A DNA stretch of 64,000 nt from an uncultured Chloroflexia bacterium (lineage in GTDB: Bacteria > Chloroflexota > Dehalococcoidia > GIF9 > UBA5629). How positions within the stretch are numbered: position 1 is the first letter of the stretch; the number at the start of each line of letters is the position of its first letter. The notes under the pieces are model-generated. The model saw only the letters and a list, made by a program, of their open reading frames with translations, had not been told where the DNA came from and searched no databases. Of this stretch, positions 1-64,000 are shown one piece after another. A program made the position numbers and the translations under genes. The DNA is taken from contig CAWHDI010000043.1 in the NCBI GenBank assembly GCA_963827985.1, forward strand, positions 2,401-66,400. Direction: 5' to 3'.

Positions 1-326
1 GGCAATACTTTCCTCACAAAAGGACACTGGTGATATTCGGCTCCTCGCAGGACAAGGACATCGAGGGAATGGCAAAGGAGCTCGCAGGCTTTGCGGACCA
101 GGTAATTCTCACCGCTTCCTCTCACCCGAGGGCAGCAACGACTGACCGCTTGCTGGCCGCTTTTCAAAACTCCGGAGTGCCGAGTACGGCAACAGATAGT
201 GCAAGGGAGGCGCTTTCCAGCGCTCTGAACAAAATGGAGAAAGATGATCTTATTCTGGCTACCGGGTCATTGTTCCTGGCGGCAGCGATCCAGGAGGCTT
301 TCTCCAAGAGACGAAAATTTTTGTAG
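1..326 (+). CDS. folC: Folylpolyglutamate synthase/dihydrofolate synthase, C-terminal part (5' truncated by window edge)
   Basis: Frame open from the window start. Motifs VIFGSSQDKD, ILTASSHPRA and ILATGSLFLA match the Mur-ligase/FolC C-terminal domain. Confidence 0.85.
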   Translation, partial: QYFPHKRTLVIFGSSQDKDIEGMAKELAGFADQVILTASSHPRAATTDRLLAAFQNSGVPSTATDSAREALSSALNKMEKDDLILATGSLFLAAAIQEAFSKRRKFL

Positions 327-374
327 ATTTACCTACCACCCGTTGCGACAATAACGGGCAGACATGAAGCGGGA

Positions 375-629
375 CTAGGCCTGTTGCGAAGTATCAGGCT
401 GCCCGGGAAGCATTTTGCCAAGCAGACGCTGCAAGGTCATGACGTGAACGCATTCTCCCCATTGCGCAAAGAAATGGCAGTTGCAATGCCATTTGCCATC
501 GGAGAGACCAAGGGTATGACTATCATTCTCTCCACGAAAAACGGCAGAGAAAGTGGAAATGGAAACACGTTCGGGTTCTTCTGCGTAGCGCTTGGCTTTT
601 TCGATTTTGCCGATGAGGCTGGACTGCAT
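375..629 (-). CDS. Small SWIM-type zinc-finger protein (84 aa)
   Basis: WHCNCHFF...CVH fits the CxC-Xn-CxH SWIM pattern. GGAGG RBS upstream on the minus strand. Confidence 0.7.
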   Translation of the reverse strand: MQSSLIGKIEKAKRYAEEPERVSISTFSAVFRGENDSHTLGLSDGKWHCNCHFFAQWGECVHVMTLQRLLGKMLPGQPDTSQQA

Positions 630-725
630 TGGTCTACCTCCGATGAAAGTATATAACGGCTAACTCTAAAAGTCTAACTAAATTCCGATAAATTCAGCCG
701 CCTTCAGTGACGTGGGGAAGCAAGG

Positions 726-1880
726 CTATTTGACCTCAGACCTGCCGTCGTAGACACGTCCCTTCCAGGCAACGCCCGCCCCAACCGCCCGCCGTGCAGC
801 CGAATAAATCGCTACAAGAACAAGAAAAATAATGCCTAGCGGGTGCAATATGAAGGAGCCGGCCGGCTCCCTAAAACGATGGTCTGCCGCCCAGCGCATC
901 AGGATCAATACTACAACCTGGGCAAGCACCACAAATTTCCAATCCGTGGGCCCGGAGTCGATAAGAAAGCTGTGCACAAGCCAGAAATAGGGCGCAAGGA
1001 AAAAAAAGTAGGCTGCTGCAAAGAATCCAGCCAGCGCAAACGGAGACAAAGCCATAACCGAATACATCCACTTGCCCCAGCCTTCACTCATGGTCTCTAC
1101 CGACTGGTACATGTCTGTCGACATGACATCCGACAGGTCAGCGGCAATGAACCGGCCACCTTTCTTCTTGATCTCGGCGCCAAACCAGACGTCTTCAATT
1201 ATCCTGGACTTAACGGCGGCATGTCCTCCCACACGCCAGTATTCTTCTTTCGGAAAGAGCATAAACTGCCCTATAGCGAGCGTGGGCCAGGGTTTCCTCG
1301 TGTTATTGAGAAACCAGATTGGGAACCAGCTCAACAGGATGAAATACATAAGCGGCATCACTATTTTTTGCGCCAGGCCCGATGTCACCTGGCGCGGCAT
1401 ACCGGATAATAGTGACAGTTTTTCTTTTAAAGCCAGGGCCATTACACTCCGCAGCATGTGTGGCTCATGGACAGTATCTGCATCTACAAACAACAGCCAG
1501 GATCCGCGGGCTTCATGAGCCAGTTGGTGACAGGCAAAGGGTTTACCGGCCCAACCGGAGGTAAGCGGCTGCCCATGGATAAGACGCAGGCGGGGACAGG
1601 TTTCCTGAAACGAGGCGACGATAGCCCCCGTACCGTCAGTTGAATTATCATCGAGCACAACCACTTCGTAGTCAGGGTAGTCCTGATTAACCAAAGATAC
1701 GATACATTTTCCAATGTTCGCTGCCTCATTTCGAGCGGGGACAAGAATTGATACCATAGGAAAAGGCCCCCTCATTTTGGTAGATTTTGATGGCCTTTTC
1801 AAGGCGATAAGGTTGAATATAAGGTTAAGTGCAAAAAGCAGCAGTACCGCCAGCACAAAGACCTGGAAAATCATATTCAC
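726..1880 (-). CDS. Glycosyltransferase family 2, membrane-bound (CrtQ/HpnB-like)
   Basis: N-terminal TM, VSILVPARNEA, VLDDNSTDGT, GWAGKPFAC, LFVDAD, GQFMLF, RIIEDV, and C-terminal TM helices. Confidence 0.9.
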   Translation of the reverse strand: MNMIFQVFVLAVLLLFALNLIFNLIALKRPSKSTKMRGPFPMVSILVPARNEAANIGKCIVSLVNQDYPDYEVVVLDDNSTDGTGAIVASFQETCPRLRLIHGQPLTSGWAGKPFACHQLAHEARGSWLLFVDADTVHEPHMLRSVMALALKEKLSLLSGMPRQVTSGLAQKIVMPLMYFILLSWFPIWFLNNTRKPWPTLAIGQFMLFPKEEYWRVGGHAAVKSRIIEDVWFGAEIKKKGGRFIAADLSDVMSTDMYQSVETMSEGWGKWMYSVMALSPFALAGFFAAAYFFFLAPYFWLVHSFLIDSGPTDWKFVVLAQVVVLILMRWAADHRFREPAGSFILHPLGIIFLVLVAIYSAARRAVGAGVAWKGRVYDGRSEVK

Positions 1881-2047
1881 CTCACATTGAATCAGAGTGC
1901 CACTAACCCCGCATTCTGCAACCGGGTTATCTTATCGCTGATTACAGCTACTGTCAATCAGTATTTCTGTCTAATTTGTCGATAATCATCCGTATTCTTT
2001 CACACATGTCGAATTTATCTGCTAAAATTGATAACCGGGCAGGTGTT

Positions 2048-3406
2048 ATGAAGGATAAACTTCTCTCCGCTCTCAGAGGGCAAAAAGCAGATTATATAGA
2101 AATCCGCCTTGACGAAAGCAATTCAAGCCGGCTGGTTTTCCGCGGGGAACGCCTGGAAGAAGCAGGCAGAAGCTCGAGCACGGGAGGCAATGTCAGGGCC
2201 CTGGTACGGGGCGGATGGGGATTCGTCAGCTTTAACAGCCTCAACAACCTGGCCGAGCATGTTTCACTTGCGATTGAACAGGCGCGGCACGTGGGAAAAG
2301 AGGTAAGCCAGTTCAGCCCGGTAACACCGGTGGTTGATGTTGTTGACGCCGCTTACAAGAAAAACCCCCTGGATATATCGCTGGCTGCCAAGAAAGGACT
2401 GCTGGATGAATATAACCGGCTGATGCTGGGGACCCCCGAAATACAAACGACAAGCATCAGCTATGCCGACGGGAAGAAAAAGGTGACCCTGGCGACGTCG
2501 GAGGGCGCATATATTGAGCAAAGCCGCATAGACGTAAATTTAAGGCTGTCCGCCATCGCCAGCCGTGACGGCGACGTGCAGCAGGTGGGCCTGAGCATCG
2601 GCAGCAAGGGTGATTTTTCGACGGTGGAGAACCTGCAGGAAGAGGCCCGCGACATCGCCCGCCGTGCCGTGGCAATGCTATCCGCACCCCGCGTCGAAGG
2701 TGGCACTTATACGGTGGTGCTGGATCCCATCTTGGCCGGGGTTTTCGTCCACGAGGCGTTCGGGCACCTTTCGGAAGCCGACCATATATACGAAAACCCA
2801 CAGTTGAGAGAAGTAATGGTACTAGGCCGCCGGTTCGGGGGCAAACATTTGAATATCGTCGACGGCGCGGCGGTACCTGGTTACAGGGGCAGCTTCAAAT
2901 ACGACGACGAGGGAACGCCGGCAACCAAAACATATCTTATTCAGGAAGGGGTGCTTAGCAGCCGGCTTCATTCCAGGGAGACGGCAGCGAGGATGGGAGA
3001 GAAGCCGACGGGCAACGCCAGGGCGATCAACTACACATTTCCTCCCATTGTCAGGATGACCAATACTTATATCGAACCGGGAAAAACGAATTTCGCAGAT
3101 ATAATCAGTGATATCAAAGAGGGCGTGTACGCCAAGGACTGGTACGGCGGCACCACCAGCCTCGAGATGTTCACTTTTTCGGCCGGCGAAGCGTACATGA
3201 TCAGGAACGGCAAGATAGCTGAGATGATCAAGCCGGTCGTACTGTCAGGAAATGTTTTCACCACGCTGGATAACATTGACGCCATTGGCGACGACCTGGA
3301 CATGAACCAGGGAGGCGGATGCGGCAAAGCAGGCCAATCACCTCTGCCCGTTTCCAATGGAAGCCCTCATATACGGATCAGGAACTGCCTGGTTGGAGGA
3401 AAGTGA
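2048..3406 (+). CDS. tldD: TldD family metalloprotease
   Basis: HEAFGHLSEAD zinc motif, YDDEG, GNARA, RMTNTYIEPG, and C-terminal CGKAGQSPLPVSNGSPHIRI. Start taken at ATG 2048 after AGGTG. Confidence 0.95.
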   Translation: MKDKLLSALRGQKADYIEIRLDESNSSRLVFRGERLEEAGRSSSTGGNVRALVRGGWGFVSFNSLNNLAEHVSLAIEQARHVGKEVSQFSPVTPVVDVVDAAYKKNPLDISLAAKKGLLDEYNRLMLGTPEIQTTSISYADGKKKVTLATSEGAYIEQSRIDVNLRLSAIASRDGDVQQVGLSIGSKGDFSTVENLQEEARDIARRAVAMLSAPRVEGGTYTVVLDPILAGVFVHEAFGHLSEADHIYENPQLREVMVLGRRFGGKHLNIVDGAAVPGYRGSFKYDDEGTPATKTYLIQEGVLSSRLHSRETAARMGEKPTGNARAINYTFPPIVRMTNTYIEPGKTNFADIISDIKEGVYAKDWYGGTTSLEMFTFSAGEAYMIRNGKIAEMIKPVVLSGNVFTTLDNIDAIGDDLDMNQGGGCGKAGQSPLPVSNGSPHIRIRNCLVGGK

Positions 3407-4705
3407 GTGGAAAGGATACTATCCATAGCGCGTAAGCACGCGGACGCCGCCGAAGTGTTCCAGGTAAACTCCCGCAGGACGCCGGTACAATTCGAAGCTA
3501 ACCGCCTTAAGCAAATACAGACAAAGGAATCTACCGCCACTGCCATACGAATTGTTAAGAACGGCAGGATTGGCTTCGCCCAGGCTAGTGGTAATATAGA
3601 CCCTGATGAACTGGTCAAAATGGCGCTGGATACCAGCCAGTTCGGCTATGAGGTCAACTTCGAATTTCCTTCCAGCCAAACTTACAATGACGTGGAAGTA
3701 TACGACAAAGATATCGAGAATATCAGTATCGACAGCATGGTTTCTCTGGGAGAAACAGTCATCAAGGCGGTCTGCGATAACACTCCCGGCATAATCTGCG
3801 AAGGTAGCGTGGCACACGGCACCGCCACTTTCGCGATAGCCAATACCAGCGGCGCTTCTGCAAGCTATAAACGCACGAATTCCGGTATCAGCATCGATGG
3901 AATGCTGGTAAGAAACGGTGACATCCTGTATGTGGGTGACATACTGACTTCCTGCCACCCGGTAACCGGCCATGAGCCGGTCACCCGCGAGATTATCAGG
4001 CAATTGGACCTTGCCCGCAATAGCGCCAGCATAAAATCAGGTACGTTCCCGGTGATTTTTACACCCTACGGTGTTTCGGGCGCACTGATCGCGCCCCTGA
4101 TCTCTGCCCTGAACGGCAAAATGGTGCTCGACGGCGCTTCGCCTCTTAAAGATAAGATGGGACAGACAATCCTGGATAAGAAATTCTCATTCAGCGACGA
4201 CCCCACTCTGCCCTTCCAACCCGGAAGCACTCCTTTCGATGATGAGGGCATTAAGGCCCGAAAAAATATGCTCATTTACCGCGGCACTGTGACCCAATTT
4301 TATTATGATCTACATACCGCTGCGCTGGCCGGTACGACCAGCACGGGAAATGGAAACCGGAATGGGGGGATGCCATCACCTGCGCCGCACGCGCTTGTTA
4401 TTGAAGGTGGTGATACCCCGTTCCAGGAAATGGTAAAGGGCATAAAAGAGGGCCTTGTTATCGAGCAGCTTATGGGAGCAGAGCAGGGGAATATACTGAA
4501 CGGCGATTTCAGCGGCAACGTCCTGCTAGGCTACAAGATCGAAAATGGTGAAATAACGGGACGAGTCAAGGATACCATGGTCTTTGGGAACGTATATCAG
4601 CTACTGAAAGAGATTACTGCCCTTGGCAACGATTCGCGCTGGATTGGAGGCTATGTTAACACACCGAGCATTTTCTGCCCGTCTATTTCAATTTCTGCAA
4701 AATAG
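3407..4705 (+). CDS. pmbA: PmbA/TldE family protein
   Basis: PFDDEG, STGNG and GDFSG...GYKIENGEI motifs without HEXXH. GTG start directly follows the tldD stop. Confidence 0.9.
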   Translation: MERILSIARKHADAAEVFQVNSRRTPVQFEANRLKQIQTKESTATAIRIVKNGRIGFAQASGNIDPDELVKMALDTSQFGYEVNFEFPSSQTYNDVEVYDKDIENISIDSMVSLGETVIKAVCDNTPGIICEGSVAHGTATFAIANTSGASASYKRTNSGISIDGMLVRNGDILYVGDILTSCHPVTGHEPVTREIIRQLDLARNSASIKSGTFPVIFTPYGVSGALIAPLISALNGKMVLDGASPLKDKMGQTILDKKFSFSDDPTLPFQPGSTPFDDEGIKARKNMLIYRGTVTQFYYDLHTAALAGTTSTGNGNRNGGMPSPAPHALVIEGGDTPFQEMVKGIKEGLVIEQLMGAEQGNILNGDFSGNVLLGYKIENGEITGRVKDTMVFGNVYQLLKEITALGNDSRWIGGYVNTPSIFCPSISISAK

Positions 4706-4709
4706 TCAG

Positions 4710-5531
4710 ATGAAGAAATTAGTCAATTTTCGTAAAGAACCGCGGCCCAAAGCTTGCGAGCTGATTGCTGCGTGGCCGGGCATTGGAAACCTCTCCCTGA
4801 TCGTTGCCCGTTACCTAAGGGAAAAGCTGGCTGCCGAGGAAATCGGTGAGATCGAACCGTTCACTTTCTTTGATCCAATCGGCGTTATGGTAAAAGATAA
4901 TATTGTGGAAGAACCCCAGTTCCCGGAAGGAAAGTTTTACTACTGGCATAACACAGCAGGTAAAAAGGACCTCCTATTTTTCATCAGTGATGAACAACCT
5001 ACTTTCAAAGGTTACGACCTGGCCAATTTCATTTTGGATATCGCCAAGAAATTCAAAGTGCAGCGTGTTTACACTTTCGCTGCCGCGATAGCCAAGATAC
5101 ACCATACGGAAATGCCAAAAGTCTGGGGAGTGGCAACAGACTCATCCCTGGTAACTTTTCTCAAGAAATTCGATGTTGTGCTGCGCGGCAGGCTGCAGAT
5201 CGCCGGGCTTAACGGCCTCTTACTCGGGGTAGCCAGAGAAAGGGGCATGGAAGGCCTATGCCTGCTGGGCGAAGTCCCCTCATACACCACGAGGATCCCA
5301 AACCCGAAAGCCTCCCTTGCGGTGATGAAAGTGCTGCTTAAGGTACTTGATATCCAGATCGACCTGAGTGACCTGGCCAAAATAGCGGAAGAATCGGACC
5401 AGCAGATGAAAAGACTGGCCGCCCAGGCCATGGGTGAATACATCGACAGGTATACCAGGCCGATATGGCCCCCGCCTGAAGACGAAGAGGAGTTCGAGGA
5501 CGAGGAGGACGAGGAGGATGAGGAGGACTAA
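4710..5531 (+). CDS. PAC2 (proteasome assembly chaperone 2-like/ATP-grasp-associated) family protein with acidic tail
   Basis: IAAWPGIGN, FFISDEQP, IAGLNGLLLG, CLLGEVPSY and PNPKAS motifs. C-terminal EDEEEFEDEEDEEDEED. Confidence 0.85.
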   Translation: MKKLVNFRKEPRPKACELIAAWPGIGNLSLIVARYLREKLAAEEIGEIEPFTFFDPIGVMVKDNIVEEPQFPEGKFYYWHNTAGKKDLLFFISDEQPTFKGYDLANFILDIAKKFKVQRVYTFAAAIAKIHHTEMPKVWGVATDSSLVTFLKKFDVVLRGRLQIAGLNGLLLGVARERGMEGLCLLGEVPSYTTRIPNPKASLAVMKVLLKVLDIQIDLSDLAKIAEESDQQMKRLAAQAMGEYIDRYTRPIWPPPEDEEEFEDEEDEEDEED

Positions 5532-6464
5532 ATGGACCCGAAAGAGCGCGAAGTTGGACAAGTAATAGACAAGGTATTCGGCCCTGAGAGCGAACTGCTT
5601 AATGCCGATGTGGCCGTGCTATCCGACCTGAACAGGGATGGCCTGGCGAAGTTCAAAAAGGCCTGGGAAAAGGCGGACTTTGAGGAACGATTGCGCCTGA
5701 TAACAAAGATGGTAAGCCTCAGTGAAGACGACTTTATCCTGGATTACACCGGGATATTTATTATGGCGCTGAACGATCCTCAGGAGAGCATCCGCATTAA
5801 GGCGCTGGAAGGCCTGGAAATGGAGGACAAGTACAACAATGCCAGGCCCATTATTAAGGTTTTGAAATCTGATGAATCCGCAGAAGTCAGGGCGGCAGCG
5901 GCCCGGGCACTGGGCAAACTTGCCCTCATGACAGAATGCGGCAATATACCCGACCTCATAGGCCAGGAAATATTTAATGCCCTGTTGGAAGTACTGGAAA
6001 AACCGAAGGAGGATGAAGAGGTGCGGCGACGTGCACTGGAGACGGTGGCCTGCTTCCACCAGGAGCCGGTGGACCGATACATAGAGGACTACTATTACAG
6101 CGAGGACCCGAAGATCAAGGCAAGCGCCATTTTTGCCATGGGTTTTAATTGCACCGAGCGCTGGTTAAACTTGTTGATTGACGAGATGCAGAGCGAAAGG
6201 TCCGAATTCAGATTTGAAGCCGCACGCTCCAGCGGTGAAATCGGGGATGAGGAAGCGGTACCTCACTTGATCAAGCTGCTGGACGACAAAGACCAGGAAG
6301 TACAGGACGCCGCAATCATTTCATTGGGCAAAATAGGCGGCGCCGAGGCAAAACGCGCGTTACAAAAACTTAGCAAATCCACTGATGCACGGATCAAAGA
6401 TGCGGCCAAGGCCGCTCTGACAGAGCTTTCAGCTTGCGAAGATCCACTATCTTTGAGTTTCTAA
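5532..6464 (+). CDS. HEAT/PBS-lyase repeat protein
   Basis: Repeated D..EVR..AA.ALG units (EVRAAAARALG, EVRRRALE, EVQDAAIISLGKIG). Confidence 0.85.
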   Translation: MDPKEREVGQVIDKVFGPESELLNADVAVLSDLNRDGLAKFKKAWEKADFEERLRLITKMVSLSEDDFILDYTGIFIMALNDPQESIRIKALEGLEMEDKYNNARPIIKVLKSDESAEVRAAAARALGKLALMTECGNIPDLIGQEIFNALLEVLEKPKEDEEVRRRALETVACFHQEPVDRYIEDYYYSEDPKIKASAIFAMGFNCTERWLNLLIDEMQSERSEFRFEAARSSGEIGDEEAVPHLIKLLDDKDQEVQDAAIISLGKIGGAEAKRALQKLSKSTDARIKDAAKAALTELSACEDPLSLSF

Positions 6465-6997
6465 ACCGTCAGCCGGCTGTGCTAAGCGGGAAAAAGGTCA
6501 ACCTTCGTCCCCGGCATCTCGAAGACTGTGCTAACGAGTACAGGTGGAGAACAGACGAAGAGCTGTGCCGGCTTGACGCCACCATTCCCGTGGGCCTGTC
6601 ATACGCCGAATTCCTGGACCGTTACTCAATAGAGCTAGAATACCCGGGACTAACGCATACACTGGCCATGGACGCACTGGACGGAACGCACATCGGGGAA
6701 TGCAGCCTCTTCAATATTGATTTTGTTGACAGCAGCACAGAAATAGGGATTTTGATCGGCAACAAATCCTACTGGAACAAAGGTTACGGTTCGGACGCCA
6801 TGGAAACCTTCGTTCAATACATTTTCAGCGCCTCCGATGTAGAAAAAATAGTGCTGAGGACATTGGACTGGAACATCCGCGCCCAGAAGTGCTTCGAGAA
6901 GTGCGGATTCACCCTTTCAGGCACAATGGTCAAAGGAGCCTACCGATTCCTGGTCATGAAGAGCCTGCGGCCCAATAAGCCGGGCGTACCTCAATAA
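6434..6997 (+). CDS. GNAT N-acetyltransferase, RimJ/RimL/SpeG-type
   Basis: VNLRP, EIGILIG..YWNKGYG (acetyl-CoA motif A), and NIRAQKCFEKCGF. Exact start uncertain. Confidence 0.85.
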   Translation: MRRSTIFEFLNRQPAVLSGKKVNLRPRHLEDCANEYRWRTDEELCRLDATIPVGLSYAEFLDRYSIELEYPGLTHTLAMDALDGTHIGECSLFNIDFVDSSTEIGILIGNKSYWNKGYGSDAMETFVQYIFSASDVEKIVLRTLDWNIRAQKCFEKCGFTLSGTMVKGAYRFLVMKSLRPNKPGVPQ

Positions 6998-7924
6998 ACT
7001 ACCAGCGGCGAGTTGTCAGTGACCACTTTTCGTGTTCGCGCTAGTTTCCTGCGTAGCCTCAAAGGCAATGAAAACATTCCGCGGTGCGAAATACCGTCGT
7101 ACGTAGTGAGCGTACCGGAGATCCTTGCCGCCAATCTTGAATTGATTTCCCCGATACCCAAACGTGCCACATCCACCTGATCGGAGACTGTGTGAAATCC
7201 CCAGAGGTCGACGAAGGAAGGCACATACACCTGGTACGGGCTTACATATTTGAAGACGCTTTTCAGGGTACTGTTTATCGCGAAGAAATTGTTAAGGTTG
7301 ATCCATCCTGATTGACCTGACTGCACCACCATAACCCCACCCGGCTTCAGTTTATCCTTGACCAATTGATAGAACTCCCTGGTGTACAGCATCTGGGCCG
7401 GACCCGCTTCCACGGGATCGGCAAGGTCAATGATGGCGACATCGAACCTGTTGCGGGTATCGGCAATATATTTACGCGCATCTTCATATCTAATTTCGGC
7501 GCGTTTGTCATCAAACGCGCCACGATGGAACGTCGGAAGATACTTCCGGCAGAGGTCAACAACCTCTTCATCGATATCAACCATAACAGCTTTCTTCACA
7601 GTATTATGCAGTAACACGTCGCGTAAAGTGGCCCCCTCACCGCCGCCTGCAATAAATACGCTTTCAGGGTGCGGGTGAGCGATCATCGCGGGATGCACAA
7701 GTGATTCATGGTAAATAAACTCATCCTTTTCGCCGGACTGTATCTTACCGTCCAGAACCAGGCACATTCCGAACGTGGCCGTCTTTATTATCTGCCGCGT
7801 GTTGATATTTAGTGGTTACATCGCGAAGTGTACGTTTGATTCCGTGGATCTGCACCAGGTCGGCAGACAGCTCATCGATGAGCCATTTGCTCTTGCTATA
7901 ACAACCTTTTTCTTCGATCTTCAA
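6991..7924 (-). CDS. speE: Polyamine aminopropyltransferase (spermidine synthase); one apparent +1 indel near 7792
   Basis: LVLDGKIQS, IYHESLVHP, IAGGGEGATLR, MVDID and IIDLADP motifs. The N-terminus KWLIDELSADLVQIHGIKRTLRDVTTKYQHA lies in another frame upstream of about 7795, with a TTG start overlapping the speD stop. Confidence 0.9.
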
Positions 7925-8289
7925 CTTACTTCCACCTTATTTCCCGATAAGATTCCCCGGTTTAACTCTATGTATGTGGTTGATTTTGCCTTGAGTTTCT
8001 CAGCAAGCGGTTTTACGGCATCCCTGGGTTGTATTACATCTCCGCAAGTAAACACGTCTACGGCAGCAAAGTTGTACTCAGGCCAGGTATGAATTGAAAT
8101 GTGAGACTCCGCTATTATGACAACGCCGCTGACTCCCTGGGGTGTGAACTGGTAAAAAGAGTCTTTTATGACGGTTGCGCCTATCTGCGTCGCCACATCC
8201 GATAATGACTTCCTCAGGAAGTCGATGTTATTCAACAGGTCGTGATTGCAGTCCATCAGTTCCAACAACAAGTGTTTGCCCAGGGCCAA
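7921..8289 (-). CDS. speD: S-adenosylmethionine decarboxylase proenzyme
   Basis: GKHLLLEL, FTPQGVSGVVIIAESHISIHTWPE (ES cleavage site), and DVFTCG. Confidence 0.95.
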   Translation of the reverse strand: MALGKHLLLELMDCNHDLLNNIDFLRKSLSDVATQIGATVIKDSFYQFTPQGVSGVVIIAESHISIHTWPEYNFAAVDVFTCGDVIQPRDAVKPLAEKLKAKSTTYIELNRGILSGNKVEVS

Positions 8290-8413
8290 TTAGTTTGCCT
8301 CCTCAAAGATTGTTATATATTAAAAATGTATTAAATATTGATAACATCATCAAACAGAGCGTAATTTTATATTTTATGTTCAGCATTTTCAAGAAAATGT
8401 ACCCTTTTGGCTA

Positions 8414-8442
8414 TTGACAAAGTCTATATGACACTGTAAAAT
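8414..8442 (+). promoter_or_regulatory. Sigma70-type promoter for the Cys-rich secreted protein
   Basis: TTGACA (8414-8419), 17 nt, TAAAAT (8437-8442). AT-rich upstream region and AGGAGG at 8464-8469. Confidence 0.8.
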
Positions 8443-8477
8443 CGGTTCCAAAATCCATTCATAAGGAGGCGTATGCC

Positions 8478-9155
8478 GTGAGGAGAATTATTGGGACCCT
8501 CGTTGCACTCGTAGTGGCAGTATCATTGGTGCTGATACCGGCAGCCACAGTCTCAGCCGACCTGGGTAAATGCACGGGTTGGGACAAAGTTAAATGGGAA
8601 AATAACCAGAACTCCTGGAAGCTATATCTCCAGCACTGGGGAAGGACGCCGACCAGCGCTCTTTCCAGGCTTGCTGGCCTTTGCGGCCCGGATAAACTTT
8701 GTTCCGGCGTATGCAATACCTCCAAATGCCCGAAGCCCACTGGTTGCGATATCAACCAGTGCCTGGGTGGTTGCAGCAACTGCAATACCGAAGCAGGAAC
8801 TCTGGGATCGGCTTGCACCGATTCACAGAAATGCCTGAATCCGGCCACCAAACCGACCTCACTTCCGCTTGATGATTGTCCGCTGAATTGCCCGGCGAAC
8901 ACGACCACAGCCGGCCTCGGCACTTCGAAGTGCTCGGGCTGCTGGGGCAAGAGCCTGTCTTTTGCCGGCAAGAGCTGGGGTGCCGCTGATATCGGCACCA
9001 ACGCACTCATCAACAACAACCAGATGAACCACTTTGGTTCCGGCAAACTGGGCGGCGGTGACTGGGGTATTACAGGTAGCGCACATCCTGAATGTCTCGC
9101 TCAGACCTGGGCACTCCAGAACAACCTTCTGGCCAAATGCAAAATCTGCAAGTAA
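8478..9155 (+). CDS. Secreted cysteine-rich hypothetical protein (225 aa, 18 Cys)
   Basis: Sec-type signal peptide MRRIIGTLVALVVAVSLVLIPAATVSA, strong RBS, own promoter and terminator. No family recognised. Confidence 0.8.
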   Translation: MRRIIGTLVALVVAVSLVLIPAATVSADLGKCTGWDKVKWENNQNSWKLYLQHWGRTPTSALSRLAGLCGPDKLCSGVCNTSKCPKPTGCDINQCLGGCSNCNTEAGTLGSACTDSQKCLNPATKPTSLPLDDCPLNCPANTTTAGLGTSKCSGCWGKSLSFAGKSWGAADIGTNALINNNQMNHFGSGKLGGGDWGITGSAHPECLAQTWALQNNLLAKCKICK

Positions 9156-9171
9156 GCAGTAACTAAGAAGA

Positions 9172-9213
9172 AAATAAATAAGCGTCCCGAGCATTCGGGA
9201 CGCTTATTTATTT
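9172..9213. terminator. Intrinsic terminator, probably bidirectional
   Basis: Perfect 19-bp stem AAATAAATAAGCGTCCCGA / TCGGGACGCTTATTTATTT with a 4-nt loop. Confidence 0.85.
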
Positions 9214-9236
9214 ATACCGACATAAAGGTAAACCAT

Positions 9237-9572
9237 ATGGAACCAGCAGAAAAGTTGATCTCCGTTTATAAGGCATGCGGACAGCCCGAGGCAGAAATCG
9301 TAAAGGGCCGTCTTAACGTTGAAAATATACCGGCTATACTGAAGTATGAAAGCCTGGGCAATGTATATGGATTAACGCTGGATGGGCTGGGACAGGTAGA
9401 GATACTGGTCCCCGCAAGATACGCTCAAAAGGCGTCAGAGATACTGGCAAGTGAAACCAATCTTGAATTGGAATGCCCGGATACTACTAGAGCCAGAGCA
9501 GAATTCAGAGCCTTAAAATCAAACCGGCTGTCCAGAATAGAGGCCAGCACCGTCAATTTCTGCATGTGCTGA
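9237..9572 (+). CDS. DUF2007 (putative signal-transducing) protein
   Basis: EAEIVKGRLNVENIPA..., YGLTLDGLGQVEILVP..AQKASEIL. The 3' end overlaps the convergent gene and may be distorted by an indel. Confidence 0.75.
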   Translation: MEPAEKLISVYKACGQPEAEIVKGRLNVENIPAILKYESLGNVYGLTLDGLGQVEILVPARYAQKASEILASETNLELECPDTTRARAEFRALKSNRLSRIEASTVNFCMC

Positions 9573-10535
9573 AATCTTGATTTAGCAAGCGCCAGTTCAA
9601 TCGCCGACACGACCTCAGCGATGTCCTTGTTGACTACAATCACAGGTACCTTCTTGTCCTCGGCTTTGACCATCACGGGCATGGAGGGCTTCTGTTTTGT
9701 AACAATCAGGCACCTGGTGGAGGTATCCAGCGCTGCAAGCTGCATATCGGGCCTCTCAGACCTTGTCACGACTGCCTTATTGCGCTTCCTGTTGTAGTAC
9801 TCCCTGGCCGAATCCGGGGTCATGGCGCCCAGCATAACATTTTCTACAAGGTCACCGGATTTTTCTTTGGAAGAGATTATCTCAGCCCCCAGGGCAGCAG
9901 CGATTTCTGCAACGCTGACTCCAAGAAGGGGCCTCGATTCAGGCAATACGCCCAGAACGGCCACCCCACGCGATTTAAAATAAGTTTCGCATTCCGCCTT
10001 CACTGTGCTCAATTTGCTTTCTGGAACCTGGTTAACAACTATGCCTGCCAGCCGCGCACCCAATTTTGTAATGACCTGGTCAATCTCGGCATCCTTGTAA
10101 ATCGGTCGAATAGCAGATCAAGAGGACTACATGCGTATTCACTTTCTCGGCTATTGTGTAGCAGGCCAGAGTGGAGACCTTATCATTCTTCAGGCTACCC
10201 GGGCTTTCAACAATGAGGATATCTTTGCCGGCTGCAACCCGGTCACAGGCGGACTTAATCTTGTCGGCAAAGTTGTCGGCGTCTTCAGAAAGGCTATGCC
10301 ATAATTTCTCCTGGGAGATGTTGAATGCGCAACTCTGCTGCTTATCTTCGCCTAATTCAAGGGCTTCGTTGATAAAAACAGCGTCCGGACAGCCGTCCGC
10401 CGACGTAACTTCGGTCAGATTGACAGGTTTTATATACCCAACTTTCTTACCGCCATTAATCAACTTCTTCCCAATTCCGGCACAAAGGGCAGTCTTCCCA
10501 CAGGATTCGTATGATACAATTTGCAGAGTAGTCAT
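9425..10535 (-). CDS. Phosphotransacetylase-family (BioD-like AAA plus DRTGG domain) protein; frameshift near 10085
   Basis: N-terminal CGKTALCAG..VGYIKP and ILIVES are in ORF 10080-10535. GIVVNQV and DRTGG-like AVVTRSERPDMQLAAL are in ORF 9425-10063. Confidence 0.8.
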
Positions 10536-10575
10536 GGTCCCTCCTGAATTTTAGCCAGCAGGTATTATACCACTC

Positions 10576-10604
10576 TTTACTTCTCAGTTGCATCGGAATA
10601 TAAT
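10576..10604 (+). promoter_or_regulatory. Putative sigma70 promoter of greA-lysS-serS
   Basis: TTTACT (10576-10581), 17 nt, TATAAT (10599-10604). Confidence 0.6.
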
Positions 10605-10620
10605 GTCTTGAAAGTGCTAA

Positions 10621-10652
10621 AAAGCTGAGAGTTTTGCAACTCTCAGTTTTTT
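10621..10652 (+). terminator. Intrinsic terminator in the greA leader (possible attenuator)
   Basis: Stem GCTGAGAGTT / AACTCTCAGT with a TTGC loop, followed by a T-run, lying between the promoter and the greA ATG. Confidence 0.65.
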
Positions 10653-10679
10653 AATATTCGGAAGTTGGGAGGCGACCCC

Positions 10680-11147
10680 ATGACACAGAAAAGATACGAC
10701 ATCACCCAGGAAGGTCTCGAAAAATTAAAGGCTGAATATGAACAGCTTATTTCATTTCGCCGCAAAGAAGTGGCGGAAAAGATCAAGCGCGCCCGCGAGA
10801 TGGGGGGAACCGAGAACAACGCCGAGTATGAAGATGCCAAAAACGAGCAGGCTTTTATTGAAGGCCGTATAAGTTCACTTGAAAATATCATTCTTAATGC
10901 ACGCATTATTGAAGGGCCTCATCATCCGGGTGTTGTTGAGTTGGGCGATACAGTTTTGATACAGAACCAGGACGGAAAAATCGACCGTTACACTATCGTT
11001 GGCACAACTGAAGCAAACCCGGTCGATGGCAAGATTTCTTGTGAATCGCCCGTTGGCAAAGCACTGCTGGGCAGAAAGAAAGGCGCCAAGGTCGAGGTCC
11101 GGACACCTGCCGGCATAATGAAACTTCAGCTTATCGAAGTAAGTTGA
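10680..11147 (+). CDS. greA: Transcription elongation factor GreA
   Basis: [27 protein letters not shown] and [13 protein letters not shown]. Confidence 0.97.
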
Positions 11148-11151
11148 GATC

Positions 11152-12658
11152 ATGGCCGGGCAGGAACGCATCGAACAACCGCGCCTGGAAAAACTGTCCA
11201 GAATTATCAGCCGCGGCATAAATCCTTATCCATATCAATTTCCCCGCACTCATACCTCCATTGAAGCCATAGAGCTATTCGAAAAATCCTCGGCCCAGGG
11301 ACCGGAGAGCACTCCAGAGGAGGTCAGCCTTGCAGGAAGAGTTACAGCAGCCCGGTTCATGGGCAAGGCTGCATTCTTCGATATACGTGACGGTTCAGGC
11401 AAAATACAGGCATTTTTCCGCCGCGATTCATTGGGGGACGAGAACTACGAGCTATTACACGACATTGACCTGGGTGATTTTATCGGTGTGAGGGGAGTAC
11501 TGTTCAAGACGCGGTCAGGCGAGATAACAGTCGAAGTCATAGATTACACCATACTCGCAAAGACCCTCATGCCACTGCCCGAAAAGTTCCACGGACTGGT
11601 GGACGTTGAAAAAAGGTACCGCCAGCGCTACCTCGACCTTATTGCCAATGAGGATATCAAAGACCTGTTCGTTAAACGCAGCAAAATAATCAGTACAATA
11701 CGAAGTTTTATGGATGGTCGTGGGTTTGTAGAGGTGGAAACTCCCGTGCTTCAACCCATGTACGGAGGCGCACTGGCAAGGCCTTTCATTACCCACCATC
11801 ATGCTCTGGACCAGGACCTCTATCCCAGGATAGCCCTTGAGCTCTATTTAAAGAGATTAATTATTGGCGGATTCGACAAAGTCTATGAAATCGGCAGAGT
11901 ATTCCGCAATGAGGGGATATCTACAAAGCATAACCCGGAATTCACTATGATGGAGAGCTACGAAGCGTATGCTGACTATCGCGACGTGATGAAAATGACC
12001 GAGGAACTTGTCAGCACCGCCGCCAGAGAAGTGCTGGGTACGACGTGAAATCCCCTACGCAGGAGAGATTATCAAGCTGGACCCACCCTGGAAACGGCTT
12101 CCCTTCAAGCAAGCACTGATGGATAAATGCGGAATCAATTTCACGGATTATCCTGACGCTGACAGCCTTAGAGTAAAAATGGGACAGATGGGCATGCAGG
12201 TTGACCCGCTTAAGGACCGCGGCCGTTTGATTGATGAATTGCTCTCAACTTACGTGGAACCCGACCTCAAACAGCCAACCTTTCTAATCGACTACCCTAT
12301 CGAGATGTCGCCGCTGGCCAAGAAACACAGGGATGATCCGACACTTGTAGAGCGCTTCGAGGCTTTTATCGGCACCATGGAGGTCGCAAACTCCTTCTCG
12401 GAGCTGAATGACCCCCGCGAGCAGCGCGAAAGGTTCATACAGCAAAGGCAAATGCACGCCGCTGAAGTAGAGCGTGCCATAGCCGCCGGAGAGCTCCCGG
12501 AGACTGAGATGATTGATGACGATTTCATCACGGCCATGGAACACGGCATGCCCCCCACGGGAGGTCTGGGGATCGGCATCGACCGTCTAATAATGTTGTT
12601 GACCGATAAGCAGTCCATCCGTGAAGTGATATTGTTCCCACAGCTCAAGACCCGGTAG
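11152..12658 (+). CDS. lysS: Lysine--tRNA ligase (class II); one apparent +1 indel near 12046
   Basis: OB-fold anticodon domain, [23 protein letters not shown] in the first frame. [29 protein letters not shown] in the second frame. Confidence 0.97.
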
Positions 12659-12671
12659 AATTAGGTGTGAA

Positions 12672-13934
12672 ATGATTGATATAAAACTGATCCGCGAAAA
12701 TCCCGATGTCGTTATCAAGGCAATGGAAAAACGCGGGGAAGCCCCCTCCCTGGTAGCCGAAGTAATTGAGCTGGATAACACATACCGCCAACTGCTGAAA
12801 GAAGCGGAGACGCTGCGCGCCAAACGCAACGACGTAAGCAAGCAAATAAGCAGGATGAAAGATAAGCCTGCAGAGTTGATAGCCGAGATGAGACAGGTAG
12901 GAGACCGGATAACGCAAATAGAGGCCGAATCCGGACAGGTCACAGCAAAGCTCGAAGACAAATTGTTGAGGTTACCAAATCTGCCCGCCCCCGATGTGCC
13001 GCTGGGAAAAGACTCCGAAGATAACGTGACGGTGCGGACATGGGGCAAACCGCGGGAATTTTCCTTCACCCCTGTCCCTCACTGGGAACTGGGAGAAAAG
13101 CTCGCCATAATTGACTTCCAACGCGGAGTAAAGCTATCCGGTACCAGGTTCTACGTATTACGCGGCGCGGGGGCCCTGCTCCAGCGGGCGTTAATCAGCT
13201 ATATGCTGGACCTGCATGTAAAGGAACACGGCTACCTGGAGATTTACCCGCCTTTCATGGTTAAACGAGAGGCCCTGGTTGGATCGAGCAACCTCCCCAA
13301 ATTCGCTGACAACCTTTATCACGACGCCGAGGAAGACTACTGGTTCATCCCCACCGCTGAAGTCCCGTTAACCAATCTGCACCGTGATGAAATCCTGGCT
13401 CCTGGCTCTCTGCCAATTTACTACGTGGCGCACACCTCATGCTTCAGGCGAGAGAAGATGGCGGCAGGCAAGGACAGCCGCGGCATAAAGAGGGGACACC
13501 AATTCGAAAAAGTTGAAATGTACAAATTCGTTGAGCCTGAAACCTCGGAAGATGAGCTTAATAAACTGGTGCACGACGCGGAAGATATATGCCAGAAACT
13601 CGGACTCCCTTATAGAGTGCTTCAATTGTGCACCGGCGATCTGGGATTCGCTGCCGTCAAGACGTTTGATATCGAAATGTGGGCGCCGGGATGCAAGGAA
13701 TGGCTTGAAGTCAGTTCATGCAGCAACTGCGGTGATTTTCAAGCGAGGCGGGCTAATATACGCTACCGCCCCGATTCTGAAGCTAAGCCCAGATTGCTCC
13801 ATACATTGAACGGCTCTGGCCTGGCCCTTCCCCGGGTCATGATCTCTATTATGGAAAACTATCAGCAGGAGGATGGCAGCATCCTCGTGCCTGATGCATT
13901 GAAACCCTACATGAACACCGGTGTCATTAAATGA
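12672..13934 (+). CDS. serS: Serine--tRNA ligase
   Basis: N-terminal coiled coil, IPTAEVPLTN, CFRREKMAAGKDSRGIKRGHQFEKVE, EVSSCSNC and HTLNGSGLA. Confidence 0.98.
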   Translation: MIDIKLIRENPDVVIKAMEKRGEAPSLVAEVIELDNTYRQLLKEAETLRAKRNDVSKQISRMKDKPAELIAEMRQVGDRITQIEAESGQVTAKLEDKLLRLPNLPAPDVPLGKDSEDNVTVRTWGKPREFSFTPVPHWELGEKLAIIDFQRGVKLSGTRFYVLRGAGALLQRALISYMLDLHVKEHGYLEIYPPFMVKREALVGSSNLPKFADNLYHDAEEDYWFIPTAEVPLTNLHRDEILAPGSLPIYYVAHTSCFRREKMAAGKDSRGIKRGHQFEKVEMYKFVEPETSEDELNKLVHDAEDICQKLGLPYRVLQLCTGDLGFAAVKTFDIEMWAPGCKEWLEVSSCSNCGDFQARRANIRYRPDSEAKPRLLHTLNGSGLALPRVMISIMENYQQEDGSILVPDALKPYMNTGVIK

Positions 13935-14101
13935 CCGGCAACGGCTGACATACTCGGGCAACAACCGGGCCAATGCGACCATCCTCGCGGCAGTCCACAT
14001 ACAAATTTGCGATTTTAACCGCCTGCATCTTGACATTGCTTTCAAATTCAATTTAACTATATATAATTAATTAAACGGAAACTTAGCAGCTTTTTATAAC
14101 T

Positions 14102-15706
14102 ATGACTGAAGGTCAATCACAGACGGGACCGAGATTCTGCCGACAATGCGGTGGGGTCGTCCCCGAGGGAACGGCCCTATGCCCAAGGTGCGGGCAGAAG
14201 TGGTACATGGACCGCACCGAACAACAGGGCGTGGACCTTTGGCAGAAGATAATTGAAAAGAGGGCCGCATCGGGTGTGGGAGGAGGTCCATCTGCAGAAG
14301 ACCAGGGTAAATACCGGTGTCCAAATTGCATGGCAATCTTGAAAGGTCCCGCCGCCGTCTGCCCTCACTGCGGCCAGAGCACAATCAAAGCGAAAATTGT
14401 ACCGACTGACCGTGATACGGAGAATGCAGAAGGACAAGCCGGGGAAGATAAGCTGAACCTCCCGGATGCCGCCAAAGGACTTGCATCAATTAAGGGCGCT
14501 ACCAAGCGGGCCGCCAAATTCAAAGGACGGAAGCGCGTCAGGATCCTGGACGCCATTATCATTGCGGTCATTGTCATCGTTGTAGCGGTAATGGGATTTA
14601 TATTGGCCCGTCAGTATGGGCTGCTGCCGTCTTCCCTGTCATTTTTATCGTCCGCCAAACCGTCAACTCAGCAGCAGGCGACAACTGCCGCCACACAGAC
14701 CACCCCAACAATTTCCGGAATAATGGCTTCGGACCTGACTTCAGACAGCGCAGCTATATCATGGTCGACTGACTCGCCTTCCTGGGGCAAGGTACTTTAC
14801 GGGAAATCCGACTCTTACGGCGAATCAGCTCTTGCCACACTACAAATGAGCTCACAAAAAGTCGTTTTAAAGGGCCTTGAGCCAACGACAACTTACCACT
14901 TCGCCATAGCTGTGACGGATGGAAAAGGCCAGGAGATATCCCGCAGCGAAGACAAGACTTTTAACACTCCCGCGGCTACTGACATAAAGCCGCCGATGTT
15001 ATCACAGTTAAAGGTTATTCCAACGGATGTCGGCGCGATTATACAATGGGTCACCGATGAACCGTCTACAAGCCAGATAATATACGGCTCCGATCAAACG
15101 GTCACAAATTCGACTCAGGTTGACTCACGGCTTGTAAAAGAGCATTCAGTGCATTTGAACGGGCTGGAAGCAAACAATCAGTATTATTATCGCTTAAAAT
15201 CTGCAGATGCAGCAGGCAATGAAACCGTGATGGATCCCGAAGGGGTTTTTACAACGCTAATAACTGTACCAATCGGTTCCAGAGTGGGCGAACGCGCAGC
15301 CGACTTCACTCTGCCAATTTTCCAGTCGCAGGACAGTGCGGTCCTGCGAAGCTACAAAGGTCAGAAGATTCTTCTGACTTTCTGGGCTGTCTATTGCCCC
15401 GACTGCGACCGCGAGCTGGCATTGCTACAGGCTCTCCAAAACAAGAACTTACCCAATGTGAAGATAATAGCCGTAATAGTTGAAAGTAAGCCTGAGGACA
15501 TAGAAAAGACCATCGCCAGGTATAAGGCGGCCAACGGCGACCTTACCTTCCCTGTGGCGGTAGATGCCTATAAGACAACAGCTCACCTGTATAATGTCGA
15601 AAAAGTGCCGTGCACCTTCTTCATAGACAGCGACATGATAATCCGTAATATCGAATTCGGCGGCTTTAACGCGGACCAGGTCGAGCAGATACTCAATGAT
15701 TTATAA
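14102..15706 (+). CDS. Zinc-ribbon x2 / TM / FN3 x2 / TlpA-like redoxin (CPDC) protein
   Basis: CRQC..CPRC and CPNC..CPHC ribbons. Basic stretch then TM (ILDAIIIAVIVIVVAVMGFILA). Two W-x-TD...Y-x-Y FN3-like repeats. AADFTLP..FWAVYCPDC..VPCTFFID thioredoxin fold. Confidence 0.85.
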   Translation: MTEGQSQTGPRFCRQCGGVVPEGTALCPRCGQKWYMDRTEQQGVDLWQKIIEKRAASGVGGGPSAEDQGKYRCPNCMAILKGPAAVCPHCGQSTIKAKIVPTDRDTENAEGQAGEDKLNLPDAAKGLASIKGATKRAAKFKGRKRVRILDAIIIAVIVIVVAVMGFILARQYGLLPSSLSFLSSAKPSTQQQATTAATQTTPTISGIMASDLTSDSAAISWSTDSPSWGKVLYGKSDSYGESALATLQMSSQKVVLKGLEPTTTYHFAIAVTDGKGQEISRSEDKTFNTPAATDIKPPMLSQLKVIPTDVGAIIQWVTDEPSTSQIIYGSDQTVTNSTQVDSRLVKEHSVHLNGLEANNQYYYRLKSADAAGNETVMDPEGVFTTLITVPIGSRVGERAADFTLPIFQSQDSAVLRSYKGQKILLTFWAVYCPDCDRELALLQALQNKNLPNVKIIAVIVESKPEDIEKTIARYKAANGDLTFPVAVDAYKTTAHLYNVEKVPCTFFIDSDMIIRNIEFGGFNADQVEQILNDL

Positions 15707-15726
15707 CCGGCAGGTTCAATAATCGC

Positions 15727-15755
15727 TTGACAGTAGATCGCTCCTCATGTAGTGT
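15727..15755 (+). promoter_or_regulatory. Putative internal sigma70 promoter
   Basis: TTGACA (15727-15732), 17 nt, TAGTGT (15750-15755). Confidence 0.6.
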
Positions 15756-15844
15756 AATATTGAAGATGCAAGTATGTAAATATAAAGTGAGTGGCAGCGG
15801 GCGAACAATGCGCACGCCTGATTGGCTTCAGGGGAGCAGTCTCA

Positions 15845-16483
15845 TTGGATAGTCAATTCAGGTGCGGTAAATGCGGTAAACCAATATCCTCCAAATATGC
15901 GAAGTGCCTTGACTGCGGGTCCTTGGGTCCTCATACTTTCACCGGTTCAGAAGGATCAGCCGTGGACGGTGGCCCGCCAGTTGCACATTCGCCAAAACGA
16001 AGGGATACGTATCCCGCAGAGCTCGTTGACAAACCACAGCCGCCTGTTAGCCGTCCACCTGAGCGGTACCAGGCTACCGAGCCGATGGACATTGCTGAGG
16101 ACGTGCCGCACCCACACGCAAGCCACGAGATAGACGACGATACAAGGTTCCCTGTGGGAATGCGACGCAGGAGCCCTATACTTGATTATGTTGACAACGT
16201 GGACGAATCCGAAGATAAGGAATCCAGGAGGCGCTCCAGCAGAGAAGACGACAGAGATTCTGAAGATGAATCCGACGAAGATGATCGCTACGTTTCATAC
16301 GATGAAGACCGGAGCGAAAAGCCGGCTCCCGAAAAGCCGGACAACACGCTGACCTTAATAATTAGCGTTATTCTAATTCTCCTGTTGGCCATTGCAGCCA
16401 TCTATGTAATTAATAATTACGACGCATTGACGAAATGGTTAGCGTCTCCGACGGTGCCTGAAATCTTCAAACCATCCGAATGA
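15845..16483 (+). CDS. Zinc-ribbon / acidic linker / C-terminal TM protein
   Basis: CGKC..CLDC ribbon, D/E/R-rich linker and TM LTLIISVILILLLAIAAIYVI. Likely TTG start at 15845 after AGGGGAG; the ORF track start is 15791. Confidence 0.75.
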   Translation: MDSQFRCGKCGKPISSKYAKCLDCGSLGPHTFTGSEGSAVDGGPPVAHSPKRRDTYPAELVDKPQPPVSRPPERYQATEPMDIAEDVPHPHASHEIDDDTRFPVGMRRRSPILDYVDNVDESEDKESRRRSSREDDRDSEDESDEDDRYVSYDEDRSEKPAPEKPDNTLTLIISVILILLLAIAAIYVINNYDALTKWLASPTVPEIFKPSE

Positions 16484-16518
16484 CTTTCATCCAATTGAAT
16501 TTAGAGGCTTAATCCGGT

Positions 16519-17881
16519 TTGAACGATCTGTTTAAATGCAAAAATTGTGGCGCACCCAGAAGCTATATCAATCAGTACTGCCCTATCTGTGAGTCCAGCG
16601 GTCCGCACATCCCTGCGGGCAGCAAGGCATCACGCTCACAGCCTGTAAAGCGCAAGGTGAATCCAGCTCCTTCACGGTGGGACGATTTCATGTCCGACGA
16701 AGAAACCGTGGTGAGCAAGCGCAAAGATACGCCCAAAAAAGAAAAAAAACGGGATTCTTTCAAACAACATGAGGAAAAGGATTCAACCGATGACGATAAG
16801 GAAATGCGGAGTTTATGGACCACCGGACGGTCTGCCAAACCGATCAGCAGAAAAACATGGAGGTCCATTGCGATAGCAGCAGTCGCTGTTCTTGCTTTAA
16901 TATTGATAGTTGTAAATCTGCAGGCTATAGCTCTGCAATTTCACAGTGCGGGCAAATGGATCACTGAGTTGATGACTTTTCACCCGCCTGCAGCAACCAC
17001 GGCAAATACCACAGGGAACAGTACGGGAACCGATAATAAAACCGCCCAGGTAAGCACTCAGGCACCGGTGACAAATCCGGCAAGCACAACTCCCATCGGG
17101 AAAAAGCCTGATGTGCCTAATTCTTCCAATCAAACGGGCGCTCAGACACCTGCAACCAATCCAACAGACACTACAAGGCCTGGGTGGGTAGAAAAACCCG
17201 TGGCACATACCGAGCGACACCTCGGCAACAATTGCATGGAAGACGGACGAAAAAGCAACTTCACTGGTAAAATACGGGACGGATACTTCATATCCATTCC
17301 CATCCACTGGGGACAGCGGCACCAGCCACAGCGTTTATATTACGGGGCTTACACCGGAGACCACTTATCATTACCAGGCAATCTCTTCGGATGAATCGGG
17401 AAATACCCTGACCTCCACAGATAACACGTTCACGACAAAACCTAAAACAAACGCAGCGCCTTATGCAGGATCCACTGCGCCTGATTTCACACTCCATGAT
17501 CTGGACGGCAATGAAGTCTCGCTAAGCCAGTACCGCGGGAAAAAAGTCATACTCAATTTCTGGGCGAGCTGGTGTACACCCTGCAAGATTGAGCTTCCAC
17601 ACTTACAGGCTACATGGGACAAGTACAAGGAAAGCGGCGAAGTGAAGCTGCTCACCGTAGCAGGCAGCCAGTCAGAGGAAGCTGCCATCAGGTCATATGT
17701 AAAAGACAACAACTATAATTTTACGGTCTGCCTGGATTCGGATGACAGCACCTTCAACAGATACGAGATTGTCAGCATCCCCAAAACATATTTCATAGAT
17801 AAGGGCGGGGTGATCCGCCGAGTTCAGCAGGGGATGTTCACTAGTCCCGGCGAAGTCGAGTTCATGCTTAACTCATATTGA
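16519..17881 (+). CDS. Zinc-ribbon / TM / T-P linker / FN3 / TlpA-like redoxin (WCTPC) protein; one indel near 17210
   Basis: CKNC..CPIC ribbon and TM SIAIAAVAVLALILIVV. After the frame change: SDTSATIAWKTDEK...GLTPETTYHY (FN3), then GSTAPDFTL..ILNFWASWCTPC..IPKTYFID..FMLNSY. Confidence 0.85.
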
Positions 17882-18025
17882 TCGCAGGCTGGCCTTTTGC
17901 CGGAAGAACACTGCCCTGATCCCTCATGAATTTGTGTGACCAACGCATTCCAAACTTGACATATAGGATATCTTGACTTACCTTTAATATAAAATTCCCA
18001 GGCCTGTTTAAATGGATAATAATTC

Positions 18026-20310
18026 ATGCCCAGTAGTATAACCTGTCAAAGATGTCAGTCCGTTAATGAGCCTTACGCCACGACCTGCCAAAAATGCGGT
18101 GCACGTTTCTGCCCCAATTGTAAGCTGGTAATAGACTCAGCCAGCGCAAGGGTCTGTCCTCATTGCGGCAAAACCGACCTGACATTCAAACCGGGCAAAT
18201 ACGCCGGCAGCACATATGTTGCTCAGGGCGTCTCAGGAGCGCCAGCCAGTCAGAACTATTGTTCCAACTGCGGCTCGAGAGTTGAGCCGGGCGTCAGGAA
18301 GTGCCCCTATTGCGGGCGGCTTGGGACCCTGGTAACCCAAACGCCACGGCAAGGATACGGCGTAATGAAGCCGGCACACGGCGAGCCGGATTATTCGTAT
18401 ACATCGCCGGAACCTGAACCTACTATAACGCAAAAAGTTTGCTCGAAATGCGGCACGCCCATTCCGCCGGGATCCAGCCTTTGCCCCATACACGGTAAAT
18501 TCGGTGGAGGTAGTCATCTTACTGAGAGCTCGGGACCGCTCATGCCCGGCAGGCATACCGGGGAACTGTGGAGAAAGATAGAAGAGAAAAGGGCCGCCAG
18601 TGCGGCGGCTGAACAAACGAGAGGAAGACCTCATAGAACTCCGCCGGAAGACCTGTACCCACAAATGGCATCCGGGCCATCTGCGCCGAGGGACATGGCA
18701 CCCCATGGCGCACCTGCTCAAATGGATGCGCCGGAATTGCGAACATGCCCGAACTGCGGCTCTTCCGTACCTGATCGCAGTAAAGTGTGTCCAAATTGCG
18801 GAAATAACCGACTGCCGGCGCAGAGAAGCCGGCCCATTGTAAAGGCGGAAGAATTTTACAGAAGCAGGGAGGGTTCGGCCCAGGAATACGCCGCTCAACC
18901 ATATCCCGCTCAAGCATATCCTGATCCTGCATATGCCACCTATATGCCTCCGGCGGACCCGTATTACGGGCAGCCGGCCATACAGCCGTATGAAGCAACT
19001 TACCCCGTGCCTGCGCCGGGCTTTATCGAGGAGATCAAGCCGGAGAAAAGAAGGAAGGAAAAGAAGCCCAAAGAAGTGGAACACCCCAGGGCCGACCGCG
19101 GACCCAAAAAGTCTCCCTGGCCAATGTTGTTTGCCCTGCTCGCACTGACCGGCGTAATCATCATTGCGGTGGTCTTAGTTATGGACATGTTGAAAACACC
19201 GCAGGCAGCTACAATGCCCAGCAATACCAACTCCAGCACGTGGTAGCGGAGCAAAGCCGCCGGTGATATCAAATATACAGCTCTCCAGATATCGATAAAA
19301 CAAGCGCCACGGTTTCATGGACGACTGACAAGAAATCCAGCAGCATCGTGGTATATTGCCTCGACGGCGGCACTCAATGTGAAAACGCCAAAGATGACAC
19401 GCTTGTAACAAATCATGTCGTGAAACTGACCAACCTGGAACAGGGGAAATCCTACCATATCACAGTCAAGTCCATAGTCAATGATGTCGACGCCAGCCTG
19501 GATGCCCTTACGTGCTGAGCTACCCTGGATGCAAAGTGGATACAACCCCTCCCAAAATCACCGATGTCAAAGTTAGTGAATATCGTCGGCACAGTACTTC
19601 AGCCACCGTTACCTGGAACACAGATGAACCGGCCACCAGCCAGGTCAGTCTACGGCACCACCGCGGCTACGGGACATATCAGCCCGAGCAAACTGACACC
19701 ACCCTGCTCAAGAGCCACTGATGTGACCCTGAACGGTTTGCCACCTGCCGACGACTTTCCATTACAAGGTGATTTCGCGCGACGCCGGCGGCAATGAAGC
19801 ATCATCTCCTGACGCAACGTTTCACTACTGCAGCCATGACTTCTTCATCGTCGGACCCCCTGGCTGCAATAGGTTGGCAATCCGGCGCCGGATTTCAGTT
19901 TACCATGTGTTGACGGAAGATCACGATGGACTTAAGTTCATACAAGGGAAAAAAGTCATAATAAACTTCTGGAACCTGGCCTGCCATTACTGCATGGAGG
20001 AAATGCCCGATTTTCAAAGCGATCAGGCAGAAAAACCCGGAGAGCAGCATCGCAATGCTAATGATCAATAGTGCAGTTGGCGGATTCACCGCTAGACAAC
20101 GGCAGCGTGGGTGACAGCCGGTTTCCAGCAAGGAACTACACATTTACCGTGCCGATGGACATGACCGGCAGCTGTTGCCCAGGCCTATAATGTAACAAAT
20201 GGCATACCGGTAACATTTTTCCTGGACGGCAACGGGATTGTTAAGAATACACAGGATGGACGTTCCAAAGCGCCAATGCCAATATCAGACCCATGCTGAA
20301 TTCCTATTGA
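18026..20310 (+). CDS. Zinc-ribbon x5 / TM / FN3 x2 / TlpA-like redoxin (CHYC) protein; C-terminal half broken by many indels
   Basis: Five CxxC..CxxC/H ribbons and TM MLFALLALTGVIIIAVVLV. Frame-hopping fragments SATVSWTTDKK..LTNLEQGKSYHI, DTTPPKITDV..TVTWNTDEPATSQV and GKKVIINFWNLACHYC, ending MLNSY like its paralog. Confidence 0.75.
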
Positions 20311-20362
20311 CGCTTGCCCTGCCCAACTGGATCCACCGGAAGCCGGACCATTTCCTAGCCTG

Positions 20363-20818
20363 TTAACTGCCGCTTTGCCCAGGGCGTATCCTGTTCATGA
20401 AGAAAAGCTGCAGGAAATAGGCAGCATATGCCCCGACAAAACTATCCATCATCTGCCCGAGACTCCAACGGTCCTGATATCCGGAAGACGAATACAATGT
20501 ACCCCCTATGGCGGCCGAAACCGTTATGACAAGGCCGAGAACCGCCAAAATGCGGACGTAAATGCTTGACCTCGATGTGAAAGCGAGAACAAGGCATAAA
20601 ACGGAAATGCATCCTATGGCATAGCCCATGAATGAATGATAAGAGGACAAACCGATCATAGCCTGGATAAACTGGTCGCTCAAATTTGGAACTCCTGGCC
20701 AGCGAAGAAAAATAGTAATCCAGTTACCGCTGAAACCCTGTACGGTCATAAGCACAAGCAGCGCAATAGTAGATATCCATAAACCTTTCCAGGACCATTG
20801 TTGAAATGTTTGTTTCAT
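20363..20818 (-). CDS. Hypothetical integral membrane protein (about 4 TM)
   Basis: 151-aa hydrophobic ORF with GGAGG RBS. No family recognised. Confidence 0.65.
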   Translation of the reverse strand: MKQTFQQWSWKGLWISTIALLVLMTVQGFSGNWITIFLRWPGVPNLSDQFIQAMIGLSSYHSFMGYAIGCISVLCLVLAFTSRSSIYVRILAVLGLVITVSAAIGGTLYSSSGYQDRWSLGQMMDSFVGAYAAYFLQLFFMNRIRPGQSGS

Positions 20819-20948
20819 TGACCCTTCAAACCTCCCTTTCCTACCTGCAATATATTATTATATTCTAACTTCAGTCCGTCAGTAATAGAAATCACCGCGA
20901 TGGAATTGATAGGCCATTTATACATTATGGACACGGCATATTAAAATA

Positions 20949-21548
20949 ATGACGGATAAGATAATGAAGATTTTACTTTTCTTGGCAAAAGGTTTTGAGA
21001 CAATGGAATTTAGTGTGTTTGTTGATGTTATGGGATGGGCACGCAATGATTATGGCCAGGATACCCAAGTAATTACATGCGGATTCCAAAAACAGGTCCT
21101 GAGCACATTCAATATTCCAGTTGTAGTTGATAGGCTAATTGACGATATAAACGTTGATGATTATGGTGTCCTTGCAATTCCGGGTGGATTTGAAGAATTT
21201 GGTTTTTATGAAGAAGCGTATAATGAGAAGTTTTTAAATCTTATCAGAGAATTCGACTCTAAAGGAAAGTTAATAGCATCAATATGTGTAGCAGCTCTGC
21301 CGATTGGTAAAAGCGGCGTTCTAAAAAACAGAAAGGCAACCACGTATCATTTGAGAGGCGGCTACAGGCAAAAACAATTGCGGGAATTTGGAGTTGATGT
21401 CGTAAACGAGCCTATAGTTGTCGATGAAAACATTATTACATCCTATTGCCCTGAAACTGCCGCAGGTGTAGCGTTTAAGCTATTAGAGATGTTGACGTCC
21501 AAGGAAACAATGCAAATAGTTAAGTCCGCCATGGGCTTTGAGAGCTAA
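20949..21548 (+). CDS. DJ-1/PfpI (ThiJ) family protein, low GC
   Basis: LAKGFETMEF, LAIPGG, IASICVAAL nucleophile elbow, and VVDENIITS. Confidence 0.9.
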   Translation: MTDKIMKILLFLAKGFETMEFSVFVDVMGWARNDYGQDTQVITCGFQKQVLSTFNIPVVVDRLIDDINVDDYGVLAIPGGFEEFGFYEEAYNEKFLNLIREFDSKGKLIASICVAALPIGKSGVLKNRKATTYHLRGGYRQKQLREFGVDVVNEPIVVDENIITSYCPETAAGVAFKLLEMLTSKETMQIVKSAMGFES

Positions 21549-21652
21549 AGATCGTGAGCATGCTCCCCACCTGAGGCATGCCAATGCCGCTATTACACTG
21601 GACACATACCCCGGTTTTTCACTGCGGTTGCAGGCAGCTACAGCTAAAAGCT

Positions 21653-21682
21653 TTGACGAAGACCTTCAGCAATATCTATAAT
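21653..21682 (+). promoter_or_regulatory. Promoter of tRNA-Ser
   Basis: TTGACG (21653-21658), 18 nt, TATAAT (21677-21682). Confidence 0.7.
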
Positions 21683-21737
21683 TAACGGTCTTCTGAAAAC
21701 CGGGCCGACGGGACGGATTCAGCTTGATAGTCCTTGC

Positions 21738-21826
21738 GGAGGGGTGACCGAGCGGCCGATGGTGACGGTCTTGAAAACCGTTTTAGCTTCGTGCTAACGC
21801 GGGTTCGAATCCCGCCCCCTCCGCCA
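21738..21826 (+). tRNA. tRNA-Ser (anticodon UGA), long variable arm, encoded CCA
   Basis: Acceptor stem GGAGGGG/CCCCTCC, anticodon arm ACGGT-CTTGAAA-ACCGT, T-loop GGTTCGAATCC, 3' GCCA. Confidence 0.97.
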
Positions 21827-21857
21827 TTATTTTCACAGCAGGACTGTGCCTGACAGG

Positions 21858-22412
21858 TCATTCGTCGACAGACATCAATTTCCCCGAATTCTTGAGCGAG
21901 AAACTCAGGGCTATCAGCACAACGCCGAACAAAACCATATATACAGCAATCATCGTAATAATCATCACGGCTCCAAAGGAAGGGTTGCTTAATATCAGAC
22001 CGCCCAGTAGCACTGAGAACATACCGCCCAGCAGCAACAGCCATTTATCCGGCAATGTCTTCCACTGGGCAACGGAGAACACGATTTCAAATGCACCGGT
22101 CAGTATGGCCCAGAAAGCGATGACATAGAGAAGAATAACGGCCGCCAACACCGGGGAAGCAAGTATCGCCAGGCCAGCCAGGATGCCAATTGCGCCCTCA
22201 AACAACAACCACAACCTGTCCCTGTGCTGCGGTCTGTTAACAACGGCTACTATGAGGGCAAACCCACCATCAACCAGGGCGTAGACGCCAATAAAATATA
22301 CGAGAAAGGCTGCCGCAGCCTGGGGTATAACCAATATAATAATTCCGAGTACAAGAGCAATCAGCCCCCTGAGGGCAACCAACCACCAGTTCCTTGTCAA
22401 CGCTTCGAGCAT
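21858..22412 (-). CDS. HdeD/DUF308 family membrane protein
   Basis: NWWLVALRG, GVYALVDG and FWAILTGAFEI repeats typical of DUF308. Confidence 0.85.
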   Translation of the reverse strand: MLEALTRNWWLVALRGLIALVLGIIILVIPQAAAAFLVYFIGVYALVDGGFALIVAVVNRPQHRDRLWLLFEGAIGILAGLAILASPVLAAVILLYVIAFWAILTGAFEIVFSVAQWKTLPDKWLLLLGGMFSVLLGGLILSNPSFGAVMIITMIAVYMVLFGVVLIALSFSLKNSGKLMSVDE

Positions 22413-22513
22413 TTAAACCTCCTGAACATCGAACCTGTACGTATTATATATCAGCAGGCCCGTCACACATAGCTCGCCTTTCACTTTACCGGAGCGCCGC
22501 ATCAGCAATATAA

Positions 22514-22984
22514 TTGTATTCCTGGTACACGAATATGAATAGCAAATTTCTTAAGGCAGCAGTATTACTGGTTATGGGCAGTTTTCTCGCCGTAACTGTC
22601 GTATTTATCCTTGTAATGTTTGCGCTGAAGGGTCCGTCTTTCTTTCCGGACGTAAGCAAGTCTTTGACATCTTCGACATGTCCAAAAGAGCAAGCTTCCG
22701 CTATTTCCTTCAGCCTGATAAAAAACAGCCCGACATTTGCTTTCGACGGTATTAAGGACAGCATCAAACAGGTCAAAGCAGATTCCGCTGACAACGGACT
22801 GACGTGGAAATTGCTCTACATATTCAAAACGTCGCACCCGGGGCATGGCGACAGGTCAGAACAAATGCTGACTCAGGTGATAACGGAACATACGGCACAG
22901 ATTACTGTCACCAAGTGCAAAATCACAGCCGCCGTATGCGATAACACGTGGAACCTGCTGACTGACAGCCCCCTCAACAATTAA
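22514..22984 (+). CDS. Hypothetical exported or membrane-anchored protein
   Basis: N-terminal hydrophobic helix followed by NSPTFAFDG and HPGHGDRSEQMLTQVITEH. Start may be ATG 22535. Confidence 0.6.
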   Translation: MYSWYTNMNSKFLKAAVLLVMGSFLAVTVVFILVMFALKGPSFFPDVSKSLTSSTCPKEQASAISFSLIKNSPTFAFDGIKDSIKQVKADSADNGLTWKLLYIFKTSHPGHGDRSEQMLTQVITEHTAQITVTKCKITAAVCDNTWNLLTDSPLNN

Positions 22985-23029
22985 AAGCGCAGCACCGGCG
23001 CCTTGCTGTCAGCCAACCGGGGAGCGTGT

Positions 23030-23332
23030 TCAGAGATGGCTCTTCTTGATCCTGTCCATTTCTTTCCTGATCTCGGTCTGTTCCCAATCTCCGCCCTCTT
23101 TGGGAAAGACGAACACTCCGAGAGCATGAAAGATAAGGCCCACACCCCAGAAACCGGCGACCCACAGGAACCATGGGTACCCGCCGCCGCTCAAAGCCCA
23201 GATAACAACCAGCATAGCATTTATAACAATATAACTTGCAAGGTTGCTGAAAAAGCCCTTTTTGGCAGCAACGCGCCTTTGCGCCAATTTACGTATCTCA
23301 TCGTCAGACATCTGCACGGACATACATTTCAC
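23030..23332 (-). CDS. 2TM domain protein
   Basis: A.RRV..KKGF..NL..Y..IN..L...W......PWFLW....WG.GL..H pattern. True start probably MSDDE. Confidence 0.8.
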   Translation of the reverse strand: MKCMSVQMSDDEIRKLAQRRVAAKKGFFSNLASYIVINAMLVVIWALSGGGYPWFLWVAGFWGVGLIFHALGVFVFPKEGGDWEQTEIRKEMDRIKKSHL

Positions 23333-23386
23333 CTCCCTGTGTATTTTGTGTAATCACAGCACCGGGGTCACTTGCATATCACTGCT

Positions 23387-24838
23387 CTACGAGACCTTGT
23401 TTAGATACTCGCTGTACTTTACCATGGCACTCAAAACAGCGGCCGCTTCATCTGGCATAGTGTAGTAAACGGAATTATTGGCGGAGATAGCAGCCTTGAT
23501 CTCATCTTCAAGATGTGCATAAAGCCACGTGGGAGGAACAGTTCAGCGGAGATAACCACAGGTTTCGCGTGCTTTACAGATATTTCTTTTATCTGCCTGA
23601 AAACCCTCATGTAATGATCAATTATTGCCTGTACCCTCTTCTGGCGCTCATCTTCATCTGCCGGCATGGCGAGTCCTTGCAACCATGGGGAAGGGCACTC
23701 CAAGCGCAATCACGCTGTCCACCTGGTCGCACCCGGCCAGAGTATCAATCACACGGATCTGCACATCGGCATCACCTGCTACCAGGTCGACCGGGTTGTT
23801 CCTGCTCCACCAGCGAGGCAAGAACGAGTCAAGTTCCCTGAGAACATCTTCAGGCAGCTTGACCACCTGCAGGCCAAGCTTGGCGCACGCATCCGCAGCC
23901 AATACGCCCCACCCACCGCCCAATGTGGTGATCCCAACACGCTTTCCTTTGGGGAGGGGATTGCACAGAAACCCATAGCCAATATTCATTAGCTCGTTCA
24001 TATTATGAACGCGGACTATACCCGCCTGCCGGCACACACCTTCAAATACATGGTCTGCGCCGGAAAGTGAGGCGGTATGGGACCGTGCTGCAGCAGCACC
24101 CGCCTCTGTTTCGCCTACTTTCATCATAACCAGCGGCTTATGGCGGCTGACTTCTTTGGCTATCTCAAAGAATTTGCGCCCGTTCTTAAAACCCTCTACA
24201 TAGCTCAGGATTACTTTAGTCTTCTCATCCGTGCCCAGGAACTCCATGAAATCTTCAGCATGGAGGTCAGCTTCGTTGCCGGTGCTGACCAGGCGGCTAA
24301 TACCGAATTTCAGCACCATGGCCCTGCGGGCTATTGTTACCCCTACGTTCCCGCTTTGCGATATTACGCCGATGGAACCTTCCGGCGGATAAATGGGCGG
24401 CATCTGCGCATATAATTTATGAGAGGGGCTCAAAATGCCGAAGCAGTTGGGACCAATAAGCCGAAGTCCTCCCTGTTTGGCCACCGCTACCATCTCAGCT
24501 TGAAGAGCTGCGCCGCGTTCACCTATCTCAGCAAAGCCGGCTGTTATGACTACGGCTGCCTTGATGCCCTTGACAACACAATCTTTGATAGCATCAACAA
24601 TAGCCAGCGGAGGCACTACAACTACAGCAAGATCAGGCACTTCCGGAATCTCAGCTACGCTTTTATAAACTCTCTTTCCTAAAATCTCATCCCTGGTCGG
24701 GTTAACAGGATAGATCCTGCCCTGATAACCGCCCACGATCATATTGCCAAGTATGCGAAAGCCCCACTTACGTGGGTCATTTGATGCACCCACCAGAGTA
24801 ACGGAAGAGGGTGAAAAGAATTTATTGAATTCAGTCAT
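23387..24838 (-). CDS. Acyl-CoA synthetase (NDP-forming) alpha-type, CoA-binding; indels near 23690 and 23525
   Basis: VGASNDPRKWG, LIGPNCFG, ISQSGNVG, STGNEAD, ARSHTASL, NNPVDL. The C-terminus continues in other frames to the TAG at 23387. Confidence 0.85.
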
Positions 24839-25014
24839 TGGATCACTGTCCTTCGAATTATTTATATTTATATAACTATTGAAATAAGGAATTAAATCAC
24901 AGCTATTTTAACACCACGAATCCACGATGAACAACAATGTATGTGCATAACAGTGAAATCCGGGGTGAATTAACCTGATATAATAAACCAGCGCCACGAT
25001 ACAGGAGGCTTCAT

Positions 25015-25584
25015 ATGGAGATATGGAGAAAGCTTCTCAACCGCATGATGAGGGCGGCCAGAATGGATTCAAGTCTCTACGAAGAGATGGAAACCGATGA
25101 AGATGCCGCCGGACATGCCGTAATGATAGCGCTCCTGGCTGGTGTGGCTACAGGGATTGGGATGGGGCTGGCCGGACTGATGGGAGGTTCCGGGGTAATC
25201 TGGTTTTTATGGGGGCTGCTCAGCGGGTTTTTCGCCTCCCTGGTGGGATGGTTCTTCTGGGTGCTGCTCACTTATCTTTCAGGGACAACCTTCCTGAGGG
25301 GACCCGAGAAGGCCAGCATGGCCGAGGTCACGAGGACTTTGGGGTTTGCCAACTCACCGGGGGTGCTGAGATTACTGATATTCTTCCCAATGATCGGTTG
25401 GATCATCATAGTATTAACGGGCATCTGGACCCTTGCCGCAGGGATCCAAGCGGTAAGGCAAACGTTCGATTATTCGTCAGGAAAGGCTGCGGCCACTTGT
25501 ATCCTGGGATGGCTGGTCTACATGGCAGTGCTCTTCCTGGTCTATATATGGTTGCCTTCTCCATATAAATTTAAAATACCGTAA
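25015..25584 (+). CDS. YIP1 family membrane protein (paralog 1)
   Basis: RMMRAARMDSSLYEE, RTLGFANSPG and AVRQTFDYSSGKA. Confidence 0.8.
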   Translation: MEIWRKLLNRMMRAARMDSSLYEEMETDEDAAGHAVMIALLAGVATGIGMGLAGLMGGSGVIWFLWGLLSGFFASLVGWFFWVLLTYLSGTTFLRGPEKASMAEVTRTLGFANSPGVLRLLIFFPMIGWIIIVLTGIWTLAAGIQAVRQTFDYSSGKAAATCILGWLVYMAVLFLVYIWLPSPYKFKIP

Positions 25585-25673
25585 ATCTAATCAAAATCAA
25601 TTTGCTAACGCATAGCATGCTGATCCGCCGGTTGCTATAATATCCCGAACCTAAAACCCCAGGAGGTATCAAA

Positions 25674-26249
25674 ATGGCATCAGGTAAATTACTCCCACGG
25701 ATGCTAAGGGCGGCAAAACTTGAATCGCAATTATATGAAGAGGTCGAAGCCGACAGCACCGGCACCGGGCAGGCGCTGCTCCCCGTAGTGCTGGTCAGCC
25801 TGGCAACAGGCATCGGTCACGGCATTGCCGGCGCCATGAAAGGCGGTGAAGGATCTTTCCTCAGCTTCGTTTCCGGCCTGATTTGGGGCATCATAGGCTC
25901 TCTGATCATATGGTTCATCTTCTCCCTGCTTTGTTTCTGGCTGGGCACTTCGATTTTCAAAGGCCCTGAAACTAAATCAAGCCTGGGTGAACTGCTGCGA
26001 ACGCTGGGTTTCGCCTATGCCCCCGGCATGCTGAATATCTTCAGCTTCATACCCATGGTGGGATCAATCATACCGTTCGCCACCTTCGTGTGGACTGTAA
26101 TTGCAGCCGTCATCGCCGTGCGGCAGGCATGCGATTTCACAACCGGCAGAGCTATCGGCACGGTGATCGTGGCGGCAATTATCCCGCTCATCATCATGGT
26201 ACTGCTGGCCATGCTGGTAGGCGGAGCATTTGCAACACTGGTGAAATAA
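25674..26249 (+). CDS. YIP1 family membrane protein (paralog 2)
   Basis: RMLRAAKLESQLYEE, RTLGFAYAPG and AVRQACDFTTGRA. Confidence 0.8.
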   Translation: MASGKLLPRMLRAAKLESQLYEEVEADSTGTGQALLPVVLVSLATGIGHGIAGAMKGGEGSFLSFVSGLIWGIIGSLIIWFIFSLLCFWLGTSIFKGPETKSSLGELLRTLGFAYAPGMLNIFSFIPMVGSIIPFATFVWTVIAAVIAVRQACDFTTGRAIGTVIVAAIIPLIIMVLLAMLVGGAFATLVK

Positions 26250-26263
26250 GCTGAGCCGTTAGA

Positions 26264-26548
26264 CTAGATATCCGAATACATGTAAATCTCAGGTTTTCCA
26301 TCCAAAAACGGCTTCATAGCACCGAACATCTCTTTGAAATGGGGCGCTGAAGAATGATATTTCAGCGCCTCGTCATTTTCATACTGCTCGTAGAATAAGA
26401 ACAGGTTCGGATTGTCGACACGCTTTACAACTTTATACATCTTGCAGCCGGGATCTTTGCAGAACCTCGGAGCGTACTCGTTAATCGCCTTTGCCAGATC
26501 GCCGGCGCTGCCCTCTTTGGATTTCATCAATGCGGTAATGGTTATCAT
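26264..26548 (-). CDS. Antibiotic biosynthesis monooxygenase (ABM) family protein
   Basis: DPGCKMY, FLFYEQYENDEALKYHSSAPHFK. Confidence 0.85.
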   Translation of the reverse strand: MITITALMKSKEGSAGDLAKAINEYAPRFCKDPGCKMYKVVKRVDNPNLFLFYEQYENDEALKYHSSAPHFKEMFGAMKPFLDGKPEIYMYSDI

Positions 26549-26611
26549 GGTTCCTCCTTTTTATGTCCCTGCCTTGCGAGGCGAGGGAAGTCAGGCATGC
26601 AGCCTGGAATT

Positions 26612-27729
26612 TCAAATGTACCGTGAGAAAAATTCCTTATAGGCGGACGACCCGGTTGCACGGGACGTGAATTTATCATTTTCCACCCAGTCAATATCGC
26701 CGCAGATTGCCATGAGCTCCAGGTGGCTCATGACTTCCCTTTGAGATAAAAACTTGCCCCAGCCTTTACGCAGCCTGGGTTCAAAAAGTTCTACCGCAAT
26801 TTCGTCGAGTGTCAGCACGCGTTTCCCCAGAATTCTGAGTATGTTTCCACATCGCTGCAGATGAAAGCCAATTATTTCGGCCGCCCTTTCCGCCGGTTTG
26901 AGGTAATTAATCATTCCTTTCTCAAAAAGCCTGTGCGCCGGCAACAGTAGATCCACGTTTCCGCACTGTGTTTTCAACATGTACAGCGAATTAATAAAGG
27001 CCATAAGCCCGTACGCATCATTATGACTTCCGTACCCTTCAGGGAGGATGCGCCGGTTCACGAAATATTCAAGCATCAACGTGGGATGCGGCGTAATTGT
27101 TGCCAGCAGGGTATCGCCGCTGAACAGCACTTCTTCCTCAAATACTGTGCAAATGGAGTCAGGGGAATGGCCGGGAGTCAGAAGGAAACGGTAATCCGGA
27201 CCGGGAGAAGCGGAGGTCTGAGTGACGGGATGCCCGGTCTTTAACCGGCTTCTTTTCTGGTGGTACTGCACACAGTAGCTATTGAATTTATCAGGCATGA
27301 GGCAGCAGCGGCATGAGCCGGGAAAATCGGGATGGCTGGCGCCATCATCAATGCCCTTATGGTAAGCAATCATATTATCAAAAGCATAGTGCGCCCATAA
27401 TTCCGCTCCGCTATCCTCAATGAGCTCAGGCAGATTTCCATCGTGGTCCTCATGACCGTGAGTTACTATTACCCGGCGAATATCTTTTACATCAAACCCC
27501 GCCCGTTTCAACAGGGCTTTCAAAAACTCGTACCGGTTAAATTGACCGCTGTCGATGAGAGTGGTCTTTTCTCCCGGGATCAAATAACAAAATGTCGGAC
27601 CCAGGTCCCAGTCTTCGCCGGATTCATAGAAAAGCGGGACACCCAGGCAATAGATATCAGTTCCCTTGCGCGTCCGGTAGCGCATAACCATACCTTCGCC
27701 GTTACTTTTACCTTCCTGGATTATTTCCA
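26612..27729 (-). CDS. MBL-fold metallo-hydrolase
   Basis: LIDSG, THGHEDHDG (HxHxDH), TPGHSPD, SGDTL and PAH motifs. Start uncertain (27690-27778). Confidence 0.85.
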
Positions 27730-27835
27730 TCGTCTGAAGCTGCATAGATATACTCCTTTGCGCCCGACAATGAAACATTGTAAGGCTTTTTTACATTAGG
27801 TGTCCAAAGTTTTGCTAAAATAGAAGTAGTACCTC

Positions 27836-28414
27836 TTGCGGGAAAATTCTAAGAAGGAGGTGATCATGATGGAAGACAAGATCAGAAGATACATCTCAAA
27901 GCTCAGTGCAGACAAAGTCCGACTTACAGAATTGATTGCCCACTTTACCCATGACATTTCCGGCAACGAGAAAGAGACGATCATATATAAGAAAATACTA
28001 CCCGCGCTGCTCAACATGGAAAAGGACAGGAAAATAAAACTCTCCTGGGATGTTCTGCTTACACGTTACAGGTTCCCCCGCTATATATACAGGGAAGCAG
28101 AAAACGATTCCGAGGCGCAGGCTGTCAAAGAGGACTTGCCGCTCTGGCAAAAACAGATCGAGGAAATCCTGAAAAAGCAGTCGGTCACCTATAACAGGAA
28201 GGTCCGTGAGCTAAAGCTACAGGACAGGTTCGAGAGATTTGTAAAAAGATATGAAAAAAGCTCCGAAGAAATATCCCCGTCAGAGGACTGGATCAAGGTG
28301 ATCACGGCTGTTATGGAGGCCAACCTCTCCCAATTTGACGTTATGCATGCCTGTATTGAAGCGTTCAAGGCAGGAGCAATATGGGAGAAGTATAAGAAGG
28401 AGTTCGAGGAGTAG
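27836..28414 (+). CDS. Hypothetical charged alpha-helical protein
   Basis: 192-aa ORF with AAGGAGGT RBS before ATG near 27865. No family recognised. Confidence 0.6.
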   Translation: MRENSKKEVIMMEDKIRRYISKLSADKVRLTELIAHFTHDISGNEKETIIYKKILPALLNMEKDRKIKLSWDVLLTRYRFPRYIYREAENDSEAQAVKEDLPLWQKQIEEILKKQSVTYNRKVRELKLQDRFERFVKRYEKSSEEISPSEDWIKVITAVMEANLSQFDVMHACIEAFKAGAIWEKYKKEFEE

Positions 28415-28466
28415 TTCCAGGCACAGGTAATAACCAGTTTAATACGGGAGTTTTCACAGTTAGCGC

Positions 28467-29081
28467 ATGGATATTATACCAGCGGCATATGAAATCCTGA
28501 GCCCTATAGATTACCCCGCCATGCTCAAATCAATTGAGACGGCCGGGAGGACTGCATATAAGTCTGAAGACCATATGACGGATGATTCTTCAGAGCGCTT
28601 TGTTAAGATGCTGCTGGGTAGAGGCCACGAGAGCGTTATGGAGCACATTAACATAACGGTCAGGTTTATCTGCGACAGGGGAGTGAGCCACGAGCTGGTC
28701 AGGCACAGGCTGGCAGCTTACACGCAAGAGAGCACACGATACGTCAACTACGGCAAAAAGGGGCTTTCGGTCATAGATCCCGTAGTATTTGAAAAGGACA
28801 GTAAGGAGCATGCTGTCTGGGAAGAGGCAATGGGGCAGGCCGAGCATTACTACAAAAGACTTATAGAGATGGGAGCAAAACCCGAGGAAGCCAGGACCGT
28901 ACTACCGCAATCAACCAAGACGGAGATTGTGGCCACCTGCAATTTGCGTGAGTGGCGGAATATTTTCCGGTTGAGGACGTCTCTTGCAGCCCATCCCCAA
29001 ATGCGTGAAATTATGATTCCGCTCTTGAAAAAATTCCAGGCTGAGATGCCGGCATTTTTCGGTGATATTAAACCCGACTAG
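28467..29081 (+). CDS. thyX: Flavin-dependent thymidylate synthase
   Basis: GHESVMEH, DRGVSHELVRHR, YTQESTRY, EARTVLP, NLREWR and AHPQMR. Confidence 0.95.
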   Translation: MDIIPAAYEILSPIDYPAMLKSIETAGRTAYKSEDHMTDDSSERFVKMLLGRGHESVMEHINITVRFICDRGVSHELVRHRLAAYTQESTRYVNYGKKGLSVIDPVVFEKDSKEHAVWEEAMGQAEHYYKRLIEMGAKPEEARTVLPQSTKTEIVATCNLREWRNIFRLRTSLAAHPQMREIMIPLLKKFQAEMPAFFGDIKPD

Positions 29082-29095
29082 CCGACGGGCGCCTC

Positions 29096-29648
29096 CTAGA
29101 CCGGCTTGTCCAACTCCCGTGGCCACACCCAGCACCTGTAACAAATCTGCTTCACTGGCATTACGGTAAAAAACGGCTTCCATGGGGCTGCGGTTCAATT
29201 CCTCTACGGCTTTAATGGCTTTCCGTTCGGTCAGATTATGGTGGTAAACAAGCCAGGCAGCCAGCGCCTGCCCGGTCCTGCCCAGGCCGGCAGAGCAGTG
29301 CACCACGGCTTTTTGACCCTGCCCAACAGCAGCGTGCAGAAAATAGCAAGATGCTTGACCGCCTCGCCACTTAGAAGACGTTTGTCCGGCGTTGGCGCCC
29401 AAAGGACATTGTCCGGGCCAAAGGTCTCGGCATAGACGCCAAGCAATCCGCCCGTTAATGTGGGATAATTGCCCAGTTCCTCTTCTGACAGCAAGACAGA
29501 CGATACGGACGATGCCCTGCTTTTTCATATAGGCGATCCATTCATCCACCACCTGTTTCTGGACGAACTTACCGGGAAAGCCGGGCCGCTGGGCGCCAAA
29601 GACAAATTCTTCTTCTTTAGAAGGCGCACCAAATCCATATTCCGCCAT
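29096..29648 (-). CDS. Dual-specificity/tyrosine protein phosphatase family; 2-3 indels
   Basis: Catalytic VHCSAGLGRTG (HCx5R). The middle segment LSEEELGNY..VLWAPTPD is in another frame (29231-29494). The 3' end is uncertain. Confidence 0.75.
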
Positions 29649-29825
29649 AATTAATCAGAAAACCCCTATTCAATTCGGGATTATATACTACAGAATATCA
29701 TTATTACAATCTTAAAAAGCATGCATTTCAGCGAATTGACGAAAATGCCGCCAATCAATATTATTAACAGGTTAGTCTGCATCAAGCACGCAAACGTAAG
29801 CGAACAATAATCTGAGAGGCTCAGC

Positions 29826-31544
29826 ATGGGTATAAAGATCACCGATACTACATTGCGTGATGCGCACCAGTCGCTGATTGCGACCCGGATGCGGTCCCGC
29901 GACATGCTCCCGATGGTCGAGAAGATGGACAAGGTCGGTTTCTTCTCACTGGAAATGTGGGGCGGCGCCACATTCGACACCTGCATTCGATATTTGAATG
30001 AGGACCCTGGGAACGGCTCAGGGATATACGCAGCAAAGTCAAGACACACGCACCTGCAGATGCTGCTGCGCGGCCAGAACCTGGTCGGATACCGTCATTA
30101 CTCCGACGATGTGGTCAAGGAATTCGTCCGGCTCTCGGTCAAGAACGGCATAGACGTTTTCCGTGTCTTCGATGCGCTGAACGATATCCGGAACATGGAA
30201 CTTGCCATCAAGGAGTGCAAGAAACACAAGGTCCATGTGCAGGGAACGATCTGCTACACGGTCAGCCCCGTCCACACCACTGAGGGCTTTGCCGAAATGG
30301 CGCATCAACTGGAGAACCTGGGCTGTGATTCTATCTGCATCAAGGACATGGCAGGACTGATCTCACCGCCCGAAGCAACTTCAGTGGTAAAGGCAATAAA
30401 GGCCAGGTGAACAATACCCATCGACCTGCATTCGCACTGCTCCAGCGGCATGGCGCCCATGAGCTACCAGGCGGCCGCCGAAGCCGGAGTGGATATCCTG
30501 GATACGGCTTTCTCGCCATTTGCCTGGGGAACTTCGCAGCCTCCTACGGAAAGCGTGGTGGCTGCTTTTCAGAACACTCCGTATGACTGCGGACTGAACC
30601 TGGAGCTGCTCTATGAGATCGGCGAGGACTTCGCCTTGATGGCCGGCAAATACCGGCCGCTGCTCACAGCCGAGGCGACCCGGCCGAGCGTCAATGTGCT
30701 GCTGCATCAGATCCCGGGGGGATGTACTCCAACCTTATCAGCCAGCTGCGTGAGCAGAATGCGCTGGACAAGATAGGAGCAGTGCTCGAAGAAGTGCCGA
30801 GGGTACGCGCAGACCTGGGTTATCCACCGCTGGTTACTCCCACCAGCCAGATCGTGGGCATACAGGCGGTACTCAATATACTAAACGGCGAGAGATATAA
30901 GAAGGTAACCAAGGAAGTGAAAGACTACTTGCTGGGCTACTATGGCAGACCCCCCGGCGAGCTTAACGAAGAAGTCCGCAAGATGGTCGCCGGCGATAGC
31001 AAAGTGATCACAGGCCGGCCCGGAGAGCATCTGGAGCCCGAACTGGCGAAAATGAAAGATGAGGCACGCAAGCTGGGTATCCTGCATAAGGAAGAGGACC
31101 TGGTAACTTACGCCCTTTATCCGCAGGTGGCCGTAAAATTCCTGCGGGGCGAAGCTAAAGAGGAGATCATCGCCGGCCCAACGCCTGTGGCAGCTCCCAG
31201 CCAGCCCGGCGACGACGTGCCCACTGAATTCAGCGTTGACGTCGACGGTGAGATTTTCAATGTCAAGATAACACCGGTGCTTGGCAAGACGATGGAGGTG
31301 GAGAAAAAGGGCAAACCAAAGGAAATACCGGACGGGGCTGTGCTTTCCCCGATGCAGGGCATGGTGCTTAGCGTTAAGGTCAAGGTCGGCGACAAGGTGA
31401 AAGAAGGTGATGTCGTGGTTGTCACCGAGGCCATGAAGATGCAAACCGATATACACAGCCCGTATGACCGGAACGGTGAAAGAGATATTTGCTTTCAACG
31501 GCGAGATCGTCAATAAAGACGATGTCCTGATGGTGATTAGCTAG
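29826..31544 (+). CDS. pycB: Pyruvate carboxylase subunit B (carboxyltransferase plus biotin carrier); several indels
   Basis: DTTLRDAHQSL, EMWGGATFD, IKDMAG, LHSH, YPPLVTPTSQIVG and EAMKM biotin site. The reconstructed C-terminus ends DVLMVIS at 31544. Confidence 0.9.
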
Positions 31545-31545
31545 C

Positions 31546-33041
31546 ATGTTGAAGAAAGTACTTGATCGCCAACCGCGGTGAAATAGCTATACGCGTAATG
31601 CGGGCCTGCCGCGAGCTGGGGATACGCACGGTGGCCGTCTATTCGGAAGCGGACAGGGATGCGCTGTTCGCCAAGTACGCCGACGAGGCCTATTGCATCG
31701 GGGCGCCGCCGGCATCCGAAAGCTATCTGAACATCAAAAAGAATCATCGCAGTTGCCAAAGAAAGCGGGGCTGATGGAATACACCCGGGATACGGGTTCC
31801 TGGCGGAAAACCCCAGCTTTGCCTATGCCTGCGAGCGTGAGGGAATCAAGTTCATCGGCCCCTCGAGCAGGGTAATAGAGCTGATGGGCAACAAGATCGC
31901 CGCGCGGAAGGAGATGACAAAGGCCGGAGTGCCGATAACACCCGGCACCGAAGACTGCGTCAGCGAGTTCGAAGAAGCGCGTAAGGTCGCCAAGGAAATA
32001 GGCTATCCCGTAATTATCAAACCGTCCGGAGGCGGAGGCGGCATCGGCATGACCATAGTTCATGATGAGGCCAATCTGAAAAAGGGACTGGAAAGTTCGA
32101 GCAAAATCGCCGCCAGCACGTTCGGCATGCCCGAAATTTACATCGAGAAATATATCGAACACCCGCGCCATATAGAGTTCCAGGTGCTGGCGGATGCGCA
32201 CGGTAATGTAATCCACCTGGGCGAGAGAGAATGTTCTATCCAGCGGCGGCACCAGAAGCTGATCGAGGAAGCGCCGTCCCCCGCTCTTACTCCCGAGCTG
32301 CGCGCCCGCATGGGTGAGATTGCGGTAAAAGCGGCACGCCAGATCAAGTACGAGAGCGCCGGCACTATAGAGTTCATATTTTCCAAGGGCAAATTTTATT
32401 TCATGGAGATGAATACGCGCATCCAGGTTGAGCACCCGGTAACCGAGATGGTGACAGGCATAGACATTTTGAAAGAACAACTGCTGATAGCTTCGGGCGA
32501 GAACCTTGAAATCAAGCAGCAGGACGTTCACATGAACGGCTGGGCAATCGAATGCCGCATCAATGCCGAAGACCCGCTAAACAATTTCGTTCCCTCCCCG
32601 GGTAAACTGAGGGGCTACCGTTCCCCGGGCGGCGTGGGCATACGCGTGGACAGCGGCGTACACACGCGCTATACCATATCTCCGATGTATGACCCGATGA
32701 TTTCCAAGCTGGTGGCCTGGGGGCGGACACGGGACGAGGCCATCCAGAGAATGAGACGCGCATTATATGAATACGTGATAGTGGGAGTTAAAACCAATAT
32801 ACCTTTCCACAAAGCAGTGATGGAAAATAAGCGGTTCCAGAGCGGCGAACTGGGCACGCATTTCATCACTCAGGAAACGACCCTGATCGAGGACATGCAA
32901 GCCATCATGGCGAGGGAACAGCCGCTTGAAGAAAAACTGTCACAGGTATTCGATGAAAGCAAACGGGCAGCGGCCATGGCCGCCGCCGTAGCATATACTC
33001 AAATGCTTCAGTCCAAATCGAAGAAAAACACTGACTCGTAG
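31546..33041 (+). CDS. pycA: Pyruvate carboxylase subunit A (biotin carboxylase); indels near 31563 and 31745
   Basis: [14 protein letters not shown] (reconstructed), [38 protein letters not shown] and RVDSG. Confidence 0.9.
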
Positions 33042-33066
33042 CGTTCGACATAGACCAGCCTCCCGG

Positions 33067-33372
33067 CTATGAATTCGGGGGTTTCTCATCGCTGCCGGTT
33101 TGACTTTTGCTTTCAGAAAAGAAATCGGACATATTTTTCCCGAAAGCTTGCGCCGCCTTGCCCACTTCTTTGAATTTTGCCTGAACTTCCTCGTCCTTGA
33201 ACCTTTCCCCAAGGGTCTCGGCGGATTCTTTGGCAGCCTTGCCGAGGTCCCTGGCCTTTTCTTTCAACTTCGGATCATTGAATATCTGGCTCATGGCACT
33301 TCCCAACGCCTCAAACATATCGTTAAGATTATCGGCTGCTTTCTTATCTTCGGGATTCTTTTGCTCTTCCAT
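33067..33372 (-). CDS. Hypothetical small coiled-coil protein
   Basis: 101 aa, K/E/A-rich amphipathic repeats (LGKAAKES, VGKAAQAF), GGAGG RBS. Confidence 0.6.
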   Translation of the reverse strand: MEEQKNPEDKKAADNLNDMFEALGSAMSQIFNDPKLKEKARDLGKAAKESAETLGERFKDEEVQAKFKEVGKAAQAFGKNMSDFFSESKSQTGSDEKPPNS

Positions 33373-33510
33373 GCGTACCTCCTGACTGTCTGCGATTCCG
33401 GATTAATTGTACAGTAACCGTCAACCGGCATGCGCTTGCTGTACGGACAAAATTTGATAATATTATGGGAGAAACATTTATCTGTCACTTTCAGGTGAAG
33501 GAGTGGGGAC

Positions 33511-34607
33511 ATGAAGCTGATTAAGGCCGGGGCCGGGGCGGTAATCATAGCCCTCGATAATGAACTGACGATCTCATCAGAACAAGAACTTATGGAAATT
33601 GTGGACTCATTACAGCATGACAGCGTGAATAACATCCTGCTTGATTTTGATCAGGTTAACTTAATGGATAATACCGGATTGAATGTGCTGGTCAAATTGA
33701 GCGTGCGCGCCCGCAAGTCGCGGCAGTCATTATTGGCTATCGGTGTTAGCAAGGGATACCTGGATATATTCAGCATAACGGGATTGGACAGGACCTACCG
33801 GGTTTATGCCAGCCTGAGCGACGTCCTCATGGCTGCAGGGCCAAGCACTGAGCCGGAAGTGAGAAGCATTTTGGACCGCCCGGGCAGGACTGAAGAATGT
33901 GCACTCCCGGGATCTGAGTGCTGGGCGCCATTAAGCAAAAACTGGCCGTGCCAAAGATGCCACAGGAAGCCGTAAATTTGAACGTACACGGCCGCAGAAC
34001 GGCCGGCCCGCTGCAAGGCTTTGGCCAGCTATGGGAAAAGACCTATAGCATCGACCTTTCGGACACAAAGCTGACTCCCGAGGAGATAATCAGCACACTG
34101 AGGAGTAATTTCCCCAAATTCCAGCCTCCGCAAAATCGTTTCTACACTTCGGAGGCCGGTATTAAACCGGGTGAGATTGTGCTGATAAACGCTTCAACGC
34201 CGGCCGGCATGGTTGCCACCGGAGTACTGGTACTTTATACAAGCGCCCGGAGTTTTACGTTTATTACTCCGCAGGGACATCCGGAGGCAGGCTGGGTCAC
34301 CTTCCGGTCTTTCAAGGAAAACGACCGCACCATGATGCAGGTACAGGGACTGGCCCGTGCGAGCGATCCTTTATATGAGGCCGCCTTCCGGATAGCCGGC
34401 GCAAACCTGCAAGAGCAGATCTGGACATACCTGTTGGAATCCCTGGCAAAACACACAGGAAGCAGCTCACAGGTGCAGTTCAACAAACAGTGCCTGGATA
34501 CCTCACTTCAATGGCCGTACTTATTCAATGTTTTCCTGAATGCACAAATATCAAGTATGGCTTTCGGCCTGACCCACCCCTCCAAAAGGCATCGACATGC
34601 GGTGTGA
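33511..34607 (+). CDS. STAS (anti-sigma antagonist-like) domain fused to an uncharacterised C-terminal domain; indel near 33940
   Basis: ILLDFDQVNLMDNTGLNVLV..FSITGLD STAS motif. The second frame continues GPLQGFGQLWEKTY..FITPQGHPEAGW. Confidence 0.7.
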
Positions 34608-36055
34608 TTTAGTTGTAAGGGAACCTGACTTCGACGCTGCGGTAATAGGCTCAGGACCAAACGGACTGGCTGCAGCAATCTACCTGGCGCAGCAAGGTTT
34701 AAAGGTGGTCGTTCTGGAAGCCGCCGACAAAGCGGGTGGAGGGGCAAAGACAGGGGAATTGACGCTTCCCGGATTTAGGCATGACGAGGGCGCCGCGGTA
34801 TTGCCATTGGCGGCTGCTTCCCCCTTTTTTACTTCGTTGGCCCTTTCCCAATTCGGGCTGCAATGGATTTATCCTGCGGCCTCCCTGGCACATCCTTTTG
34901 ATGATGGGACAGCGGCGGTACTCAAGAAATCGATTGAGGAATCGGCGCAAACCCTGGAACGCGACGCTGGTCCTTATGAAAGATTAATGAAGCCGTTAGC
35001 CGGCAACTGGGACAAGCTGTGCCCGGACTTGCTGGGCACCTTCCGGTCCATCTCACATCCGGCGGCAGACGCCAGGCTGGCAATCAAAGCTTTCCACTCG
35101 GCGCAAGGCCTGATCAAACAGCCATTTCAAAGGAAGCAAGGCGAAGGGCTTTTTCGCAGGACTGGCCGCTCACTCAGTATTGCCGCTTAACCAGGTTCCC
35201 TCTGCTGCGTTTGGGCTGGTCATGTGCATGGCGGGACATACGATCGGTTGGCCCATTGCCCGGGGAGGAGCCGGCAGTATATCAAAAGCTTTGGAGCAGT
35301 ATTTGGTTTCTCTTGGAGGCGAAGTTATCACGGGACGTAGAGTAAAGACGGTTAACGATTTGCCCCGCGCAAATGCTGTTTTTTTCGATACTTCACCTAT
35401 TCAAGTCCTTGCAATGTATGGTGACCGGTTGCCAGGCAAGTATAAAAAGTCGCTCCAAGGATACAGGTACGGGCCGGGCATTGTCAAAATGGATTGGGCC
35501 CTATCAGACGCCATTCCCTGGAAAGCCCGGGGATGCGGTCAGGCGGGTACAGTCCACCTTGGCGGTACATATGCGGAAATAGCTGAGTCGGAGCTTGCAG
35601 CCTGGCAGGGAAGGACATCAGATAGGCCTTTCGTCATCCTTTCCCAGCCAAGCCTTTTTGATCCTTCGCGGTCCCCAACCGGGAAACATACGGCCTGGGC
35701 TTATTGCCATGTCCCAAATGGATGCAACTGTGACATGACGCAGTATATTGAATCCCAGGTGGAGCGTTTTGCTCCAGGTTTCAAGGACACCATTTTGTCG
35801 AGGTGTGTTTCCACTCCTGCGGCGCTGGAGCAGGGAAACTCCAACCTGGTGGGAGGAGATATCACCGGGGGCGCACAGACTTTAAAACAGGTAATCTGCC
35901 GACCGCTGTGCCGCCCTGTACCCTACTCGACACCCCTGAAAAGGGTATACTTATGTTCAGCTTCAACTCCACCAGGCGCGGGAGTACATGGCATGTGTGG
36001 CTTTCACGCGGCCAGAGCTTACATGAAGAGTAAACAACGTGGCACTCTGGAATAA
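34597..36055 (+). CDS. FAD-dependent oxidoreductase, phytoene-dehydrogenase-like (COG1233); indel near 35150-35180
   Basis: IGSGPNGLAAA, GGGAKTGELTLPGF, HTAWAYCHVP, NLVGGDI and STPPGAGVHGMCG. Confidence 0.85.
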
Positions 36056-36887
36056 ATTAAAAAACAACCGGGCCATTGCACTGCTGGCCAGAACGATAAC
36101 CGCGTTCGGCGAAGACAACGGCAGCCTGCTGGCAGCCGGTGTCGCCTACAATTTGCTGTTCTCCATATTTCCATTTGCCCTGGTTACAATATCGGTAGCC
36201 GGGTTTTTCATGGAGTCTCCCAGGTTTGAAACCCAGGTCATTAACGCGATCGCCAACCTGATACCCGTTGCAAGGGACATGCTGGAAACAAACCTGCATG
36301 AAGTTGTCAGATCAAGGGCCGAAACCGGCGTTGTCGCCGTAGCGCTGCTCGTGTGGAGCGCATCCTCGTTTTTCAATGCCCTGCGAAAGTCGCTAAACAA
36401 GGCCTGGGGCATCAAGGCGGAAGTTTCATTTTTTAGAGGGCAGGCAAAAGACATTGCAATGCTGATAGGCTCCTTTATCCTGCTGCTGATTTATATGTGG
36501 CTGTCCACGTTGGTACGGATAATTCATACCGCTCATTTTCACAGCGATGATTTCCAGTTCCTTAACAGCACGACAATTTCTTCCACGATTTTCTCCATCT
36601 CTAATGTTATCCTGGCATTTGGGGTTATCCTGCTGCTGTACAGGTTCATTCCAAGTCACAACCCCAACTGGAAAGATATCTGGCCGGGCGCACTGTTGGC
36701 AGCTGCGAGCGTCGAAATCATAAGGTTCGGCTTTATCTGGTATATCGGCGACTTCAGCAGTTATAACCTGGTGTACGGATCAATAGGTGCGGTAATAGCC
36801 CTGCTCGCGTTCATCTATTTGTCGGCCTGGGCCCTGTTGTTTTTCGCCGAGTTAAGCGCCAGCAGCCTGCGCCTGAAATCGCAGTAG
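36039..36887 (+). CDS. YihY/BrkB family membrane protein
   Basis: LLAAGVAYNLLFSIFP, LNKAWG, LLYRFIP and YNLVYGSIGAVIALL. Confidence 0.9.
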   Translation: MALWNKLKNNRAIALLARTITAFGEDNGSLLAAGVAYNLLFSIFPFALVTISVAGFFMESPRFETQVINAIANLIPVARDMLETNLHEVVRSRAETGVVAVALLVWSASSFFNALRKSLNKAWGIKAEVSFFRGQAKDIAMLIGSFILLLIYMWLSTLVRIIHTAHFHSDDFQFLNSTTISSTIFSISNVILAFGVILLLYRFIPSHNPNWKDIWPGALLAAASVEIIRFGFIWYIGDFSSYNLVYGSIGAVIALLAFIYLSAWALLFFAELSASSLRLKSQ

Positions 36888-36986
36888 CCCATACGAACAG
36901 TCAGGGCTTATACGATACAATTGTGTATCGCACGTATTTATGCAAGAATTGTTCGTAGTGGGAATTATTAGATACGGGAGGAGAGC

Positions 36987-38186
36987 ATGATCAATAAGCT
37001 GGAAAGGTTTTTTGCGACATTTGCGGCCATTCTGATTATCTCGATTCTGCTGTTTGTCCCCGTACATGCGGCCGATGCACGTTCCGGGCAAAATGTGGAT
37101 GTTTCCGCCAGCGAGGTAGTAAACGATGACCTCTACCTGGCGGGATCGGAAATAACAGTCGATGGTACGGTGAATGGAGACATAGTGGCCGTAGGAAACC
37201 GTATCACAATCAATGGCACTGTAAACGGAAGCATCACTGCCGCCGCCTCAACAATCACTATCAACGGCACTATCGCAAACTCCATCCGGGCGGGCGGCGC
37301 TACCGTGATTATGAACGGCAAAGCCGGGAATGACCTCGTAGCGCTAGCCGGGCAGGTGACAGTATCATCTTTGAGCAAAATCGGGCGTGACCTGCTGGCG
37401 AACGCCGGGAATGTTGACGTGAACGGCCCCGTGGCCAGGAACATCATGTGTAATGCAGGCAGTTTCACGCTGGGCAGCAGCGTCGGCGGAAATGTTAAAG
37501 CAGAGGCAACAGAGGTCAAACTAGGACCGTCTGCAAGCGTGGGCGGCGACTTTGAGTATACGTCCGCAGCCGAAGCATCCGTGGCTGCCAGTGCATCGAT
37601 CAAAGGTCAAGTAAAACATATTCTGCCGGAGAAGACGCCGGCCCCTTCCAATCAGAATGTGGCAACAGCAGTGGGGGCATTCATTTCCGCGGTTATTGCC
37701 TTTATTTTCGGGTTAATTATAGTCCTGGCGATGATCAAATATGCGGCTGCGCTGCTTGTGGCGATCGTTATCATACTTGTTGCCAGGAAGCAGCTGGAGA
37801 ACGTAATTGAGGGCCTGAGGACGAGACCATGGCTATGCCTCGGTTGGGGCGCAGTGATTGCTGTGCTGGTGCCCATTGGCGCAGTGATCCTGTGCATCAC
37901 GATCGTGGGCATACCACTGGCCGCGGCAGCACTGGCCGCCTACGTAATCGCCCTGTTCCTCGGCCATGTAATCACGGCCATTTTCCTGGGTAAGTGGATG
38001 CTGAGGCAGCCTGTCCAGGATGGCACGACAGGGCATCTTATAGGGGCGGCCGCTCTGGGGCTGCTGGTGATATACGTAGTTGGACTGATCCCGGCAATCA
38101 GCATCATTACGGACCTGGCGGTCCTCCTGTTCGGATTTGGATCGATCATCTACTATATCAAAGAGAAATCGGCCGGAAAGGCATGA
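36987..38186 (+). CDS. Bactofilin-like (polymer-forming) beta-helix repeat protein with C-terminal TM bundle
   Basis: Signal/TM segment, repeated DLYLAG/TVDGTVNGDI/TINGTVNGSI/GDFEY units, then about 5 TM helices with ITIVGIPLA. Confidence 0.7.
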   Translation: MINKLERFFATFAAILIISILLFVPVHAADARSGQNVDVSASEVVNDDLYLAGSEITVDGTVNGDIVAVGNRITINGTVNGSITAAASTITINGTIANSIRAGGATVIMNGKAGNDLVALAGQVTVSSLSKIGRDLLANAGNVDVNGPVARNIMCNAGSFTLGSSVGGNVKAEATEVKLGPSASVGGDFEYTSAAEASVAASASIKGQVKHILPEKTPAPSNQNVATAVGAFISAVIAFIFGLIIVLAMIKYAAALLVAIVIILVARKQLENVIEGLRTRPWLCLGWGAVIAVLVPIGAVILCITIVGIPLAAAALAAYVIALFLGHVITAIFLGKWMLRQPVQDGTTGHLIGAAALGLLVIYVVGLIPAISIITDLAVLLFGFGSIIYYIKEKSAGKA

Positions 38187-38232
38187 TCCTGACTAAAGAA
38201 ACGAATTAAGAACGGGATAATAACCATAACAA

Positions 38233-38266
38233 AAGGGGCTGATCGTGGGATCAGCCCCTTATTTTC
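38233..38266. terminator. Intrinsic terminator between convergent genes
   Basis: 11-bp stem AAGGGGCTGAT / ATCAGCCCCTT flanked by A and T runs. Confidence 0.8.
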
Positions 38267-38285
38267 AAGTCAACAGTAACTGTGC

Positions 38286-38624
38286 TTATTTCGCTACTTT
38301 ATCAAGTTCCCTGAGGTGGGTATCAATTCCCTTACCAAAGAGCTTCAGAACGATCGGCTCACCGTCGCCATACTTTTTGTACACGCGGCAGGTCTCGCAA
38401 ATGCTGGTATCGCGTCCAGTGGAACCTTTGTCATCCAGCTTGCAATAAGTCCCTTCGATCTCCCAGCAGGGCAAGAACTGATACTTGGAAACCGGGCATT
38501 CGTTGGTAATCATTTCAGGGCAGTTGCAGAGTTTGTAACATGATGTCTTGTCGGCCCAGAAATTTACGCCTTGCTCTTCTTTAACCTCAGTGGCTTTCTT
38601 CGCCTTAACTTTATTTTCAGCCAT
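38286..38624 (-). CDS. Two-CW-type Cys-rich small protein (paralog A)
   Basis: C..LCNC..ECP..KYQFLPCWEIEGTYC..ICETCRVY, with AGGAGG RBS. Confidence 0.75.
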   Translation of the reverse strand: MAENKVKAKKATEVKEEQGVNFWADKTSCYKLCNCPEMITNECPVSKYQFLPCWEIEGTYCKLDDKGSTGRDTSICETCRVYKKYGDGEPIVLKLFGKGIDTHLRELDKVAK

Positions 38625-38725
38625 TTTATTTTCCTCCTATACTGGTCTGTCAATGTTATTTGTTGACAATAACAATTTATCATGCGGTATGCTTAACGCC
38701 ATCCGTCTTAACGCTTAAAGTGAGT

Positions 38726-38741
38726 TTGCGCAAAAGCGCAA
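38726..38741. promoter_or_regulatory. Palindromic operator TTGCGC-N4-GCGCAA upstream of paralog A
   Basis: Perfect 6-bp arms, 46 nt upstream of extended -10 TGaTAAATT (38674-38682, minus strand). Confidence 0.7.
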
Positions 38742-38771
38742 GTGTCCGCGACAGATTATTGCGGGCGCAAT

Positions 38772-38805
38772 AAAAAATTCCCCTCTCTGACGGGAGAGGG
38801 GAATT
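38772..38805 (-). terminator. Intrinsic terminator after paralog B
   Basis: 12-bp stem AATTCCCCTCTC / GAGAGGGGAATT followed by a T-run on the minus strand. Confidence 0.8.
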
Positions 38806-38830
38806 AAATCCCTTAGTTGGAATTGCGTTT

Positions 38831-39172
38831 TTACCTTACGGCGGTCTGCTCCAGCGCCTTCAAAGAGGTATTGATCCCGCGTCCCATTAACTTCAACTGT
38901 ATGGGTTTGCCATCACCGTATGTCTTATATACACGGCATATCTGACAAATGCTGGTATCTTTCCCATCAGTCCCATAATCATCCAGCTTGCAGTAAGTAC
39001 CTTCAATCTCCCAGCAGGGAAGAAACTGATACTTAACAGCCGGGCATTCTGCTTTAACCATATTAGTGCAATGCGACACTTCCCAGCACGGCTTCTTATC
39101 TGTCCAGAAGTTAAACCCGCGTTCCTCTTTGATTTCTGCTGCGGTCTCTATCTTTTCAATTACTTTTTCCAT
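38831..39172 (-). CDS. Two-CW-type Cys-rich small protein (paralog B)
   Basis: KPCWEVSHC..ECPAVKYQFLPCWEIEGTYC..ICQICRVY. ATG at 39172 after AGGAGG. Confidence 0.75.
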   Translation of the reverse strand: MEKVIEKIETAAEIKEERGFNFWTDKKPCWEVSHCTNMVKAECPAVKYQFLPCWEIEGTYCKLDDYGTDGKDTSICQICRVYKTYGDGKPIQLKLMGRGINTSLKALEQTAVR

Positions 39173-39262
39173 TTTCTTGCCTCCTGTTTCCTCTTTTCCA
39201 GGTTGCTCATACTTTAACATCGCATGCAACCCCGAGCATCCGCCTTAATGCCTAATATGCAA

Positions 39263-39278
39263 TTGCGCTTTTGCGCAA
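39263..39278. promoter_or_regulatory. Palindromic operator TTGCGC-N4-GCGCAA upstream of paralog B
   Basis: Same palindrome, again 46 nt upstream of extended -10 TGtTAAAGT (39211-39219, minus strand). Confidence 0.7.
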
Positions 39279-39444
39279 CTGTTCATATGCATTAAATACG
39301 ATCAGGGTACTCGCGAAAGCCCCTGCGGAAGTGGCAACCGGGCATTTTAAGTGATTTCAGAAAACAGCTAGGTGTTTCAGTACCCGGTAGGCAGGCGGTG
39401 CGCCAATTATCTAATTATTGTGAGCAATGCTATAATTTTTTACT

Positions 39445-40788
39445 TTGTCGGGTCCATCTAACAGGGAGAGCAAGATATTGTCCCAAAATGTAAAGTCCGG
39501 GAGTTTCTATGGATGGATATTGCTGCCCATCCTGTGCCTCGTATATTCAATACCGATCGGATTTGCATTGTACGGCCCCCCGGTAATATACCGGTTCATG
39601 CAAAAGGAACTGCCCTGGCAACGCGGGGAGATCAACCTGGGCTACACGTTCATCGGTGTAATGATAGGAGTGGGCGCCTTTATAATCCCCTGGCTGATGG
39701 GCCGCTTCGGACCAAGGAAAACACTGACAATCGGCTGCGTTTTGACGGCCGTCTCGGTACTGTGCATGGCCTTCCTGGGCCAAATCTACCCGGTGTACCT
39801 GATACTATGCTTTTTTGTTGGCCTTGGCATCGCTTTGGGATCGATCATCCCCGTGCAGGCGCTGGTGCTGTTATGGTTTAACGTGCACCGAGCACTGGTC
39901 ATGGGCCTGGTCCTGGGAGGAGGGGCAATCGGAGGTTTCATATACCCGCAGATAATCAGCGGCGCCATCGTAGCCTTCGGAGGAGACTGGAGAGTTGGCT
40001 GGGTGGCAATTGGGATTGCCTGCCTTGCGGGCGCCGTCATCGCCATAATTGCAGTGCGGAACAGGCCTGAAGACCTTGGACAGCATCCAGACGGCCTGGC
40101 CCCACAAGCGCTGCAAAAAGCTATGTCTCACGTGAAACACAGGCCTATTAAAACGTACCGGTCACCCGTCAACTGGAGTTTTAGAGATGCGTTGAAAACC
40201 AGGATATTGTGGTTCATCATAATCGGCGTGTCGTTAATCTTCTTCCTGTGGCAGACGGTGCTCACCCAGACACCGGCCCATTTGAGCGACAGGGGATTTT
40301 CCGCCGCAGACCCCGTGCTTTTTCTGCAGCCGACGTTCGTTTATGGGCTGGTGCTGGCATTCAGCATAGTCGGCAGACTGAGTGTTTCGTTCCTGGGGGA
40401 ACTAATCGAAAGCCGGTTCCTCATTGCAATAGCGGGCCTATGCCTGATAACCGGCGGCGTGCTTTTCTGGTTGGCTTCGAAGGATAACCTGTGGGCAGCT
40501 TACCTTTACCCATTATTCGCGGGCTTCGGTTTCGGCGCTACCTACGTGTCTTACCCACTCCTGCTTGGTAATTATTTCGGTGCAGAATCTTTCCACAAGA
40601 TGAGCGCAATATCCAATCCCATTACGACCGGGTTCCAATATTCAGCAGCATTCTTTGCAGGCCAGATGTACGATGTGAACGGCAACTATGGACTGGCGAT
40701 CATCATCGCCTGCGCTGGCGCTTTCATAGGCACACTCGTTATACTGTTATGCCGGCCGCCAGTACCGCACGGCCCTCCGGCAAGCTAA
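39445..40788 (+). CDS. MFS transporter (OFA/MCT-like)
   Basis: About 12 TM helices, GRFGPRK loop motif, WFNVHRALVMG and LLGNYFG. Confidence 0.85.
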   Translation: MSGPSNRESKILSQNVKSGSFYGWILLPILCLVYSIPIGFALYGPPVIYRFMQKELPWQRGEINLGYTFIGVMIGVGAFIIPWLMGRFGPRKTLTIGCVLTAVSVLCMAFLGQIYPVYLILCFFVGLGIALGSIIPVQALVLLWFNVHRALVMGLVLGGGAIGGFIYPQIISGAIVAFGGDWRVGWVAIGIACLAGAVIAIIAVRNRPEDLGQHPDGLAPQALQKAMSHVKHRPIKTYRSPVNWSFRDALKTRILWFIIIGVSLIFFLWQTVLTQTPAHLSDRGFSAADPVLFLQPTFVYGLVLAFSIVGRLSVSFLGELIESRFLIAIAGLCLITGGVLFWLASKDNLWAAYLYPLFAGFGFGATYVSYPLLLGNYFGAESFHKMSAISNPITTGFQYSAAFFAGQMYDVNGNYGLAIIIACAGAFIGTLVILLCRPPVPHGPPAS

Positions 40789-40876
40789 AACAGGCAGCAC
40801 CCCGCTCAGCAACGCACCGGCCAGCCGGCTATCGAACGCGGGGGACCCAAACAAAACTTCACAACCAATTTAATAA

Positions 40877-42041
40877 ATGGCAAACTCTTTCACACTAATA
40901 ACAATTTATATGGTGGCATTTACCGGATTTGCCGGCTTCAGCTGGCTTTCAGTTGTTACGCCCTATTATTTTTCCAGTCTCGGAATCAGTGTCTCAGATA
41001 TCGGCCTGATGATTGCGCTATATGCTTATGTAAACGCCGCAGGCATGTTCCCCTGCAGCATGCTCTCAGAAAGATGGGGACGGCGTAAATTCCTGATTGC
41101 CGGCCTTATTATCGCTACCATCGCTCCTCTTCTCTATCCTTTGACCAAGGATATCTGGGCACTTTACCTGATATGCGTTCTGCACGGCCTGGGATCAACG
41201 CTTTTCGTGCCGACTGCACTGGCAGTAGTAACCGAACTATCCGAACCAGGCGAATTCGGCAGGTCAATCGGCTGGTACTCGGCCTCGGCACAACTTGGCT
41301 TAATGGCGGGACCAATTGCAGGAGGGTTCATCCTGCAGCAGTTTGGCTTTGTGGCGGCCTACGCGAGCTGCGGTTTCATGCCGCTGGTGGCACTGATATT
41401 CGTTTTGATCAGGATGCGCCATATCCCGGTGAGAATGCCGGACAACCAGGCGCCACAAACTCAATCATGGGGACTGGCTGGCTAATCCTGGAACACTAGT
41501 CAGCATACTCTGCCTGATAATGATCGCTGTCGGAGCAAGTTCGTTGAATACTTTTATCCCCCTTTATGTCAAGGGATTTGGGATTAATGAGGTTGTGGCC
41601 GGACTCATAATCACCGCTTGTTACGCCAGTTCGGCTGCACTGCGAATACCCTCAGGTACACTAGCTGATAAATTTGGCAACGCCCCCCTGGTACTGGTCG
41701 GAACTGCCCTGAGCGGCGGCGCCATTGCGCTGATAGCTATATTCAATATTGACTACCAGATTGCGATCGCGGCCCTTTTATTCGGTGTCGGTATCGGGTT
41801 CGCCATGCCATCGTCCCTGGCCTGGATGGCCAGGATATCGCCCGTGGAAAAAAGGGGCATGGCCATGGGGCTCGGTTCGGCCGCCTACCAGGTTGGGCTG
41901 GCGGTGGGCGCAACGGCATTAGGAGCCGTGGCACAGAACAACGGCTACCCTTTCATGTACCTGTCCGTCGCAGGAGCAATAGGCCTGAGCGCGCTCATAA
42001 TGGTTGTGTGCTTGAAAACCGGCAGACGCCCTGCCATCTAG
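40877..42041 (+). CDS. MFS transporter; indel near 41475
   Basis: SERWGRRK in the first half, LADKFG and EKRGMAMG in the second half, which is in a different frame. Confidence 0.85.
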
Positions 42042-42137
42042 CCGCTTGACAACTCAGCACCGCACAGGTATTTTTATGGACGCTCACGTCCCCGTTATGT
42101 CCGCGCAGTGCCTAAATATATTAAAGGAGTGTGACAA

Positions 42138-42914
42138 ATGCAGTTTCAAACGCTTGCCTATACCGAGAAGGACGGCATCCTACATGTCAAGTTCAACAGG
42201 CCGGAGAAGAGAAATGCGGTCAGCCCGCAGTTGGTAAAGGACCTCAAAGTATGTTTTGACGAGGTGGCATCGGCACCCAGCGTTAAGGTGGTCCTGCTGT
42301 CAGGTGAGGGCAAGGGATTTTGCGCGGGAACCGACCTCAATTCTTTCCAGGCCGGAGACGCTCAGAATATCCGCAAGTTCGTGCGTGCTTTTCAGAGCGC
42401 GTTTACAGAGATCGAATTATGCGAAAAGCCGGTCATAGCCCTGATTCACAACTTCTGCTTTGGCGCAGCCCTTGAAATAGCCCTGGCCTGCGACCTCAGG
42501 ATTTGCACTCCTGATGCCAGGTTCAATATACCCGAGATCAATATGGGCATGGTCCCGGACGGCGGCGGAAGCCAGAGGCTCCCCCGAGTTGTCGGCGTCG
42601 GCAGGGCCAAGGAACTGATACTGACCGGCAAGACTATCGACGCCCAAAAGGCCGAAAAATGGGGCCTGGTGAACGAAATCGTTGCAGTTGAGGACCTCGA
42701 AAAGACGGGCATTGCCTGGGCGAAAGAGATTATGAGCCATGGACCGATAGCTGTAGGCCTTTCCAAGCGCAACGTTGATATGAGCATGAATATGAGCATA
42801 TGGGACGGCCTGGAGTGCGCCGGGTTGTCACAGACCATCTGCTTCTCCGACCCCAACTTCCTCAAGAACATCGAGAGGCGTTTCAATGAGCAGGTCAAGA
42901 ATAAAAAGAGCTGA
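42138..42914 (+). CDS. Enoyl-CoA hydratase/isomerase family
   Basis: FNRPEKRNA, FCAGTDL, CFGAALEIALACDLR and PEINMGMVPDGGG. Confidence 0.92.
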   Translation: MQFQTLAYTEKDGILHVKFNRPEKRNAVSPQLVKDLKVCFDEVASAPSVKVVLLSGEGKGFCAGTDLNSFQAGDAQNIRKFVRAFQSAFTEIELCEKPVIALIHNFCFGAALEIALACDLRICTPDARFNIPEINMGMVPDGGGSQRLPRVVGVGRAKELILTGKTIDAQKAEKWGLVNEIVAVEDLEKTGIAWAKEIMSHGPIAVGLSKRNVDMSMNMSIWDGLECAGLSQTICFSDPNFLKNIERRFNEQVKNKKS

Positions 42915-42935
42915 GGCCTGCCAGGGTCAATCTCA

Positions 42936-43469
42936 ATGAAAGTGATCTTGCACGTCTGTTGCGGCGTCTGCGCGGCGGGCGCCGCCAGCGTGCTTCTGTC
43001 TGAAAATCACGAGGTAACGGGCTACTTCTATAATCCCAATATTTACCCCGAAGACGAATACCAGCGCAGGCTGGATGCTGCGGCCAAAACCGCCCGGCAC
43101 CTGGGATTCGATCTAATTGAGGGGCCTTATGATGCTTCGGCCTGGCTGTCTGAGACGGAGGCCCTCAAACATGAGCCGGAAGGCGGCAAGCGCTGTGCGA
43201 TTTGCTACCGGATCAGGCTGCAGAAATCATATGAATTCATGATCGAAAAAGGCTTCGACGACTTCACTTCGACCCTTACCATCAGCCCGCATAAATCTGC
43301 CCTGATCATTAACGCCATCGGAGCAGAGATCGGCGGAGACAAATTCATGGCCAGGGACTTCAAGAAAAAGGAAGGCTTTAAGAGAGCTACCGAAATGGCA
43401 AAGCGCTGGGAACTTTACCGTCAAAATTACTGCGGCTGCATATTCAGCCGGGAAGGAGGACACCGTTGA
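42936..43469 (+). CDS. queH: Epoxyqueuosine reductase QueH (DUF208)
   Basis: LHVCCGVC, FYNPNIYP, PEGGKRCAICY.IRL, STLTISPHK and YRQNYCGCIFS. Confidence 0.92.
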   Translation: MKVILHVCCGVCAAGAASVLLSENHEVTGYFYNPNIYPEDEYQRRLDAAAKTARHLGFDLIEGPYDASAWLSETEALKHEPEGGKRCAICYRIRLQKSYEFMIEKGFDDFTSTLTISPHKSALIINAIGAEIGGDKFMARDFKKKEGFKRATEMAKRWELYRQNYCGCIFSREGGHR

Positions 43470-44029
43470 GCAAATGGCCGACCAGGGAAGAAGCCGAACA
43501 GATACTGGACGAATGGGTCGCCAACAAGAACTTGAAAAAGCACGCCTGGGCCGTGGAAGCCGCAATGAGAGGCTATGCCGTTAAGCTTAGAGCGGATCCT
43601 GAAAAGTGGGGCGCCGTCGGCCTGCTGCACGATTTCGACTACGAAAAATATCCGGATTTAAAGGACCACCCGTTCAGGGGAGCCGATTGGCTGAAAAGCC
43701 AGGCGTATTCGGAAGAGTTGATAGAAGGCGTCCTCGCCCACGCTGAGCATACCGGTACAACCAGGGATACGGAGCTGAAGAAAGTGATTTATGCCGTAGA
43801 TGAGTTGACCGGCCTGATAATAGCAGTGGCGCTCACACGCCCTTCTAAAAAGCTGGCTGACGTAACCGTTGAAGCCGTGATGAAGAAATGGAAGGAGAAA
43901 TCTTTTGCAGCTGGCGTGGACCGTCAAATGATAGAGAAAGGCGCCGCCGAATTGGGCGTGCCGCTGCAGGAGCATGTTTCCATAGTTCTTGGGGCCATGC
44001 AGGGTATCAGTGACAGGCTCGGACTGTAA
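43466..44029 (+). CDS. HDIG-domain metal-dependent phosphohydrolase
   Basis: LKKHAWAVEAAM, GLLHDFDYE, AVDELTGLI and FAAGVDR. Confidence 0.88.
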   Translation: MSKWPTREEAEQILDEWVANKNLKKHAWAVEAAMRGYAVKLRADPEKWGAVGLLHDFDYEKYPDLKDHPFRGADWLKSQAYSEELIEGVLAHAEHTGTTRDTELKKVIYAVDELTGLIIAVALTRPSKKLADVTVEAVMKKWKEKSFAAGVDRQMIEKGAAELGVPLQEHVSIVLGAMQGISDRLGL

Positions 44030-44031
44030 AA

Positions 44032-44239
44032 TCAGCCGCGTTTCTTCTGCTGCAGGGCTACAAACCTTTCGATAGACCGGTCATAGGTGCGCTCTGACTT
44101 CCGGAGAAAAGAAACAGGCGGGCAGTTCGCCCGAATCCCGGTGATAGCTCACGCACTCGCAGCAAATGCCTTTGCGCGGGCACGGTTCGTAAGTGCAATT
44201 GCACTTCGTTTTATTCTTGTCCACTTTGCATTCTTTCAT
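44032..44239 (-). CDS. Small Cys-rich protein, DUF6485-like (missed by ORF track; one indel near 44090)
   Basis: Manual translation gives [48 protein letters not shown], then after a frame change [27 protein letters not shown]. Confidence 0.75.
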
Positions 44240-44259
44240 TCAGATTCTCCAACCTGATT

Positions 44260-44742
44260 CTAGTCAAGGCGGCATATTGCTGAGGACGGCCGCGGCTTCA
44301 CCTCAAATTTGATGCCGGCTTCCTTGAATAACTCCACGAAGGCATCATCGGCATATTTTCCGAAGGTGACAAAGCGTTTAATGCGGGCGTTAACCAGCAT
44401 TTTGGCGCAAAGAATACACGGGCTGTGAGTGCAATAAAGGATTGCGCCTTCCATACTGACGCCATGCAGCGACGCCTGGATAATGGCGTTCTGCTCCGCG
44501 TGAATGCCACGACAAATCTCATGGCGAGTGCCCGAGGGAATTTTCAGCTCATCCCGAAGGCAACCGAGCTCCAGGCAGTCCTTAACGCCGGCAGCCGCGC
44601 CGTTATAGCCCGTGGACAGAATGTGCTTATCCCTGACAGCGACGGCGCCCACATGATGACGCTCGCATGTTGCCCTCTCGGCCACAACACAGGCTATCTT
44701 GAGGAAATATTCGTCGAGCGACGGCCTTATGACTTTTTTCAT
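44260..44742 (-). CDS. dCMP deaminase (cytidine/deoxycytidylate deaminase family)
   Basis: ERATC.RHHVGAV, TGYNGA, HAEQNAI and HSPCILC zinc motifs. Confidence 0.92.
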
Positions 44743-45281
44743 TTCGTTGCCTTAATTATATGGACGGTCTGATCTATAAGCGACTCCAGCGTCGAGTCAT
44801 TCTTGATAGTATAATCAGCCATAGCTATGGGACCGCCTTTATTAACATTTTCAATTTCTGCGAAATCCCTGGCTTTGGCCTGCTCTGGAGAAAGCGGCCT
44901 GATTTTTCGCCTTTGCAGTCTTGAGTAACGTAAACGGGGCGGCGCCCACACGGCTATTATTTCAAAATTCTTGATCGAGTTTCCCTGTCAGGTATTTATA
45001 TTCTTCCCAGGAGTAAAGCCCGTCAAGGACTACATTCGACGACTTAAGAGCGGTTTCAATCCTCGGCAAATTCAGGATGGCATAAGCGGCCATTCCATGA
45101 TGCAACCTCATCTCCTCCCGGACTGATTTCTCGTTCTCTTCATTTAACTCCAAACCCCTCTTTTGACTTCTTCGTCCGTCACATCGCCAAACCTGATGGT
45201 CTTGTAGCCATTCTTTTCAAAAACTTTTGCCACTTCGGATTTTCCCGAGCCGGGCATGCCTACCAACGCAACTATTCTCAT
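44739..45281 (-). CDS. P-loop kinase, dephospho-CoA kinase/UPF0200-like; about 2 indels
   Basis: Manual translation gives [18 protein letters not shown] (Walker A), then [12 protein letters not shown] and [20 protein letters not shown] in other frames. Confidence 0.75.
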
Positions 45282-45536
45282 CAGGCAATTACCTATTTAT
45301 ATAGCCCATCTCTAACGACAGCCAATTATAGAGAAAAGAAGCTGCGACTGGCAATAATTGCGTCAGCAAAGGCGCTGATAAACAGGTAAAGGGAGCGGAA
45401 AGCTGTTTAAGATGAAAAAACAGGCAGTTCTTAGTAGACAGTCGCCTGCACAATTTTTTGCTACTTTTTTGAACTATTTTACGATCATTTTAGCAAAAAT
45501 TTTCCATTTATACTTGCATCAAACGTGGCCCCATAC

Positions 45537-45565
45537 TTGACAAGCTTCAAACAATCAACTATTCT
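45537..45565 (+). promoter_or_regulatory. Sigma70 promoter of the DUF5679 mini-gene
   Basis: TTGACA (45537-45542), 17 nt, TATTCT (45560-45565). Confidence 0.75.
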
Positions 45566-45592
45566 AATCGTAAATACATAGGAGGTAAGTAC

Positions 45593-45733
45593 ATGGAAGC
45601 TTATTGCATGAAATGCAGGGCCAAGAGGGAAATGAAAAATGCCAAGGCCATTAAAATGAAGAATGGCAAACCGGCAACCCAGGGCGTCTGCGCAAAATGC
45701 GGCACCAAGATGTTCCGCATCGGCAAAGCGTAA
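45593..45733 (+). CDS. 46-aa basic zinc-ribbon protein, DUF5679-like (below ORF track cut-off)
   Basis: MEAYCMKCRAKREMKNAKAIKMKNGKPATQGVCAKCGTKMFRIGKA, with AGGAGGT RBS. Confidence 0.88.
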   Translation: MEAYCMKCRAKREMKNAKAIKMKNGKPATQGVCAKCGTKMFRIGKA

Positions 45734-45756
45734 CCAAGGTATAAGCTAACATTTGC

Positions 45757-45798
45757 GAAGCAAAGGCAGCAGGTGCTGCCTTTGCTTCATTTGTTTTT
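45757..45798. terminator. Intrinsic terminator
   Basis: 14-bp stem GAAGCAAAGGCAGC / GCTGCCTTTGCTTC followed by a T-rich run. Confidence 0.85.
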
Positions 45799-45816
45799 GT
45801 ATGGTCGTATACGGCT

Positions 45817-47118
45817 CTAGCGGCTCAAGATTCCTTTTTTGACATAGGCGTCATGTACCTGGTCCCTGATCGATGAAAACTTCCAGGCAAATGCCGCAGC
45901 CCCAACTATGCAAAGAATCCCGCCGATAAGAAAAGTCAGGGGCGTACCGATAACATTCGCCAACCCTCCATAAAGCAAACTCCCAAAAGGCGAAAGCCCC
46001 ATGAACGCCATAACATATATGCTCATCACCCGACCTCGTTTATCGTCATCCGCAATTGACTGAAGAAAAGTATTACAGGAAGCCATCATCGACACCATTC
46101 CAAAACCAGCAAGGGACATTGTGAGCATCGAGAGCCACAATACTCTGGTGAAAGAGACAAGGATAAGCCCCACCCCAAATAAGGCTCCTGCCAGCACGAT
46201 TATTTTCCCCAGGCCCAGCACATTCTTGCGGGAGGCCATATAGATGGCCCCAACCAACGCGCCAATACCTACACCTGCTGTGAGGAAACCCAGCGTGCTG
46301 GCCTCACCGTGAAGCACATCTTTGGCAAAAACCGGCAGCAGCACTGCATAGGGCATTGCTACCAAACTGGAGAAGGTAAGCAGCAGGATTATGTACCGTA
46401 TCGGCGGGAAACCGAAGGAGTAAACGACCCCTTCCTTCATACCTTTCAGAAAGTCCGGATGATCGACGGCGGTTTCCCTGGGAAGCAGTTTCATTGCCAG
46501 CAGACAAGCTATCACAGCGATAAAACTCAGGCCGTTCAGTAAGAAGCACAGCCCTTCGCCTATGGTTGCAACCAGCAATCCCGCTACTGCAGGGCCTATG
46601 AGCCTGGCTCCGTTGAATAAAGAGGAGTTCAGCGCTATGGCATTCCCCAGGTCTGCCCTGTCTTCGACCATCTCCACAACAAATGACTGGCGAGTTGGCA
46701 TGTCAAAGGCATTTATAGTGCCAAGCGCCATGCTCAAGATAACCAAATTCCATACGGCTGCCTGATTTGTAAGAACAACAGCAGCTAATATCAGTGCCTG
46801 AACCATAGCAAGCGACTGAGTAAACAAAAGGATACGGTGACGGTTCAACCGGTCAACGAGCACACCTGCAAACGGCGCCACCGCAAAGCTGCAGATCAGG
46901 CCGGAAAATGAAACCACGCCCAAAAGGAAAGCCGAATTCGTCAGGCTATAGACCAGCCAACTCATAGCCACCTGCTGCATCCAGGTCCCAATCAAGGATA
47001 TGCCCTGTCCGATATAGAAAAGGCGGTAATTTCGTGAACGCAACGCCCGAAATACACGGGACAGACCGGCAGGATCGCTGCCGGCGGCGCCAGGCAAGGG
47101 TTTTTTCGGCGAAAACAT
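45817..47118 (-). CDS. MFS transporter (macrolide/enterobactin exporter-like, DHA3)
   Basis: FRALRSRNYRL..GQGISLIGTWMQ, DMPTRQS, NAIALNS and DDDKRGRVMS. Confidence 0.9.
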   Translation of the reverse strand: MFSPKKPLPGAAGSDPAGLSRVFRALRSRNYRLFYIGQGISLIGTWMQQVAMSWLVYSLTNSAFLLGVVSFSGLICSFAVAPFAGVLVDRLNRHRILLFTQSLAMVQALILAAVVLTNQAAVWNLVILSMALGTINAFDMPTRQSFVVEMVEDRADLGNAIALNSSLFNGARLIGPAVAGLLVATIGEGLCFLLNGLSFIAVIACLLAMKLLPRETAVDHPDFLKGMKEGVVYSFGFPPIRYIILLLTFSSLVAMPYAVLLPVFAKDVLHGEASTLGFLTAGVGIGALVGAIYMASRKNVLGLGKIIVLAGALFGVGLILVSFTRVLWLSMLTMSLAGFGMVSMMASCNTFLQSIADDDKRGRVMSIYVMAFMGLSPFGSLLYGGLANVIGTPLTFLIGGILCIVGAAAFAWKFSSIRDQVHDAYVKKGILSR

Positions 47119-47308
47119 AACGTATTATTTTAATACAATTTAATATAATACAATATGCCGGTGTAACAGAATTGACAGCCAGACAACGCCGCAAAAAGGT
47201 GAAGACGCCTATTAAGTACATTAATTTGTAACATGATTTGCCGCTATTTTATGATTTCTCAATCTTTTTTACATTAGTATTAAGAGGGTATTTCTGAGGA
47301 GGTTGTTG

Positions 47309-48191
47309 ATGAAGAAGGTATTGTTCTTGCTTATCATTGCACTGCTTACGGCAGGAGGCTGCATTTATTATGCGTGCGAACCCTTCGACGGCACTGCCGC
47401 CGGTTATAAACGCTTTCTCTGCAAACCCTGTAAGCATCTCTGCTGGAGGGTCCGCAACGCTTACATGGGATGTTTCCGGCGTCACTGGAGTCTATATTGA
47501 CCAGGGCATCGGCAATGTCGGCCCTTCGGGCTCGCAAATAGTTTCACCCACGTCTACAACAAGCTATACGATAACGGCCAGCAATGCTTATGGAATTCGC
47601 ACCGCACAAACACAGGTGCTTGTCACCAACCCGGTTGCCACCAGTTTGCCGGTGATCACCCAGTTCTACGCCGCCCCCACTTCCATCGATCCGGGCGGAG
47701 GATACAGCACCCTTTACTGGAATGTCACCGGCGCAACGTCCGTAACGATAAGCAGTGTCGGCACTGTCGGCCCCTCTGGCAAACAGGATGTGTATCCTAT
47801 TGTGACAACAACATATAATATGACAGCCACAAACTCCTACGGGACGACAACGGCCTCAACACAGGTGATTGTGGGCGGCTCGTCTTACGGGTCATCCGGC
47901 GGCAATGGACAGCCTGTAGTTGAAATATTCAGGGCCAGACCCGACGTCATCCGGTTCGGGGACACGACCACATTAATGTGGACAGTCACCGGCAGCACTT
48001 CGGTATATATTACGGGCCTTGGCAACGTAGCTGCGACGGGAAGCGTGCTGGTACATCCTTATTCAACCACTAACTACACGATCTCGGCTACAAATGCGTA
48101 CGGTACCACGAATTCAAATGCGCTGATAACCGTAACGGAGTCGCCGTATCCGCCATACCCGCCTACGCCGCCAAACATACCGTATTACTAG
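47309..48191 (+). CDS. Putative lipoprotein with three PKD/Ig-like repeats; indel near 47370-47395
   Basis: Lipobox-like LLTAGGC, then three repeats of about 85 aa of the form PVI..F.A.P..I..G...TL.W.V.G...V.P..TT.Y...A.N.YG, and a Pro/Tyr tail. Confidence 0.7.
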
Positions 48192-48241
48192 TTAAGTGAG
48201 ACTGGGGACGGCTTATCGCGTTGGTGCGCTCCGTCCCCCGC

Positions 48242-49654
48242 CTACCTCGATTTACCCCTGGCAAGCGAAGCAAATATACCGCCGAAGCACAGGATTGCAA
48301 AGACTATAAAAGCCGTCCTGCTGCTTGAAAGGAAAGCCGGATAGTTCTGCGGCGCTATCTGCACCTGTCCTATAAACAGGGCAAACATAATCATTACTAT
48401 ACCCAGGCTGAGCATCTGCCCGACCAGGCGCATGGTGGCAAGAGTTCCGGAAGCAACTCCATAGAAATTCTTTTCGACGGAGGACATAATGGCATTTGTA
48501 TTGGGCGAAGAGAAGAGTCCGAAACCCACTCCCACGACGACCTGGCTGATAATAATGAAGCTCAACTGTGTGCCCTGATCCAGAAAAATGAGCATAACCA
48601 ACCCAACGGTTGTCAATGCCATTCCAACAGTGGCAATCAGCCTGGGCTGGACCCGGTCGGAAAGCCGTCCGGCAATGGGTGACAGAACGGCCATCATAAC
48701 GGGTTGGCCCAGCAGGATGAGCCCGGTAGTTTCCGGGCTGAACCCTTTTACGTATTGCAAATACAGGCTCAAAAGGAAGCCGATGGCATAAGTGGCGCTG
48801 TAATTTATCAACGCAGCCACGTTCGACATCGAGAATACCGTGCTTTTTCTAAAGAGGTCCATATGCAACACCGGACTTTGGACCTTGCTTTCCCAGAGGA
48901 CGAAGGCTATCAGCCCGGCAATGCCCAGTCCAACCAGCGCCAGGCCCCAGAGGTCGGGCAAAAGCGTGAAACCGTACATGAGCGCCAGCAGGGACGCACC
49001 GTAAATCACAGAACCCGCCATATCGAATTTCTCTCCCCTGGCTCCCGCCCATTCGCCGCGCAGCTTCCAGAAGACGACGATTATTATCGCCAGTCCTATC
49101 AAGGCGTCCACGGCGAAAATACTTCTCCATCCCCAATATTGCGTGAGAAGCCCGCTGGCCGGCGGACCCAGGGAAAGTCCCACGTAAACGGCCGCGGCGT
49201 TCAGCCCCAGCGCCTTGCCTCTCTCAGACAAAGGAAATACTGAAGTTACAATTGCCACGCCCGTGCCGAAAATCATGGCTCCGCCAATTCCTTGAAGGAC
49301 CCGGAAGGCGATGAGCAGGGAACCCGACGGGGCCAGCGCCGCACATATGGATGCAATGGCGTCAATGATGATGCCGTACGTGAAAATCCTTTTTCTGCCG
49401 GTTATATCGGCAAGCCTCCCAAAGGGGACAAGAAAAATTGCGGCAGCCAGGAGGTACGCTGTTACTATCCAGCCCAGCGTAATTGCATCGAGGCCAAATT
49501 CTTTGTCGATAGACGGCAAGGCCACGCTGACCGACGACCCGATGAACGGGGTTAGGAAAGAAGCCATCACGGCAACGGTCAGCGCAGCCCCTTTGCTCAC
49601 GCCGGAGCTTCCTTCGCTGTTCTCAGGTGATATCACTGCTTGCTGATCTCTCAT
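48242..49654 (-). CDS. MFS drug:H+ antiporter (DHA2/EmrB-QacA)
   Basis: 14-TM pattern, GRLADITGRKR, FRVLQGIGGA, ERGKALG and SSPNTNAIM. Confidence 0.92.
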   Translation of the reverse strand: MRDQQAVISPENSEGSSGVSKGAALTVAVMASFLTPFIGSSVSVALPSIDKEFGLDAITLGWIVTAYLLAAAIFLVPFGRLADITGRKRIFTYGIIIDAIASICAALAPSGSLLIAFRVLQGIGGAMIFGTGVAIVTSVFPLSERGKALGLNAAAVYVGLSLGPPASGLLTQYWGWRSIFAVDALIGLAIIIVVFWKLRGEWAGARGEKFDMAGSVIYGASLLALMYGFTLLPDLWGLALVGLGIAGLIAFVLWESKVQSPVLHMDLFRKSTVFSMSNVAALINYSATYAIGFLLSLYLQYVKGFSPETTGLILLGQPVMMAVLSPIAGRLSDRVQPRLIATVGMALTTVGLVMLIFLDQGTQLSFIIISQVVVGVGFGLFSSPNTNAIMSSVEKNFYGVASGTLATMRLVGQMLSLGIVMIMFALFIGQVQIAPQNYPAFLSSSRTAFIVFAILCFGGIFASLARGKSR

Positions 49655-49794
49655 AGATATATAAATGCTGAATATACTGCTTTCACGTAAAAGAAGCAAA
49701 ATGCTGAGTTATAAATACTGGCAAAGCAGGAAGGCAGCTTTGACGGGTCAATGCACTAAACGAACTCAGCGGAGAATCGATGGGGAGAGCAATC

Positions 49795-51000
49795 CTATTC
49801 ATGTCTGAGGGATTGTATAGGGTCCATGCGGGCAGCCCTGACTGCGGGGTATGTGCCGGACAGGAGACCTGTCCCAACAGATACGGAGAGAGCAATGATG
49901 ATGATAGCCGGAGAAACCTGTGGAGAGACGGTGAAATTACCCACATTGACATGGCCTATCAACATGGTACCGGCGATGGCGGCTACCATGCCGACGAGGC
50001 CGCCGGTGATGCTAAGCAGGGCGGCCTCAATTAGAAACTGGAGCAGGATGTCCTGCCGCCTGGCGCCGATGGCTTTGCGGATGCCTATCTCACGCGTGCG
50101 CTCCGTTACCGAAACGAGCATTATATTCATAATTCCGATGCCTCCAACCACCAGAGATATAGCGCCGACACTGCCCATGAAAAGCGAGAAAGCGGCCAAA
50201 GTTTGCTGCATACTGTTCAACGTCTGACGATTGTCGGTAATGCTGAAATCATCGGGCGCTCCGGGCTCAATATAGTGCCTCGCCCTCAGAACAGCAGTAA
50301 CCTCGGCAATAGCTGAATCCACCAGGTTGGAGTTTATCGCCTTAATGCCAATCTGCTGTATGACATCGCCGCCAACGAGGTCCGACTGCATGGTTGACAG
50401 CGGTATAAGGACATAACTGTCTCCGGCAAAACCTCCCAACTTTTTCAGGGTTCCTACCACCTGAAACCTCATACCTTGAACGCGGATATCATTACCCTGC
50501 GGAGACTGGGTCCCGAAAAGGTCGATGGCGGCCTGGTAACCGAGGACAGCCACAGTTGCTCTCTGGGAAACATCCTGGTCTGTGATGAACCTTCCCTGGT
50601 CCACCTGATACGACCTGATCTGGCCTATGGCCGGCTCCACCCCCATGACCGTCTCCGTTGCATCATTCTCAGCATATGATACCGTCGTCCTGGTACTCCG
50701 CGTAGGAGAGACTACGCTCAGCGATGGGACCAGCGTTTTATCCTCAAGAGCCGCAACGTCCTCATTTGTGAGCGGGCGTATTGTTATTACATTCTGGGAG
50801 GGAGTACTGGATATAAACAATGCGCTGGCGCCCAGACTGTTGAACGTGTCCGTAATTGAGGCTTGCAGGCCCTGTCCAAGAGCTACCAGCAGAACTACAG
50901 CAAACACCCCGATCACAATGCCCAGCATTGTAAGCGCGGATCTCAACTTGCTTGCAGAAATGGATTGCCAGGCCGTCTTAATGCTTTCCCAAATGCTCAT
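49795..51000 (-). CDS. ABC transporter permease, MacB/FtsX family
   Basis: LRSALTMLGIVIGV, GGIGIMNIMLVSVTERTREIGIRKAIGA and YPAVRAARMDPI. Confidence 0.93.
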   Translation of the reverse strand: MSIWESIKTAWQSISASKLRSALTMLGIVIGVFAVVLLVALGQGLQASITDTFNSLGASALFISSTPSQNVITIRPLTNEDVAALEDKTLVPSLSVVSPTRSTRTTVSYAENDATETVMGVEPAIGQIRSYQVDQGRFITDQDVSQRATVAVLGYQAAIDLFGTQSPQGNDIRVQGMRFQVVGTLKKLGGFAGDSYVLIPLSTMQSDLVGGDVIQQIGIKAINSNLVDSAIAEVTAVLRARHYIEPGAPDDFSITDNRQTLNSMQQTLAAFSLFMGSVGAISLVVGGIGIMNIMLVSVTERTREIGIRKAIGARRQDILLQFLIEAALLSITGGLVGMVAAIAGTMLIGHVNVGNFTVSPQVSPAIIIIALSVSVGTGLLSGTYPAVRAARMDPIQSLRHE

Positions 51001-51181
51001 CCCTTCCGACTCCACACTAACATCTATATAAATGATAGCCAAAAGGGATTGCAAAGTAATAAATTGAACAAGAAAAAAGTGGAAAAGTTGTGGCATTTTA
51101 ATAATTGACAATCAGCCAGCCCGGTTTTAGCATTACTTGAGATAGGCATTTTGAAGCGGGCCAAGCGCAAACCGTGGGAAA

Positions 51182-53092
51182 ATGCCGGAAGGAACAGCAA
51201 TGATCAGCATAGACGGTACACATTTTAAGGACGAGCGTGGAAGAAGACTCATCCTGCGGGGATCCAACCTGGATGCCAAGCTCCCCTGCTCCCCGGACGG
51301 GTCCACCCATATACCCGAGGGGTTCTTTGAGGCAAGCTCTGTTTCATTCGCCGGCAAACCATTCCCGCTCTACGAGGCCGACGAACATTTTGGCAGACTG
51401 AAACGCTGGGGCTTGAATTTCCTGAGATTCCCGATCTCGTGGGAGGCCATAGAGCACGAGGGACCGGGGATTTATGATGAGAAATACCTTGACTATCTAT
51501 TCGAAATAGTAAAAAAGGCGGGCGAGCACGGGATGCTGCTTTACATCGATCCGCACCAGGACGTCTGGAGCCGTTTCTCGGGGGGAGACGGGGCGCCTGC
51601 CTGGACTTTCGATGTCATCGGAATGGATGTCACGCGGTTCCAGCAAACGGGTGCCGCCGTCACGCACCAGGCATGCGGGGATGAATATCTGCCGCAGGTA
51701 TGGGCCACCAACGCACATAAGCTGGCCGCGGCCACGATGTTTACCCTGTTCTTCGGAGGCAACGTCTTCGCTCCTAAAACAAAGGTAAACGGGACGCCTG
51801 TACAGGAATACCTGCAACAGCATTACATAAACGCCATCAAACAGGCAGCGATGAGGTTGAAGGGTCTGCTCCACGTGCTGGGTTACGAGACTATGAACGA
51901 GCCCTGGAAAGGATACATCGACTGCCCCGACCTCAATTCAATGGCCTGGCATGAGTATAAGAACGGAGATACCCCGACTGCTTACCAGGGCATGTTGCTC
52001 GGCTCGGGGATACCCCAGCAAGTCGAGGTCTGGCGAGCTTTTCTGCCTAAACTGATGGAAAGAAAGACCATGAATGCTGACGGAGTTAAAGTCTGGAAGG
52101 ACGGCTACGACTGCGTATGGAGGAGCAACGGAGTCTGGGATCTCAATCCTGAAGGAAAACCCGTGCTCCTGCGTCCGGATTATTTCGCAAAGGTCAACGG
52201 GGAAAAGGTGGACTTTATCCGTGACCATATAAAACCGTTTTTTAACCGTTATGCCGAAGGAATCCGCTCGGTCGATCCGGATGCGATGATTTTCCTTACA
52301 CCACCCAACGACGAATATGACCTGCGGTCCTGGGGCGGCAGTGACGCCGGGAATACTGTCTATAAGCCGCACTGGTACGACGAGGTGCATTGGATTTCCA
52401 AGTCGTACATCCCCTGGCTGCACGCTTTCCTGGGCCGCGATAAGATCACAAAAAAAGTAATCGCCGGCACCCCGCGCATGATCCAAAGATCTTTCAATGA
52501 CCAGATGCGCCGGCTGAAGGAAATCGGGGCAAAACTGGGCGCCGGGATGCCGACCGTCATCGGAGAGACCGGGATTTGCTGCGACATGAACAAAAAGGAG
52601 GCCTACCGGACGGGCGACTACAAATACCATGTCAAGGTCTGGGACCGGATCTTCAGGGCGCTGGATGCCAACCTGCTGAACTACAACCTGTGGACATACA
52701 GCACTATCAACGATGTGGCTTATGGCGATCACTGGAACCTGGAAGATTTCTCCATATTCGGCAGGGACCAGCAGACCGACCCGAATGATCCTCACTCTGG
52801 GGGAAGGGCACTGAAGGCCGTAGTCAGGCCATATCCAAAGGCCGTCGCGGGTGAACCTCTTCACATCTCTTTCGATATTAACAGGCGGATTTTCAAATTC
52901 AAATTCAGACACGATCCTGCAGTTACAGCGCCAACGGAGATTTTCATCCCGGATTTTCAATATCCTGATGGTTACAAAGTGGAAGTTACCGACGGCAGCT
53001 ACGAAAAGGATCCTGCAGGCCAATTGCTTATGTACACACCAGGCAACAACGGCGCTTTGCACTCGATTACGGTGAGCCCCGAGAAAAAATAG
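51182..53092 (+). CDS. Glycoside hydrolase family 5, endoglycoceramidase/steryl-glucosidase-like, with C-terminal beta domain
   Basis: SWEAIEH.GPG.YD, DPHQDVWSRFSGGDGAP, catalytic NEP and IGETG, and VRPYP. Confidence 0.88.
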   Translation: MPEGTAMISIDGTHFKDERGRRLILRGSNLDAKLPCSPDGSTHIPEGFFEASSVSFAGKPFPLYEADEHFGRLKRWGLNFLRFPISWEAIEHEGPGIYDEKYLDYLFEIVKKAGEHGMLLYIDPHQDVWSRFSGGDGAPAWTFDVIGMDVTRFQQTGAAVTHQACGDEYLPQVWATNAHKLAAATMFTLFFGGNVFAPKTKVNGTPVQEYLQQHYINAIKQAAMRLKGLLHVLGYETMNEPWKGYIDCPDLNSMAWHEYKNGDTPTAYQGMLLGSGIPQQVEVWRAFLPKLMERKTMNADGVKVWKDGYDCVWRSNGVWDLNPEGKPVLLRPDYFAKVNGEKVDFIRDHIKPFFNRYAEGIRSVDPDAMIFLTPPNDEYDLRSWGGSDAGNTVYKPHWYDEVHWISKSYIPWLHAFLGRDKITKKVIAGTPRMIQRSFNDQMRRLKEIGAKLGAGMPTVIGETGICCDMNKKEAYRTGDYKYHVKVWDRIFRALDANLLNYNLWTYSTINDVAYGDHWNLEDFSIFGRDQQTDPNDPHSGGRALKAVVRPYPKAVAGEPLHISFDINRRIFKFKFRHDPAVTAPTEIFIPDFQYPDGYKVEVTDGSYEKDPAGQLLMYTPGNNGALHSITVSPEKK

Positions 53093-53171
53093 TTTTGCCG
53101 CGGGAAACCCCCTGGCTCATCGGCATAGTATAATCTTGTGGTGCAATATGAGAACTTGGGAGGTTTGAGTA

Positions 53172-54339
53172 ATGACAGGAGCAAGGAAGTCAGCCGCATT
53201 GGAATTCGAAATGAGAGAGTGGCGCCGTTACCTGCACGCCCATCCGGAGACCGCTTTTCAAGAACATAACACAGCCGCCTTCGTTGCCGAGAAGCTGAAG
53301 TCATTCGGTCTCAAGGTGCAGAGCGGCATCGGCGGAACGGGGGTCGTCGGTACGCTAAGTAGAGGAAAAGGGACCAAAGCAATTGGGCTGCGGGCTGACA
53401 TGGATGCGCTGGATATACAGGAAGAAAATGACCTCCCCCACAAATCAACCGTCCCCGGCAAAATGCACGCCTGCGGTCATGACGGGCACACGGCGATGCT
53501 GCTCGGAGCGGCGAAATACCTGGCTAACAATGAAACGTTTACCGGCACGGTGCAATTTATCTTTCAGCCTGCAGAGGAAAACGAGGCGGGCGGCAGGGCG
53601 ATGGTAGAAGACGGCCTGTTCAGCCGGTTCCCCGTAGACTCAGTCTTTGGATTGCATAATTTCCCAATATTGCCGGAAGGGAGCTTCGCCATCCGTTCAG
53701 GCCCCATTATGGCCGCTTTCGATGTATTCGAGATCGTCGTTAGAGGAGTCGGGGGGCACGCCGCCATGCCGCACAGTACACACGATCCCGTCGTCGCAGC
53801 GTCATATGCCGTGACGATGTTTCAGACAATCGTCAGCCGCAATTCAGACCCCTTGGAAGGCGCCGTGCTAAGCGTAACCGAAATCAAGGGAGGCACCACG
53901 TATAATGTCATTCCCGATACAGTCACTCTGAGGGGCACCACGCGCCATTTCAACCCCAACATCCAGAATATGATTGAATCACGCATGGGGGAAATCCTGA
54001 AGGGGGTTGAATTATCCATGGGCGTGACCACTGAATTGAAGTACATGCGCCGTTACCCGGCCGTGGTTAACACCGTGAAAGAGACGGATGAAGCGATAAA
54101 GACGGCGTCACTGGTTGCAGGGCAGGACAACGTTTTCACCAATATACCCCCGGTTATGGGCTCAGAGGATTTCTCATTCATGCTGCAGGCCAGGCCCGGG
54201 GCCTATATAGCCATAGGCGCCGGTATGCCCGGCACCGAACGGAATGCCCCACCGGTCGGGTTTCGATTTCAACGATAAAGTACTGACAACCGGCGCAGAC
54301 TACTGGATCACCCTGGCAGAATCGCTTCTGGGCAAATGA
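53172..54339 (+). CDS. M20D amidohydrolase (hippurate hydrolase-like); indel near 54235
   Basis: LHAHPE, LRADMDAL, MHACGHDGH, FQPAEE, GGHAAMPH and GSEDF. Confidence 0.92.
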
Positions 54340-54436
54340 ACATAATTTATGACCGTTTGCTCCGCCGTTGAACAAAAATAGTGCCGCGTACGCTTGTCTG
54401 TGACACGCGCCCGCGCATCCCCGGCCCGGGAGCTTT

Positions 54437-55183
54437 CTAAGCCTGGATCCTCTCGAAAAGATAGCTCCCGATACCGAGCAAGATCACTGCAATTGCAGTG
54501 ACGACGAGCATGTCGATGCCCAGCCCGAAAGTGCCTGCGCCGATCAAGGATTCCCGGATACCGTCGATTCCGTAGGTAAGGGGATCAAGCCTGGTTATTA
54601 CTTCCATTGCCTTGGGCAGCCCCTGGAGCGGGAACAACGACCCGGACAGGAAAAAGATCGGCATCACCAGGAAATTCATGATCAGCTGGAACCCCTGCAT
54701 GTCTTCAAGCCTGGAAGCAATGGCAATACCCAGCGAAGTGAACAGAAGGGCGACCAGAAAGACAAACACGGCTGCAACCGGCAGCATAAGAAAGTTCTGC
54801 ACCTTGAAGCCGACAATCAGCGACAGGATGAAAACGATTACCCCCTGAAACGAGGCTACCGTGGCGCCGCCCAGCGTTTTCCCGAGCATAATCTGCCACC
54901 TTGGGACCGGCGCCACCATAGTTTCCTTCAAAAAGCCGAACTGCCTGTCCCAAATCAGGTCTATGCCTGAAAACACCGCAGTGAATAGCACGCTCATCAT
55001 GATAATACCCGGGGCCAGGAACTGAATATAATCTCCCTGCCCGGCCTGTTTAAAAATGGACCCGAAGCCAAACCCGAAAACCAGCAGGAAAAGCAGGGGC
55101 TGACCCAGCGAACCAATAATGCGGGATGGTGTGCGGAAATATTTTTTAACCTGTCGAAGCCACAGTATATACATTGTACTCAT
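54437..55183 (-). CDS. ABC-2 type transporter permease
   Basis: YIQFLAPG, DRQFGFLKE..APV, FFLSGSLFP and DPLTYGIDG. Confidence 0.9.
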   Translation of the reverse strand: MSTMYILWLRQVKKYFRTPSRIIGSLGQPLLFLLVFGFGFGSIFKQAGQGDYIQFLAPGIIMMSVLFTAVFSGIDLIWDRQFGFLKETMVAPVPRWQIMLGKTLGGATVASFQGVIVFILSLIVGFKVQNFLMLPVAAVFVFLVALLFTSLGIAIASRLEDMQGFQLIMNFLVMPIFFLSGSLFPLQGLPKAMEVITRLDPLTYGIDGIRESLIGAGTFGLGIDMLVVTAIAVILLGIGSYLFERIQA

Positions 55184-55997
55184 TAACGTCGCCCCCATAA
55201 TTTTTGCATTGCTCTCATTCTGCCGGTACCATTCACCTGTTCTTCCCTGATGGTGCTCCCGGTAATGGCTATAAAGGCCTCTTCCAGAGAACTTGTCTTT
55301 GTCTTATTCTCCAGCTCCGCCAGGCTACCTATAGCTACGATTTTGCCATGGTCGATGATGGCAATCCTGTCGGCGACCTTTTCCGCCTCCGCCATATAGT
55401 GCGTGGTAAAGAAGACGGTCATATTCTCCTTTTCACTGATATCTTTGAGATAGCTCCAGATGTGATTCCTGGTCTGCGGGTCCAATCCGAGCGTAGGTTC
55501 ATCCAGGAACATGATTTTGGGGTGATGAAGTAACCCTCTCGCCACTTCCAGTCTGCGCTTCATGCCGCCGGAGAAAGTCTTTACCATGTCGTTCCTGCGG
55601 TCCCAGAGCTCGACAAAGTTTAGAAGCTCTCGATTCTTTTATCTCTGACTTCCTTCGGTACTTTGTACAGCACCGCATGGTACTGCATGTTTTCCAAAGC
55701 AGTAAGATCGCTATCCAGGCTGGGGTCCTGAAAGACAATGCCGAAAGACTTGCGGACAGCATCTTTGTTTTTGGCTGGGTCATTGCCGTTTATCGTCACC
55801 TTGCCGCTGGTGGGCTTGAGCAACGTGGTAAGCATCTGAATCGTCGTGGATTTGCCTGCCCCGTTGGGACCCAGGAAGGCGAAAATTTCGCCCATTTTCA
55901 CGTTGAAAGAGATGTTGTCGACAGCCGCGAAATCCTTGAATTTTTTGGTCAATCCTGACACAGAAATGATGTTGCCATCTTGCTGGTTCAAATTCAT
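55183..55997 (-). CDS. ABC ATP-binding protein (DrrA-like); indel near 55600
   Basis: Walker A GPNGAGKST in ORF 55620-55997. FSGGMKRRL and FLDEPT in ORF 55183-55587. Confidence 0.9.
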
Positions 55998-56470
55998 TTA
56001 TTGGTCTCCTTTATGTTGGAAGGGACATTCGCTTTCATCAAAAGCCTGGTCAACTGTATTATCTCGTCATCACTCAGAGAATCGAAAACCCTGCTTACTG
56101 ATGTAAAGTAGTCCTTCTTAAACTCCTTAAAATTATCGTTTGCATATTCCGTCAACTGGATGCGTAACAGCCTGCGGTCGTTACGGTCTTCTTCCCGCTT
56201 TACCAGGCCCTTTTCTACGAGAGAGTCGATAAATTGGCTAACCGCACCCGGCGTGACACCCCTTTCTTCGGCCAGTTCCTTAACGGATACGCCCTCCGGT
56301 TTGCTCGCAATGCGGAATAATATACCTACCTGCGGCGGACCAACCATAAACTCACCAAACCGCAACCCCTGGCCAGCATACATGCCCCTCATGACGAAAC
56401 GCATTTTCTCCATCAGGGCCCTTAGCAGCTCTTCCCTTGTTTTATTCATCTGCTCAATTCTCTTTGTCAT
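55994..56470 (-). CDS. MarR family transcriptional regulator
   Basis: ELAEERGVTPGAVSQFIDSLVEKGLVKREED.NDRR winged HTH. Confidence 0.92.
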   Translation of the reverse strand: MTKRIEQMNKTREELLRALMEKMRFVMRGMYAGQGLRFGEFMVGPPQVGILFRIASKPEGVSVKELAEERGVTPGAVSQFIDSLVEKGLVKREEDRNDRRLLRIQLTEYANDNFKEFKKDYFTSVSRVFDSLSDDEIIQLTRLLMKANVPSNIKETNK

Positions 56471-56475
56471 ATTAA

Positions 56476-56505
56476 TTTAGCACCTTATTATATTAGTACC
56501 TAAAC
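56476..56505. promoter_or_regulatory. Putative MarR autoregulatory operator (two TTAG-N3-CTAA-like boxes)
   Basis: TTTAGCACCTTA and ATTAGTACCTAA immediately upstream of the marR start. Confidence 0.5.
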
Positions 56506-56572
56506 TATTATTATGCAAATTTTACTGCTAAAAGGGAGTAATCCGGCATATTTGGATGGTATAATCTTGGGC

Positions 56573-57178
56573 ATGAGCAACTTGATTGATTCTTTTGTAC
56601 GGACCTTTATACCCTTGTTCATCGTCATCAATGCCTTTGACAAGATACCTGTTATCATGTCGCTGAGCGGAGATATGTCACGACACGAGCGTCGCATGAT
56701 GATCCACACGGCCACTATAACGGCCGCCATTGTCGGGCTGGTCTTCCTTTTTTTCGGCCAGTTCATCCTTAGTGTGATGGGCATATCGATAGGTTCCTTT
56801 GCCATAGCCGGCGGCATCATATTGCTGATACTTGCCATAAGATACATGATCTCAGGCCGCATGCTGGACGTAGTGAAGGAAGAAATGGTGGCAATCGTAC
56901 CAATCGGGACCCCACTGACCGTAGGACCGGGCACCATGACCGCTTTGCTGCTGCTATCAACGCAATTCCCCCTATGGATCGTATTGGTGTCCCTTGCAAT
57001 TAATATTGCCATCGCCTGGGTGGTTTTCCTTGCCAGCGATCCCATTATGAGGTTCATGGGCCAGGGAGGAATCAAGGCAATGTCCAAGGTATTCAGCCTC
57101 CTGTTGGCGGCGATTGCGATCAATATGATGATCAAAGGGCTTACCCTGTGTGAAATAATAAAATTGCCCTCCCTGTAG
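56573..57178 (+). CDS. MarC family membrane protein
   Basis: SFAIAGGIILLILA, AIVPIGTPLTVGPG and KVFSLLLAAIA. Confidence 0.9.
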   Translation: MSNLIDSFVRTFIPLFIVINAFDKIPVIMSLSGDMSRHERRMMIHTATITAAIVGLVFLFFGQFILSVMGISIGSFAIAGGIILLILAIRYMISGRMLDVVKEEMVAIVPIGTPLTVGPGTMTALLLLSTQFPLWIVLVSLAINIAIAWVVFLASDPIMRFMGQGGIKAMSKVFSLLLAAIAINMMIKGLTLCEIIKLPSL

Positions 57179-57267
57179 CAGGCTTCCTCCGAAAGCTGCG
57201 ACCACCACCCTGTTCAGGCACACAGATGCCGGCAAATCCAGCAGCAAAACTTCTATCTGCCGTCCAT

Positions 57268-57328
57268 TTGCATGCGCCCGTTTTTTATGCCATAATTAAG
57301 CAAGCTTAAATTAAGCTTGCTTAATTAT
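57268..57328 (+). promoter_or_regulatory. Promoter plus 37-bp perfect palindromic double operator for the DtxR-family regulator
   Basis: TTGCAT, 17 nt, TGcCATAAT. ATAATTAAGCAAGCTTAA-A-TTAAGCTTGCTTAATTAT spans 57292-57328. Confidence 0.85.
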
Positions 57329-57341
57329 TTGGGGGCACAAA

Positions 57342-58253
57342 ATGGAAAGTGAAAGAACAGAGGAATACCTGGAAGCGATATACAAGAGACTGCGCAAGGA
57401 GACCCCGGTTTCCACATCCTCCCTGGCGGTTGACCTGGGAGTGTCACAACCTGCCGTCACGGATATGCTGCGACACCTGGAAGACAAAGGACTGATCGAC
57501 TATAAAACCAGCAAGGGGGCGGTGCTGACACAATCCGGCGAAGAAAGGGCGCTGGCGGTGATAAGACGTCATCGCCTGTGGGAGAGGTTCCTGACGGACG
57601 TGCTCGGCATGAAGTGGGACAAGGTACATGAGGAAGCCTGCAGGCTCGAGCATGCCACGTCACCGGACATCGAGAAAGGTTTATCGAACATTCTTGGCGA
57701 TGTCGATACCTGCCCTCACGGACACGCCATACCTGATGAAAGTGGAAAGATAAAACTGGAAAAATCCACTGTTCTTTCGGAGTATCATCCACACCAGAAA
57801 GTGCGGATCCTGGCCGTAGATAATGAAGATTCGAAAATATTGAGAGGCATCGAAAAGCAGGGGCTCAAGCCCGGCGCTATCGTGACTATTTTGAAAAGGA
57901 ACAAAGACGGCTCGCTGGAAATAGAGCACGACAAAGAGAAACTCGCCCTGTCCGAAGCAACGGCCTCAGTTCTCACGGCGGAGCCGGCGGTCCTGGGAGT
58001 TCCGGCACAGGAAGAAGAGGAAATTCCGCTGGGGAAACTGGCCCAGGGTGAGAGTGCGGTTATCAGGTGCTATGCCGGTGGACGTGGTTCGATGGGACGA
58101 TGCCTGTCGCTGGGATTTACGCCCGGCAGCTCAATTAAAATGATCGAAAACTATAATCGCGGCCCTGTTCTGGTCAGGGTGCACGATACTGAAGTGGCCA
58201 TAGGCAGGCAACTCGCCGAAAAAATATCGGTGGTCCGGAAGGAAGCCAAATGA
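57342..58253 (+). CDS. DtxR/MntR family metal-dependent repressor with two FeoA/SH3-like domains
   Basis: EEYLEAIY, IRRHRLWERFL and EEACRLEH. A first SH3-like domain with GLKPG and a second FeoA (RCLSLGFTPG, GPVLVRV, AIGRQLA). Confidence 0.92.
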   Translation: MESERTEEYLEAIYKRLRKETPVSTSSLAVDLGVSQPAVTDMLRHLEDKGLIDYKTSKGAVLTQSGEERALAVIRRHRLWERFLTDVLGMKWDKVHEEACRLEHATSPDIEKGLSNILGDVDTCPHGHAIPDESGKIKLEKSTVLSEYHPHQKVRILAVDNEDSKILRGIEKQGLKPGAIVTILKRNKDGSLEIEHDKEKLALSEATASVLTAEPAVLGVPAQEEEEIPLGKLAQGESAVIRCYAGGRGSMGRCLSLGFTPGSSIKMIENYNRGPVLVRVHDTEVAIGRQLAEKISVVRKEAK

Positions 58254-60253
58254 TAGAAGAGGGCACGAGAGAGAAGGTAATTACCGTCGCCCTGGCCGGC
58301 GCTCCCAATGTCGGTAAAAGCACGGTCTTTAACCTGCTGACCGGCCTTTCCCAACACGTGGGGAACTGGCCGGGCAAGACGGTCGAGCAAAAGACGGGGG
58401 TATTCCGCCAGGGCGACCTGACGATGAATATTGTGGATTTGCCGGGCACTTACAGCCTGACGGCCAATTCGGCGGAGGAACAGATCGCCAGGGACTACCT
58501 GGTGAACGAAAACCCGGACGTCGTGGTGGCGGTGCTCAATGCCGCCAGCCTGGAGCGAAACCTGTACCTGGTTGCCGAGCTGATCGAGCTGGCGCCCTGC
58601 CTGATTATTGCATTGAATATGATTGATGTCGCAGCGCAGCAGGGAATAAAGATCAATGCTGAATTGCTGGCAACAACGCTGAATATCCCGGTAATACCGA
58701 TTGTGGCCCGCGCCAACAAGGGACTTCGTGAGCTGGTAAGCCAGATCGAACAGGAATGCGGCGCAGCGGCCGGCTTACGCGACGTGAAACACATCGAGTT
58801 CGGCACCGCTATAAAAGGCGTCATAGACCATGTGGCGGGACTGCTGGATGACGGCGTAACGGACCCCTACCCGAGACATTGGGCGGCCATGAAGCTGCTG
58901 GAGGGCGACGGCCAGATCAACAAGCTGATCAGGGGACGGATTCCGGAGGAACGTTGGCCTGCGCTGGAGTCCTATTTAAGGGAGAATGAATCGGCTGCGG
59001 TAACTATCGCCACTCTTCGCTACGAGTGGGTTTTAAGAATGATGGCGGTGGCCCAGGAAAAACGCCGCGTCGGCCAGGTCTCGCTGACGGAGAGAATCGA
59101 CCGCGCCGCTACACATCCTTTATGGGGCCTGTTCATACTGGTGGGCGTGCTCGGTGCTATCTTCTGGCTGGTCTTTAGCATCGGTGTCCCGATACAGAAA
59201 TTCCTCGACGTCAATTTGATTGTGCGGGCCCGGGAATATATTTACACACTTGCTTTTATGCCGCACTGGCTTCAGGGCTTCCTGGCCGACGGCGTGCTGA
59301 GCGGCGCAGGAACAGTGCTCACATTTGTGCCGATACTGTTCTTTTTCTTCGCCGCATGGGCAATCATGGAGGATACCGGCTATACGGCCCGGGCGGCTTT
59401 CGTTACGGATAGATTTATGCATGCGCTGGGACTCCACGGCAAGTCCTGCCTGCCGCTGGTCCTCGGGTTCGGGTGCAACGTGCCCGCCATCCTGGGAACA
59501 CGCATCATCGACTCGCCACGGGCCCGCCTTCTCACGATATTGATAACGCCGCTGGTGCCTTGCACCGGCAGAATGGCCGTAGTCGCTATAATTGCCGCCG
59601 CCTTTTTCGGAGGAGCAGCAGTACTGGTCTCCATCGGGATGATCATATTCAGCCTGTTGTTACTGGTGTTAGTCGGCCTGATACTCAATAAGTTCGTCAT
59701 ACGCGGGGAGAGCAGCGCCCTCATTATGGAGCTGCCTCTTTACCACGTCCCGGACCTGAAACTCATAGGGCTGGTTACCTGGCAAAGCCTGCTGGCCTTT
59801 ATCAAGCGCGCAGGCACAGTCATCCTGGCGGTATCCATCCTTGTGTGGCTGCTATCGATAATACCCAACGGCAATATCAACGACAGCTTGCTGGCCGGCA
59901 TAGGAAAATTCCTGGAACCGCTGGGCCGCCTGATGGGATTTAACTGGCAAATGATGGTAGCACTCCTTTCCAGCTTCGTGGCCAAGGAAAATACGATCGC
60001 CACGCTGGGCGTAATGCTGAGCGGGACCGGCACTGATCTTACCCAGCAATTGAGACAGATGCTGACCCCGGCTGCCGCCGTGGCCTTCCTGGTAGTGCAG
60101 GTGCTGTTCATACCCTGCGTCGCCACCATAACAGCAATCCGGCAGGAAACCGGGGGCTGGCGATGGCCGACCTTTACCGTATTCTTCCAACTGGTGCTGT
60201 CTTTTTCAATGGCAATCCTGGTATTCCAGGTAATACGGTTATTCCAGGGATAA
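58250..60253 (+). CDS. feoB: Ferrous iron transporter FeoB
   Basis: GAPNVGKST, GNWPGKTVE, DLPGTYSL, LGFGCNVPA, VPCTGR, IMELP and SFVAKE. Confidence 0.96.
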   Translation: MIEEGTREKVITVALAGAPNVGKSTVFNLLTGLSQHVGNWPGKTVEQKTGVFRQGDLTMNIVDLPGTYSLTANSAEEQIARDYLVNENPDVVVAVLNAASLERNLYLVAELIELAPCLIIALNMIDVAAQQGIKINAELLATTLNIPVIPIVARANKGLRELVSQIEQECGAAAGLRDVKHIEFGTAIKGVIDHVAGLLDDGVTDPYPRHWAAMKLLEGDGQINKLIRGRIPEERWPALESYLRENESAAVTIATLRYEWVLRMMAVAQEKRRVGQVSLTERIDRAATHPLWGLFILVGVLGAIFWLVFSIGVPIQKFLDVNLIVRAREYIYTLAFMPHWLQGFLADGVLSGAGTVLTFVPILFFFFAAWAIMEDTGYTARAAFVTDRFMHALGLHGKSCLPLVLGFGCNVPAILGTRIIDSPRARLLTILITPLVPCTGRMAVVAIIAAAFFGGAAVLVSIGMIIFSLLLLVLVGLILNKFVIRGESSALIMELPLYHVPDLKLIGLVTWQSLLAFIKRAGTVILAVSILVWLLSIIPNGNINDSLLAGIGKFLEPLGRLMGFNWQMMVALLSSFVAKENTIATLGVMLSGTGTDLTQQLRQMLTPAAAVAFLVVQVLFIPCVATITAIRQETGGWRWPTFTVFFQLVLSFSMAILVFQVIRLFQG

Positions 60254-60259
60254 CAACCA

Positions 60260-61694
60260 GGTTGGCCGGCTCAGCGGCTAGAGGGACCGCGGCGGGATAT
60301 TTGTCTGCCCAGGGCGAAACATTTTCGAATGCGGCAGCCGCTCTCAGCACCGCAGCATCGTCGAACCGTTTGCCTACAATCTGAAGGCCGACGGGCAGGC
60401 CGGCATCGGTGAAGCCGCATGGTACTGAAGCCGCCGGTTGACCCGTCACATTGAACGGATACGTGAAGGCCATCCAGGCGAGGGGCGAGGCCTTCTTACC
60501 TGCGATTTCCCTGGGACCGTAACGGCCCGACTGGAAAGGTTGAACGGCAACGGTCGGAGTCAGCAGAAGGTCGAATTTCTCAAAAAGAGCATTCATCTTC
60601 TTCCAGTATGCCAGCAGTTCCCACCATGCTGCCAGGTACTCACCGGCAAGTTTATCCTTGCTGATGTTGACAAAGAGAGCCAGGCCCGGATCGATCTTGT
60701 CTCCCCACTGATTCATCTGATCTTTCAAGAGGGCCGCCAGCTGGACACCTACGTAGGTAGAGAAGGCCTTTTCAGGGTCCTCGAAATTGAGGGACGGCAT
60801 TTCCACAGACGCACCCAGTGAAGAGAAGGCTTCAACCGCATCCCGGGTTATCTTCAAAACCTGCGGGTCTGCCGTTGCGTAGCCAAGGTCCGGGCTCCAG
60901 GCTATCTTCAGTCCTTTTACGCCTTTATCAAGCGTGCTCAAATAAGATAAGGATGTCTCAGGGAGAGAAAAACAATCTCTGTCATCCCGTCCTGCAATTA
61001 TCTCCATTGCCAGAGCTGCGTCGCTTACGGTACGGGTAATAGGCCCGGTGTGGGCCAGCATCTCCCAACCCGGAAAGCCTGGCCCTCTGGGTACACGGCC
61101 AAAAGAAGGCTTGAATCCGAATACGCCGCAAAAACTGGCAGGCACACGTATGGACCCGCCACCGTCGCTCCCAATTGCCAGGGGACCCATGCCGGAAGCT
61201 ACCGCGGCGGCCGCCCCTCCGCTGGACCCCCCAGGGGTTAGCTCTAAATTCCAGGGATTGCGGGTAGCGCCGAAAAGCCGGTTATGAGTTATGGCGGCCC
61301 AGCCGAACTCGGAGGAATTAGTCTTACCCACAACGATTGCTCCCGCCGCCTCCAGCCTCTCCACAACCACATCGTTCTCCTGCGGAACAAGCCCCGCAAA
61401 TATCTCCGAGCCTCCGGTGGTGCGTATCCCCCTGGTAAAGATCAGGTCTTTGATCGAGACTGGGACCCCATGGAGAGGACCAAGTTTATCCCCCCTCGCG
61501 ACAGCGGCCTCTGCTTTGACCGCCTGTTCCCTGGCGTTTTCGGCCGCTAAAGTGCAAAAGGCATTCACCCCGGGGTTCAATTGCCCGATGCGGCTCAATA
61601 CGGCATCCATTACCTCAACGGGAGACAGCTTGCGGGCTCGAACGGCTTTCGACATGTCCAGGGCAGACATGCGGCAAATCTCCGAATTATCCAT
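60260..61694 (-). CDS. Amidase signature (GatA-like) enzyme
   Basis: GVPVSIKD, GGSSGG, GSDGGGSIRVPA, FTYPFN.TGQPA and GLPVGLQIVG. Start MDNSE after GGAGG. The 3' end is uncertain because the ORF runs into feoB to 60174. Confidence 0.9.
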
Positions 61695-62005
61695 ACCCGC
61701 CTCCAAAACGTTTTCAACTATAATAGCGGTTCTTCCGCCAATAAGCACGCCAGTTTGCCAGAACGGTTCTATAGTAATGTTGTGACCCATTTTTTCAATA
61801 CACACGCATAGGAGACTATATTTCACCGGGTACCTCACATTGCGCCAGTTTATTCTAATATGAACATTGCATAATTATGTTCCTATACGTTTATACAATG
61901 TTTTGAGCTTGTTAGCTCACTTTTGTTCAACCTGCGGTGCTTATCAGCCCGGCATCCAGTATGGCAATATGAGTAACAAATTTTTTCTTATAGGAGAGGT
62001 AGCGT

Positions 62006-62398
62006 ATGTACAAAATAGAAAAAAACGGCAATGTGTTCTATCAGACTTTCAGCGATTTCATGTCAGAAGATGAACTGACGAAGTGGATACAAGAGTCTGA
62101 AAAGGCGCTTGCCGGTATCAAGGGACAGAAGCTCTATGTTTTTGCAGATCTCAGGAAGCTGAAACCACTGTCCCCGGCAGCCGGGGGGCTGATGGCAAAA
62201 GGCCAGGCGATGTATCAGAAGGCGGGCATGGAACGGTCTGTTGTCATCCTGGCAGATGCCGTAACTTCGATGCAATTCAAGCGACTGGCAAAACAATCAG
62301 GCATTGATGCCTGGGAACGCTATATCGATGCTTCAACCACACCGAATTTCAAAGAAATCGGGCTGGACTGGCTGATAAATAAAAAAGAACCGGCGTAA
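62006..62398 (+). CDS. Stand-alone STAS/SpoIIAA-like hypothetical protein
   Basis: YVFADLRKLKPLSP..., alpha/beta pattern, and a strong AGGAGAGG RBS. Confidence 0.6.
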   Translation: MYKIEKNGNVFYQTFSDFMSEDELTKWIQESEKALAGIKGQKLYVFADLRKLKPLSPAAGGLMAKGQAMYQKAGMERSVVILADAVTSMQFKRLAKQSGIDAWERYIDASTTPNFKEIGLDWLINKKEPA

Positions 62399-62546
62399 TA
62401 AAACCCGGGAATAGAATATTACGGCCGCTCTGCTTAAAGCCGGCTGCCGCCTGACAACGGCAGCCGGCATGCACAGTACTTCCTGGCATGATGCCTGTTG
62501 TGCTATCATTTAAACCTATTTTTTCAATTGGCAGGAGGTACTTCAA

Positions 62547-63038
62547 ATGCAGGGAAAAACAGTAAAGGAAAGCGCCGTAGTCACCGTGACGATTATGACG
62601 CCGCAGGATGTTAACTGGGCAGGCAATGTCTTTGGCGGGGCGCTGATGAAACTTATAGACGCCACAGCAGGCTCGGTGGCAGTCAAACATGCAAGAGCCA
62701 ATACGGTAACGGCTTCAATCGACCGGCTGGATTTTCATCATCCGGTGTTTCCGGGCAATATGGTCACATGCAAGGCCAGCCTGAATTACGTTGGAAAAAC
62801 ATCAATGGAAATCGGCGTGAGGGTGGAATCCGAGAACCTGTTGACCGGAGAGGTACGGCACACCGCCTCCTCTTACCTGACTTTCGTTGCTCTGGACAAT
62901 GCGGGGAAACCTATAGAGCTCCCGCCGCTTATCCCGGAAACCGAAGAGGAAAAACGCCGGAACTGCGACGCAGCCGTCAGAAGGGCAGAGAGGTTAAAAC
63001 AGCGGCAAAGAAAGGAACACCGGAACACCGGGGCATAA
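62547..63038 (+). CDS. Acyl-CoA thioesterase (HotDog, YciA-like)
   Basis: PQDVNWAGNVFGGALMK, VTASID, VGKTSMEIGV and YLTFVALD. Confidence 0.92.
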   Translation: MQGKTVKESAVVTVTIMTPQDVNWAGNVFGGALMKLIDATAGSVAVKHARANTVTASIDRLDFHHPVFPGNMVTCKASLNYVGKTSMEIGVRVESENLLTGEVRHTASSYLTFVALDNAGKPIELPPLIPETEEEKRRNCDAAVRRAERLKQRQRKEHRNTGA

Positions 63039-63068
63039 TAATCGGGCTGTCAGAGGCCGCGACACGGC

Positions 63069-63785
63069 TTAGCCTTTCTTCTTTTTGCCGAGCGGGCATA
63101 CCGCCATACAAATGCCGCAGATTTCGTGATCGGAACTTGCAAATTCTTTTGAAAGCTCCAGTGCCTTTTTCTGACATTTGAAGGCGTCGTAGTATTCATC
63201 GCGGTCCACTTTTGTATTCCAGAGTTGACCGGTAGCTGCTCCGGCCGGGCAGGCTTCCACGCATATACTGCATTTGCCGCAACGGCTCTTGTCGATTGGC
63301 GCAAACAGTGGCTTCACGGGTTGATCAATAAGAATGGAGGCAAGCCGCAGCCGGGGACCGAACTCCGTGGAAACGAACAGGTCAGTCTTGCCAATCCATC
63401 CCAGTCCTGCCCTCGTTCCCACCATTTTATGCGAGAAGTGATGCCGCAAGGTCTTAAGATAATCGGGAGATCGGTCGATCTCCTGGCTTGAGGTCGGCCT
63501 GATGACCAGGATGTTTACACCAAGCGAGTTTATTTCACGGGCAATATGGGTTACGAGATCCAGCAAATAAGCATTGGTATCCAGGTACAATTTGTAATAT
63601 ACGGGGTTTGGCCTTTCCACCACGGAGTCCATAATCGTATCGTCAAGCTTCTTGCCAATCGTGATCCCGTAATTGTAACTGCTGAAACGGGGATGAAGCA
63701 GCCCGGTAAGGTCGGCAAAGCCCCAGATATGCTGTCCGTCGCCGGGTACCATTTTCCTGATGATCTCCGCGATTTTATCCTGCAT
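63069..63785 (-). CDS. QueG/reductive-dehalogenase-like cobalamin-associated double 4Fe-4S protein
   Basis: FSHKMVGTRAGLGWIGK...FGPRLRLASIL, CGKCSICVEACP, and C...CGICMAVCP. Confidence 0.8.
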   Translation of the reverse strand: MQDKIAEIIRKMVPGDGQHIWGFADLTGLLHPRFSSYNYGITIGKKLDDTIMDSVVERPNPVYYKLYLDTNAYLLDLVTHIAREINSLGVNILVIRPTSSQEIDRSPDYLKTLRHHFSHKMVGTRAGLGWIGKTDLFVSTEFGPRLRLASILIDQPVKPLFAPIDKSRCGKCSICVEACPAGAATGQLWNTKVDRDEYYDAFKCQKKALELSKEFASSDHEICGICMAVCPLGKKKKG

Positions 63786-64000
63786 TCAATACTTCGCAGT
63801 CTCCAATTCCTCTACGAAATCACATGCCTTATCCTGATAGCCGCTGCCTGTTTTAATGGGATTGTCCAATACCAGGTAATTCTCCTCTTTCCGGGTATAT
63901 GCAGGCCAAACCGGGGCGCCGTCACCGTTCGGATCGCCCGTACGGGCAAAGCGCGCCCAGTAACCAGCAATCCGGTCTGCGAGCAGCCTGTCATCATCTT
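63786..64000 (-). CDS. Type-B carboxylesterase C-terminus (5' truncated; true frame differs from ORF track)
   Basis: Manual frame gives DRIAGYWARFARTGDPNGDGAPVWPAY...YLVLD, with its TGA abutting the next ATG. Confidence 0.85.
   Translation of the reverse strand, partial: DDDRLLADRIAGYWARFARTGDPNGDGAPVWPAYTRKEENYLVLDNPIKTGSGYQDKACDFVEELETAKY

Follow-up and report, generated by a model that had tools for sequence, protein, structure and literature searches.

We found that the Cys-rich gene at 8478..9155 (+ strand) of the window, the 64,000-nucleotide stretch of DNA that was analysed, belongs, as a near-universal single-copy gene with a fixed chromosomal site, to the core genome of one GTDB family of uncultured Dehalococcoidales. 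In the reading that we favour with moderate confidence, its product is a Sec-exported orphan-family protein of about 20.7 kDa that would carry nine disulfides, be folded via the FN3-TlpA/MauE/CcdA set and have a structural or binding role. New here are the even parity of the cysteines, their pairwise gain and loss together with a partial disulfide map, the variable middle between Trp-rich blocks, and the Dsb-less, TlpA-rich setting. An earlier note on this DNA had described an inserted unit encoding a secreted, disulfide-rich or metal-binding and possibly toxin-like protein; its observation is confirmed and the exported, disulfide-rich orphan protein is supported by our work, and the insertion and the toxin reading are not.

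The general view is that obligate anaerobes with neither DsbB nor VKOR avoid exporting disulfide-bonded proteins. The family studied here, which is widespread in peat, sediment and groundwater, keeps a core gene that carries strong signals and encodes cysteines evolving like disulfide partners, in genomes that do not have the canonical machinery but have an unusually expanded set of FN3-TlpA and MauE-TlpA proteins. If the favoured reading is true, the protein would provide a natural reporter substrate for disulfide formation without quinone-linked oxidases, a taxonomic marker for the family and probably an example of a new fold; should it be just another stable secreted protein, it would be a well-described orphan of modest interest.

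A monocistronic gene with conserved expression signals

The gene runs from a GTG start to a TAA stop, encodes 225 aa and is monocistronic, bounded by its own promoter and its own terminator. The sigma-70-type promoter (8414..8442, +) consists of TTGACA (8414-8419), a 17-nt spacer and TAAAAT (8437-8442), and matches the consensus at 11/12 positions. The ribosome-binding site AAGGAGG (8463..8469, +) lies 8 nt 5' of the GTG start, and the intrinsic terminator hairpin (9172..9213, +) has a 19-bp stem with A-tract and T-tract arms, a 4-nt loop and an energy of -32 kcal/mol (RNAfold). All three signals are conserved across about 60 loci. The promoter block CTATTGACAA...TGTAAAAT is kept 5' of the homologues in every clade, with tandem double copies at some loci; the ribosome-binding site is AAGGAGG at nearly all homologous loci and ATGGAGG or ACGGAGG in one distant clade; and the hairpin is retained in relatives, where changes in the G+C core of its stem are compensatory. 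Over the whole gene, for which 56 homologous clusters were found, dN/dS is 0.14, indicating purifying selection. This selection and the conservation of the signals argue that the gene anatomy (promoter, ribosome-binding site and terminator) is beyond chance, and high expression would be expected from such conserved signals. The same intergenic region holds a divergent promoter-like site for speD (8364..8392, - strand; TTGAAA-17-TAAAAT), which lies outside the unit of the Cys-rich gene, and the speD-side block GTAATTTTATATTTTATG...ATTTCAAGAAA is conserved among relatives. A search of the leader region for an RNA element gave no Rfam match. Three candidates for transcripts, each about 1 kb long, hold fragments of neighbouring genes and look like DNA contigs.

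The first 27 residues (8478..8558, +) form a predicted Sec-type signal peptide, assigned by eye from its n/h/c pattern, which is kept in the homologues: the n-region is MRR, the hydrophobic core spans 20 residues and cleavage is predicted between VSA and D. Presumed export of the 225-aa protein would be by Sec and not Tat, because the twin arginine is not conserved (RR in 52/93 homologues counted, the rest having RK, RI, KI, KK, RV or RS) and the F-L-K context of the S/T-R-R-x-F-L-K motif is absent. A lipoprotein was also rejected, as the signal peptide does not end in the lipobox pattern [LVI][ASTVI][GAS]C: the h-region is followed by ATVSA and then DLGKC, K at -1 is unfit, and several homologues have G in place of the first Cys. 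The predicted mature protein has 198 aa, 20.7 kDa and a pI of 8.5, is rich in Gly, Asn, Ser, Thr and Trp (8 Trp), and contains 18 Cys (9%), at residues 32, 69, 75, 79, 84, 90, 95, 99, 102, 113, 119, 134, 138, 152, 155, 206, 221 and 224. The motifs CSGVC, CLGGCSNC, CPLNC, CSGC and a terminal CKIC all appear in the translation, and none of the three CxxC motifs (99-102, 152-155 and 221-224) has a following His, so a c-type cytochrome was rejected. These results agree with the earlier note on the stand-alone gene, the TTGACA-17-TAAAAT promoter (near-consensus by our count), the AGGAGG ribosome-binding site, the 19-bp terminator, the Sec signal peptide, the 18 clustered cysteines and the lack of a CxxCH haem motif.

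A core gene at a fixed site

The gene is present in 74/77 genomes of its own GTDB family, covering 24/25 genera, and is nearly always single-copy. It was found in none of the 124 genomes from other families of the order and in 0/195 from elsewhere in the class, where only the six own-family members of the 201 genomes sampled were positive, and only 21 clusters came out of 1.84 billion representatives that were scanned exhaustively with HMMER. The conserved neighbourhood comprises PmbA/TldD, PAC2, HEAT, GNAT, speE/speD, the Cys-rich gene, DUF2007, DRTGG, GreA, LysS, SerS and ZnR-FN3-TlpA, and the gene order around the Cys-rich gene is held in relatives down to 49% identity. Its position between speDE and DUF2007, which is conserved at all loci examined, is to judge from this synteny ancestral, and no viral contig carries the gene. 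A mobile or viral origin was therefore rejected, and with it the proposal that the unit had been inserted between speD and DUF2007.

The same distribution bears on the proposal that the protein is bacteriocin- or toxin-like, in which case this basic, secreted product rich in Cys and Trp would serve to attack competitors. Such a role would suit a small basic mature protein from a stand-alone gene with a strong promoter, but we consider it highly improbable, as weapons of this kind are poorly matched by a single-copy core gene of 74/77 family genomes at a fixed housekeeping locus. In addition, no immunity, ABC-export or processing gene adjoins it, selection is purifying and not diversifying, no viral contig has the gene, and there was no match in PADLOC or PHROGs. 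The class II/III bacteriocins were likewise set aside, since the gene is not patchy and its neighbours are speDE, DUF2007, DRTGG and GreA. Within the window, the two "CW" Cys-rich proteins at 38286-39229 were considered as possible relatives; they gave a blastp E of 0.19 over 20 residues, have no signal peptides and are unrelated.

An orphan family with two Trp-rich blocks

No family match was found in Pfam or NCBIfam (single sequences and all 28 alignment members, to E = 10), in PHROGs or PADLOC (single sequences, to E = 1) or among PDB sequences. What these searches returned was at the level of noise, in keeping with the earlier statement that no family is recognisable. The Pfam Furin-like model PF00757 scored 7 bits (E = 6.7) against a gathering threshold of 26.8, with a best E of 0.15 over the 28 members; the NCBIfam WGxxGxxG model NF041742 matched 3/28 members (best E = 0.1) and did not match the 225-aa protein of the window; an Asr match had E = 0.17; and the PDB sequence profile search gave only DDC1, at E of about 0.7. 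An NlpC/P60-like Cys-His reading of CSGCWG...NH...H was rejected, as it has no Pfam match and its residues are missing in distant members. AlphaFold2 models were of low confidence both for the full-length protein (28 sequences, pLDDT 38.3) and for a natural short form (103 sequences, pLDDT 45.9), and the 0 matches from Foldseek against the PDB come from such a low-confidence model and so carry little weight. A literature search for such a protein in Dehalococcoidia returned nothing relevant. To judge from these searches and the distribution above, this is an orphan family restricted to one GTDB family.

In the mature protein, conserved Trp-rich blocks at residues 28-75 and 152-225 flank a fast-evolving, dispensable Cys-rich excursion (76-151). 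The N-block (8559..8702, +; WDKVKW..NSW.LYLQHWGRTP..AMSRLAGLCGP in alignments A1/A2) is the most constrained part, with a dN/dS of 0.05. The insert (8703..8930, +) holds 11 Cys, has a dN/dS of 0.16 and is for the most part missing from naturally short homologues (153-167 aa; P0032 and P0043). The C-block (8931..9152, +; C..CWGKSL.FA.KSW...NH.G..GGDWGITG.PH.EC..TW.LQ.N, ending in CKIC) has a dN/dS of 0.19. We also observed that H53, H185, H203 and D195, which are invariant in the main family, could point to catalysis or metal binding.

An extracellular enzyme of new fold, acting for example on polysaccharide or envelope material with catalytic His, Asp or Asn and with Trp for the substrate, might be read from these blocks. 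All 28 sequences of alignment A1 share D36, N43, H53, N184, H185, D195, H203 and many Trp, the N-block is under the strong constraint given above, and the Gly/Asn/Ser/Thr/Trp-rich composition recalls carbohydrate-binding modules. However, the distant members P0064, P0071 and P0062 keep the Trp scaffold and lack H53, N184-H185 and D195, there is no match to an enzyme family or a solved structure, and the conserved neighbourhood has no partner or substrate-uptake gene, which makes an enzyme quite unlikely in our view.

Cysteines gained and lost in pairs

The Cys count is even in 108/110 distinct homologues although it ranges from 10 to 36, and this parity is kept despite about 128 inferred Cys gains and losses, summed over 20 tracked positions. 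A bias towards even Cys numbers is accepted as a sign that disulfides form (PMC2823432). Individual positions change together. Among the 110 homologues, both Cys 201 and Cys 212 are present in 67, neither in 43 and a single one in 0; for 69 and 75 the corresponding numbers are 93, 17 and 0. Positions 201 and 212, the site of an optional disulfide that is absent from the protein of the window (S201, A212), each change 20 times on the tree and always together, with 12/12 phylogenetically independent contrasts concordant (p = 0.0005). The contrasts were also concordant for 69-75 (4/4) and 32-206 (3/3). Two of the CxxC motifs are split by such losses, C102 being lost along with C119 while its partner C99 remains, and C155 being lost along with C79 while C152 remains.

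Because the cysteines change in pairs and keep an even number, disulfides are favoured over metal sites, and we suggest that they form in vivo. Most likely all 18 Cys are paired in nine structural disulfides. The pairs suggested by the co-changes are C32-C206, C69-C75, C79-C155, C84-C90, C95-C152, C102-C119 and C221-C224, and the remaining two pairs would lie somewhere among C99, C113, C134 and C138. In such a map, C84-C90 and C102-C119 would lie inside the insert and C79-C155 and C95-C152 would staple its base, and the disulfides would tie the N-block to the C-block and knot the insert. Some of these pairs rest on 1-3 independent events, a few sequences (P0014 and L052) misfit the map, and vicinal CC or CCCC motifs occur in some homologues. 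With its conserved even count and pairwise gain and loss, the protein would belong to the generic class of disulfide-bonded exported proteins, as the earlier note had proposed.

The same note had named a metal chelator as an alternative, in which Cys and conserved His would hold Zn, Fe, Cu or another metal extracellularly, as a chelator, a metallochaperone or a metallothionein-like buffer, with no disulfides. Three CxxC motifs and the invariance of H53, H185 and H203 in the main family would fit this, as would the lack of DsbA, DsbB and VKOR in the lineage and the missing even-Cys bias of its other exported proteins, and Cys4 sites likewise give an even Cys count. Nevertheless, the cysteines are gained and lost as two-residue partners and not in fours, the losses split CxxC motifs as described above, and a pair toggled about 20 times looks like an optional staple rather than a site for metal. 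The conserved His are also gone in distant members, and the 8 Trp and only 9% Cys are unlike metallothioneins, a class that was rejected on this composition and on the changes in specific pairs. Metal binding in place of disulfides is thus unlikely in our assessment, parity and pairwise co-loss being what disfavours it.

A candidate folding pathway without DsbB or VKOR

With 18 Cys, the protein is the most Cys-rich predicted exported protein of its genome, the runner-up having 9. In the remainder of the exported proteome, which was defined roughly, 27 Cys counts are even and 44 odd, so that no even-Cys bias is seen. Because of this, the lineage does not appear to be a general disulfide former, which is odd beside a putative nine-disulfide protein, and the earlier remark that such a protein is unusual here is justified by both numbers. 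In high-quality genomes of the family, VKOR and DsbB were each found in 0/21, DsbA and Thioredoxin_4 each in 1/16, and CcdA in 21/21. Most genomes of the family have 5-12 FN3-TlpA paralogues, the overall range being 3-12, whereas sister families give 0-2 weak matches. Of the 38 own-family genomes with a completeness of 90% or more, 36 encode MauE, frequently as a fusion with FN3-TlpA; MauE occurs too in sister families without the Cys-rich gene. One gene of this type, encoding a Zn-ribbon/TM/FN3 x2/AhpC-TSA protein (14102..15706, +; Pfam; TlpA-like, active site CPDC), lies about 5 kb downstream of the Cys-rich gene and is kept there in relatives, and its product is a candidate folding catalyst.

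Since the lineage is without DsbA, DsbB and VKOR, we infer that folding uses the FN3-TlpA/MauE/CcdA set. Oxidative folding would then rely on membrane-anchored FN3-TlpA (AhpC/TSA-type) oxidoreductases, MauE-FN3-TlpA fusions and CcdA, a route akin to those of the SdbA or the MauE/MauD type. In the classical scheme, TlpA and CcdA work together in reduction. The co-occurrence of the TlpA expansion and the Cys-rich gene in one clade is a single phylogenetic event (n = 1). Of the proposal that the protein is a client of the TlpA-like proteins downstream, the genomic setting is thus found, as circumstantial evidence (no DsbA, DsbB or VKOR, CcdA, the FN3-TlpA expansion and the MauE fusions), and the enzyme-client relation itself is putative.

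Two known systems are instructive. In Streptococcus gordonii, which lacks DsbB and VKOR, the membrane-associated AhpC/TSA-family protein SdbA catalyses disulfide formation in a few secreted proteins (PMC12453122, PMC5112981). The Dehalococcoidales lineage is similar in its lack of DsbA, DsbB and VKOR and in its many AhpC/TSA-type exported domains, but its proteins add Zn-ribbon, FN3 or MauE domains and the putative client would have nine disulfides; the likeness concerns the presumed catalyst and not the Cys-rich protein. The second system is methylamine dehydrogenase, whose light chain MauA carries six disulfides and needs MauE/MauD. Both MauA and the present protein are small, exported, Trp-containing and very rich in (here putative) disulfides, and the host has MauE and a thioredoxin-fold MauD-like partner. 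However, there is no sequence similarity to MauA (Pfam to E = 10), the Cys-rich gene is monocistronic, and no mau operon, large subunit or cofactor-maturation genes adjoin it, so that identity with MauA was rejected.

The setting also allows a redox-active role, in which the protein would be an extracellular thiol/disulfide carrier working with CcdA/TlpA/MauE and serving as a sink or a shuttle for electrons, directed for instance to organic disulfides, polysulfide or humic substances. The family-restricted gene coincides with the family-restricted FN3-TlpA expansion, CcdA is universal in the family, MauE/DoxX-type fusions are present, and there are three CxxC motifs. Yet this coincidence is one clade (n = 1), co-loss pairs the CxxC cysteines with distant partners except for C221-C224, and evolution treats the disulfides as optional, as expected of staples and not of redox centres. 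We hold such a carrier to be very unlikely and retain structural disulfides as the preferred reading.

Possible role and analogies

Within the structural or binding role of the preferred reading, we tentatively suggest an abundant, protease-resistant extracellular or cell-surface protein, and not an enzyme or toxin, as one possibility; both the abundance and the role are inferred from the features above. A bolder extension, which we regard as improbable, is that the protein has a new fold, is the main client of a DsbB/VKOR-free pathway made of MauE-FN3-TlpA fusions, FN3-TlpA paralogues and CcdA, and, hyper-disulfide-bonded and very abundant at the surface or outside the cell, defines the envelope biology of the family.

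Among eukaryotic Cys-rich modules, furin-like/EGF-like repeats, knottins and granulins similarly have closely spaced Cys (C-x3-5-C and CxxC) and disulfides joining adjacent loops to one another in a variable, indel-tolerant sequence. This is a compositional resemblance and not homology, and the conserved Trp-rich blocks have no counterpart there. As a functional analogy only, fungal hydrophobins and bacterial surface-coat proteins are also small, secreted, lineage-restricted, presumably abundant and multi-disulfide; unlike hydrophobins, to which there is no sequence match, the present protein does not have the 8-Cys pattern, and its mature form is hydrophilic (GRAVY -0.38).

A family-defining core gene at a fixed locus

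On balance, we favour the view that the gene at 8478-9155 (+), which begins with GTG and encodes a Cys-rich protein of 225 aa, specifies an orphan core protein that is real and exported, carries disulfide bonds and is folded along a non-canonical route. It is an ancestral core gene that defines its own GTDB family and is under constraint. A family profile recovered it from 74/77 genomes and 24/25 genera of that family, nearly always as one copy, and from 0/124 genomes in other families of the order; in a class-wide sample of 201 genomes it was confined to the six that belong to its own family, and no copy was found on viral contigs. A word-indexed search returned 56 clusters of homologues from Dehalococcoidia or Chloroflexi MAGs, each either without a name or labelled "hypothetical protein", while an exhaustive HMMER search of 1.84 billion representatives returned only 21. 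GTDB species genomes contributed 66 loci, all in Dehalococcoidia or Dehalococcoidales MAGs, and those isolate names that state a source point to peat, fen or lake sediment.

The neighbourhood is constant around homologues at 83% and 49% identity, in the order PmbA/TldD, PAC2, HEAT, GNAT, speE/speD (-), the Cys-rich gene, DUF2007, DRTGG (-), GreA, LysS, SerS and ZnR-FN3-TlpA. Because the gene is near-universal in the family, with fixed synteny and conserved signals, it is not an insertion; of the "self-contained unit inserted" proposed in the earlier note, the self-contained part therefore stands and the insertion does not. Pairwise dN/dS among close orthologues was 0.14 overall, with 0.05 in the N-block (residues 28-75), 0.16 in the middle (76-151) and 0.19 in the C-block (152-225). 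A bacteriocin- or toxin-like product, suggested in the same note, is disfavoured by this purifying selection on a core gene at a fixed housekeeping locus, and no immunity, export or processing partner was found among its neighbours.

Compared with intact orthologues, three genes close by, speE (6991-7924), the DRTGG gene (9425-10535) and lysS (11152-12658), have a single frameshift each (near 7795, 10095 and 12046, respectively), and tblastn placed the frame switches inside each. So many indels, three within about 5 kb, point to errors of assembly or sequencing in the MAG, and pseudogenes are less likely; the Cys-rich gene itself is intact.

Expression signals

A promoter TTGACA-17-TAAAAT (8414-8442, +) matching 11/12 consensus positions is followed by the RBS AAGGAGG (8463-8469, +), with the GTG start 8 nt further downstream, and the gene ends in a terminator hairpin (9172-9213, +; 19-bp stem, 4-nt loop, A- and T-tracts on either side, -32 kcal/mol). 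These signals were confirmed in the window, as were the 18 Cys, the quoted Cys motifs and the lack of CxxCH. Homologues from every clade keep, 5' of the gene, the -35/-10 pair CTATTGACAA...TGTAAAAT together with the RBS; some homologue loci have two tandem promoters, and the hairpin is retained, its G+C core showing compensatory changes. Signals this strong and this well conserved favour the high expression predicted from sequence. Three short contigs checked as possible transcripts look like DNA.

Several smaller features were also seen. Tandem TTGACA...TGTA(A/G)AAT promoters occur in two copies at four loci (L035, L036, L042, L043). A hairpin-forming leader block, AAAGGGTGGTCGA(A/C)CCTTT, lies between promoter and RBS and is conserved in a distant clade (other loci: L037, L039, L040, L044-L048, L050). 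A three-codon mini-ORF, ATG-CCG-TGA (8473-8481), runs across the GTG start in another frame, and the string GCGTATGCCGTG is kept in all close relatives; the mini-ORF is probably not used, because only 3 nt separate its ATG from the RBS. A search of the locus with Rfam gave no RNA element, and the sole Rfam match at the gathering threshold in the whole window was a tRNA gene (21738-21823, +).

Predicted export, architecture and searches for a family

The N-terminus opens with a basic n-region, which is followed by a hydrophobic core of 20 residues and then VSA|D. This pattern is retained in homologues while RR is replaced by RK, RI, KI or KK, and it is therefore a predicted Sec signal peptide, as previously proposed, and neither a Tat signal nor a lipobox. 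The mature protein would have 198 aa, 20.7 kDa and pI 8.5, and is hydrophilic.

Two homologue alignments show two conserved Trp-rich blocks, WDKVKW..NSW.LYLQHWGRTP..AMSRLAGLCGP in the N-block and C..CWGKSL.FA.KSW...NH.G..GGDWGITG.PH.EC..TW.LQ.N in the C-block, separated by the variable Cys-rich middle (residues ~76-151), most of which has been lost from naturally short homologues of 153-167 aa (P0032, P0043). An insertion of ~40 residues ahead of GGDWG (homologues P0011, P0021, P0030; locus L024), Ser/Thr/Ala/Pro-rich and Cys-free, appears to mark a tolerant surface loop. K39, W40, N43, Y50, W54, G55, T57, P58, H185, D195, W196 and H203 are invariant in a 103-sequence alignment, but in the most distant members that the exhaustive search recovered, the Trp scaffold is kept and H53, N184-H185 and D195 are missing. 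This loss of conserved His and Asp weakens a catalytic reading, and an enzyme is thus disfavoured.

The claim of no recognisable family was borne out: searches of Pfam, NCBIfam, PHROGs and PADLOC and a profile search of PDB gave noise only, all membership tests run against known families were negative, and public databases still label the family "hypothetical". AlphaFold2 reached pLDDT 38.3 for the full protein (28 sequences) and 45.9 for the natural short form (103 sequences), and Foldseek against PDB with a low-confidence model (pLDDT <46) gave no matches. Elsewhere in the window, a pair of Cys-rich paralogues (112 and 132 aa; 38286-38624 and 38831-39229, -) shares FLPCWEIEGTYCKLDD and has no signal peptides; kinship with the 225-aa protein was rejected (blastp E = 0.19 over 20 residues).

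Probable cysteine pairing

The 18 Cys are residues 32, 69, 75, 79, 84, 90, 95, 99, 102, 113, 119, 134, 138, 152, 155, 206, 221 and 224, and none of the CxxC motifs has His after it. Among 78 candidate exported proteins from the window's own 56%-complete genome, selected by a crude signal-peptide screen, there was no even-Cys bias (27 even vs 44 odd) and the second most Cys-rich had 9 Cys; the protein is therefore an outlier in its own organism, in agreement with its description as unusual for an anaerobe.

In exported proteins, an even-Cys bias is accepted as a sign that disulfides form (PMC2823432). Across 110 distinct full-length homologues, Cys number ranges from 10 to 36 and is even in 108/110, parity being kept through ~128 inferred gains or losses at 20 tracked positions. 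Positions 201/212 have both Cys in 67, neither in 43 and a single one in 0; the corresponding counts are 93, 17 and 0 for 69/75, and 89, 16 and 5 for 102/119. Mapped onto the family tree, each of 201 and 212 switches state 20 times, always both together, with 12/12 independent contrasts on supported branches concordant (p = 0.0005); 69-75 (7 changes each) was concordant in 4/4 contrasts and 32-206 in 3/3. The 201/212 pair is thus an unusually labile predicted disulfide, and the window protein does not have it (S201, 9078-9080; A212, 9111-9113). Parity and paired gain and loss favour putative disulfides over metal sites, and a redox or metal centre is disfavoured by the optional nature of the disulfides.

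Joint-loss patterns in close relatives gave a partial map of the window protein: C32-C206, C69-C75, C79-C155, C84-C90, C95-C152, C102-C119 and C221-C224, with C99, C113, C134 and C138 making up two more pairs. On this map CxxC cysteines are partnered at distance, the terminal CKIC excepted. The disulfides would staple the N-block to the C-block, leaving the middle as a knotted excursion. A few sequences (homologue P0014, locus L052) misfit it, and support for several of the pairs comes from just 1-3 events; the map is therefore a hypothesis.

Candidate folding machinery and role

In searches whose positive controls responded, high-quality family genomes had VKOR in 0/21, DsbB in 0/21, DsbA in 1/16 and Thioredoxin_4 in 1/16; CcdA/DsbD_TM was present in 21/21. 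A ZnR-TM-FN3-FN3-AhpC/TSA (TlpA-like) protein with active site CPDC is encoded 5 kb downstream (14102-15706). Most genomes of the family have 5-12 copies of this FN3-FN3-AhpC/TSA architecture (3-12 overall), several of them adjoined by CcdA, and sister families gave 0-2 weak matches, to the thioredoxin domain only. MauE was found in 36/38 family genomes at least 90% complete versus 10/42 genomes of other families of the order, and many family genomes fuse MauE and FN3-TlpA as one ORF of ~530-610 aa. A verified fusion (L082:235-1971, -, 579 aa) comprises MauE/DoxX-type 16-157, FN3 domains and AhpC/TSA 431-546 with a WCSAC active site, and is a candidate one-polypeptide MauE/MauD-like module. 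Since the AhpC/TSA-family SdbA of S. gordonii forms disulfides without DsbB (PMC12453122, PMC5112981), a TlpA/MauE-type folding route, drawn from co-occurrence in one clade, is plausible.

Tentatively, the protein's role could be that of an abundant, disulfide-stapled structural or binding protein, extracellular or at the surface. The nearest parallels are ones of function, namely MauA with MauE/MauD, SdbA-type folding and eukaryotic Cys-knot modules.

Follow-up and report, generated by a model that had tools for sequence, protein, structure and literature searches.

A conserved four-gene array from Dehalococcoidia encoding predicted type-II membrane proteins with zinc-ribbon heads and ResA/Etrx-like thioredoxin domains on FN3 stalks

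ResA and StoA of Bacillus subtilis, CcdA-dependent thiol-disulfide reductases with a TlpA-type thioredoxin fold, a WCxxC active site and a cis-proline, hold their catalytic domain outside the membrane on a short N-terminal anchor and possess neither an FN3 stalk nor a cytoplasmic domain; the substrate pathway of ResA is cytochrome c maturation (CcsA). Etrx1 and Etrx2 of Streptococcus pneumoniae (PDB 4HQZ and 2YP6) are surface-exposed, CcdA-fed reductases of a monoderm (PMC3914529). Both are lipoproteins that lack stalks and cytoplasmic heads, and their partner is the extracellular MsrAB2. Two members of the TlpA-like superfamily with an N-in membrane anchor, rhizobial TlpA and CcmG/DsbE, serve Sco1/CoxB of haem-copper oxidases and System I cytochrome c maturation, respectively. 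Cys4 zinc ribbons of the form CxxC...CPxCG beside long disordered linkers at the membrane are found in haloarchaeal CdpC, where they are essential protein-docking modules.

Positions given below refer to the window, that is, the whole stretch of 64,000 nucleotides analysed from the genome (56% complete) of an uncultured Dehalococcoidia bacterium. At 14102-20310 it carries four co-oriented genes, each starting with Cys4 zinc ribbons (two, one, one and five in genes 1 to 4) followed by a linker and one transmembrane (TM) helix. On the far side of the helix, genes 1, 3 and 4 encode two, one and two FN3 domains and then a thioredoxin fold resembling that of ResA, Etrx and StoA, with the active sites CPDC, CTPC and CHYC, respectively; genes 3 and 4 share the C-terminus MLNSY. 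A sequence-only reading of this DNA had described such a ribbon-TM-FN3-thioredoxin array, and every element of it was recovered in its place:

14102-15706, forward strand: gene 1, 534 aa, intact
14138-14191 (aa 13-30) and 14318-14371 (aa 73-90), forward strand: gene 1 ribbons
aa 38-56: conserved helix between the gene 1 ribbons
about 14543-14605, forward strand: gene 1 TM helix, preceded by a basic patch
aa 204-288 and aa 300-384: gene 1 FN3a and FN3b
aa 395-534: gene 1 TlpA/ResA-like domain, with FWAVYCPDC at 15380-15406
15845-16483, forward strand: gene 2, 212 aa from TTG at 15845, the start being set by orthologues
15863-15916, forward strand: gene 2 ribbon, followed by a long acidic disordered linker
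about 16349-16411, forward strand: gene 2 TM helix
C-terminal 23 aa: conserved gene 2 tail, predicted outside, NNYDALTKWLASPTVPEIFKPSE
16519-17881, forward strand: gene 3, about 450 aa after bridging one frameshift
16537-16590, forward strand: gene 3 ribbon
about 16867-16929, forward strand: gene 3 TM helix, followed by a T/P/N-rich linker
about 17213-17437, forward strand: single gene 3 FN3 domain
about 17465-17878, forward strand: gene 3 TlpA/ResA-like domain, with FWASWCTPC at 17558-17584 and the cis-Pro motif SIP at 17774-17782
18026-20310, forward strand: gene 4, about 760 aa in a read-through translation
18044-18097, 18110-18163, 18260-18313, 18440-18493 (Cys3-His) and 18746-18799, forward strand: gene 4 ribbons
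about 19121-19183, forward strand: gene 4 TM helix
19354-19380, forward strand: invariant Cys pair YCLDGGTQC in gene 4 FN3a, which is followed by FN3b
19967-19993, forward strand: FWNLACHYC of the gene 4 TlpA/ResA-like domain
20293-20307, forward strand: MLNSY of gene 4, with the stop at 20308-20310

A start of gene 2 at 15791 was rejected, as orthologues point to the TTG at 15845.

With a probability of roughly 70%, the products of genes 1, 3 and 4 represent an uncharacterised, lineage-specific variant of the CcdA-fed extracytoplasmic thiol-disulfide reductases, for which we infer both the direction of the reaction and the feed by CcdA. They would be a familiar disulfide-reducing enzyme in an unstudied build, with zinc-finger heads in the cytoplasm and fibronectin-like stalks outside. 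The predicted cytoplasmic location of the ribbons, already proposed from the basic patches, agrees with a strong positive-inside bias in genes 1, 3 and 4: within 20 aa of the TM helix, orthologues carried on average 8.0 K+R inside versus 1.7 outside for gene 1, 4.8 versus 1.6 for gene 3 and 6.6 versus 1.1 for gene 4. For gene 2, an outside location of the C-terminal helix end is indicated by proteins in which genes 2 and 3 are fused. All four products are thus likely type-II (N-in, C-out) single-pass proteins of a monoderm, as judged from sequence, and in genes 1, 3 and 4 the stalk that carries the catalytic domain outside would combine a low-complexity linker with either one FN3 beta-sandwich or two.

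Several methods converged on FN3 stalks and a TlpA/ResA-like fold, as the sequence-only reading had it. Pfam matches for gene 1 comprised DZR, two copies of fn3/Pur_ac_phosph_N and AhpC-TSA/Redoxin, and the FN3 domains scored 40 bits with fn3 (cut-off 25) and 52.5 bits with Pur_ac_phosph_N (cut-off 30). The AF2 model of gene 1 had a mean pLDDT of 75.6, and the 10-residue blocks reached 81-93 in the FN3 part, whereas most of those in the thioredoxin domain lay at 73-89. When this model was used in Foldseek, the stalk matched the tandem FN3 domains of Neogenin, DCC and Tie2, and full-length ResA, Etrx2, StoA and SdbA were matched with TMt of 0.77-0.88 (ResA 0.84-0.88, StoA 0.77-0.79) and an rmsd of 1.7-2.7 A (about 1.8 A for matches at 0.85-0.88, ResA and Etrx2 among them), showing a TlpA-type fold with N-terminal hairpin and central insert. 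Similarly, the best PDB sequence matches of the catalytic domains were Etrx2, ResA and StoA (gene 3: Etrx2 5e-26, ResA 3e-24; gene 1: Etrx 2e-13), pneumococcal Etrx1/Etrx2 being the best for genes 3 and 1. In orthologues, the cysteines of FWxxxCxxC were invariant or nearly so and the cis-proline was conserved, P503 of gene 1 being invariant. The catalytic array proteins share with ResA and StoA the fold, the WCxxC site, the cis-proline, the N-terminal membrane anchor, an outside catalytic domain (here predicted) and ccdA in the lineage; the stalks and predicted cytoplasmic heads set them apart from both ResA/StoA and the Etrx lipoproteins.

ResA proper was rejected, as scores with NF002854 (75, 120 and 66 bits; cut-off 170) were far too low and CcsA/ResC (PF01578) was found in genus g2 only and not in G097, G195, G078 or the source genome (56% complete). 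The pathway served by ResA is missing in most array-carrying genomes; G097 and G195 possess the intact four-gene array without CcsA, and G078 contains FN3-redoxin paralogues, a full gene 1 orthologue not being found there. Scores with the StoA model were also far too low, at 53-92 bits against a curated cut-off of 210, and we know of no sporulation context for the lineage of the source. TlpA proper was rejected at 24-52 bits with NF047696 (cut-off 230), and a search of 10 family genomes for the haem-copper oxidase subunit COX1 (PF00115) gave no match; CcmG scores were far under the NCBIfam cut-off. Extracellular methionine sulfoxide repair of the Etrx-MsrAB type was rejected as far as MsrA is concerned: in six relatives MsrA starts directly at the catalytic GCFWC region without a signal peptide and therefore looks cytoplasmic.

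Feeding by CcdA, suggested earlier by analogy, is plausible. The ccdA gene was present in 57 of 61 family genomes, in all 30 high-quality ones and in 25/25 genera; at least 27 genomes have it no more than 4 kb away from a long paralogue of the FN3-redoxin type, and clusters of the order trxA-ccdA-tlpA-tlpA-FN3-redoxin were read in three relatives. It was not found in the source genome (56% complete), and neither ccdA nor trxA adjoins the four-gene array. Electrons would pass from NADPH via thioredoxin reductase and cytoplasmic TrxA to CcdA and on to the outward CxxC, and the reduced CxxC would reduce or isomerise disulfides of surface or secreted proteins; the ribbon heads themselves would be unable to pass electrons across a single helix.

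The array is not a chance pattern: following serS, the four genes recur intact and in unchanged order in at least 16 related genomes, which belong to six or more genera. FN3-redoxin proteins were found in 61 of 61 sampled genomes of the GTDB family of the source, and among 301 Chloroflexota genomes FN3+Trx matches were limited to that family. Gene 1 orthologues (n = 37; identity 54-91%) retained all eight ribbon cysteines. Gene 2, with orthologue identities of 70-75%, contains no catalytic domain and gave nothing with Pfam except a weak ribbon match; within its outside tail, WLASPTVPE is invariant among orthologues. In other genera the gene 2 head is fused to a gene 3-type FN3-FN3-Trx ectodomain, and a single genus can contain one genome with the two genes joined and another with them split. 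Gene 2 is a member that consists of head and TM helix, probably the split-off anchor of a head2-TM-FN3-FN3-Trx protein that stayed unsplit elsewhere.

The three catalytic paralogues (genes 1, 3 and 4) would be ancient duplicates; each has an active-site dipeptide and a stalk length of its own, which suggests that they probably act on different substrates or in different envelope layers. The FN3 spacers may hold them at different heights, and the ribbons may sense or dock, as the sequence-only reading proposed. The idea that they differ in redox potential was upheld in part: gene 1 (CPEC/CPDC) and gene 3 (WC[TGNS]PC) keep a lineage-stable CxxC, whereas that of gene 4 drifts freely among orthologues (CHYC, CAPC, CQYC, CSPC, CQWC, CPYC, CHFC, CGPC). 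One gene 1 orthologue, P0048, was kept although both catalytic cysteines are lost. This loss, together with the drift in gene 4, implies that catalysis may not be the sole selected function.

Among Pfam models, DZR (PF12773) scored 29.4 for the gene 1 head (gathering cut-off 27.3) and 64.3 for that of gene 4, which also reached 68.3 with Zn_Ribbon_1 (PF13240; cut-off 25); in genes 2 and 3 the ribbon motif is present with scores under the cut-off. A phmmer search with the gene 1 head against 1.84 billion representatives returned only its own family below 1e-30, the rest being generic multi-DZR proteins. By tblastn, residues 135-253 of gene 4 align to the gene 1 head (E = 9e-7), and the gene 4 head has 19 cysteines and one histidine invariant across orthologues. 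With an invariant helix and KGLxxIKGA motifs, the heads are as strictly conserved as the catalytic site, which on sequence grounds exceeds what a passive anchor would need. Seven other ribbon+TM ORFs of the source genome have no redoxin domain; C-terminally they continue with unrelated sequence (FN3/Ig-like, S/T-rich, multi-TM) or, as head-only ORFs, lack such a part. In this organism the predicted ribbon+TM head is not redoxin-specific but a generic anchor that has been reshuffled as a module, and its putative zinc-binding cytoplasmic Cys4 ribbons may serve as a protein-binding head on many type-II membrane proteins. With CdpC, which has an amphipathic helix instead of a TM helix and no ectodomain, the heads have just the generic ribbon in common at the sequence level. 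A zinc-binding anti-sigma factor (ZAS) was rejected, as the ribbons are CxxC-x10-CxxC and not HxxxCxxC, and no sigma gene lies in the conserved neighbourhood.

Frameshifts mask the full architecture, as had been claimed: gene 3 contains a single one, located between 17175 and 17210, and gene 4 about 12 frame-shifting indels between 19242 and 20268. The same-genus orthologue of gene 3 (L038) is intact with 448 aa, gene 4 is intact in 17 of 17 relatives read (723-758 aa), and the concern that polished sequence would separate ribbon and redoxin parts is answered by the orthologues, which are intact and fused in at least 16 genomes. Upstream, single frameshifts also affect the essential lysS and two further genes; since lysS is among them, the assembly does make indel errors, and such consensus errors are the most likely cause of the frameshifts in genes 3 and 4. 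It is unlikely, though it deserves weight, that gene 4 and perhaps gene 3 are true pseudogenes in this strain and that the array is decaying, with gene 1 alone as a working stalked redoxin. The about 12 events fall within 1.07 kb of the gene 4 ectodomain, as opposed to none in the 1.2-kb head, and the background in neighbouring genes is far lower, at about one frameshift per 3 kb. However, the damage consists of indels only, without an in-frame stop at aligned codons, and the read-through ectodomain is still 68% identical to the same-genus orthologue (73-77% for undamaged parts), in addition to the intact gene 4 of all relatives read.

It is rather improbable that the products of genes 1 to 4 assemble into a single hetero-oligomer, a redox machine or scaffold of the envelope held together by heads and TM helices, possibly with CcdA/TrxA. 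Gene 2, which has a head but no catalytic domain, would then be the adaptor, and the CxxC domains of the other three would make up a relay or a multi-height array. The fixed gene order after serS, the invariant ribbon cysteines and inter-ribbon motifs, the homology between gene 1 and gene 4 heads and the retention of gene 2 with its invariant tail are consistent with such an assembly, as is the CdpC precedent of ribbons and disordered linkers as protein-docking membrane anchors. However, heads are reshuffled (genes 2 and 3 fused or split within a genus, extra head-only ORFs), ectodomains of unrelated kinds carry similar heads, and FN3-redoxin paralogues elsewhere in these genomes use a lipoprotein or coiled-coil anchor; the interaction between products is putative. 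The further proposal that the invariant heads are more than anchors and that a lineage-specific complex couples TrxA/CcdA or another machine to three stalked CxxC domains seems doubtful as well. If true, its substrates would be novel, for instance secreted proteins rich in Cys; as judged from the relatives sampled, these strict anaerobes have neither an exported Msr nor a haem-copper oxidase and lack cytochrome c maturation.

That the outward domains are disulfide-forming oxidases (SdbA-like) or peroxiredoxins instead of reductases is very unlikely. AhpC-TSA is the top Pfam model, SdbA occurs among the structural matches, and the dipeptides CPDC/CPEC and CHYC are unusual; however, ResA, Etrx2 and StoA were best by sequence, structure and NCBIfam. 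Peroxiredoxins were rejected by the active site, which is the TlpA/ResA-type FWxxxCxxC instead of PxxxTxxC, and by peroxidase NCBIfam scores of just 20-40 bits. Of the partners that could recycle an oxidase, DsbB gave no match in 10 genomes and VKOR none above cut-off in 10, while ccdA, general in the high-quality genomes, adjoins paralogues; the lack of haem-copper oxidases fits an anaerobic lifestyle. Least probable of all are transmembrane redox sensors, in which the CxxC reads the envelope thiol state and the ribbons bind or release a cytoplasmic partner (anti-sigma-like or by partner switching): large, strictly conserved heads, reaching about 340 aa and five ribbons in gene 4, and the retention of a gene 1 orthologue without catalytic cysteines would suit them, but the array has no linked gene for a sigma factor, a kinase or any other output, the ribbons are of DZR type and not ZAS type, a single helix between flexible linkers is a poor transmitter, and the paralogues adjoining ccdA fit a catalytic role.

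Thus, reductases of the CcdA-fed type are the preferred reading for the products of genes 1, 3 and 4. No paper describing a ribbon-TM-FN3-redoxin layout was found in the literature, in line with the earlier statement that no such system is described. The architecture is uncharacterised, though already present in public databases, where more than 70 clusters carry it under the sole label 'redoxin domain-containing protein'.

The best-supported view of the array is that its redoxins would reduce or isomerise disulfides outside the cell with electrons from CcdA, each carried on an FN3 stalk and tethered through a modular zinc-ribbon head. The window spans C43:2401-66400 of the source MAG, which comprises 2.02 Mb in 53 contigs at 56% completeness, and the nearest database proteins to those of the window belong to Dehalococcoidia. 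The sequence-only reading had described four co-oriented genes with ribbons, TM helices, FN3 domains, redoxins, distinct active sites and a repeated MLNSY end, and this description proved correct in every element.

Genes of the array, all co-oriented
Gene 1, 14102-15706: 534 aa, intact; Pfam domains DZR, two FN3-type (fn3, Pur_ac_phosph_N) and AhpC-TSA/Redoxin
Gene 2, from a TTG start at 15845: 212 aa; a single CxxC-x10-CxxC ribbon, then an extended acidic linker, one TM helix and a tail of 23 residues
Gene 3, 16519-17881: one ribbon, a TM helix, one FN3 and a redoxin domain; a single frame switch between 17175 and 17210
Gene 4, 18026-20310: an uninterrupted 406-aa frame with five ribbons (the fourth Cys3-His) and a TM helix, followed by two FN3 and a redoxin domain

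Orthologues place the start of gene 2 at TTG 15845 rather than at 15791, from which a 230-aa ORF would be read. A scan of the array for promoters and terminators revealed nothing that convincingly separates or joins the four genes. The C-terminal MLNSY common to genes 3 and 4 was considered as a sorting signal and rejected, as the final Trx helix simply terminates there and paralogues end in ..LNSL, ..LKSL or ..LDSLQ.

Relatives of gene 1 form more than 70 database clusters (53-91% identity) with an identical domain set, the fullest database name among them being 'redoxin domain-containing protein [Dehalococcoidia bacterium]'. On the contigs around two of these clusters the order greA-lysS-serS-gene1(532)-gene2(212)-gene3(464)-gene4(737)-DUF308 was found with every gene intact, and serS was followed by the array in all 16 further syntenic loci read. 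A separation of ribbon and redoxin parts into different genes by polished sequence is refuted for the family, since in undamaged orthologues of genes 3 and 4 a single protein contains ribbon(s), TM helix, FN3 and Redoxin; the fused architectures are real. Two insertions were noted at the array in relatives: a DarT-Macro pair (DarTG-like toxin-antitoxin) just downstream of it in locus L013 (GCA_040961665.1, 16196-17962), absent from the window and from locus L011, and an opposite-strand 466-aa ORF between genes 3 and 4 in genome G203 (L047, 4196-5596).

When compared to intact orthologues, lysS (11152-12658, at ~12046), a spermidine synthase gene (~7795) and a DRTGG-domain gene (~10097) each contain one frameshift, and therefore the assembly carries indel errors, at roughly one per 3 kb. 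The single frameshift of gene 3 is within this background rate. Unlike gene 3, the ectodomain of gene 4 exceeds it, with ~12 frame-shifting events in 1.07 kb (19242-20268), which favours a real pseudogene in the source genome. However, the damage consists of indels only, and the read-through ectodomain is still 68% identical to its orthologue from the same genus and shows zero in-frame stops at aligned codons, the undamaged parts showing 73-77%. The damage thus looks more like an unpolished stretch than like evolutionary decay, and we assign a probability of about 0.7 to assembly error as the cause of the gene 4 frameshifts, a genuine pseudogene being unlikely.

Gene 1 was modelled with AF2 on an alignment of 37 sequences; the mean pLDDT was 75.6, and blocks of 10 residues scored 81-93 across the two FN3 domains and, for the most part, 73-89 across the Trx domain.

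Features of the gene 1 AF2 model
aa 11-33: ribbon hairpins
aa 38-56: helix
aa 71-93: ribbon hairpins
aa 97-121: disordered stretch
aa 133-171: long TM helix
aa ~175-199: disordered linker
aa 204-288: beta-sandwich 1 (FN3a)
aa 300-384: beta-sandwich 2 (FN3b)
aa 403-533: Trx fold

Foldseek searches against the PDB matched the Trx domain to ResA, Etrx2, StoA and SdbA (TMt 0.77-0.88, rmsd 1.7-2.7 A) and the middle part to paired tandem FN3 domains in Neogenin, DCC and Tie2. Among solved structures, pneumococcal Etrx2 (4HQZ/2YP6), ResA and StoA are the closest by sequence. The top NCBIfam model was that of the ResA subfamily, whose cut-off of 170 bits lies above the 66-120 bits scored, and the array redoxins classify as TlpA-like superfamily members outside every named equivalog. 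A peroxiredoxin identity was rejected, the top Pfam name (AhpC-TSA) being misleading.

The active sites of genes 1, 3 and 4 read CPDC, CTPC and CHYC, respectively. That the CxxC dipeptides set different redox potentials, as had been proposed, is a reasonable idea for gene 1, where CPEC/CPDC is conserved, and for gene 3, with WCxPC, and is weakened for gene 4, where the dipeptide drifts. To judge from FN3 number and linker lengths, the redoxins may stand at different heights in the envelope. Further cysteines were noted in both ectodomains with two FN3 domains. In gene 1, a Cys follows directly after the cis-proline (VPC; aa 504, 15611-15613) in 29/37 orthologues, the remainder having Y, T or R, and may be a third redox-relevant thiol close to the active site. 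In FN3a of gene 4 (19354-19380), the pair YCxxGGTxC, invariant in 17/17 orthologues (aa 425/432 in gene 4 of L011), might form a structural disulfide, bind a metal or serve as an internal redox partner. One gene-1 orthologue, P0048, has lost both catalytic Cys (FCAFHLPEF) and kept every ribbon Cys.

FN3-redoxin proteins were detected in 61/61 sampled genomes and 25/25 genera of the window's GTDB family, with 1-7 matches listed per genome at E<=1e-20, and of 150 other genomes of the class two matched, over the FN3 part only. The Trx part alone matched ordinary 180-200-aa TlpA-like proteins in 272 of 301 Chloroflexota genomes; among the matches listed for these 301, every alignment spanning FN3 and Trx came from the window's family. 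The stalked redoxin form is therefore best read, on this distribution, as a family-level innovation that was later amplified. Literature searches on the architecture found no paper and returned nothing specific to it, in agreement with the earlier statement that no described system with this layout was known. The enzyme chemistry is ordinary: the array is a lineage-specific version of a well-known enzyme kind, and its points of interest are the conserved heads and the substrates.

Array proteins lack a signal peptide, and in orthologue averages the K+R count in the 20 residues before versus after the TM helix is strongly biased (gene 1, 8.0 versus 1.7; gene 3, 4.8 versus 1.6; gene 4, 6.6 versus 1.1); the ribbons are therefore predicted inside, as had been proposed from the positive-inside rule, and the Trx domains outside. 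The helix of gene 2 has an acidic N-flank, and its predicted orientation follows from the fused variants, where this head and helix stand ahead of an FN3-FN3-Trx ectodomain. Such fusions of genes 2 and 3 into one 583-622-aa protein occur in seven loci read (genomes G013, G185, G197, G201, G192, G171 and G173), in the layout gene-2 head, acidic linker, TM helix, WLxxPTxPE tail, two FN3 and FWASWCxPC, and one genus contains both states (G171 fused, G190 split). Where split, gene 2 shows 70-75% identity, evolving as fast as its neighbours, and its outside tail is invariant, so that selection appears to act on it.

Cytoplasmic zinc-ribbon heads on single-pass membrane proteins are very common in monoderm bacteria and archaea. 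Here their cysteines are invariant: all 8 across 37 sequences of gene 1, 19 together with one His across 17 of gene 4, and all 4 in gene 3 and in gene 2/3. The inter-ribbon helix WYMDRxEQQGxxLWQKIxEKR and the KGLxxIKGA motif of gene 1 are invariant as well, and gene 1 and gene 4 have homologous heads. A phmmer search with the gene-1 head against 1.84 billion representatives recovered its own family and otherwise generic, functionally uninformative multi-DZR and TPR proteins. The head+TM module is also generic and mobile: the window's genome contains seven further ribbon+TM ORFs without a redoxin domain, their C-terminal parts being unrelated or missing, and FN3-redoxin ectodomains are also found on lipoprotein and coiled-coil anchors. 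In the same-genus genome G180 (L049, 7-1617 and 2439-4316), a TAA breaks gene 1, and after an additional gene-3-like ORF of 153 aa that consists of the head only comes an ectodomain with a different ribbon head, which speaks for head swapping inside the array. The array offers a case for how anchors and ectodomains reshuffle, through gene 2/3 fission and fusion and head-only genes, and a clean natural case for asking what cytoplasmic zinc-ribbon heads do. Electron-carrying rubredoxin-like heads were rejected, as a single TM helix offers electrons no path, and a ZAS anti-sigma factor was considered and rejected. The heads resemble haloarchaeal CdpC, in which zinc ribbons with disordered linkers act as protein-docking modules, and by this analogy a docking role is most likely. 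The window's genome also encodes a tandem pair (C36:92130-93279) whose two proteins each begin with a B-box-like Cys/His zinc motif, continue with several TM helices and have the motif WNWGGFL..WIWGIGN in common.

The gene ccdA (PF02683) was not found in the window's own half-complete genome. In the family it is present in 57/61 genomes, 30/30 of high quality and 25/25 genera, and coordinate comparison showed that at least 27 genomes have it no more than 4 kb from a long FN3-redoxin paralogue. A cluster trxA-ccdA-lipoprotein TlpA-TM-anchored TlpA-long FN3-redoxin(s) was read in three relatives (L029, 5647-10320; L030, 5387-9438; L031, 5162-10727); the long protein begins with a double zinc ribbon in the G078 cluster, and in that of G097 it is 785 aa long, with a coiled coil at its N-terminus and three redoxin domains. 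DsbB and VKOR above cut-off were each absent from 10/10 genomes, and therefore the sole encoded trans-membrane thiol-redox route is reductive.

Usual substrates of TlpA-like reductases are apocytochrome c, Sco/CoxB, MsrAB and SpoVD. CcsA/ResC was found in one genus only; it is absent from G097 and G195, whose four-gene arrays are intact, and likewise from G078, a genome with FN3-redoxin paralogues. None of 10 genomes had COX1. Cytochrome c maturation and CuA assembly, being absent or nearly so, were rejected as substrate systems, as was an extracellular Msr partner as in the Etrx model, because MsrA is without signal peptide and looks cytoplasmic. The 1-3 Mb genomes of this Dehalococcoidia family contain 3-9 stalked copies each although the apocytochrome c, Sco/CoxB and MsrAB systems are missing, which raises the question why a strict anaerobe invests heavily in surface thiol chemistry. 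In conserved synteny 5 kb upstream of the array, 8478-9152 encodes a 225-aa protein, secreted or anchored, that contains 18 cysteines and shows 94% identity to its L013 orthologue, above most neighbours (73-94%); it is conceivable as a substrate of the surface reductases. Elsewhere in the window's genome (C40:96576-98944), a short secreted TlpA-like redoxin of 208 aa lies between two ribbon proteins encoded on the other strand, one of 332 aa with four ribbons and a TM helix, the other of 179 aa with a ribbon and multiple TM helices.

Follow-up and report, generated by a model that had tools for sequence, protein, structure and literature searches.

A rigidly conserved palindrome, proximal block and extended -10 at promoters of two-CW paralogs in uncultured Dehalococcoidia point to a ComA-like candidate regulator

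Two neighboring genes for small Cys-rich proteins, located in a 64,000-nucleotide stretch of DNA from an uncultured Dehalococcoidia bacterium (hereafter the window), are preceded by the same array of a palindrome, a 19-nt block, and an extended -10 element, which recurs at fixed spacing upstream of their relatives. Our comparative analysis suggests that this array forms an activator-dependent promoter of two-CW paralogs, operated by a response regulator of the NarL/ComA type, a reading to which we assign a probability of roughly 0.55. Dehalococcoidia either have not been cultured or are difficult to grow, and their transcriptional control is almost unstudied; the operator described here is sharply delimited, and its candidate regulator and kinase can be put to the test.

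The two genes, A and B, encode paralogs with 62% identity and a common core, KYQFLPCWEIEGTYCKLDD, as an earlier note on this DNA had claimed; its description of both genes as monocistronic is borne out by the stem and T-run found 3′ of each. Orthologs of gene A (78–95% identity) occur in at least 28 genomes, and orthologs of gene B are 74–95% identical. A regulator gene near A and B was sought in the window and none was found, the flanks consisting of MFS, BrkB, a bactofilin-like membrane protein, ECH, and QueH. The features of the locus and the candidate regulator encoded in genome G000 are collected in Table 1.

Table 1 Features of the gene A/gene B locus (window positions) and position of the candidate regulator (genome G000, contig C5).
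Feature	Position	Strand	Description
Gene A, predicted divergent two-CW-domain protein, stand-alone	38286-38624	-	ORF, 112 aa, 8 Cys
Gene B, predicted divergent two-CW-domain protein, stand-alone	38831-39172	-	ORF, 113 aa, 7 Cys; ATG after GGAGG
Intrinsic terminator, gene A	38233-38260	-	12-bp stem then T-run
Intrinsic terminator, gene B	38776-38805	-	12-bp stem then T-run
RBS GGAGG, gene A	38633-38637	-	Read from sequence; invariant in orthologs
RBS GGAGG, gene B	39180-39184	-	Read from sequence; invariant in alignment
Distal operator, gene A: TTGCGC-TTTT-GCGCAA	38726-38741	.	Exact match; centre ~-66.5; spacing fixed in relatives
Distal operator, gene B: TTGCGC-AAAA-GCGCAA (gene strand)	39263-39278	.	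Exact match; invariant in 27 B-clade promoters
Proximal block, gene A: TTAAGCGTTAAGACGGATG	38700-38718	-	~-51 to -33; high information at TAAGC.T.A...CGGATG
Proximal block, gene B: TTAGGCATTAAGGCGGATG	39237-39255	-	16/19 identity to gene A block; conserved in B orthologs
Extended -10, gene A: TGATAAATT	38674-38682	-	TGnTAnAnT pattern; predicted transcription start ~38667
Extended -10, gene B: TGTTAAAGT	39211-39219	-	TGnTAnAnT pattern; predicted transcription start ~39204
Third palindrome TTATTGCG-GG-CGCAATAA	38756-38773	.	Present in window; absent in same-genus orthologs L004, L005
Candidate regulator, REC+GerE (NarL-type response regulator)	G000:C5:10182-10859		Beside clade D paralog, divergent

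Both promoters follow one layout, in which the palindrome, 7 nt, the 19-nt block ending in CGGATG, 17 nt, and TGnTAAA(T/G)T succeed one another, and the palindrome ends 46 nt (7 + 19 + 17 + 3) before the -10 hexamer in each. The earlier note had pointed to the palindrome with its flipped spacer, to this 46-nt distance, to poor -35 boxes, and to the second conserved block, and all four observations were reproduced: the palindromes are exact, the count is the same in both promoters, and neither gene has a usable -35, both promoters being of the extended -10 type. The two promoters are identical at 12/12 palindrome positions, 16/19 block positions, 2/2 positions of the TG, and 5/6 of the -10 hexamer. 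Non-motif positions agree at only 17/63, close to random, in line with the claim that the remaining leader sequence has diverged. A related third palindrome reported for the same region exists in the window but is not conserved in the two same-genus orthologs, and it is probably non-functional. The centre of the distal palindrome does not fall in phase with -61.5 and -71.5, the classic positions of class I. The proximal block, at -51 to -33, does not repeat the TTGCGC half-site cleanly; within it, TTAAGC agrees with that half-site at 4/6 positions.

Taken from the window alone, the evidence for an operator is modest, as 0.31 sites are expected at one mismatch or fewer and 2 of 100 shuffles give two sites; comparative data settle the matter. 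Across 111 promoters of the family in uncultured Dehalococcoidia, 86 carry all three elements at the same spacing; in 89 an exact TGCGC-N4-GCGCA stands exactly 21 nt before CGGATG, and in 96 a distance of exactly 17 nt separates CGGATG from the TGnTAnAnT that follows. A gapless alignment from the palindrome through the -10 covers about 97 distinct promoters; indels begin only 3′ of TGnTAAATT, and the leader between the extended -10 and the ATG has a length of 35 to 67 nt. The consensus is (T/A)TGCGC-(A/T-rich N4)-GCGCAA for the palindrome and TTARGCnTTAAnnCGGATG for the block. Orthologs carry the spacer as either AAAA or TTTT, a flip that a site for a symmetric dimer would tolerate. The earlier note had named absence of the motif from orthologous promoters as a refuting result; the motif is instead present in about 90 promoters of orthologs and paralogs. 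Judged by this conservation, the palindrome is a real regulatory DNA site with a predicted centre near -66.5. The block is found also in palindrome-less paralogs and in distant lineages, and is older and more widely spread than the palindrome.

The operator is confined to a narrow set of genes. In a scan of 61 relatives, the palindrome occurs 3–6 times per genome in exactly the 13 genomes in which the gene family has expanded (57 sites, versus 9 in the other 48 relatives). Two-CW genes lie downstream of 44 of these 57 sites, all 44 with an A/T-rich spacer, and only one of the 45 A/T-rich-spacer sites in the 13 carriers does not precede a family gene. In the complete genome G061, a two-CW gene follows each exact site (3/3), against 0 sites for the reversed control. 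The proposal that the palindrome defines a regulon is supported, with the correction that nearly all targets are the family's own paralogs; the predicted regulon is essentially the two-CW paralog family alone.

This family is a lineage-specific expansion in uncultured Dehalococcoidia, with 3–8 copies per genome of ~112 aa each, every copy a separate transcription unit. The earlier view of the targets as small Cys-rich proteins agrees with the alignment, in which C29, C35, C43, C53, W54, C61, C76, and C79 are invariant (seven Cys). Against the NCBIfam model NF045718 (two-CW domain), which has a curated cut-off of 35 bits, gene A reaches 22.3 bits and gene B reaches 25.5 bits, both below that value; among 89 aligned relatives, 60 match the model (E ≤ 1e-3; best E 2.5e-21), and a profile search connects the window proteins to these relatives. 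Proteins A and B are best described as carrying a divergent two-CW domain, with homology traced through intermediate sequences. They share with NF045718 the twin (P)CW motifs (PCWE twice in gene B, SCY and PCWE in gene A) and the Cys pattern C-x5-C-x7-CP-x8-PCW-x7-C-x14-C-x2-C. Fusion of the domain to signaling proteins is a further shared trait. The window proteins themselves are stand-alone and multi-copy, and they have a conserved C-terminal KLxGxGI helix region. No Pfam family matched A or B at E ≤ 1 except for a chance PHD_5 match. An AlphaFold2 model of gene B reached a pLDDT of 80 with a deeper alignment, versus 40 with a shallow one; Foldseek found zero matches to its fold in the PDB, and a PDB sequence profile search gave none either. 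The regulon would be one uncharacterized Cys-rich family with a confident model that lacks a solved-structure match.

Fusions join the two-CW domain to REC, MCP, GGDEF, histidine kinase, and DsrC domains. One paralog heads a rubrerythrin / flavin-reductase-rubredoxin / FprA / superoxide-reductase cluster, and another, the clade D paralog, which is the ancestral member of the family, heads a NuoEF-Fdh operon (NuoE / NuoF-GltD / formate-dehydrogenase-like). Because of these signaling fusions and the paralogs beside oxygen-defense and redox operons, the sequence data suggest a role of two-CW proteins in metal- or Fe-S-based redox sensing. A full-text literature search for 'two-CW' gave no paper on the domain, and the link to redox and oxygen-defense operons offers a first handle on a domain that is catalogued but unstudied.

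The most likely regulator of the palindrome appears to be the REC+GerE protein listed in Table 1, a candidacy that is based on gene neighborhood, phyletic pattern, and a ComA-like DNA-binding domain. It is encoded together with a membrane kinase of domain order GAF-PAS-HisKA_3 and its gene and the clade D paralog are divergent neighbors in 14 of the searched relatives; the same divergent arrangement recurs in further Dehalococcoidia/Chloroflexota MAGs at 63–75% identity. Regulator orthologs at least 90% identical are present in exactly the 13 palindrome-bearing genomes, a match that is confounded by the common ancestry of those genomes. Among PDB entries, the regulator's DNA-binding domain matches B. 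subtilis ComA best (2krf_A, E = 8.5e-14), with SIFNKLxVGSRxEA in common; DevR is among the PDB matches as well. Regulator orthologs with an almost identical recognition helix occur in palindrome-less lineages too, and the clade D promoter adjoining the regulator gene keeps the block and has no palindrome. The regulator's own promoter carries another 6-4-6 palindrome, AAATRC-N4-GYATTT, which was rejected as the mark of a wider regulon, being not enriched versus control. The only other ComA-like response regulator of G000, on contig C7, was discarded as a candidate for want of orthologs in the palindrome-bearing genomes G010, G015, and G034.

In the mechanism we favor, the phosphorylated NarL/ComA-type regulator would bind the inverted repeat as a dimer, and the same regulator, or a second dimer, would occupy the proximal block and recruit RNA polymerase. 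The polymerase would then start from the sigma-70-type extended -10 (TGnTAAATT), which has no usable -35; we infer activation rather than repression.

The earlier note had suggested a CRP/FNR-type activator, and a dimer of that family acting on the palindrome at a class I position would suit a palindrome upstream of a -35-less promoter. Genes of the family are present in all 13 carrier genomes (e.g., G000:C30), but they are widespread in palindrome-less relatives. CRP recognizes TGTGA-N6-TCACA and FNR recognizes TTGAT-N4-ATCAA. The half-site geometry of the palindrome does not fit either, because its guanines are placed 4 and 6 bases away from the dyad centre instead of 5 and 7, an offset of one base per half-site, and the CRP-like protein of G000 has a CRP-type RE..GR recognition helix that predicts TGTGA sites. 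The phase of the -66.5 centre is likewise wrong for a CRP/FNR class I activator. We regard this reading as improbable and, on site geometry and phyletic spread, reject CRP/FNR as the regulator. A regulon made almost only of a family's own genes could instead mean that the stand-alone two-CW proteins bind the palindrome or block themselves, as autoregulating metal-cluster transcription factors or RNA polymerase cofactors. The domain does occupy the output position after REC in two proteins (P0130, P0136), and its fold without a PDB match would leave room for such a function. In most fusions, however, it forms the input or sensor part of MCP, GGDEF, and histidine kinase proteins, the near-neutral pI (median 6.6) and lack of a recognizable DNA-binding motif or Pfam hit do not favor DNA binding, and a transcription factor family targeting only its own genes makes little regulatory sense. 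Self-binding is, on balance, unlikely.

Two further readings would move the promoter or change the nature of the palindrome. If the layout were MerR-like or that of a repressor, the real promoter would lie further upstream, with the palindrome in a 19–20 bp spacer between -35 and -10, and the block and TGnTAAATT would belong to a transcribed leader. Many A-clade promoters do read TTGACA-G-palindrome-AAG-TAAATT, which gives a 20-bp spacer, and in the putative -10 (cAnatT) the A and the final T are fairly conserved. TTGACA is nevertheless limited to the A clade, shows no conservation in clades B and C, and holds almost no information family-wide; the supposed leader is rigid in spacing and shows no covariation, indels begin only after TGnTAAATT, and the block and -10 persist in clade D and outgroup promoters that have no palindrome. 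We give this arrangement a low probability. An RNA hairpin, serving as attenuator, processing site, or protein-binding stem-loop, could pair over as many as 9 bp around a 4-nt loop, and the gene B upstream region folds with z = -4.3, but that of gene A reaches only z = -0.72. Across 27–97 sequences there are no compensatory changes, and the first-position T to A change breaks a stem pair. The gene B terminator is situated only about 30 nt upstream of the gene A palindrome, too close for a promoter to fit between them. RNAalifold on 27 B-clade promoters recovered only the invariant palindrome (covariation term -0.1, no compensatory pairs), mutual information between promoter columns gave clade signals only, and an Rfam scan of the region gave no match beyond chance level. 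Because RNA covariation and an Rfam match are both absent, we treat palindrome and block as DNA elements and consider a hairpin highly improbable.

The NarL/ComA-type reading draws its closest parallel from Bacillus subtilis, where the ComA box is the inverted repeat TTGCGG-N4-CCGCAA (PMC4797271). The palindrome agrees with this box at 5/6 positions per half-site and in its 6-4-6 spacing, and this near match, one base off per half-site, suggests that the activator is a response regulator of the NarL/ComA type. ComA class III promoters pair an inverted repeat at the class I position with a second, degenerate site at the class II position, and the ComA target rapA has an extended -10 (TG) element (PMC4797271). 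The promoters described here similarly show a distal inverted repeat at a class I-like position, a block by the -35 region that may correspond to the degenerate second site, an extended -10, a small regulon, and a candidate regulator of the same NarL/LuxR type. Differences are found in the innermost base of the half-site (G in the ComA box, C here), in the spacer, which is always A/T-rich here, and in the second site, which for ComA is a direct repeat (TTGCGG-N5-TTGCGG) that has no clear counterpart in the block. The system described here belongs to Chloroflexota, has a GAF-PAS kinase in place of ComP, and targets one paralog family, placing ComA-type site geometry and promoter layout far outside Firmicutes.

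The candidate pair also resembles DosR/DevR-DosS/DosT of Mycobacterium, in which a NarL-type regulator is likewise partnered with a GAF-containing HisKA_3 kinase. DosR acts through palindromic boxes at activator-dependent promoters and has small stress proteins as targets. The operator differs from the DosR box, which is GGGACTTTAGTCCC-like; heme is not evidenced for the candidate GAF domain, and the predicted regulon is a single gene family.

WhiB-like (Wbl) proteins are, like the two-CW proteins, small, Cys-rich, multi-paralog, monocistronic, and linked to redox stress, a likeness that we take as analogy only: the Cys pattern differs, A and B have no match to Pfam Whib (PF02467), and sigma-factor binding is not evidenced for them. 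It is conceivable, if rather unlikely, that the stand-alone two-CW proteins are Fe-S or metal-thiolate redox/oxygen sensors of a new fold that partner the ComA-like regulator or RNA polymerase at the CGGATG block. Were this so, a two-component system would induce sensor cofactors that feed back on transcription, and the two-CW proteins would play a part in Chloroflexota comparable to that of WhiB-like proteins or of the modulators of ComA of the Rap type.

The minus strand of 38233-39278 carries two self-contained transcription units, genes A and B, whose two-CW products are 62% identical across 105 residues. Along the gene strand, both promoters read in the same order: the palindrome TTGCGC-N4-GCGCAA, 7 nt, a 19-nt block (TTAAGCGTTAAGACGGATG or TTAGGCATTAAGGCGGATG), 17 nt, and the extended -10 element TGnTAAA(T/G)T, with 46 nt separating each exact palindrome from its -10 hexamer. 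The two promoters match at 12/12 palindrome, 16/19 block, 2/2 TG, and 5/6 hexamer positions, and at 17/63 aligned positions outside the motifs, which is about random. The earlier note had described monocistronic paralogs with their own terminators, a shared palindrome at equal distance, a second conserved block, and otherwise diverged leaders; given these matches and the 46-nt distance, all its sequence statements are therefore correct.

Coordinates of the paralogs, their promoter elements, and the candidate regulator locus (G000, the genome of the window; C5, a contig within it)
Feature	Coordinates	Strand	Remarks
Gene A	38286-38624	-	112 aa
Gene B	38831-39172	-	113 aa; ATG preceded by GGAGG site
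Terminator after gene A	38233-38260	-	12-bp stem
Terminator after gene B	38776-38805	-	12-bp stem
Palindrome of gene A	38726-38741		TTGCGCAAAAGCGCAA; exact match
Palindrome of gene B	39263-39278		TTGCGCTTTTGCGCAA; exact match
Clade D paralog	G000:C5:9580-9903
REC+GerE protein	G000:C5:10182-10859		226 aa; divergent from adjoining clade D paralog
Intergenic region with the second 6-4-6 palindrome, AAATRC-NTAA-GYATTT	G000:C5 ~9904-10181		loci L114-L132; between REC+GerE and clade D genes

Evidence for the palindrome from the window alone is modest, with 0.31 sites expected by chance at ≤1 mismatch and two sites reached in 2/100 shuffled windows. Its non-chance nature is settled by comparative data. 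G000 is a 2.0-Mb MAG, 56% complete; its relatives, uncultured members of the Dehalococcoidia, come from peat, fen, and lake sediment. The gene family occurs in 19/61 relatives, with 4-8 copies in each expansion genome, and the tandem B-then-A pair is kept in at least 12 genomes of ~10 genera. From 79 fetched loci and the window itself we collected a non-redundant set of 111 family genes. An exact TGCGC-N4-GCGCA lies exactly 21 nt before CGGATG in 89 of their promoters, TGnTAnAnT lies exactly 17 nt after CGGATG in 96 (85 with the hexamer TAAATT), and all three elements occur together in 86; the -10 and the ATG are 35 to 67 nt apart. Information content peaks at TGCGC, GCGCAA, TAAGC, CGGATG, and TG-TAAATT and is ~0 in the 17-nt spacer and 5' of the palindrome. 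The absence from orthologous promoters that the earlier note had named as refuting is thus contradicted by a fixed-spacing palindrome in most of them, and the operator is genuine, strongly conserved, and specific to the family. In the B clade, the palindrome is often longer and symmetric (GCAG-TTGCGC-AAAA-GCGCAA-CTGC, ~24 bp, e.g. L047-L050).

The genome scan suggested in the earlier note did define a regulon, and its targets are the family's own genes. The incomplete G000 contains four exact TTGCGC-N4-GCGCAA sites: promoters A and B, one inside a coding region, and one 5' of an FAD oxidoreductase gene. Genes A and B are the only places in G000 with the composite block-plus-(-10) pattern. A complete 2.46-Mb relative has 3 exact WTGCGC-N4-GCGCAW sites, all of them 5' of family genes, and 0 sites for the reversed control pattern. 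Across the 61 relatives, 13 genomes hold 3-6 sites each (57 total) and the other 48 hold 0-2 each (9 total), against 2 control sites in all. When site coordinates were compared with the gene matches, 44 of the 57 fell upstream of a family gene at a distance of 100-160 nt, every one with an A/T-rich spacer; the remaining 13 nearly all have G/C-rich spacers and resemble background sites elsewhere. Of 115 sites (≤1 mismatch) in 79 neighbourhoods of ~12 kb, 94 precede family genes. The regulon is essentially the two-CW family itself. The FAD-dependent oxidoreductase site (G000:C26:54640-54655, outside the window; TTGCGCATACGCGCAA, spacer ATAC) lies 30 nt 5' of the gene start, and an identical 16-mer occurs at G002:C265:7770 in a relative, so it may be a genus-specific extra or conserved by descent.

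The conserved elements are best read as DNA, 5' of a predicted start ~7 nt after TAAATT. B-clade promoters align gap-free from the palindrome to just beyond -10, with indels confined to the leader. An RNA hairpin was considered and rejected. RNAalifold on 27 B-clade sequences predicted an invariant palindrome hairpin and a 3-bp stem and nothing else, with no compensatory pairs (covariation term -0.1), and the highest mutual-information column pairs among family promoters are clade signals, not Watson-Crick pairs. The first palindrome position is frequently T to A, which would break an RNA pair, and an Rfam scan gave no match. Orthologs of one gene alternate between AAAA and TTTT in the 4-nt spacer (43 TTTT, 26 AAAA, 13 TTGT), a flip expected if a symmetric dimer needs a dyad A-tract rather than a particular strand. 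Finally, the gene B terminator ends ~30 nt before the gene A palindrome, leaving no room for a promoter upstream.

Proteins A and B match the two-CW domain NF045718 weakly (22-25 bits; cut-off 35) and have no Pfam match; among 1.84 billion representatives, a profile search retrieved only 248 clusters at E ≤ 0.001. Since 60/89 aligned relatives match NF045718, A and B are a divergent stand-alone branch of this catalogued but unstudied domain, on which a full-text literature search for the two-CW term found no paper. Seven cysteines are invariant: C29, C35, C43 (as CP), C53 (as PCWEIEGTYC), C61, C76, and C79. The AlphaFold2 model from a deep alignment has pLDDT 80 (block means 75-95 for residues 21-100); neither Foldseek of this model nor a sequence profile search found a match in the PDB. 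In other lineages, the domain follows REC, joins MCP, GGDEF, histidine kinase, HEAT, or DsrC, or is tandemly duplicated, the pattern of a sensory or interaction module. Proteins P0130, P0136, P0142, and P0121 from other genomes carry a two-CW-like domain after REC, fused to DsrC, or as a tandem duplicate, and several relatives share an N-terminal helix, ...EEIAEIEKVI.EAKG. One clade lies directly 5' of a rubrerythrin / flavin-reductase-rubredoxin / flavodiiron FprA / superoxide-reductase cluster, and the basal clade D paralog heads a NuoE-like / NuoF-GltD fusion / molybdopterin formate-dehydrogenase-like operon. Such neighbourhoods suggest redox or oxygen physiology, and Fe-S or metal-thiolate chemistry at the seven cysteines is our guess. 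Elsewhere in the window, an MFS_1 transporter is matched over one half by each of two adjacent ORFs (40877-41485 and 41520-42041), which are probably one gene that is split or frameshifted.

The earlier note had pointed to dimeric activators such as CRP/FNR, which the geometry of the palindrome does not fit: CRP and FNR sites have guanines at positions 5 and 7 from the dyad centre, whereas here they are at 4 and 6. (A CRP/FNR-family gene at G000:C30, ~1700-2400, outside the window, lies in two frames through a frameshift or assembly error; the small Cys-rich ORF after it, with CxxCxxCxxxC-type motifs, looks by eye like a [4Fe-4S] ferredoxin.) A MerR-like layout, with the palindrome inside the -35/-10 spacer, finds some support in A-clade promoters, which read TTGACA-1-palindrome-3-TAAATT (20-bp spacer), but fails in clades B, C, and D. 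Autoregulation by the two-CW proteins fits a self-contained regulon and the REC fusions; yet these proteins, with near-neutral pI, show no sign of DNA binding by Pfam or pI.

We give a GerE-type regulator roughly even odds (about 0.5) of being the palindrome's binder; that it is the REC+GerE protein in particular is a more tentative proposal. When its DNA-binding domain is searched alone, the top match in the PDB is that of ComA (2krf_A, E = 8.5e-14; ~50% identity, SIFNKLxVGSRxEA in common). A membrane GAF-PAS-HisKA_3 kinase is encoded downstream, and the divergent pairing with clade D is kept in 14 of the searched relatives and in further Dehalococcoidia/Chloroflexota MAGs, there with REC+GerE only 63-75% identical. 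Orthologs ≥90% identical occur in exactly the 13 palindrome-bearing genomes, a co-occurrence that is weak evidence because these may be one clade. The recognition helix reads SVRTVQ-T-HLRSIFNKL in this group and has A for that T in outgroups, at what we take to be NarL V189. The only other ComA-like response regulator in G000 (G000:C7:10058-10762, L145), which comes with a PAS kinase, was rejected as the binder: orthologs are missing from three genomes that carry palindromes, of which two are 98% complete. A TTGCGC-AAAA-ATACGT half-site lies ~35-50 nt 5' of its start.

The clade D promoter adjoining the REC+GerE gene keeps the block and lacks the palindrome; the block is the older element. The regulator gene's own promoter is TTGAAT-N17-TATAAT, and ~24 nt 5' of it, centred near -67, lies AAATRC-NTAA-GYATTT, whose halves vary symmetrically (A/G with T/C); a genome-wide scan showed no enrichment of this palindrome. 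The block is no clean repeat of the TTGCGC half-site and has TAAGYnTT in common with the palindrome at the REC+GerE promoter, so this regulator could bind the block and another factor TTGCGC. At L144 (G015:C28:249366), a 16-mer identical to that at the REC+GerE promoter, AAATACGTAAGTATTT, lies ~25 nt 5' of a 337-aa ORF that resembles, by eye, an HdrD/GlpC-type Fe-S (CCG-domain) oxidoreductase; the 16-mer overlaps an extended -10-like TGTTAAAAT. Adjacent palindromes at 57296-57324 of the window, TTAAGCAAGCTTAA and TTAAGCTTGCTTAA, share a TTAAGC hexamer with the block.

ComA is a NarL/LuxR-type response regulator, and the B. subtilis ComA box TTGCGG-N4-CCGCAA agrees with our palindrome at 5/6 positions per half-site, with the same 4-nt spacer. 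In ComA promoters, this inverted repeat occupies a class I position and is joined by a second, more degenerate site at class II; activation requires both sites, binding is cooperative, and rapA additionally has an extended -10 (PMC4797271). The layout of family promoters, with distal repeat, proximal block, and extended -10, resembles this overall. What the analysis yields is a regulatory hypothesis that is clear and cheap to test, together with a way into the unstudied two-CW domain; it shows no unexpected mechanism. We propose as a candidate assignment a known kind of system, a response regulator at a ComA-like composite promoter, new here in its phylum, its operator variant, its single-family regulon, and an uncharacterised target domain unmatched among solved structures.
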